In this document: positions 1 through 31,047 of the stretch, piece by piece
Layout of the letters: each line of letters opens with the position of its first letter
Position numbering within the stretch: position 1 is the first letter of the stretch
Source of the DNA: Escherichia coli
Lineage (GTDB): Bacteria; Pseudomonadota; Gammaproteobacteria; Enterobacterales; Enterobacteriaceae
DNA length: 31,047 bases
Strand: one strand, 5' to 3'
Assembly (NCBI RefSeq): GCF_003334815.1
Contig: NZ_QOWO01000043.1
Made by a program: the position numbers and the translations under genes
Notes under the pieces: model-generated
Database searches by the model: none
Told to the model about the DNA's origin: nothing
The model's input: only the letters and a program-made list of their open reading frames with translations

Positions 1-62
1 TTTTTCGTCTTGCGACGTTAAGAATCCGTATCTTCGAGTGCCCACACAGATTGTCTGATAAA

Positions 63-75
63 TTGTTAAAGAGCA
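63..75 (-). promoter_or_regulatory. rrn antitermination boxA (TGCTCTTTAACAA on - strand)
   Basis: Exact match to the boxA consensus in the rRNA leader, read on the minus strand. Confidence 0.8.
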
Positions 76-115
76 GTTGCGACGCGGCTTTCAGCTCACT
101 GTCGCGAGGTGGCGT

Positions 116-143
116 ATATTACGCTTTCCTCTTTCAGAGTCAA
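116..143 (-). promoter_or_regulatory. rrnE P2 promoter (-35 TTGACT, -10 TAATAT on - strand)
   Basis: Minus strand reads TTGACTctgaaagaggaaagcgTAATATacgcc; matches rrn P2 architecture and sits upstream of boxA. Confidence 0.7.
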
Positions 144-225
144 CCCTGAATTTCAGGATTTTTCTCTTCAACCGAACCGGCTGTTTGTGTGAAGTGATTC
201 ACATCCGCCGTGTCGATGGAGGCGC

Positions 226-275
226 ATTATAGGGAGTTCTCCGCAGGCCGCAATAGAAAAATTGCAGAAAAATGA
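226..275 (-). promoter_or_regulatory. rrnE P1 promoter (-35 TTGCGG, 16-bp spacer, -10 TATAAT) with A/T-rich UP element immediately upstream
   Basis: Minus strand reads TTGCGGcctgcggagaactcccTATAATgcgcc, preceded by tcatttttctgcaatttttctatt; typical rrn P1 core plus UP element. Confidence 0.75.
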
Positions 276-424
276 CTGACTGCTGCATTCCCCAGCAAAA
301 GCCCGCTTTATACCTTTTTACGCACAGAGTTATCCACAATCATCAATGTAATTTCTGTATTTTGCCCACGGTAACCACAGTCAAAATTGTGATCACCATT
401 GAAAGAGAAAAATTCGCGAGCGTT

Positions 425-440
425 GCGCAAACGTTTTCGT
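425..440 (+). promoter_or_regulatory. PurR operator (pur box) in purHD promoter
   Basis: GCGCAAACGTTTTCGT matches the 16-bp PurR box consensus (aCGCAAACGTTTTCnT); a TACAAT -10-like hexamer follows at 441-446. Confidence 0.7.
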
Positions 441-547
441 TACAATGCGGGCGAAAAATAAGGATGCCCCGTTAGGGGCGTTAGCTGAGTTTTTCGCGAA
501 AAATTCAGCTAACGCTCTCTGTAATAGTCAAATCCAGGGGATTTACC

Positions 548-2137
548 ATGCAACAACGTCGTCCAGTCCGCCGCGCTCTGCTCAGTGTTTCTGACAAAGC
601 CGGTATCGTCGAATTCGCCCAGGCACTTTCCGCACGCGGTGTGGAGCTGCTGTCTACAGGGGGCACTGCCCGTCTGTTAGCAGAAAAAGGTCTGCCGGTA
701 ACCGAAGTTTCCGATTACACCGGTTTCCCGGAGATGATGGATGGACGCGTGAAGACCCTGCATCCGAAAGTACATGGTGGCATTCTGGGCCGTCGCGGCC
801 AGGACGATGCCATTATGGAAGAACATCAGATCCAGCCTATCGATATGGTGGTTGTTAACCTGTATCCGTTCGCCCAGACCGTGGCCCGTGAAGGTTGCTC
901 GCTGGAAGATGCGGTTGAGAACATCGATATCGGCGGCCCAACGATGGTGCGCTCCGCCGCCAAGAACCATAAAGATGTCGCAATCGTGGTGAAGAGCAGC
1001 GACTATGACGCCATTATTAAAGAGATGGATGACAACGAAGGATCGCTGACGCTTGCAACCCGTTTCGACCTCGCCATCAAAGCCTTCGAACACACTGCCG
1101 CCTACGACAGCATGATTGCCAACTACTTCGGCAGCATGGTTCCGGCTTACCACGGTGAAAGCAAAGAAGCCGCCGGTCGCTTCCCACGCACGCTGAACCT
1201 GAACTTCATTAAGAAGCTGGATATGCGTTACGGCGAGAACAGCCACCAGCAGGCTGCCTTCTATATAGAAGAGAATGTGAAAGAAGCCTCCGTTGCTACC
1301 GCAACCCAGGTTCAGGGTAAAGCCCTCTCTTATAACAACATTGCCGATACCGATGCGGCGCTGGAGTGCGTGAAAGAGTTCGCCGAGCCGGCATGTGTGA
1401 TTGTGAAGCACGCCAACCCTTGCGGCGTGGCTATCGGCAATTCCATTCTTGATGCTTACGATCGCGCGTACAAAACCGACCCAACCTCCGCATTCGGCGG
1501 CATCATTGCCTTTAACCGCGAGCTGGATGCGGAAACCGCACAGGCCATCATTTCTCGTCAGTTTGTCGAAGTGATTATTGCGCCGTCCGCCAGCGAAGAA
1601 GCCCTGAAAATCACCGCCGCCAAACAGAACGTACGCGTTCTGACCTGCGGTCAGTGGGGCGAGCGTGTTCCGGGCCTCGATTTCAAACGCGTGAACGGCG
1701 GTCTGCTGGTTCAGGATCGTGACCTGGGGATGGTCGGTGCGGAAGAACTGCGCGTGGTGACCAAACGTCAGCCGAGCGAACAGGAACTGCGTGATGCGCT
1801 GTTCTGCTGGAAGGTGGCGAAGTTTGTGAAATCCAACGCTATCGTCTATGCCAAAAACAATATGACTATCGGCATTGGCGCGGGCCAGATGAGCCGCGTG
1901 TACTCCGCAAAAATCGCCGGTATTAAAGCGGCCGATGAAGGCCTGGAAGTGAAAGGTTCCTCGATGGCTTCTGACGCGTTCTTCCCGTTCCGCGACGGTA
2001 TTGATGCCGCCGCCGCTGCGGGCGTGACCTGCGTAATCCAGCCTGGCGGTTCTATCCGTGATGACGAAGTGATTGCCGCCGCCGACGAGCACGGTATTGC
2101 GATGCTCTTCACCGACATGCGCCACTTCCGCCATTAA
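548..2137 (+). CDS. purH: Bifunctional AICAR transformylase / IMP cyclohydrolase
   Basis: 529-aa ORF; N-terminal MGS-like domain ([17 protein letters not shown]...STGGTA) and AICARFT domain recognised; SD-like GGGGA upstream; followed by purD. Confidence 0.97.
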
Positions 2138-2148
2138 TGGAGCAATAG

Positions 2149-3438
2149 ATGAAAGTATTAGTGATTGGTAACGGCGGGCGCGAGCACGCGCTGGCCTGGA
2201 AAGCGGCCCAGTCGCCGCTGGTTGAGACTGTTTTTGTTGCTCCGGGTAATGCAGGCACTGCACTGGAACCCGCGCTGCAAAACGTTGCTATTGGCGTGAC
2301 CGATATCCCGGCGCTGTTGGATTTCGCACAAAACGAAAAGATTGATCTGACCATCGTCGGCCCGGAAGCGCCGCTGGTGAAAGGCGTGGTCGATACCTTC
2401 CGCGCCGCCGGGCTGAAAATCTTCGGCCCAACCGCAGGTGCGGCCCAACTGGAAGGCTCAAAAGCGTTTACCAAAGATTTCCTGGCCCGCCATAAGATCC
2501 CTACGGCGGAATACCAGAACTTCACCGAGGTAGAACCTGCGCTGGCGTATCTGCGTGAGAAAGGCGCGCCAATCGTCATTAAAGCGGACGGTCTGGCTGC
2601 CGGGAAAGGCGTTATCGTGGCGATGACGCTGGAAGAAGCGGAAGCGGCTGTTCACGATATGCTGGCGGGCAACGCTTTTGGCGACGCGGGTCATCGCATC
2701 GTTATCGAAGAGTTCCTCGATGGCGAAGAAGCGAGCTTTATCGTGATGGTGGACGGCGAGCATGTGCTGCCGATGGCTACCAGCCAGGATCACAAACGCG
2801 TAGGCGATAAAGATACCGGACCAAACACCGGCGGGATGGGCGCTTACTCCCCCGCGCCGGTAGTAACCGATGACGTTCATCAGCGCACCATGGAACGTAT
2901 TATCTGGCCAACCGTGAAAGGCATGGCGGCGGAAGGCAACACCTACACCGGTTTTCTCTACGCGGGCCTGATGATCGACAAACAGGGCAATCCGAAGGTT
3001 ATTGAATTTAACTGCCGCTTTGGCGATCCGGAAACCCAGCCGATTATGCTGCGCATGAAGTCCGATCTGGTTGAGCTCTGCCTGGCGGCCTGTGAAAGCA
3101 AACTGGACGAGAAAACGTCCGAGTGGGATGAACGCGCTTCTCTCGGCGTGGTGATGGCTGCGGGTGGATATCCGGGTGATTACCGCACCGGTGACGTGAT
3201 CCACGGCCTGCCGCTGGAAGAAGTGGCAGGCGGCAAAGTGTTCCACGCGGGCACAAAACTGGCGGATGACGAGCAGGTAGTGACCAACGGCGGGCGCGTA
3301 CTGTGCGTCACCGCGCTGGGTCATACCGTGGCAGAAGCGCAGAAACGCGCCTATGCCTTAATGACCGATATCCACTGGGACGACTGCTTCTGCCGGAAAG
3401 ATATCGGCTGGCGCGCTATCGAACGCGAGCAGAACTAA
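2149..3438 (+). CDS. purD: Phosphoribosylamine-glycine ligase (GAR synthetase)
   Basis: 429-aa ORF starting MKVLVIGNGGREHALAWK; ATP-grasp family; GGAG SD upstream; 11-nt gap after purH indicates an operon. Confidence 0.97.
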   Translation: MKVLVIGNGGREHALAWKAAQSPLVETVFVAPGNAGTALEPALQNVAIGVTDIPALLDFAQNEKIDLTIVGPEAPLVKGVVDTFRAAGLKIFGPTAGAAQLEGSKAFTKDFLARHKIPTAEYQNFTEVEPALAYLREKGAPIVIKADGLAAGKGVIVAMTLEEAEAAVHDMLAGNAFGDAGHRIVIEEFLDGEEASFIVMVDGEHVLPMATSQDHKRVGDKDTGPNTGGMGAYSPAPVVTDDVHQRTMERIIWPTVKGMAAEGNTYTGFLYAGLMIDKQGNPKVIEFNCRFGDPETQPIMLRMKSDLVELCLAACESKLDEKTSEWDERASLGVVMAAGGYPGDYRTGDVIHGLPLEEVAGGKVFHAGTKLADDEQVVTNGGRVLCVTALGHTVAEAQKRAYALMTDIHWDDCFCRKDIGWRAIEREQN

Positions 3439-4760
3439 CGCGACAGTTTTGCCAATAGCGTTTTGCGCGTGATCCCTAACTGACGGGCGGCTTCGGTTTT
3501 GTTGCCGCCCGTTTTCTCCAGCGCCGCCAGAATCACCTCTTTTTCCACTTCCACCAACGGCTGAATATCCTGACTTTGTCCCAGCGGGATCGGCGTACTG
3601 GCAATCGCCAGCGGCAGCTCGCGTTCGGAAATATATTCCCCGGTCAGCAGCACCACTGCCCGTTCCACCGCGTTTTCCAGCTCACGAATATTTCCCGGCC
3701 AGTCGTAATGAATCAACAGATCCATCGCCTGGGGCGTAAAACCTTTTACCGCCTTGCGATTACGCTCGGCAAAGCGCTGCAGAAAATGGCCAGCCAGCAG
3801 AGGGATATCTTCCCGCCGTTGCCGCAGCGATGGTACTTCAATCGCCACCACATTCAGGCGATAGTAGAGATCCTGGCGAAAACGCCCGGCATTCACCTCT
3901 GCGGCAAGATCGCGATGGGTCGCCGCAATCAGCCGGACATCAACCGAGATAATCTGGTTGCTACCGACACGCTGAACTTCGCGCTCCTGAATCGCACGCA
4001 GCAGACGCACCTGCATCATCGGCGAGATATCGCCAATTTCATCGAGAAACAGCGTGCCGCCGTCCGCCTCAACAAAGCGCCCTTCCCGGCGTTTATCGGC
4101 TCCAGTAAACGCCCCTTTTTCATGACCGAACAATTCAGATTCCAGCAAGGATTCGTTGAGTGCCGCACAGTTGAGCGTTACCAGCGGTTTTTCGCTACGT
4201 GCGCTACTGGCGTGAATCGCCCTGGCGACCAGCTCTTTACCGGTGCCGGAATCGCCGTGGATCAGTACCGTGGCTTCCGATGGCGCGACGAGGGCGATTT
4301 CACTGAGCAGGTGTTGCATCGCCGGGCTTTTACCGACCATACCGAACTGGCTGGCAGTCACCGCAGGTGTTTCAGCATCAATACTGTGCGTATGCGCGAG
4401 CGCTTTTTCCAGCGTCGCCTGTAGGTTATCGAAATCCAGCGGCTTGATGAGATAATCCAGCGCCCCAGTTTTCAGTGCCTCTACCGCCGTCTCGACGCTG
4501 GAGTACGCAGTCATAATCAGCACCGGAATTGCCGGGTTTAACGCTTTGATCTCTTTCAGCGTGGCGATGCCGTCCATCTCCGCCATTCGCACATCGCAAA
4601 GCACAAGATCAAAAACCTGTTCCCGCACCTGCTCCAACGCCTGTCGCCCGCTGTTCGCCAGCGCGACGTTATAGCCCCAGCCGCGCAGTAAAGCCTGCAA
4701 AATAGTGCAGTGGCTAATGTCATCATCCACCACCAGAATATCGATATTATCGTGCGTCAT
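3435..4760 (-). CDS. zraR: sigma54-dependent response regulator (NtrC family), zinc/envelope-stress system
   Basis: 441-aa ORF with receiver domain, AAA+ sigma54-activator domain including the GAFTGA motif ([17 protein letters not shown]), and C-terminal HTH; 4-bp overlap with zraS. Confidence 0.95.
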
Positions 4761-6154
4761 CCTTGTGGGTCCTTACGCGTAATATTGACCGGAAGCCAGA
4801 GGGTGAACGTTGAGCCTTTTCCCTCCTGGCTTGCGACCTGAATTGTACCACCGTGTTGTTCAACAATATTATGCACGACCGCCAGCCCCAATCCGGTGCC
4901 TTCGGCTTTAGTGGTGAAGTACGGAGTGAAGATGGCATCAAGCTGATCTGCCGCAATTCCCTTACCGCTGTCGGTAACGCTGATTTTCACGCCCGCGCCG
5001 CTTTCGCTGGCCGTCACGCTAATCACGCCATGCTGACCAATCGCCTGAATAGCATTGAGATAGAGATTCAACAGGACCTGAGTCAGCCTGTCCGGGTCGG
5101 CCTGAATTTCCGGTAATGTGTCGTTGGCGGTAAAGCGTAACTGGATCTCCCGGCTGTTTGCATCCTGACTTACCAGCTGTAATGAGTGGTTAATCAGCGT
5201 GTTGAGATCCACCGCCTGCAAAGCCAGATGCGTTGGCTTAACCAGTTCCAGCAACTCGCTTACCACGCGGTTTAAACGGTCGGCCTCTTTCGCCATCACC
5301 TGCGCCAGTTGATGCGCTTCTCCCCCTGCAGGCGCGCGCTCGGCAAAGTATTTCGCCAGTCCTTTAATCGAGGAAAGTGGGTTACGGATTTCGTGGGCAA
5401 CGCCTGCCGCAAGATGCCCCAGCGCCACCAGCTTCTCTTTGCGCTTCATTTCATCTTGTAGAAGCTGGCGCGAGCGCAGATAGCGGCGATACCAGAAGAA
5501 TGACAATACGCTTGCCAGCAAGACCGTCGCCAGGGCGAAGAGGATAATCAGGGTATTGCGCTTTTCCCCACTCTGGGTTGCAACCAGATCACTGGCATCA
5601 ACGGCGATAAAAATAGCCTGTTGTGCATCTACTTGTGGCACAGCTTTGCCGTTACAGCGCGGCATATTGTGCATTCCATGCCGCCAGGGCGCTGACATTG
5701 GCTGGAACAAACGATAGACCTCAAGTGCAGGCGTAGTTTCCGTTTTCCCAAGCAGCCGCCAGCGGGAGTTTTCCTCTGGCTTTAATTTCTGCATTTCATC
5801 CGGCGAATAGAGCGCACGCCCGACCTTATCGGGGTCGCTATGAAGAATAATGATGCCCTGCGCATCGGTGACTGCGAACCACAACACTCCCGGCTGTCCC
5901 GCCATCTCTTCCAGAAGCGCCTGTTGCTGTACATGGTGCATTCGCATCCCCATCCCTACGCGGCTTCCCGACTCCAGAGCGCGGATAAGCACATTACCTT
6001 TTTCCAGTAATGCCTGGCGGTCTGCCTCGCTTGCCCGCCCATAATCACGAATCACAGTTACCGCAAACAATCCCACCAGCCCAACAATGACCACGGGGAG
6101 GATCGCGCTTAACCATTTAGCTAAGGAGTCTTTAGAACGTTGCATAAAACGCAT
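4757..6154 (-). CDS. zraS: Sensor histidine kinase of the ZraSR two-component system
   Basis: 465-aa ORF; N-terminal TM segment, periplasmic domain, second TM, H-box (HEIRNPL) and HATPase domain (GTGLGL). Confidence 0.95.
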   Translation of the reverse strand: MRFMQRSKDSLAKWLSAILPVVIVGLVGLFAVTVIRDYGRASEADRQALLEKGNVLIRALESGSRVGMGMRMHHVQQQALLEEMAGQPGVLWFAVTDAQGIIILHSDPDKVGRALYSPDEMQKLKPEENSRWRLLGKTETTPALEVYRLFQPMSAPWRHGMHNMPRCNGKAVPQVDAQQAIFIAVDASDLVATQSGEKRNTLIILFALATVLLASVLSFFWYRRYLRSRQLLQDEMKRKEKLVALGHLAAGVAHEIRNPLSSIKGLAKYFAERAPAGGEAHQLAQVMAKEADRLNRVVSELLELVKPTHLALQAVDLNTLINHSLQLVSQDANSREIQLRFTANDTLPEIQADPDRLTQVLLNLYLNAIQAIGQHGVISVTASESGAGVKISVTDSGKGIAADQLDAIFTPYFTTKAEGTGLGLAVVHNIVEQHGGTIQVASQEGKGSTFTLWLPVNITRKDPQG

Positions 6155-6184
6155 CTTCTTCTTTGCCTGCTCATCCCTTTCTGA

Positions 6185-6201
6185 CAGCAGAAATCATGCC
6201 A
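6185..6201 (-). promoter_or_regulatory. sigma54 (-24/-12) promoter for zraSR
   Basis: Minus strand reads TGGCATgatttcTGCTg, with GG and GC at the canonical -24/-12 spacing. Confidence 0.65.
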
Positions 6202-6252
6202 TCTTTTATCAGCGCTTACCCTGCGCTGTAACACAAAGGCTTAAGTTTCAAT

Positions 6253-6298
6253 GAGTAAAAATGACTCGCTACCCGCAGCAGGCGAGTCATTTTTACTC
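6253..6298. promoter_or_regulatory. Upstream activating sequence: perfect 17-bp inverted repeat (GAGTAAAAATGACTCGC, 12-bp spacer), probable ZraR binding site
   Basis: 6253-6269 is the exact reverse complement of 6282-6298; located between the divergent sigma54 promoters of zraP and zraSR. Confidence 0.7.
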
Positions 6299-6340
6299 GT
6301 TTATCATGCCAGATTACCCGTCATATCAGCGTTTCATCGT

Positions 6341-6356
6341 TGGCACGGAAGATGCA
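6341..6356 (+). promoter_or_regulatory. sigma54 (-24/-12) promoter for zraP
   Basis: TGGCACggaagaTGCA matches the sigma54 consensus TGGCAC-N5-TTGCA; about 35 nt upstream of the zraP start. Confidence 0.75.
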
Positions 6357-6391
6357 ATACCCGAAGTAAGACAACCACTGGAGGATTAACC

Positions 6392-6817
6392 ATGAAACGG
6401 AACACGAAAATTGCCCTGGTAATGATGGCGCTTTCAGCAATGGCGATGGGATCGACATCTGCATTTGCTCACGGCGGACACGGTATGTGGCAGCAAAATG
6501 CCGCGCCTTTGACCAGCGAACAACAGACAGCGTGGCAGAAAATCCATAATGACTTTTACGCTCAAAGCAGCGCACTGCAACAGCAACTGGTGACGAAGCG
6601 TTATGAATACAATGCCCTGTTAGCCGCGAACCCACCGGATAGCAGCAAAATTAACGCGGTCGCCAAAGAGATGGAGAATTTGCGTCAGTCGTTAGATGAG
6701 TTACGGGTGAAACGAGATATCGCGATGGCTGAAGCGGGTATTCCGCGCGGAGCCGGAATGGGCATGGGCTACGGCGGCTGCGGTGGTGGCGGTCATATGG
6801 GTATGGGCCACTGGTAA
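6392..6817 (+). CDS. zraP: Periplasmic zinc-binding envelope-stress chaperone
   Basis: 141-aa product starting MKRNTKIALVMMALSAMAMGSTSAFA (signal peptide) with GGAGGA SD at 6380-6385; Gly/His/Met-rich C-terminus. The ORF-track start at 6251 is an in-frame over-extension through the promoter. Confidence 0.93.
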   Translation: MKRNTKIALVMMALSAMAMGSTSAFAHGGHGMWQQNAAPLTSEQQTAWQKIHNDFYAQSSALQQQLVTKRYEYNALLAANPPDSSKINAVAKEMENLRQSLDELRVKRDIAMAEAGIPRGAGMGMGYGGCGGGGHMGMGHW

Positions 6818-6818
6818 A

Positions 6819-7520
6819 TCAGAACGTTTTCTCGTTGGGTTGCCAGCGACAGAAATCAGAGTTTGCCACTAACAGTAATTGCGAACCTTCGGGCGCTTCC
6901 AGCCATGCCACGCTGACATCAACAGAAGAGCGGCTCTGGCGGCGCTCGATATGCGCTATCGCCTGCGAATCTAAATCAGGTTTAATGGTTTGCCCTTCGC
7001 AGGTGGTCACGGTCTGTTCCATCGCATGCCAGCGCCCCTGGCGCAGCACGACTCTCCCCTGACGTAAGGCATCGCTAATCTGGCGGATCTGATCAGCACG
7101 ATAACGGTATAAATCGATTTGGTCGTTAGAAAGCTGCTGCTTTTCCCCATCGGATTCACGTTGCATAAAGCTCAGATCACCGCGATCGTCAAAACGCGCG
7201 CGAATATTCACCGGCGGTTTGCTGTAAACATTGATATTGATGAGCGTGAGGTTATCGCCCTGCCAGCGATACTCTCGCGTCGTGGTATCGCCACTGCGCC
7301 ACGGGCTAAACACGGCAAGCAGATGCACATTATCGCCGCTGTCTTTTCGCCAGATGCGTACCGCGCCCTGGTCTTCAGCAAATCCACTGGCGGTAAAGGG
7401 AGGAAGTGAAGAGTTATGACTACAGGCAGTGAGAAGCAGAGCGCCAGCCAGCATCAATGATCGACGCCAGAAAGACAAAAGGGGTGAAACCACCCCTTCG
7501 TTAAAACTGTTCACTGCCAC
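6819..7520 (-). CDS. yjaH: Conserved protein of unknown function (DUF1481 family), probable lipoprotein
   Basis: 233-aa ORF with signal peptide and lipobox-like LLTAC; conserved position between zraP and hupA. The exact start codon is uncertain. Confidence 0.85.
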   Translation of the reverse strand: MAVNSFNEGVVSPLLSFWRRSLMLAGALLLTACSHNSSLPPFTASGFAEDQGAVRIWRKDSGDNVHLLAVFSPWRSGDTTTREYRWQGDNLTLININVYSKPPVNIRARFDDRGDLSFMQRESDGEKQQLSNDQIDLYRYRADQIRQISDALRQGRVVLRQGRWHAMEQTVTTCEGQTIKPDLDSQAIAHIERRQSRSSVDVSVAWLEAPEGSQLLLVANSDFCRWQPNEKTF

Positions 7521-7526
7521 GCAATC

Positions 7527-7799
7527 TTACTTAACTGCGTCTTTCAGTGCCTTGCCAGAAACAAATGCCGGTACGTTAGCTGCGGCAATTTTGATTTCTT
7601 TACCGGTCTGCGGGTTGCGGCCAGTACGCTCAGCGCGGTGGTTCACTTTGAAGGTACCGAAACCAACCAGTTGTACAGCATCGCCTTCTTTCAGAGACTC
7701 AGTAATTGCAGCCAGAGTGGACTCCAGAGCAGCTTTAGCCTGGGTTTTGGACAGTTCTGCTTTCTCTGCAATTACATCAATCAGTTGAGTCTTGTTCAT
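7527..7799 (-). CDS. hupA: Nucleoid-associated DNA-binding protein HU-alpha
   Basis: 90-aa [93 protein letters not shown], matching HU-alpha. Confidence 0.98.
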
Positions 7800-7985
7800 A
7801 AGTTATCCTTACAATGTGTTTATCGCTTGCTAAGCATCGAGTGCGACGGAAATGCCAGAATAGCACTCTCCTGCATACACGCACCGATAGCCACTTTTTT
7901 TCGCCCCCCAAATGTAGACCAGACGGGGGGCGAAAGGGAAGACTCCAGGTACGACAAATCAGGCGTTAAATCACGTTTTCTGGTC

Positions 7986-8576
7986 TTATTGCTGAAAAAT
8001 TATACCAATATTGCTCTCACCCGCCTCACGCAGGTCTGCCCTAAGGCCTTTTATCAGCTCGATATCGCGTTCTTCGCACTCAGCTAAAAGTCGGAATATT
8101 TCCCACTGAATGTCCCATTCTTGCTCTACAGCTGGGTTTTCTTTAAGCTCTTCATCGCTCATTTCGCGACCAGCCTGAGTCATTTCCAGCATCGCAACGG
8201 TCGTGATGGAGGTCTTACTCACTTCCACCGCGTGTTCGAGCGTTTCACCACTCAAACGCGAATGGACCAGTTCACTTAACGCCACGCAGGCATCGATTGC
8301 CGGATAAACGCCGTACAGATCGAAATCGTCGGCTGAAGGAATCGCTTCTTCAAATTTCTCCAGTTGGCTGTCGAAATTTACTTTTGCGTCTTTAACGGTC
8401 AGCGTTTCCCAGATGAGATCGAGAATGCGACGGTAAATTTGCCCATCACCAAAACCGGTTTGCTGGCAGAACATGGCGTAATTGGGGTACATGCGTTCGC
8501 ATAAGCAAGCCATGAAAGTGACATGCTGCCAGCTTTCCAGGCGCTCCAGACGCAGATGAATTGGGTTTTGTAACAT
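7986..8576 (-). CDS. yjaG: Conserved protein of unknown function (DUF416 family)
   Basis: 196-aa ORF in the conserved position between nfi and hupA. Confidence 0.9.
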   Translation of the reverse strand: MLQNPIHLRLERLESWQHVTFMACLCERMYPNYAMFCQQTGFGDGQIYRRILDLIWETLTVKDAKVNFDSQLEKFEEAIPSADDFDLYGVYPAIDACVALSELVHSRLSGETLEHAVEVSKTSITTVAMLEMTQAGREMSDEELKENPAVEQEWDIQWEIFRLLAECEERDIELIKGLRADLREAGESNIGIIFQQ

Positions 8577-8618
8577 GTTGAGTTCTCAAATACGGAAATT
8601 ATCCGCAGTTTACCTGAA

Positions 8619-9290
8619 TTAGGGCTGATTTGCTGTATAGCGCACGAACGCCGGACGTTCCGAGGCCACCGCGTCCGCCCAGCGCGTTGGCTCCGGCAGA
8701 CGATAGCCTTTCATGCAGCGTTGTACCCACGCCAGCGCGCTGTCCACGCTGACCCGATGGCCGGTAGCGATAAACAACGGGTTACAGCGCGCTTTGCTGC
8801 GCCAGACCCAGGCCAGCTGCTCGCCTTTATCCATCAGTGGGGCCAGCGCGCCCGGTTCGCTGGAGAGCGGTTCGAATTTACCGCAGAGCCGTTTTTTCGC
8901 CACGCCAATGGTCGGCACATCCACCAATAAGCCAAAATGGCTGGCGACGCCAAGACGGCGAGGATGCGAGATCCCATGACCATCGACAAACACTAAATCC
9001 GGCTTTTGCGACAGCATCTCCCACGCTGCCAGCAGCGCAGGATATTCGCGGAAGGAAAGAAAACCTGGAATGTAAGGCATGGTGGTGGCGATGCGGGCAA
9101 CTTTATACTCGACCAGCTCAAGCGAGGGATATTTCAGCAGCACCATCGCCGCTCGCGTCACTTCTCCGCCCTGCTCAAACCCGACATCGGCTCCGGCGAT
9201 CAGATCCGGTGGATCTTTATCGAGTCGATCCTCGCGGATCACAGAAGAAGCCAGTTCGATTTGTTGAGCGCGTAATGACGCGAGATCCAT
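8619..9290 (-). CDS. nfi: Endonuclease V (deoxyinosine 3' endonuclease)
   Basis: 223-aa product starting [13 protein letters not shown]; the ORF track adds two residues (MIM...) from an upstream ATG at 9296. Sits 9-15 nt downstream of hemE. Confidence 0.9.
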
Positions 9291-9299
9291 AATCACTCC

Positions 9300-31047: not shown

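Follow-up and report, generated by a model that had tools for sequence, protein, structure and literature searches.

A conserved stem-loop in the purHD mRNA leader of enteric bacteria

Introduction

The purHD operon is a textbook PurR-regulated operon, and its control has been described as purely transcriptional, exerted by PurR and, as also reported, by RbsR. In many bacteria the leaders of purH and of folate genes carry the ZTP riboswitch, which senses ZMP. Leader hairpins of the rne, pnp, thrS and ribosomal-protein transcripts of E. coli act post-transcriptionally, and RNase III processing is known in the pnp, rnc and adhE leaders.

Here we describe a stem-loop in the purHD leader of E. coli and other enteric bacteria, located exactly where many other bacteria have the ZMP riboswitch. 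Like the ZTP (pfl) riboswitch (RF01750), it would be a cis-acting structured leader RNA with stems of variable length, and that riboswitch is its obvious physiological counterpart for purH control. However, the purH element consists of a hairpin and an adjoining small hairpin; it lacks a pseudoknot and any conserved pocket of unpaired nucleotides, and the positions that are conserved in it are those that pair. It also resembles the autogenous and processing hairpins of E. coli leaders (hp2 of the rne 5′ UTR, the RNase III/PNPase hairpin of pnp, the thrS operator and the ribosomal-protein leaders), single-locus 5′-UTR stem-loops conserved in Enterobacterales in which parts of the helix are sequence-specific and others are free. 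The purH hairpin, unlike these, resembles no curated family either in sequence or by model comparison. Within the searchable literature and Rfam, it is an undescribed example of a conserved enterobacterial 5′-UTR structure.

Results

The window, by which we mean the whole 31,047-nucleotide stretch of E. coli DNA analysed, is the rrnE-purHD-zraSR-zraP region in reverse orientation, as identified from NCBIfam equivalogs and the MG1655 annotation. purH, which encodes AICAR transformylase/IMP cyclohydrolase, occupies positions 548–2137 of the plus strand (TIGR00355, 908 bits; ATG at 548), with purD downstream at 2149–3438 (plus strand; TIGR00877, 631 bits). The same two sources identify zraR (3435–4760) and zraS (4757–6154) on the minus strand and zraP (6392–6817) on the plus strand. 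On the other side of purH, the first ~290 bases of the window correspond, on their minus strand, to the promoter-leader region of rrnE; an Rfam "Ysr197" match at 53–286 (minus strand) falls inside it, and a sigma-70-like promoter lies at 143–116 (minus strand) on this rrnE side.

A pattern search placed the PurR operator that is the known transcriptional control of purHD, GCGCAAACGTTTTCGT, at 425–440; the published purH-purD PurR site is the same 16-mer in reverse complement (PMC3159470). The box directly abuts a plus-strand −10 hexamer read in the sequence, TACAAT (441–446), which precedes a GC-rich discriminator, GCGGGC (447–452). Relatives likewise have the hexamer directly next to the PurR box, in forms that all stay within the −10 consensus (TACAAT, TAAAAT, TAGAAT). 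From its position, purHD transcription is predicted to start at 453 (±2 nt; plus strand), which converts to about position 4,207,627 of MG1655 and would give a 5′ UTR of ~95 nt. The last part of this leader, 515–547, is nearly invariant in Enterobacteriaceae and contains the purH Shine-Dalgarno (SD) sequence, AGGGGA (536–541), together with a local SD hairpin, AAAUCC (530–535)/GGAUUU (539–544), that is invariant in this family.

Between the PurR box and −10 hexamer upstream and the SD sequence downstream lies a palindrome, rightly placed there by an earlier note made from the sequence alone. Direct reading confirmed the note's description of 18-bp arms, cgttagctgagtttttcg|cgaaaaattcagctaacg, at 479–514, in which G489/T504 is the sole non-Watson-Crick pair (paired positions sum to 993), and the hairpin that it reported at 466–479, GCCCC-GTTA-GGGGC (gccccgttaggggc), was correct to the base. 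A repeat search extended the palindrome by one pair (478/515) to 478–515, with 19-nt arms at 95%. Complementarity at 17 or more of 18 positions has a chance of 8.5 × 10^−10 per centre, which makes 2.6 × 10^−5 expected occurrences over 31 kb. Thirty shuffles gave no more than 14 of 18, compared to 17 of 18 in the actual palindrome, which ranks second among the short-range inverted repeats of the window.

Folded as RNA, the 108-nt leader had a z-score of −4.2. The main hairpin is a very stable fold of −19 to −26 kcal/mol in E. coli. The G489/T504 position is a G·U pair in purH-sense RNA and an A/C mismatch in the antisense. We refer to the small GC hairpin (GCCCC-GUUA-GGGGC, 466–479, plus strand) as P1. 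It directly abuts the main hairpin, which coincides with the palindrome (479–514, plus strand) and is defined by pairing, covariation, fold and covariance-model scores. Since C479 is common to both, P1 and the palindrome are never both fully formed. A G-run at 475–478 forms the 5′ foot and can pair either with CCCC at 467–470, within P1, or with CUCU at 515–518, as an extension of the main stem. The basal 10 bp of the main hairpin, CGUUA-GC-UGA/UCA-GC-UAACG, are conserved, and the apical part, GUUUUUCG/CGAAAAAU, is lineage-specific. On the 3′ side, the pyrimidine-rich foot and its flank, GCUCUCUGUAA (514–524, plus strand), are boxA-like at positions 1–5 only. The hairpin thus sits ~25 nt past the predicted transcription start and 33 nt ahead of the start codon.

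Within E. coli, the 91 bases around the element were at least 95% identical in 5,420 of 5,426 complete genomes. The median number of matching places per genome was two, taken to be the two strands of one palindromic locus and hence a single copy. REP/BIME elements are likewise imperfect palindromes of ~35 bp in E. coli intergenic regions, but the purH element is single-copy, keeps its place ahead of purH in different families and belongs to a 5′ UTR, not a 3′ UTR. As 5,420 E. coli genomes carry it at a single locus each, we rejected a REP- or MITE-type repeated palindrome.

Scanning one genome per species for PurH yielded 80 loci. The leader motif GGG(R)CGUUA-NN-UGA ... UCA-NN-UAACGCUCU was present in Enterobacteriaceae, Erwinia/Pantoea, Yersinia/Rahnella and Dickeya/Brenneria. 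The sequence between the conserved arms differs by lineage and is unrelated from one to another, yet is self-complementary each time. Depending on the species, the arm ends span 36, 37, 43, 47, 53–69, 81, 87 or 100 nt: 36 nt in Escherichia and Citrobacter, 43–47 nt in Cedecea and some Enterobacter, 53–69 nt in Yersinia, Pantoea, Erwinia and Dickeya, and 81–100 nt in Cedecea neteri and Rahnella.

From 27 distinct leaders of Enterobacteriaceae, Erwiniaceae, Yersiniaceae and Pectobacteriaceae we aligned the 19 basal pairs, with the register chosen from the sequences and the apex trimmed and replaced by GAAA. In this alignment 89.5% of cells were paired, compared to 29–47% when one partner was slid by 1–3 columns. 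Double-sided changes occurred at nine of the 19 pairs (34 cells); the sixth stem pair, for example, appears as G-C, C-G, U-A or U·G. None of 500 shuffles reached any of five pairing and covariation measures, a comparison that overstates independence, as the sequences are phylogenetically related. Conservation of the arms upstream of purH in Enterobacteriaceae, which the earlier note had put forward as a check, therefore extends to four families, in which the arms are both kept and covarying. Column 10:35 was unpaired in 12 of 27 leaders, and a defect is therefore tolerated there.

G-run pairs (G-C, G·U and G-C; columns 1–3 with 42–44) were kept in 20–26 of the 27 leaders, and the RNAalifold consensus picks the main-stem extension for the G-run rather than P1. 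P1 was present in most Enterobacteriaceae, Erwiniaceae and Yersinia, with variable loops and a few compensated changes in its stem (GCCTC/GAGGT, TCCCG/CGGGA); our script did not find it in Rahnella, Dickeya or Y. nurmii.

Among seven genera with equal leader length, positions 515–547 were 94–100% identical and the hairpin 83–97%, whereas third codon positions of purH in the same genera were only 67–79% identical. The whole leader is therefore under purifying selection. Pattern and covariance-model searches found the enteric motif absent from Photorhabdus, Morganella, Budvicia, Edwardsiella, Tatumella, Rosenbergiella and Mangrovibacter. Since several Enterobacterales lack it, the element is dispensable in some lineages. 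At the equivalent position, Mangrovibacter and Tatumella carry long hairpins that are unrelated to it.

Long purH-leader hairpins, 30–90 nt upstream of the start codon, were also found in Vibrionaceae (sampled in Vibrio, Aliivibrio, Photobacterium and Grimontia), Aeromonas, Shewanella and Ferrimonas. In these Vibrio-type hairpins the 5′ foot is rich in G and the 3′ foot in pyrimidines (RGG(G)YRUUU ... AAAYRYCYU), an A/C mismatch recurs inside the stem, the apex varies and the span is 45–88 nt. Over 16 basal pairs, 85.7% of cells were paired and eight pairs had double changes; on four of five measures, none of 500 shuffles reached the observed value. The Vibrio-type hairpin had no Rfam match and was not detected by the enteric covariance model. 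We therefore describe the enteric and Vibrio-type hairpins as analogous only. Pasteurellaceae have short purH leaders without such a hairpin.

The earlier note had offered two readings of the palindrome, an RNA leader stem-loop and the operator of a dimeric regulator. Covariation and strand bias bear out the former, while the variable spacing and unconserved centre speak against the latter. Read on the purH-sense strand, G·U cells outnumbered A·C cells 54 to 11, and 25 of 29 distinct leaders gave a stabler fold as sense than as antisense RNA (Wilcoxon p = 3 × 10^−4). A covariance model built from the alignment scored the plus strand 10–25 bits above the minus strand in every species; the E. 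coli scores were 55.9 bits (plus) and 40.1 bits (minus). Together with the single-copy result, these comparisons show a conserved, sense-strand, single-locus RNA stem-loop in the predicted purHD leader of enteric bacteria, and we are highly confident that the palindrome is its DNA image.

An element acting at the DNA level, either as an operator for PurR, RbsR or another protein or as a cruciform that absorbs supercoiling from the divergent rrnE promoters, is extremely unlikely. It would account for the perfect dyad symmetry and AT-rich centre. Moreover, repression of purHD by RbsR has been reported (Shimada 2013, as cited in PMC10912719 and PMC5601083). There is a loose similarity between the arms, TCAGCTAAC, and the RbsR half-site TCAGCGAAAC, the arms contain TCAGC..AAC, and dyad symmetry in the control region of an operon under two LacI-family repressors is what the LacI-family operators (the PurR box and the RbsR operator TCAGCGAAACGTTTCGCTGA) would display. 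However, the palindrome matches neither consensus, its half-sites are everted, facing outward where LacI-family half-sites face inward, and arm spacing of 36 to 100 nt with an unconserved centre excludes an operator of fixed geometry. PurR operators (ACGCAAACGTTTGCGT) have a central CG and inward half-sites; the centre of the palindrome, TTTCG|CGAAA, has the opposite polarity to the PurR box, and a search allowing up to three mismatches in the 400 bp upstream of purH matched only the box at 425–440, 39 bp upstream of the palindrome. The RbsR core, GCGAAACGTTTCGC, had no match at up to three mismatches anywhere near purH; the rbsD operator TCAGCGAAACGTTTCGCTGA was read at positions 271–290 of locus L082. 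As for a cruciform, the wobble bias and strand-specific scores fit RNA and not a two-stranded structure. Enteric contigs end at a presumed rrn repeat, but contigs with Vibrio-type hairpins run at least 1.5 kb upstream. Because of the strand bias, and because the Vibrio analogues are not beside a contig-ending rrn operon, an rrnE-driven cruciform is unlikely.

The note's author had not recognised the palindrome as a named element, in agreement with our searches of Rfam, the MG1655 RefSeq annotation and the literature. In an Rfam search of positions 1–1200 of the window at E ≤ 10, the element matched no family, the ZTP riboswitch included, and the sole overlap with it was a chance microRNA hairpin match (23.8 bits vs. 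a gathering score of 76). Thirteen related loci gave no Rfam match at E ≤ 0.5. MG1655 RefSeq annotates nothing between purH and rrsE, and the searchable literature, a scope that leaves out the 1989–90 purHD sequence papers, describes no purH or purHD leader structure. Among the 80 loci and the 31-kb window, the covariance model matched purH leaders only. Run with filters off over 86 kb, it found no match at purA, hflD-purB, purC, purMN, guaBA, glyA, purL, purEK, folD, cvpA-purF or purT; the best non-purH score was 11.6 bits (E about 1) vs. 55.9 bits for purH.

Several other identities were considered and rejected. An intrinsic terminator or attenuator on the plus strand would need a U-tract that does not follow the stem (the E. 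coli tail is CUCUCUGUAAU), and our scanner, which covers loops of 3–8 nt and may miss long imperfect stems, detected nothing like a plus-strand terminator where the hairpin lies, either in E. coli or in the three relatives L022, L019 and L030. Tails in Pantoea and some Vibrio are U-rich. On the minus strand the scanner flagged GCCCCTAACGGGGC and ATCCTTATTT; a minus-strand terminator or small RNA was rejected, as the U-run begins several nucleotides after the stem and is unconserved outside Enterobacteriaceae, and the wobble bias and model scores disfavour that strand. Among the entries listed in published sets, we found no 3′ end, premature termination or RNase III site in the purH leader.

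A K-turn or box C/D-like reading (CUGA/UGAUG in Erwiniaceae arms) was discarded because the register required for tandem G·A pairs would disrupt the conserved basal helix and the 3-nt bulge is missing. A leader peptide was discarded because the ATG at 445 falls within the −10 hexamer region and precedes the predicted start, and no conserved ORF ends at the UAA of the arm. Long-range pairing of GGAU (462–465) with AUCC (532–535) was also set aside, as GGAU is unconserved in several Enterobacteriaceae. The UACAGAGG segment of Spot 42 can pair with 513–523 (−10.7 kcal/mol); the 8-bp seed is at chance level and we found no support in the literature, so Spot 42 regulation was rejected and is retained as a lead only. 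GGA motifs of the CsrA type occur at 462–464 and in the SD sequence, and we found no CLIP evidence for CsrA at the purH leader.

Discussion

Our best guess is that the enteric purH leader hairpin serves as a self-contained module, for recognition or for protection, that influences the fate of purHD mRNA. Neither blocking of the ribosome-binding site nor intrinsic termination nor a role as DNA operator appears to account for its action. The stem-loop forms in the predicted 5′ untranslated leader of the purHD mRNA and folds on its own. Its lower part is frozen (the G-run, CGUUA..UGA paired with UCA..UAACG, and CUCU), and its upper part drifts and changes freely in length. We propose that the module acts as RNA and in cis, adding to repression by PurR, and that the invariant foot is the functional part, bound by a trans-acting RNA-binding factor. 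The candidate factor would be a protein, possibly a ribonuclease or the operon's own product, and the outcome would be altered stability, processing or premature termination of purHD mRNA. Since the foot is frozen while the rest of the stem covaries or drifts, and since no interaction with the SD sequence can be predicted, we consider recognition by a trans-acting factor that sets mRNA fate to be the most likely role of the module.

With its invariant foot, free apex and single locus, the element fits the pattern of autogenous or protein-operator RNA sites known from the ribosomal-protein, thrS, rne and pnp leaders. PurH and PurD are metabolic enzymes, and to our knowledge RNA binding has been reported for neither. 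We hold the overall explanation, a conserved leader stem-loop recognised by a factor that acts on purHD mRNA, as the best available one and as a tentative one; recognition through the sequence-invariant foot, as a mechanism, we put forward more tentatively still. The frozen foot could instead result from the alternative pairings of the G-run (with P1 or with CUCU) or from an overlapping boxA-like signal.

Other roles at the RNA level share much of this evidence. The hairpin may matter as structure only, with P1 stacked on the main stem in a stable rod that sustains purHD expression by hindering 5′-end-dependent access or scanning by RNase E, or by denying Rho a long, unstructured loading site in the 95-nt leader. 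The very stable autonomous fold (−19 to −26 kcal/mol in E. coli), an apex free to vary as expected where stability alone counts, the lack of predicted coupling to the SD sequence, the analogous hairpins of other orders and the unrelated ones of Mangrovibacter and Tatumella all fit such a passive barrier. We nevertheless consider it unlikely, as it leaves unexplained why five basal pairs and the flanks are invariant across four families while other stem pairs covary, and the hairpin is not at the extreme 5′ end but, with the predicted start, follows ~13 single-stranded nucleotides. Even a stabilising rod would be a well-supported conserved enterobacterial leader structure and a candidate Rfam family. 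A translational switch is a more doubtful proposition. Here the G-run (475–478) would pair with either CCCC (467–470) or CUCU (515–518), and the freed partner would pair with the GGGG of the SD sequence. Predicted folds of Enterobacteriaceae leaders, by minimum free energy and by consensus, do combine CCCC:GGGG(SD) pairing with the stem extension. Of two conserved pairings, P1 and that extension, only one can form at a time, and the local SD hairpin is invariant in this family. However, no pair of the long-range helix has changed on both sides, the predictions shift with the 3′ boundary of the folded sequence, and with 28 nt of coding sequence included, forced anti-SD pairing was 3 kcal/mol worse than forced P1. 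Outside Enterobacteriaceae the SD sequence is predicted to be mostly open. Deleting the hairpin in silico left the predicted accessibility of the SD-AUG, measured as unpaired probability, unchanged (0.49 vs. 0.48; higher in 16 of 31 leaders); across these 31 leaders the hairpin therefore behaves as an autonomous module, and a direct SD switch is unsupported.

Cleavage by RNase III of a ~22-bp coaxial helix, longer in other genera, could start decay or activate translation. The E. coli helix has 16–17 bp plus a 4–5 bp extension, and with the extension counted it comes to the ~20 bp or more of an RNase III substrate; in Yersinia and Pantoea the helix has 25–28 bp, and a free apex above a conserved lower stem is compatible with such a site. 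Against this, the stems of Citrobacter and Enterobacter are weak (−12 kcal/mol) and have a central mismatch, and the listed entries of the tables in PMC5371410 (Gordon et al. 2017) include no purH-leader site. Between purH and rrsE those entries give a single site; it falls in the rrnE leader, ~340 nt away from where purH starts, and carries the label rRNA (PMC5371410). RNase III processing of the purH leader thus seems improbable to us. Less probable again, in our view, is a Nus-factor site, in which the hairpin and the following CGCUCU... would resemble boxB-boxA, load NusB/NusE (S10) and change Rho termination on purHD or its translation. As in the rrn and lambda nut-type boxB-boxA elements and at the suhB boxA (Baniulyte et al. 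2017, PMC5725501), the purH hairpin is followed by (C/U)GCUCU(U), and this sequence is no more than 50 nt from the start codon. The rRNA boxA is GCUCUUUAACA (supplementary table, PMC5725501) and the boxA consensus GYTCTTTAANA (PMC5725501). The critical C4 is kept everywhere in purH leaders, and the flanks of Dickeya (GCUCUUUAAAG) and Brenneria (GUUCUUUAAUG) agree with the consensus at 9 of 10 specified positions. Pantoea and Erwinia carry CGCUCUUA(C), which we take to be the lambda-type boxA form. However, E. coli and all core Enterobacteriaceae carry the invariant GCUCUCUGUAA, which in E. coli matches the rRNA boxA at 7 of 11 positions, keeping C4 but differing by U6C, A8G and A9U. Of the two changes that make up the inactive suhB C4T/T6C mutant, one is U6C, and purH is absent from the 407 genes with a predicted boxA (both PMC5725501). 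In addition, the first three nucleotides of the putative E. coli boxA are paired inside the stem, and G1 is missing from Vibrio-type flanks. The probability left over by all these readings falls to a hairpin without function.

Since the leader is conserved above the level of synonymous sites, covaries in four enteric families and has an analogue in three further orders, our data suggest an unexamined post-transcriptional layer of purHD control at the step that consumes AICAR (ZMP). The interest of the element comes from this location, at purH of E. coli, and from the pattern across gamma-proteobacteria. Conceivably, the enteric hairpin and those of Vibrio, Aeromonas and Shewanella are two forms of one ancient, hitherto undescribed cis-regulatory RNA read by a dedicated factor, possibly PurH or PurD or a sensor of AICAR (ZMP) or folate status. 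We regard this as doubtful; if true, these bacteria, which lack the ZTP riboswitch, would control AICAR transformylase post-transcriptionally. On the 3′ side of the purH-leader hairpins a motif, CUCUCUGU, is seen repeatedly, as UAACGCUCUCUGUAAU in E. coli, UAACUCUCUGUGAAU at locus L047 and GGGGACUCUCUGUGU in Aeromonas.

Leader Hairpins Occur Upstream of purH in Other Orders

In Vibrionaceae, Aeromonas, Shewanella, and Ferrimonas, the purH leader contains a long covarying hairpin of its own. Among our purH loci, each from the genome of a different species, this hairpin was detected in L041-L051, L053, L062, L068, L071, and L078, approximately 30-150 nt 5′ of the purH ATG (locus position 1501). 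It spans 45-88 nt, with a variable apex, an internal A/C mismatch, and a foot of the form RGG(G)YRUUU...AAAYRYCYU. The hairpin matches no Rfam family, and it was not picked up when these leaders were searched with the covariance model built from enterobacterial purH leader hairpins.

Sequences Flanking the Hairpins

In E. coli, Vibrio, and Aeromonas, one motif, CUCUCUGU, was found repeatedly directly 3′ of the leader hairpins. It lies at window positions 515-522, at approximately -32 from the ATG in locus L047, and at approximately -60 in loci L068 and L078. Nucleotides ~7-16 of Spot 42 (UACAGAGG) are predicted to pair with window positions 513-523 at -10.7 kcal/mol, which is at chance level, and we found no support in the literature for Spot 42 pairing with the purH leader.

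Near-consensus boxA sequences (GCTCTTTAAAG, GTTCTTTAATG) are present 3′ of the hairpin in Dickeya (L019, positions 511-521) and at the equivalent site in Brenneria (L020). Four Pantoea/Erwinia loci (L021, L022, L026, and L028) carry CGCTCTTA(C) 3′ of the hairpin, and the Enterobacteriaceae version of this boxA-like sequence is degenerate. Judging from sequence, purH may be subject to control by Nus factors in Dickeya, Brenneria, and Pantoea/Erwinia.

The E. coli leader also contains the 9-mer GCGAAAAAT twice: one copy is at the inferred mRNA 5′ end (window 451-459), and the other makes up the apical half of the hairpin's right arm (497-505). Escherichia has this duplication, and Citrobacter has a weaker version of it. 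Since the 9-mer occurs in both places, the mRNA 5′ end could pair with UUUUUCGC (window 490-497), an 8-bp perfect complement, in competition with the right arm.

The purH Promoter and the Adjoining rrn Operon

The discriminator GCGGGC (window 447-452), which separates the -10 hexamer from the inferred start, varies in sequence among relatives and is still GC-rich. GC-rich discriminators are a signature of stringently controlled promoters. The purH promoter, with its GC-rich discriminator, adjoins the rrnE promoters. The interval separating the rrnE upstream region from the purH promoter holds a perfect DnaA box, TTATCCACA (window 330-338), and a short palindrome containing a GATC (Dam) site, AATTGTGATCACCATT (window 385-400), is located ~60 bp 5′ of the inferred purH start.

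Beside purH, the rrn promoter-leader region gives hits to the Rfam family Ysr197 ("Yersinia sRNA 197"), below that family's gathering score, in E. coli (window 53-286), Pantoea (L021, 165-421), Yersinia (L030, 56-301), and Dickeya (L019, 87-318), all on the minus strand. What Ysr197 describes appears to be the leader of rRNA operons, not a small RNA in its own right. In nearly every Enterobacterales draft genome (loci L001-L040), the contig ends 150-680 nt 5′ of purH, which fits a conserved purH-rrn adjacency; contigs from Vibrio and other orders run on for at least 1.5 kb upstream of purH.

The zraS-zraP Intergenic Region

The inverted repeat that ranks first in the window, GAGTAAAAATGACTCGC ... 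GCGAGTCATTTTTACTC (6250-6301), is located between the divergent genes zraS and zraP. After it, upstream of zraP, comes a sigma-54-like element, TGGCAC-N5-ATGCA (6341-6356). We take the repeat and this element to be the known ZraR sites and promoter.

What the first reader, a model, noticed from the sequence alone, without database searches (positions are those of the whole stretch)
3435..3438. Convergent purD and zraR share overlapping stop codons (CTAA), leaving no room for terminators
The purD stop TAA (3436-3438, +) and the zraR stop TAG (rc of 3435-3437, -) overlap, so the purHD and zraSR transcripts must terminate inside each other's coding sequence. This creates potential for transcriptional interference or antisense RNA between purine biosynthesis and the Zn/envelope-stress system.
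Basis: seen in the sequence. Interest (0 to 1): 0.2.

Follow-up and report, generated by a model that had tools for sequence, protein, structure and literature searches.

The report
purD–zraR tail-to-tail stop-codon overlap
Two convergent E. coli genes, purD and zraR, do share the four bases CTAA as overlapping stop codons, but this is an ordinary, already catalogued arrangement in which the purD terminator hairpin appears to be written into the last codons of zraR and zraR-strand transcription is stopped by Rho inside purD.

Summary
CTAA at 3435-3438 holds the purD stop TAA (3436-3438, + strand) and the zraR stop TAG (reverse complement of 3435-3437). RefSeq annotates the same overlap in K-12 and other E. 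coli.

The arrangement is ordinary and already known:
- [CT]TA[AG] is the standard 4-nt convergent overlap, and a 2007 study counted 58 convergent overlaps in E. coli.
- zraR-purD is listed in the published E. coli "excludome".

"No room for terminators" is wrong in substance.
- A GC-rich hairpin (3482-3513, about -18 to -22 kcal/mol) followed by a U-tract lies 44 nt past the purD stop, inside zraR codons 414-427.
- It is present in all 15 Escherichia, Salmonella, Citrobacter and Klebsiella loci examined.
- Its two arms are the two longest invariant nucleotide runs in the whole zraR gene.
- Its Gly and Ala codons (GGC GGC / GCC GCC) are frozen (Fisher p = 0.0015).
- It is absent from the E. 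coli paralogues and from 79 distant homologues.
- Published bicyclomycin data place a Rho-dependent termination region on the zraR strand about 270 nt into antisense purD.

Transcript overlap is therefore real and bounded. Regulatory cross-talk remains untested, and I found no mapped 3' end at the hairpin. Interest is low.

The parts
425..440 (+). PurR-box-like operator upstream of purH (GCGCAAACGTTTTCGT)
   Evidence: 2 mismatches to ACGCAAACGTTTGCGT and the only match in the window. Its role as the purHD operator is from established knowledge, not tested here.
548..2137 (+). purH CDS (first gene of the purHD operon)
   Evidence: (TIGR00355, 908 bits).
2149..3438 (+). purD CDS, stop TAA at 3436-3438
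   Evidence: (TIGR00877, 631 bits).
3435..3438 (.). CTAA tetramer shared by the purD stop (TAA, +) and the zraR stop (TAG, -)
   Evidence: Conserved in 13 of 15 enterobacterial loci.
3482..3513 (+). Hairpin in the purD-sense RNA. The core stem is 3484-3491 paired with 3504-3511 (CGGGCGGC/GCCGCCCG), with a 12-nt loop at 3492-3503. It is a candidate intrinsic terminator of purHD, encoded by zraR codons 416-427 ([11 protein letters not shown] region of the HTH).
   Evidence: -21.9 kcal/mol, z -2.8, 0 of 200 shuffles; present in all 15 loci; 98.7% of cells paired; the arms are the two longest invariant runs in zraR, and Fisher p = 0.0015 for frozen Gly/Ala codons.
3512..3519 (+). U-tract after the hairpin: TTTTCTCC in Escherichia, TTTTTTCC or TTTTTTCG in Salmonella, Citrobacter and Klebsiella. 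The predicted purHD 3' end is about 3517-3522 (K-12 minus strand about 4204558-4204563).
   Evidence: The 3' end position is inferred, not mapped.
3100..3330 (-). C>G (rut-like) zone in the zraR-sense RNA, 100-340 nt past the zraR stop and antisense to purD. The published Rho-score peak at K-12 4204911 (+) corresponds to window 3169.
   Evidence: C/G 1.3-1.8. (Adams et al. 2021, supplementary file 2: read-through ratio 17/74 without bicyclomycin and 169/172 with it, Rho score 4.28, p 5.7e-8). Coordinate mapping.
3435..4760 (-). zraR CDS (sigma-54 response regulator), stop TAG = reverse complement of 3435-3437
   Evidence: (NF007689, 995 bits, residues 1-441 of 441).
4757..6154 (-). zraS CDS. 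Its TGA overlaps the zraR ATG in ATGA (4757-4760).
   Evidence: (NF007688, 842 bits).
6186..6201 (-). Sigma-54-type -24/-12 element of zraSR (TGGCATGATTTCTGCT)
   Evidence: Read from the sequence. Its identity as zraSp is from established knowledge, not tested here.

Best explanation
This is an ordinary, ancestral 4-nt tail-to-tail overlap between the last gene of the purHD operon and the last gene of the zraSR operon in E. coli. Termination of both operons has been moved into the partner's coding sequence.

(1) purHD. RNA polymerase passes the purD stop and runs 44 nt antisense into zraR. There it transcribes an 8-10 bp GC-rich hairpin (3482-3513) followed by a U-tract, and most likely terminates intrinsically near 3517-3522. 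This gives a 3' UTR of about 80 nt antisense to zraR codons 414-441. The same 36 nt encode part of the ZraR helix-turn-helix ([11 protein letters not shown]). The hairpin exists because Gly-Gly is written GGC GGC and Ala-Ala is written GCC GCC. The U-tract is the antisense of Glu-Lys-Thr codons.

(2) zraSR. There is no U-tract after the same hairpin on the minus strand, so zraR is not self-terminated. Past its stop codon the RNA is untranslated and becomes C-rich and G-poor. Rho terminates it roughly 270 nt into antisense purD.

(3) The two transcripts are therefore complementary over a few hundred nucleotides, which is why the pair appears in RNA-seq 'excludon' catalogues. No regulatory consequence has been shown.

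Shown: the overlap, its conservation, the hairpin and its unusual nucleotide conservation, and the published bicyclomycin-sensitive region. Inferred: that the hairpin actually terminates purHD, and where.
For: Overlap and gene identities.

Conservation: the overlap is present in Escherichia, E. albertii, Salmonella, Citrobacter and Klebsiella.

Hairpin energy: -21.9 kcal/mol, z -2.8, and none of 200 shuffles folds as well.

Hairpin conservation:
- It is present with a U-tract in all 15 zraR-adjacent purD loci. The T run is longer (6 T) outside Escherichia.
- In 10 distinct full-length zraR sequences, the two longest invariant nucleotide runs of the whole gene are the hairpin arms with the A/U-tract (20 nt and 15 nt). 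They are separated by one freely varying loop position, and the next longest run is 11 nt.
- The four stem Gly/Ala codons are invariant, against 9 of 56 other conserved Gly/Ala codons (Fisher p = 0.0015).
- The three one-sided stem changes all give G.U pairs in the purD-sense RNA.

Not a by-product of the protein motif:
- E. coli glnG and glrR encode the equivalent Ala-Ala as GCG GCG and show no hairpin. atoC has no Ala-Ala there, and its antisense gives only a different, looser terminator-like fold.
- None of 79 distant ZraR homologues has this hairpin, although some encode GGNK.E.AR-like peptides.

Context: the nearest purD locus without zraR (Aeromonas) has a canonical intergenic terminator 25-42 nt after the stop, so purD is an operon end that needs one.

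Rho on the zraR strand: Adams et al. 2021 supplementary file 2 and a C>G zone at the same place.

Precedent for the class: PMC2174442 and PMC12288877.
Against: - No experimentally mapped 3' end at the hairpin was found. The curated Term-seq lists of Adams et al. (LB and M63) contain no purD or zraR 3' end and no coordinate in 42043xx-42049xx other than the Rho region.
- The loop is 12 nt, longer than typical terminator loops, so the consensus scan with its 3-8 nt loop limit missed the hairpin.
- The E. coli U-tract has only four consecutive U.
- There is no compensatory covariation. Support comes from conservation only.
- The comparative sample covers four genera, and all 13 distinct sequences are related.
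- The Rho evidence has coarse resolution (800-nt windows) and low read counts, and was obtained without Zn induction.
Confidence: 0.7

Rival explanations
1. The hairpin is conserved for reasons on the zraR side (zraR mRNA structure or stability, local codon preference, or low local mutation) and does not terminate purHD. Instead purHD is ended by Rho acting on the untranslated antisense RNA, or by collision with converging polymerases.
For: No mapped 3' end at the hairpin. The loop is atypically long and the E. coli U-tract is short. The purD-sense RNA past the stop is also C>G (1.3-2.2 from about 3465 to 3700), so Rho could act there. No covariation.
Against: The conserved block includes the A-run that forms the U-tract only on the purD-sense strand, and this lengthens to six U in three other genera. 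The observed stem substitutions keep pairing only in the purD-sense RNA; they would give C.A mismatches in zraR mRNA. Paralogues with the same codon usage lack the hairpin. Adams et al. list no Rho region antisense to zraR.
Confidence: 0.2
2. The overlap is a functional excludon: convergent transcription or antisense pairing makes purHD and zraSR expression mutually antagonistic, coupling purine status to the Zn/envelope-stress response.
For: Overlapping transcripts were detected in at least 50% of 58 RNA-seq data sets. The arrangement is conserved across four genera. Complementary 3' regions of a few hundred nucleotides are predicted.
Against: No expression data link the two operons. Only three papers in the library mention both genes, and none reports cross-regulation. 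Conservation of adjacency is equally expected from simple synteny. The embedded terminator and Rho both act to limit the overlap, which looks like insulation rather than coupling. zraSR is weakly expressed without Zn (74 reads upstream).
Confidence: 0.1
3. The overlap is an annotation or ORF-calling artefact, meaning one of the two genes really ends earlier.
For: None beyond the general fact that some overlaps are mis-annotations (PMC2478687 title and abstract).
Against: A stop codon is not a matter of choice. Both reading frames run uninterrupted to these stops. Both proteins align with their family models essentially to the end: ZraR to its last residue (1-441 of 441), PurD to residue 425 of 429. 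The C-terminal peptides are conserved across genera.
Confidence: 0.01

Closest known systems
4-nt convergent (tail-to-tail) stop-stop overlaps, tetramers CTAA/TTAA/CTAG/TTAG (Lillo & Krakauer 2007, PMC2174442)
   Same: Exactly this geometry: CTAA, with TAA on one strand and TAG on the other. It is one of the 58 convergent overlaps counted in E. coli. The TAG enrichment among such genes fits the zraR stop.
   Different: Nothing structural. Here the overlap is additionally shown to be conserved across Escherichia, Salmonella, Citrobacter and Klebsiella, with an 11-nt variant in one Klebsiella lineage.
Rho-independent terminators embedded in the coding sequence of a convergent partner (23 of 116 E. 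coli genes in convergent overlaps; PMC2174442)
   Same: GC-rich hairpin plus U-tract shortly after the stop codon, lying wholly within the partner's ORF. It is unidirectional.
   Different: The loop is long (12 nt) and the E. coli U-tract is short. The function is not mapped. I could not check whether this particular terminator is among the 23 predicted ones.
Convergent excludons (ExcludonFinder, PMC12288877)
   Same: zraR-purD is listed by name in the core E. coli excludome, defined by overlapping RNA-seq coverage.
   Different: The defining functional property of the classical excludon (mutually exclusive expression, RNase III processing) has not been shown for this pair.
Rho-dependent termination of untranslated antisense read-through (Adams et al. 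2021, PMC7815308, supplementary file 2)
   Same: Bicyclomycin-sensitive drop in coverage on the zraR strand antisense to purD, within a C>G zone, beginning after translation stops.
   Different: Only a region is known (800-nt windows), not a mapped 3' end. It was measured in LB without Zn induction.
Bidirectional intrinsic terminators between convergent genes (SEnd-seq literature, recalled from my own knowledge and seen only as titles)
   Same: One hairpin lies between or within a convergent gene pair.
   Different: Here the hairpin has a U-tract on one side only. On the zraR strand it is followed by CAGUUAGGG, so it cannot be bidirectional, and it could not be without truncating zraR.

Membership tests
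4-nt convergent stop-codon overlap | Two real protein-coding genes on opposite strands, 3' ends facing | tested here: met
   PurD TIGR00877 at 631 bits and ZraR NF007689 at 995 bits, both near full-length. RefSeq annotation.
4-nt convergent stop-codon overlap | Tetramer [CT]TA[AG] containing both in-frame stops | tested here: met
   CTAA at 3435-3438.
Intrinsic (Rho-independent) terminator | Stable GC-rich stem immediately followed by a U-rich tract on the transcribed strand | tested here: met
   8-10 bp stem, -15 to -21.9 kcal/mol, with tail UUUUCUCC (Escherichia) or UUUUUUCC/UUUUUUCG (other genera).
Intrinsic (Rho-independent) terminator | Short loop (typically 3-8 nt) | tested here: not met
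   The loop is 12 nt. Two extra inner pairs are possible but not conserved. The consensus scan with its 3-8 nt loop limit did not report the hairpin.
Intrinsic (Rho-independent) terminator | Located shortly downstream of the last stop codon of the operon | tested here: met
   The stem starts 44 nt after the purD TAA.
Intrinsic (Rho-independent) terminator | Experimentally mapped, Rho-independent RNA 3' end at the U-tract | tested here: inconclusive
   No such 3' end is in the curated Term-seq tables of Adams et al..
Rho-dependent terminator (zraR strand) | Read-through increased by bicyclomycin | tested here: met
   From the literature, not from my own experiment. Adams et al. supplementary file 2: K-12 4204911 (+), antisense to purD, downstream/upstream reads 17/74 without bicyclomycin and 169/172 with it, p 5.7e-8.
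Rho-dependent terminator (zraR strand) | Untranslated, C-rich and G-poor RNA upstream of the termination zone | tested here: met
   C/G 1.3-1.8 from 100 to 340 nt past the zraR stop.
Excludon | Overlapping transcripts from neighbouring opposite-strand genes | tested here: met
   From the literature: listed in Table 1 of PMC12288877. It also follows from the CDS overlap itself.
Excludon | Reciprocal (mutually exclusive) expression or RNase III processing of the overlap | not testable with these tools
   Needs expression data under Zn and purine shifts and in an rnc mutant.

The most novel reading that the evidence does not exclude
The 36-nt block at 3482-3519 is a selected dual-coding element. 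It simultaneously encodes the start of the ZraR DNA-binding helix-turn-helix and the purHD terminator. Its partial efficiency (only four U in Escherichia) would let purine-starvation-induced purHD transcription run antisense through zraR, so that purine status tunes the Zn/envelope-stress regulator. The evidence establishes unusual nucleotide conservation of the block. It does not exclude such read-through coupling, and it does not support it either.
Probability: 0.08. Interest if true: 0.4.

Novelty: already known. Interest (0 to 1): 0.12.

Why it matters
It matters little as a discovery. The overlap is in every E. coli annotation, belongs to the commonest class of convergent overlap, and the pair is already listed among overlapping-transcript pairs.

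It has modest value as a clean worked example of how two operons with zero intergenic DNA still terminate:
- One uses an intrinsic terminator written into synonymous positions of the neighbour's helix-turn-helix codons. This is the most conserved stretch of DNA in zraR.
- The other uses Rho on untranslated antisense RNA.

There are also practical consequences:
- Deleting or recoding the 3' end of zraR could remove the purHD terminator.
- Deleting the 3' end of purD could alter zraSR 3' processing.
- A single A-to-G change at 3437 keeps the purD stop (TGA) but extends ZraR by 28 residues. This variant is seen in rare natural isolates.

Tried and rejected
It returned one enterobacterial locus (Citrobacter) and 79 distant homologues, which I reused as a negative control.
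- The search for homologous proteins with ZraR listed only Escherichia clusters. This was useless for cross-genus comparison, but it revealed length variants.
- A metagenome scan with a degenerate purD C-terminal pattern gave the useful comparative set.
- The built-in terminator scan found nothing at the junction because its loop limit is 8 nt. Direct folding found the hairpin.
- I looked for an intrinsic terminator for zraSR in the first 95-145 nt of antisense purD. The folds are no better than shuffles (z about -0.7). A weak 5-bp site at 3120-3105 was not pursued.
- Covariation test on the hairpin: no compensatory pairs, so I make no covariation claim.
- A first synonymous-site test on only the last 44 codons was marginal (p about 0.02). 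The gene-wide test was clearer.
- Rfam: no family at the junction, even at E-value up to 1.
- Searches for mapped 3' ends in other E. coli data sets failed. SMRT-Cappable-seq supplements had no purD or zraR entries. Supplements of Dar & Sorek, Gruenberger et al., Conway et al. and ExcludonFinder are not held. The Ju et al. and Peters et al. papers are not held. PMC9262186 had nothing.
- The annotation-artefact explanation was rejected.

Full report
**What is there.** The window is E. coli chromosome. The segment 2900-4000 matches 5421 of 5426 complete E. coli genomes at 90-100% identity. At 3435-3438 the + strand reads CTAA.

The six-frame ORF list gives a 429-aa ORF at 2149-3438 (+) and a 441-aa ORF at 3435-4760 (-). 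NCBIfam identifies them as PurD (TIGR00877, 631 bits, residues 1-425) and ZraR (NF007689, 995 bits, residues 1-441 of 441). Their neighbours are PurH (548-2137, +), ZraS (4757-6154, -) and ZraP.

So the purD TAA (3436-3438) and the zraR TAG (reverse complement of 3435-3437) do overlap. RefSeq annotates the same 4-nt overlap in strain 300709 and in K-12 MG1655, where zraR is 4203320..4204645 and purD is 4204642..4205931.

**Is it unusual?** No. Lillo & Krakauer 2007 (PMC2174442) report several relevant points:
- The modal overlap length in prokaryotes is 4 bp.
- E. coli has 58 convergent overlaps.
- 23 of the 116 genes involved have a predicted Rho-independent terminator, which must then lie inside the partner's coding sequence.

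A second 4-nt convergent overlap (mltF 2695801..2697357 and tadA 2697354..2697857) appeared by accident in a K-12 stretch I fetched for another reason. ExcludonFinder (PMC12288877) lists zraR-purD by name among 165 convergent pairs with overlapping transcripts in at least 50% of 58 MG1655 RNA-seq data sets. The finding is therefore already known, both as an annotation and as a catalogued transcript overlap.

**Conservation.** A metagenome scan with a degenerate pattern for the PurD C-terminal peptide GWRAIERE returned about 95 purD loci.

All 15 loci with enterobacterial PurD carry a convergent zraR. This count includes K-12, strain 300709 and the Citrobacter werkmanii locus. Thirteen have the CTAA 4-nt overlap and two have an 11-nt overlap, in which purD runs 7 nt further to a second TAA.

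Exact-sequence look-up assigns the loci to E. coli, E. albertii, Salmonella enterica, Klebsiella michiganensis and other Klebsiella. The closest locus lacking zraR is Aeromonas taiwanensis (PurD 81% identical). It has a canonical intergenic terminator (AAGGGCCCCCGGGCCCTT followed by TTTTGTTG) 25-42 nt after the purD stop. purD is thus a true operon end that normally carries an intrinsic terminator.

**A terminator is there after all.** Folding the purD-sense RNA downstream of the stop gives a strong hairpin at 3482-3513:
- The core stem is CGGGCGGC (3484-3491) paired with GCCGCCCG (3504-3511).
- The energy is -21.9 kcal/mol, z = -2.8, and none of 200 shuffles folds as well.
- It is followed by UUUUCUCC.

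The consensus scan had missed it because its loop limit is 8 nt and this loop is 12 nt.

The hairpin lies in zraR codons 416-427, with the tail reaching codon 414. This is the [11 protein letters not shown] part of the C-terminal Fis-type helix-turn-helix. The stem arises because Gly-Gly is written GGC GGC and Ala-Ala is written GCC GCC. The U-tract is the antisense of Glu-Lys-Thr codons.

On the zraR strand the same hairpin is followed by CAGUUAGGG, so it would not terminate zraR itself.

**Is the hairpin selected, or a by-product of the protein motif?** Several tests point to selection:
- *Presence.* It is in all 15 loci at -15 to -21 kcal/mol. Outside Escherichia the tail is UUUUUUCC or UUUUUUCG.
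- *Local synonymous variation.* The last 44 ZraR residues are almost all identical across 13 distinct sequences, and 21 of the 32 degenerate codons outside the stem vary synonymously. The stem codons GGC GGC and GCC GCC never vary, while the loop Thr codon takes three forms (ACT, ACC, ACG).
- *Gene-wide synonymous variation.* In 10 distinct full-length sequences, only 9 of 56 other conserved Gly/Ala codons are invariant, against 4 of 4 in the stem (Fisher one-sided p = 0.0015).
- *Invariant runs.* The two longest invariant nucleotide runs in the whole 1.3-kb gene are the hairpin arms: AAAACGGGCGGCAACAAAAC (20 nt) and GAAGCCGCCCGTCAG (15 nt). They are separated by the single variable loop position, and the next longest run is 11 nt.
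- *E. coli paralogues.* glnG (QGHKQEAAR: GGG ... GCG GCG) and glrR (KGNVTHAAR: GGC ... GCG GCG) have no such antisense hairpin. atoC has only a loose, different one.
- *Distant homologues.* None of 79 distant ZraR homologues has it, although several encode very similar peptides.
- *Stem substitutions.* The three one-sided substitutions seen in the stem (A3483G in Salmonella and in one E. coli; C3510T in that E. coli) all give G.U pairs in the purD-sense RNA. They would give C.A mismatches in zraR mRNA. This is only a weak hint, because any transition has a one-in-two chance of behaving this way.

There is no compensatory covariation, so the case rests on conservation.

**The other strand.** The first 95-145 nt of zraR-sense RNA past its stop fold no better than shuffles. 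That RNA becomes C-rich and G-poor (C/G 1.3-1.8) from about 100 to 340 nt downstream, at window 3330-3100.

Adams et al. 2021 (PMC7815308, supplementary file 2) list a Rho termination region at K-12 4204911 (+), classified as antisense to purD:

| Condition | Upstream reads | Downstream reads |
|---|---|---|
| Without bicyclomycin | 74 | 17 |
| With bicyclomycin | 172 | 169 |

The Rho score is 4.28 and p = 5.7e-8. With the mapping, this position is window 3169, 266 nt past the zraR stop and inside the C>G zone.

**What is not shown.** I found no mapped 3' end at the hairpin. The curated Term-seq tables of Adams et al. contain no purD or zraR 3' end and no coordinate in 42043xx-42049xx apart from the Rho entry. 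The long loop and the four-U tail in Escherichia argue for a terminator of moderate strength at best.

Nothing links the expression of the two operons. Only three papers in the library mention both genes, and none reports cross-regulation. No Rfam family covers the junction.

**Mechanism proposed.** purHD has a PurR-box-like site at 425-440. Its transcription most likely terminates intrinsically near 3517-3522, leaving an antisense intrusion of about 80 nt into the last 28 codons of zraR.

zraSR has a sigma-54-type element, TGGCATGATTTCTGCT, at 6201-6186. It reads through its stop, and Rho terminates it about 270 nt into antisense purD.

The transcripts are thus complementary over roughly 350 nt. 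Both termination devices bound that overlap, which looks like insulation rather than coupling. I put about 0.7 on this overall picture:
- The overlap itself is near certainty.
- Rho on the zraR strand is about 0.8.
- The hairpin being the functional purHD terminator is about 0.65.

I put about 0.1 on a real regulatory excludon.

**Verdict.** The novelty class is "already known" and the interest is low (0.12). The only mildly new element is the demonstration that the most conserved DNA in zraR is a purHD terminator-like hairpin written into its helix-turn-helix codons.

Noticed in passing
window 3437 (A to G); proteins P0002, P0005, P0006, P0029: Rare E. coli assemblies encode a 469-aa ZraR ending ...KLSRQFCSRSIARQPISFRQKQSSQWISVIKA. 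This is the product expected if TAG becomes CAG, and on the purD strand that change turns TAA into TGA. One substitution in the shared tetramer therefore keeps the purD stop but extends ZraR by 28 residues into antisense purD.
   Followed up: partly
window 4614-4634 (-), ZraR residues 43-49 (EQVREQV): There is in-frame copy-number polymorphism of a 12-nt EQVR repeat in the ZraR receiver domain among E. coli: 437-, 441- and 445-aa forms. Other in-frame internal duplications give 448- and 459-aa forms.
   Followed up: partly
window 6815-6821; K-12 4201261-4201263: zraP (+) and yjaH (-) are convergent with a single base between their stops (TAA A TCA). Adams et al. list a strong Rho region antisense to zraP (K-12 4201402 +, Rho score 17.2), and yjaH-zraP is also in the excludome list.
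   Followed up: partly
window 4757-4760 (-): The zraS stop and zraR start overlap in ATGA, the classic 4-nt same-strand overlap associated with translational coupling.
   Followed up: yes
window 6251-6817 (+): The mechanical ORF list gives a 188-aa ORF for zraP. The NCBIfam match covers only residues 48-188, and RefSeq annotates 141 aa starting at the ATG at 6392, preceded by GGAGG. The long ORF is an upstream in-frame extension, not the gene.
   Followed up: yes
window about 6250-6300 and 6341-6356: The zraP-zraS intergenic region holds a long inverted repeat (GAGTAAAAATGACTCGC ... GCGAGTCATTTTTACTC). It also holds sigma-54-type elements on both strands: TGGCACGGAAGATGCA for zraP and TGGCATGATTTCTGCT for zraS. 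This is consistent with the known ZraR-activated divergent promoters.
   Followed up: partly
L128 3879-4003 and L188 1887-2011 (Klebsiella lineage): The purD-zraR overlap is 11 nt instead of 4. The zraR stop (CTA) stays in place, while purD reads 7 nt further to a second TAA (GCTAACGGCTAAG), giving a 431-aa PurD.
   Followed up: partly
hit H1, NZ_AP025180.1 (E. coli JP538): The 2900-4000 segment matches in two pieces with an IS1A transposase between them, and zraR is annotated as two fragments. This is an IS1 insertion that disrupts zraR in this strain.
   Followed up: no
L205 22355-22358 (K-12 2697354-2697357): mltF (+) and tadA (-) show the same kind of 4-nt convergent CDS overlap and are also in the excludome list.
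   Followed up: no
window 17593-17753 (+), 11800-11900 (+), 27089-27150 (-): Rfam gathering-threshold hits elsewhere in the window: sroH sRNA (201 bits), a TPP riboswitch (75 bits) and P26 (75 bits).
   Followed up: no
L156 1356-1480 and downstream: This metagenomic locus has a junction identical to E. coli and PurD 91.6% identical, but tblastn gives only about 72% identity for ZraR and no intact full-length zraR ORF was recovered. It may be a frameshifted or chimeric assembly.
   Followed up: no

Follow-up and report, generated by a model that had tools for sequence, protein, structure and literature searches.

Two mirrored ZraR sites between divergent sigma-54 promoters in the zraP–zraSR control region of Escherichia coli

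The DNA analysed here, a stretch of 31,047 nucleotides referred to as the window, belongs to E. coli and corresponds to the reverse complement of positions 4177033-4208079 of K-12 MG1655, to which it is 99.8% identical (69 mismatches, 0 indels). Coordinates were converted with the relation K-12 = 4208080 - window. Three genes frame the region of interest:

3435 to 4760, minus strand: zraR, sigma-54-dependent response regulator with REC domain, AAA+ domain carrying GAFTGA, and Fis-type HTH
4757 to 6154, minus strand: zraS, sensor histidine kinase (K-12 annotation), with a 4 bp overlap with the zraR start
6392 to 6817, plus strand: zraP, zinc-binding periplasmic chaperone that modulates ZraS by feedback (K-12 annotation)

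The products of all three genes scored above the cut-offs of the corresponding NCBIfam equivalogs, with 994.8 bits for ZraR (cut-off 760), 841.6 bits for ZraS (cut-off 479) and 274.4 bits for ZraP (cut-off 200). These scores, and the 100% identity of the zraS–zraP spacer to that of K-12 MG1655, bear out the naming of the two divergent units as zraP and zraSR in a preliminary description made from the sequence alone. The spacer length of 237 bp given there is exact: it spans 6155-6391, between the zraS ATG at 6154 (minus strand) and the zraP ATG at 6392 (plus strand). The 351 bp around the repeat discussed below were found in 5421 of 5426 complete E. coli genomes. Regarding the regulator, the Pfam domains Response_reg, Sigma54_activat, AAA_lid_14 and HTH_8 were identified in ZraR, and its translation shows the GAFTGA and Walker A motifs. 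A protein combining REC, a sigma-54 AAA+ domain with GAFTGA and HTH_8, as expected of a cognate activator, is thus encoded close to the spacer, at 3435-4760.

Two further observations concern the coding ends of these genes. A 24-bp palindrome, CACCAGAATATCGATATTATCGTG, lies at 4731-4754 in the first zraR codons, beside the 4-bp zraS/zraR overlap. In E. coli AR_0061 (locus L001, 593-650), and also in strain MDK9L1, 29 bp are duplicated in tandem (GAGGATTAACCATGAAACGGAACACGAAA), so that the ribosome-binding site of zraP and its first six codons are present twice; this creates an upstream open reading frame of 8 codons whose TAA falls inside the second ribosome-binding site.

Pattern matching located one -24/-12 element on each strand of the spacer:

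6185 to 6201, minus strand: PzraS, sigma-54 promoter, TGGCATgatttcTGCTg, with GG at 6200/6199 and GC at 6188/6187 (pattern match)
6341 to 6356, plus strand: PzraP, sigma-54 promoter, TGGCACggaagaTGCA, with GG at 6342/6343 and GC at 6354/6355 (pattern match)

Written as element strings, these read TGGCACGGAAGATGCA at 6341-6356 (plus strand) and TGGCATGATTTCTGCT(G) at 6201-6186(5) (minus strand). Both carry the GG and GC doublets of sigma-54 promoters at a distance of exactly 10 bp, face their genes and leave short leaders. Setting GG as -24 and GC as -12 predicts transcription starts at about 6367 for PzraP and about 6175 for PzraS, with leaders of 25 nt and 21 nt, respectively. The pattern TGGCAY-N6-TGCW occurs three times in the window against 0.39 expected, a number reached by none of 100 shuffles. 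The third exact match, TGGCAC-N6-TGCT (TGGCACCGGGCGTGCT) at 23696-23711 on the minus strand, falls within rpoB on its sense strand and is unrelated; the main text of the E. coli sigma-54 ChIP-seq paper makes no mention of rpoB (PMC4591121).

For comparison, 42 orthologous loci were collected from Escherichia, Citrobacter, Salmonella, Klebsiella, Kosakonia, Kluyvera, Phytobacter, Pluralibacter and Trabulsiella, and their spacers were aligned with that of the window, giving 43 spacers from 9 genera. The strict PzraS pattern was kept at 41 of the 42 orthologous loci, with columns 6185-6203 at least 95% conserved, and the strict PzraP pattern at 40. The columns between the -24 and -12 elements of the promoters are likewise at least 95% conserved across the orthologous spacers. 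Published binding data point to the same two elements. The E. coli sigma-54 ChIP-seq study lists the motif TTGGCACGGAAGATGCA for zraP (OS38) and ATGGCATGATTTCTGCT for zraS (OS39), at 39-fold and 9-fold above threshold, and the distances given in that list, 25 and 21, equal the leader lengths predicted here (PMC4591121). Orthologous motifs were reported by sigma-54 ChIP-chip in Salmonella (PMC3844500), and genomic SELEX with the RpoN holoenzyme gave a peak within the zraS–zraP spacer (PMC8743547). The divergent -24/-12 elements proposed on both strands in the preliminary description are therefore confirmed by the pattern statistics and by the ChIP-seq and ChIP-chip data.

The -24 element of PzraS has a partial copy elsewhere in the spacer. 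The 9-mer ATCATGCCA at 6303-6311, a second copy of 6193-6201, adjoins the right ZraR site described below and reads TGGCATGAT on the minus strand, which is the PzraS -24 element. As an extra promoter this copy was rejected, being specific to Escherichia and without a -12 partner. One locus, from a Pluralibacter metagenome-assembled genome (L032, 2240-2510), keeps both ZraR sites while both of its -24/-12 elements depart from the strict pattern: the zraP element reads AGGCAT…TGCT, the zraS element has no GC at -12, and the zraP start region differs. This zra locus may be decaying or rewired.

Between the promoters lies an inverted repeat with perfect arms of 17 nt, GAGTAAAAATGACTCGC at 6253-6269 and GCGAGTCATTTTTACTC at 6282-6298, separated by 12 nt (6270-6281). 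At 95% complementarity the repeat reaches 20 nt (6250-6269 and 6282-6301), and it ranks first among the inverted repeats of the 31-kb window. Another palindrome in the window, near-perfect and 38 bp long (GCGTTAGCTGAGTTTTTCG/CGAAAAATTCAGCTAACGC, 478-515), has a PurR-box-like sequence (gcgcaaacgttttcgt, 425-440) on one side and the start codon of purH (548) on the other. Searches of the window with Rfam families identified a TPP riboswitch upstream of thiC, the sRNA sroH and P26 upstream of the rplJL region, in the segments 11800-11900, 17593-17753 and 27089-27150; all are expected for this K-12 region, and no Rfam family matched in the zra region.

Across the 43 spacers, only four blocks are strongly conserved: the two promoters (PzraS at 6185-6203 and PzraP at 6340-6358) and two 17-mers at 6252-6268 and 6283-6299, each offset by one base from an arm of the repeat. 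The features between the promoters can thus be laid out as follows:

6216 to 6238, no strand assigned: partly conserved block, TTACCCTG-N7-ACACAAAG, at -41 to -63 of PzraS
6252 to 6268, plus strand: left ZraR site, TGAGTAAAAATGACTCG, consensus YGRGTAAAAATGACYCR, PWM score 28.8 bits
6269 to 6282, no strand assigned: linker of 14 bp between the 17-mers, holding the 12-bp spacer 6270-6281 of the preliminary description
6283 to 6299, minus strand: right ZraR site, CGAGTCATTTTTACTCG on the plus strand, consensus read on the minus strand, PWM score 31.2 bits, the maximum

Placed in a common orientation, the two 17-mers of the 43 spacers share the consensus YGRGTAAAAATGACYCR, in which positions 4-14 are nearly invariant; positions 1 and 15 vary as Y, and positions 3 and 17 as R. 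Each 17-mer is an imperfect dyad of the form 7-N3-7 (YGRGTAA-AAA-TGACYCR), palindromic at 5-6 of 8 pairs; the right one in E. coli contains CGAGT-N7-ACTCG. The left-site core GTAAAAATGAC is identical in 40 of 43 sequences and the right-site core GTCATTTTTAC in 42 of 43. The two 17-mers are mirrored in every sequence compared. The linker is unconserved in sequence and held at 14 to 16 bp in length, so that the site centres lie 31 bp (n = 26), 32 bp (n = 15) or 33 bp (n = 2) apart, or approximately three helical turns. No third or auxiliary ZraR site was detected: with a PWM built from 86 sites, the next best score in the 31 kb was 6.5 bits, and no consistent extra site appeared in the 43 spacers.

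Judged from this alignment, the functional units appear to be two 17-bp sites 14 bp apart, always mirrored. Leonhartsberger et al. in 2001 (J Mol Biol 307:93) reportedly described the ZraR/HydG region as "two inverted repeats separated by a 14 bp spacer", a wording with which the 17-14-17 arrangement agrees exactly. A literature search found no paper quoting that description of the inverted repeats. The perfect 17-bp repeat with a 12-nt spacer, as preliminarily described, is correct to the base as a string; as the recognition unit it gives way to the two 17-bp dyad sites.

A palindrome of this quality could also act as nucleic acid, as a DNA cruciform, a hairpin or a terminator, instead of as protein-binding sites. 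In favour of such a role, a single strand of the element is predicted to fold strongly (-18.8 kcal/mol; z = -8.3 relative to shuffled sequences). The role would nevertheless require pairing between the arms to be maintained, which the comparison did not show. Complementarity between the arms ranges from 12 to 17 of 17 positions among the 43 spacers and drops to 12-16 of 17 in most taxa. The inter-arm covariation score, 0.066 against 0.063 for shuffled data, was reached by 157 of 500 shuffles, and the variable inter-arm positions showed no compensatory change (Fisher p = 0.47 and 0.21). Moreover, no terminator-like site was found in 6100-6450, and the element lies upstream of both predicted starts and would thus be transcribed from neither promoter. 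We consider a cruciform, hairpin or terminator extremely unlikely and rejected it: pairing is not kept by compensatory changes, and a terminator-like site is missing from the region. The lack of covariation between the arms favours protein-binding sites over a hairpin. Selection does not act on the perfect 17/17 match of the arms in E. coli as such, and the larger palindrome results from the head-to-head placement of two consensus sites. Within the sites, covariation of positions 3 and 15 as a sign of dimer symmetry was not significant (p = 0.21 and 1.0).

Published data place ZraR on these sites. The strongest ZraR ChIP-exo peak, K-12 4201786-4201818 with a signal-to-noise ratio (S/N) of 73 (PMC7657598 supplement), maps to window positions 6262-6294, centred on the repeat and over the inner halves of both sites. 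In genomic SELEX, the zra spacer was the single high-affinity target of ZraR, recovered in 81 of 86 clones (PMC8249747). Deletion of zraR in the presence of ZnCl2 changed zraP by a log2FC of -12.7 and zraS by -3.2; without zinc, zraP dropped by 5.6 log2 units and zraS had a log2FC of -0.02 (PMC7657598 supplement). The ChIP-exo, SELEX and zinc expression data agree with the statement, also made at the outset, that this is the established ZraR-dependent architecture.

Two features of these datasets deserve a separate mention. A second ZraR ChIP-exo peak, at 6382-6407 with an S/N of 34 (PMC7657598), covers the start codon of zraP and its ribosome-binding site, from +16 to +41 relative to the start predicted for PzraP. 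The PWM found no ZraR motif under it, and it may reflect an indirect cross-link via a loop or RNA polymerase. Secondly, as basal zraS expression is unchanged in the zraR deletion, some sigma-54/ZraR-independent transcription of zraSR must exist. A sigma-70 promoter was considered as its source and set aside, no sigma-70-like promoter candidate having been found in 6100-6450.

The position of the sites relative to the promoters was then derived from the predicted starts. The left site is centred at 6260, at -85 from PzraS and -107 from PzraP, and the right site at 6291, at -76 from PzraP and -116 from PzraS. Since the centres are 31 bp, or about three helical turns, apart, both dimers should lie on one helix face, and two dyad sites that are phased in this manner and lie within the range of about 70-150 bp upstream of sigma-54 promoters have the properties of an NtrC-family enhancer. 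The zraP–zraSR control region of E. coli very probably contains one ZraR enhancer between two divergent sigma-54 promoters. The same pair of sites most likely serves both promoters, as these are the only ZraR sites found with the PWM and both operons depend on ZraR.

The distance from the right site to PzraP distinguishes Escherichia from the other genera. The centre of the right site lies 51.5 bp from the GG of PzraP in Escherichia and 61.5-63.5 bp from it elsewhere. On the zraS side, the other genera have 59.5 bp between the PzraS GG and the centre of the left site, which makes their layout nearly two-fold symmetric. By comparison with loci L008-L044, the stretch from the right site to the -24 element of PzraP is shorter in Escherichia by about 11 bp (10-12 bp), in the region corresponding to window positions 6300-6340. 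This deletion is a lineage-specific loss of approximately one helical turn, and a change of one turn fits looping activation that depends on helical phase.

A different arrangement would be two dedicated enhancers, in which the left site would act mainly on PzraS and the right site mainly on PzraP, the mirroring of the sites being a matter of each facing its own promoter. In most genera the proximal sites are indeed similarly placed, at 59.5 and 61.5-63.5 bp from the -24 GG, and the constant mirroring means that each proximal promoter meets the same site orientation. However, activators of the NtrC family act as hexamers, for which a single dimer site is normally insufficient. The spacing of 31-33 bp is also held while the linker sequence drifts, which argues that the sites cooperate, and a single ChIP-exo peak bridges both. 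A paper on NorR, another activator, reports that it requires all three of its sites (PMC2831303). We judge a division into dedicated enhancers to be unlikely and retain the site pair shared by both promoters.

Activation might further require IHF, or another regulator bound between enhancer and promoter, as at the pspA or nif promoters. No exact IHF consensus (WATCARNNNNTTR) is present in the zraS–zraP spacer. One IHF-like match with one mismatch, TATCAGCGTTTCA at 6324-6336, could be taken as a candidate; with 0.45 such matches expected it is at chance level, it ends 5 bp from the -24 element, and the stretch around it is unconserved and partly deleted in Escherichia. The 12-bp spacer and flanks of the repeat, where the preliminary description suggested looking for an IHF site, contain neither an exact nor a conserved match, and the linker sequence is unconserved. 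A literature search found no report of IHF at the zra locus. On the zraS side, the block at 6216-6238 is partly conserved, with several columns at least 80-95% conserved across the 9 genera, and nothing comparable is present on the zraP side. Neither the IHF consensus nor the ZraR PWM matches this block, and another factor could bind there. In addition, published RNA-seq showed that deletion of baeR alters zraP expression. On balance, a requirement for IHF or a further regulator seems improbable, and activation by the ZraR site pair is the reading that we follow below.

Based on these elements, the following sequence of events can be proposed. Zinc, lead or envelope stress would activate ZraS, leading to phosphorylation of ZraR. 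Phosphorylated ZraR dimers would occupy 6252-6268 and 6283-6299, both on one helix face, and would nucleate an AAA+ ring. The ring would then loop to the sigma-54 holoenzyme waiting in a closed complex at PzraP or PzraS, and ATP hydrolysis via the GAFTGA loop would open the promoter. The output is asymmetric, very strong for zraP and modest for zraSR, and gives positive autoregulation combined with ZraP-mediated negative feedback. Within this scheme, we infer both the assembly of a hexamer on two sites and looping without IHF.

This locus corresponds to the HydG/ZraR region described between zraP and hydHG (zraSR) (Leonhartsberger et al. 2001; RegulonDB/EcoCyc), the spacer being 100% identical to that of K-12. 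The divergent sigma-54 promoters and the ZraR-bound inverted repeats of the published region are the same, and no difference was found in the window. A 2016 review on Salmonella still gave the ZraR enhancer sequence as not known (PMC4987338).

Among other sigma-54 systems, the closest likeness is with NtrC at glnAp2: both activators have a REC–AAA+–Fis-type-HTH architecture and bind 17-bp sites of the form 7-N3-7, and in both regions a pair of strong sites occupies one helix face at a distance of about three turns, with looping, proposed for zra, that needs no obligatory IHF site. At glnAp2 the 17-bp dyad sites, both of them strong, are located near -140 and -108. Compared with these, the ZraR enhancer is nearer to its promoters (-76 to -116) and serves two divergent sigma-54 promoters instead of one. 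The centre of the ZraR sites is an asymmetric A5 tract that does not vary, the sites are mirrored in all cases, and weaker auxiliary sites were not detected.

The hyc–hyp region controlled by FhlA resembles zra in having divergent sigma-54 promoters that share an intergenic region and one enhancer-binding protein, and hypA and zraP are both among the sigma-54 ChIP-seq targets. The two regions differ in their activator and in its site (CATTTCGTACGAAATG for FhlA). Whereas hyc–hyp uses IHF and separate upstream sites, zra has two sites and no conserved IHF site. PspF at pspA (UAS I/II) offers another parallel, with two adjacent activator sites, a sigma-54 promoter, divergent genes and a response to envelope stress. 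There, a sigma-70 promoter drives pspF itself, and looping at pspA is aided by IHF; in contrast, both divergent zra promoters are of the sigma-54 type, and an IHF site was not found.

A more far-reaching reading would take the mirrored sites as a self-contained, IHF-independent bidirectional enhancer; we regard it as tentative and rather doubtful as a whole. Phased intrinsic bending may then come from the A5·T5 centres of the sites, which are invariant, asymmetric and spaced by about three turns, and one ZraR ring may alternate or partition between two waiting sigma-54 holoenzymes. If it were true, the deletion in Escherichia (51.5 bp against about 62.5 bp) would have retuned the partition towards zraP, and a looped contact would have left its footprint at 6382-6407, as the second ChIP-exo peak.

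The zra control region is an already characterised, conserved and ordinary regulatory region; the initial observation is confirmed and its interpretation supported. What is added here is incremental and consists of the cross-genus consensus, the spacing rule, the lack of covariation between the arms, the absence of an IHF site and the one-turn loss in Escherichia. The current understanding of the zra system is unchanged, and the result mainly confirms that a genuine regulatory module can be recognised from raw sequence. The zra promoter is used in zinc and lead biosensors. The consensus and spacing rules could guide the engineering of the spacer and could aid the annotation of ZraR enhancers in Salmonella, Klebsiella, Citrobacter and their relatives. 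The zra region provides a compact natural example of one bacterial enhancer that very probably feeds two divergent sigma-54 promoters.
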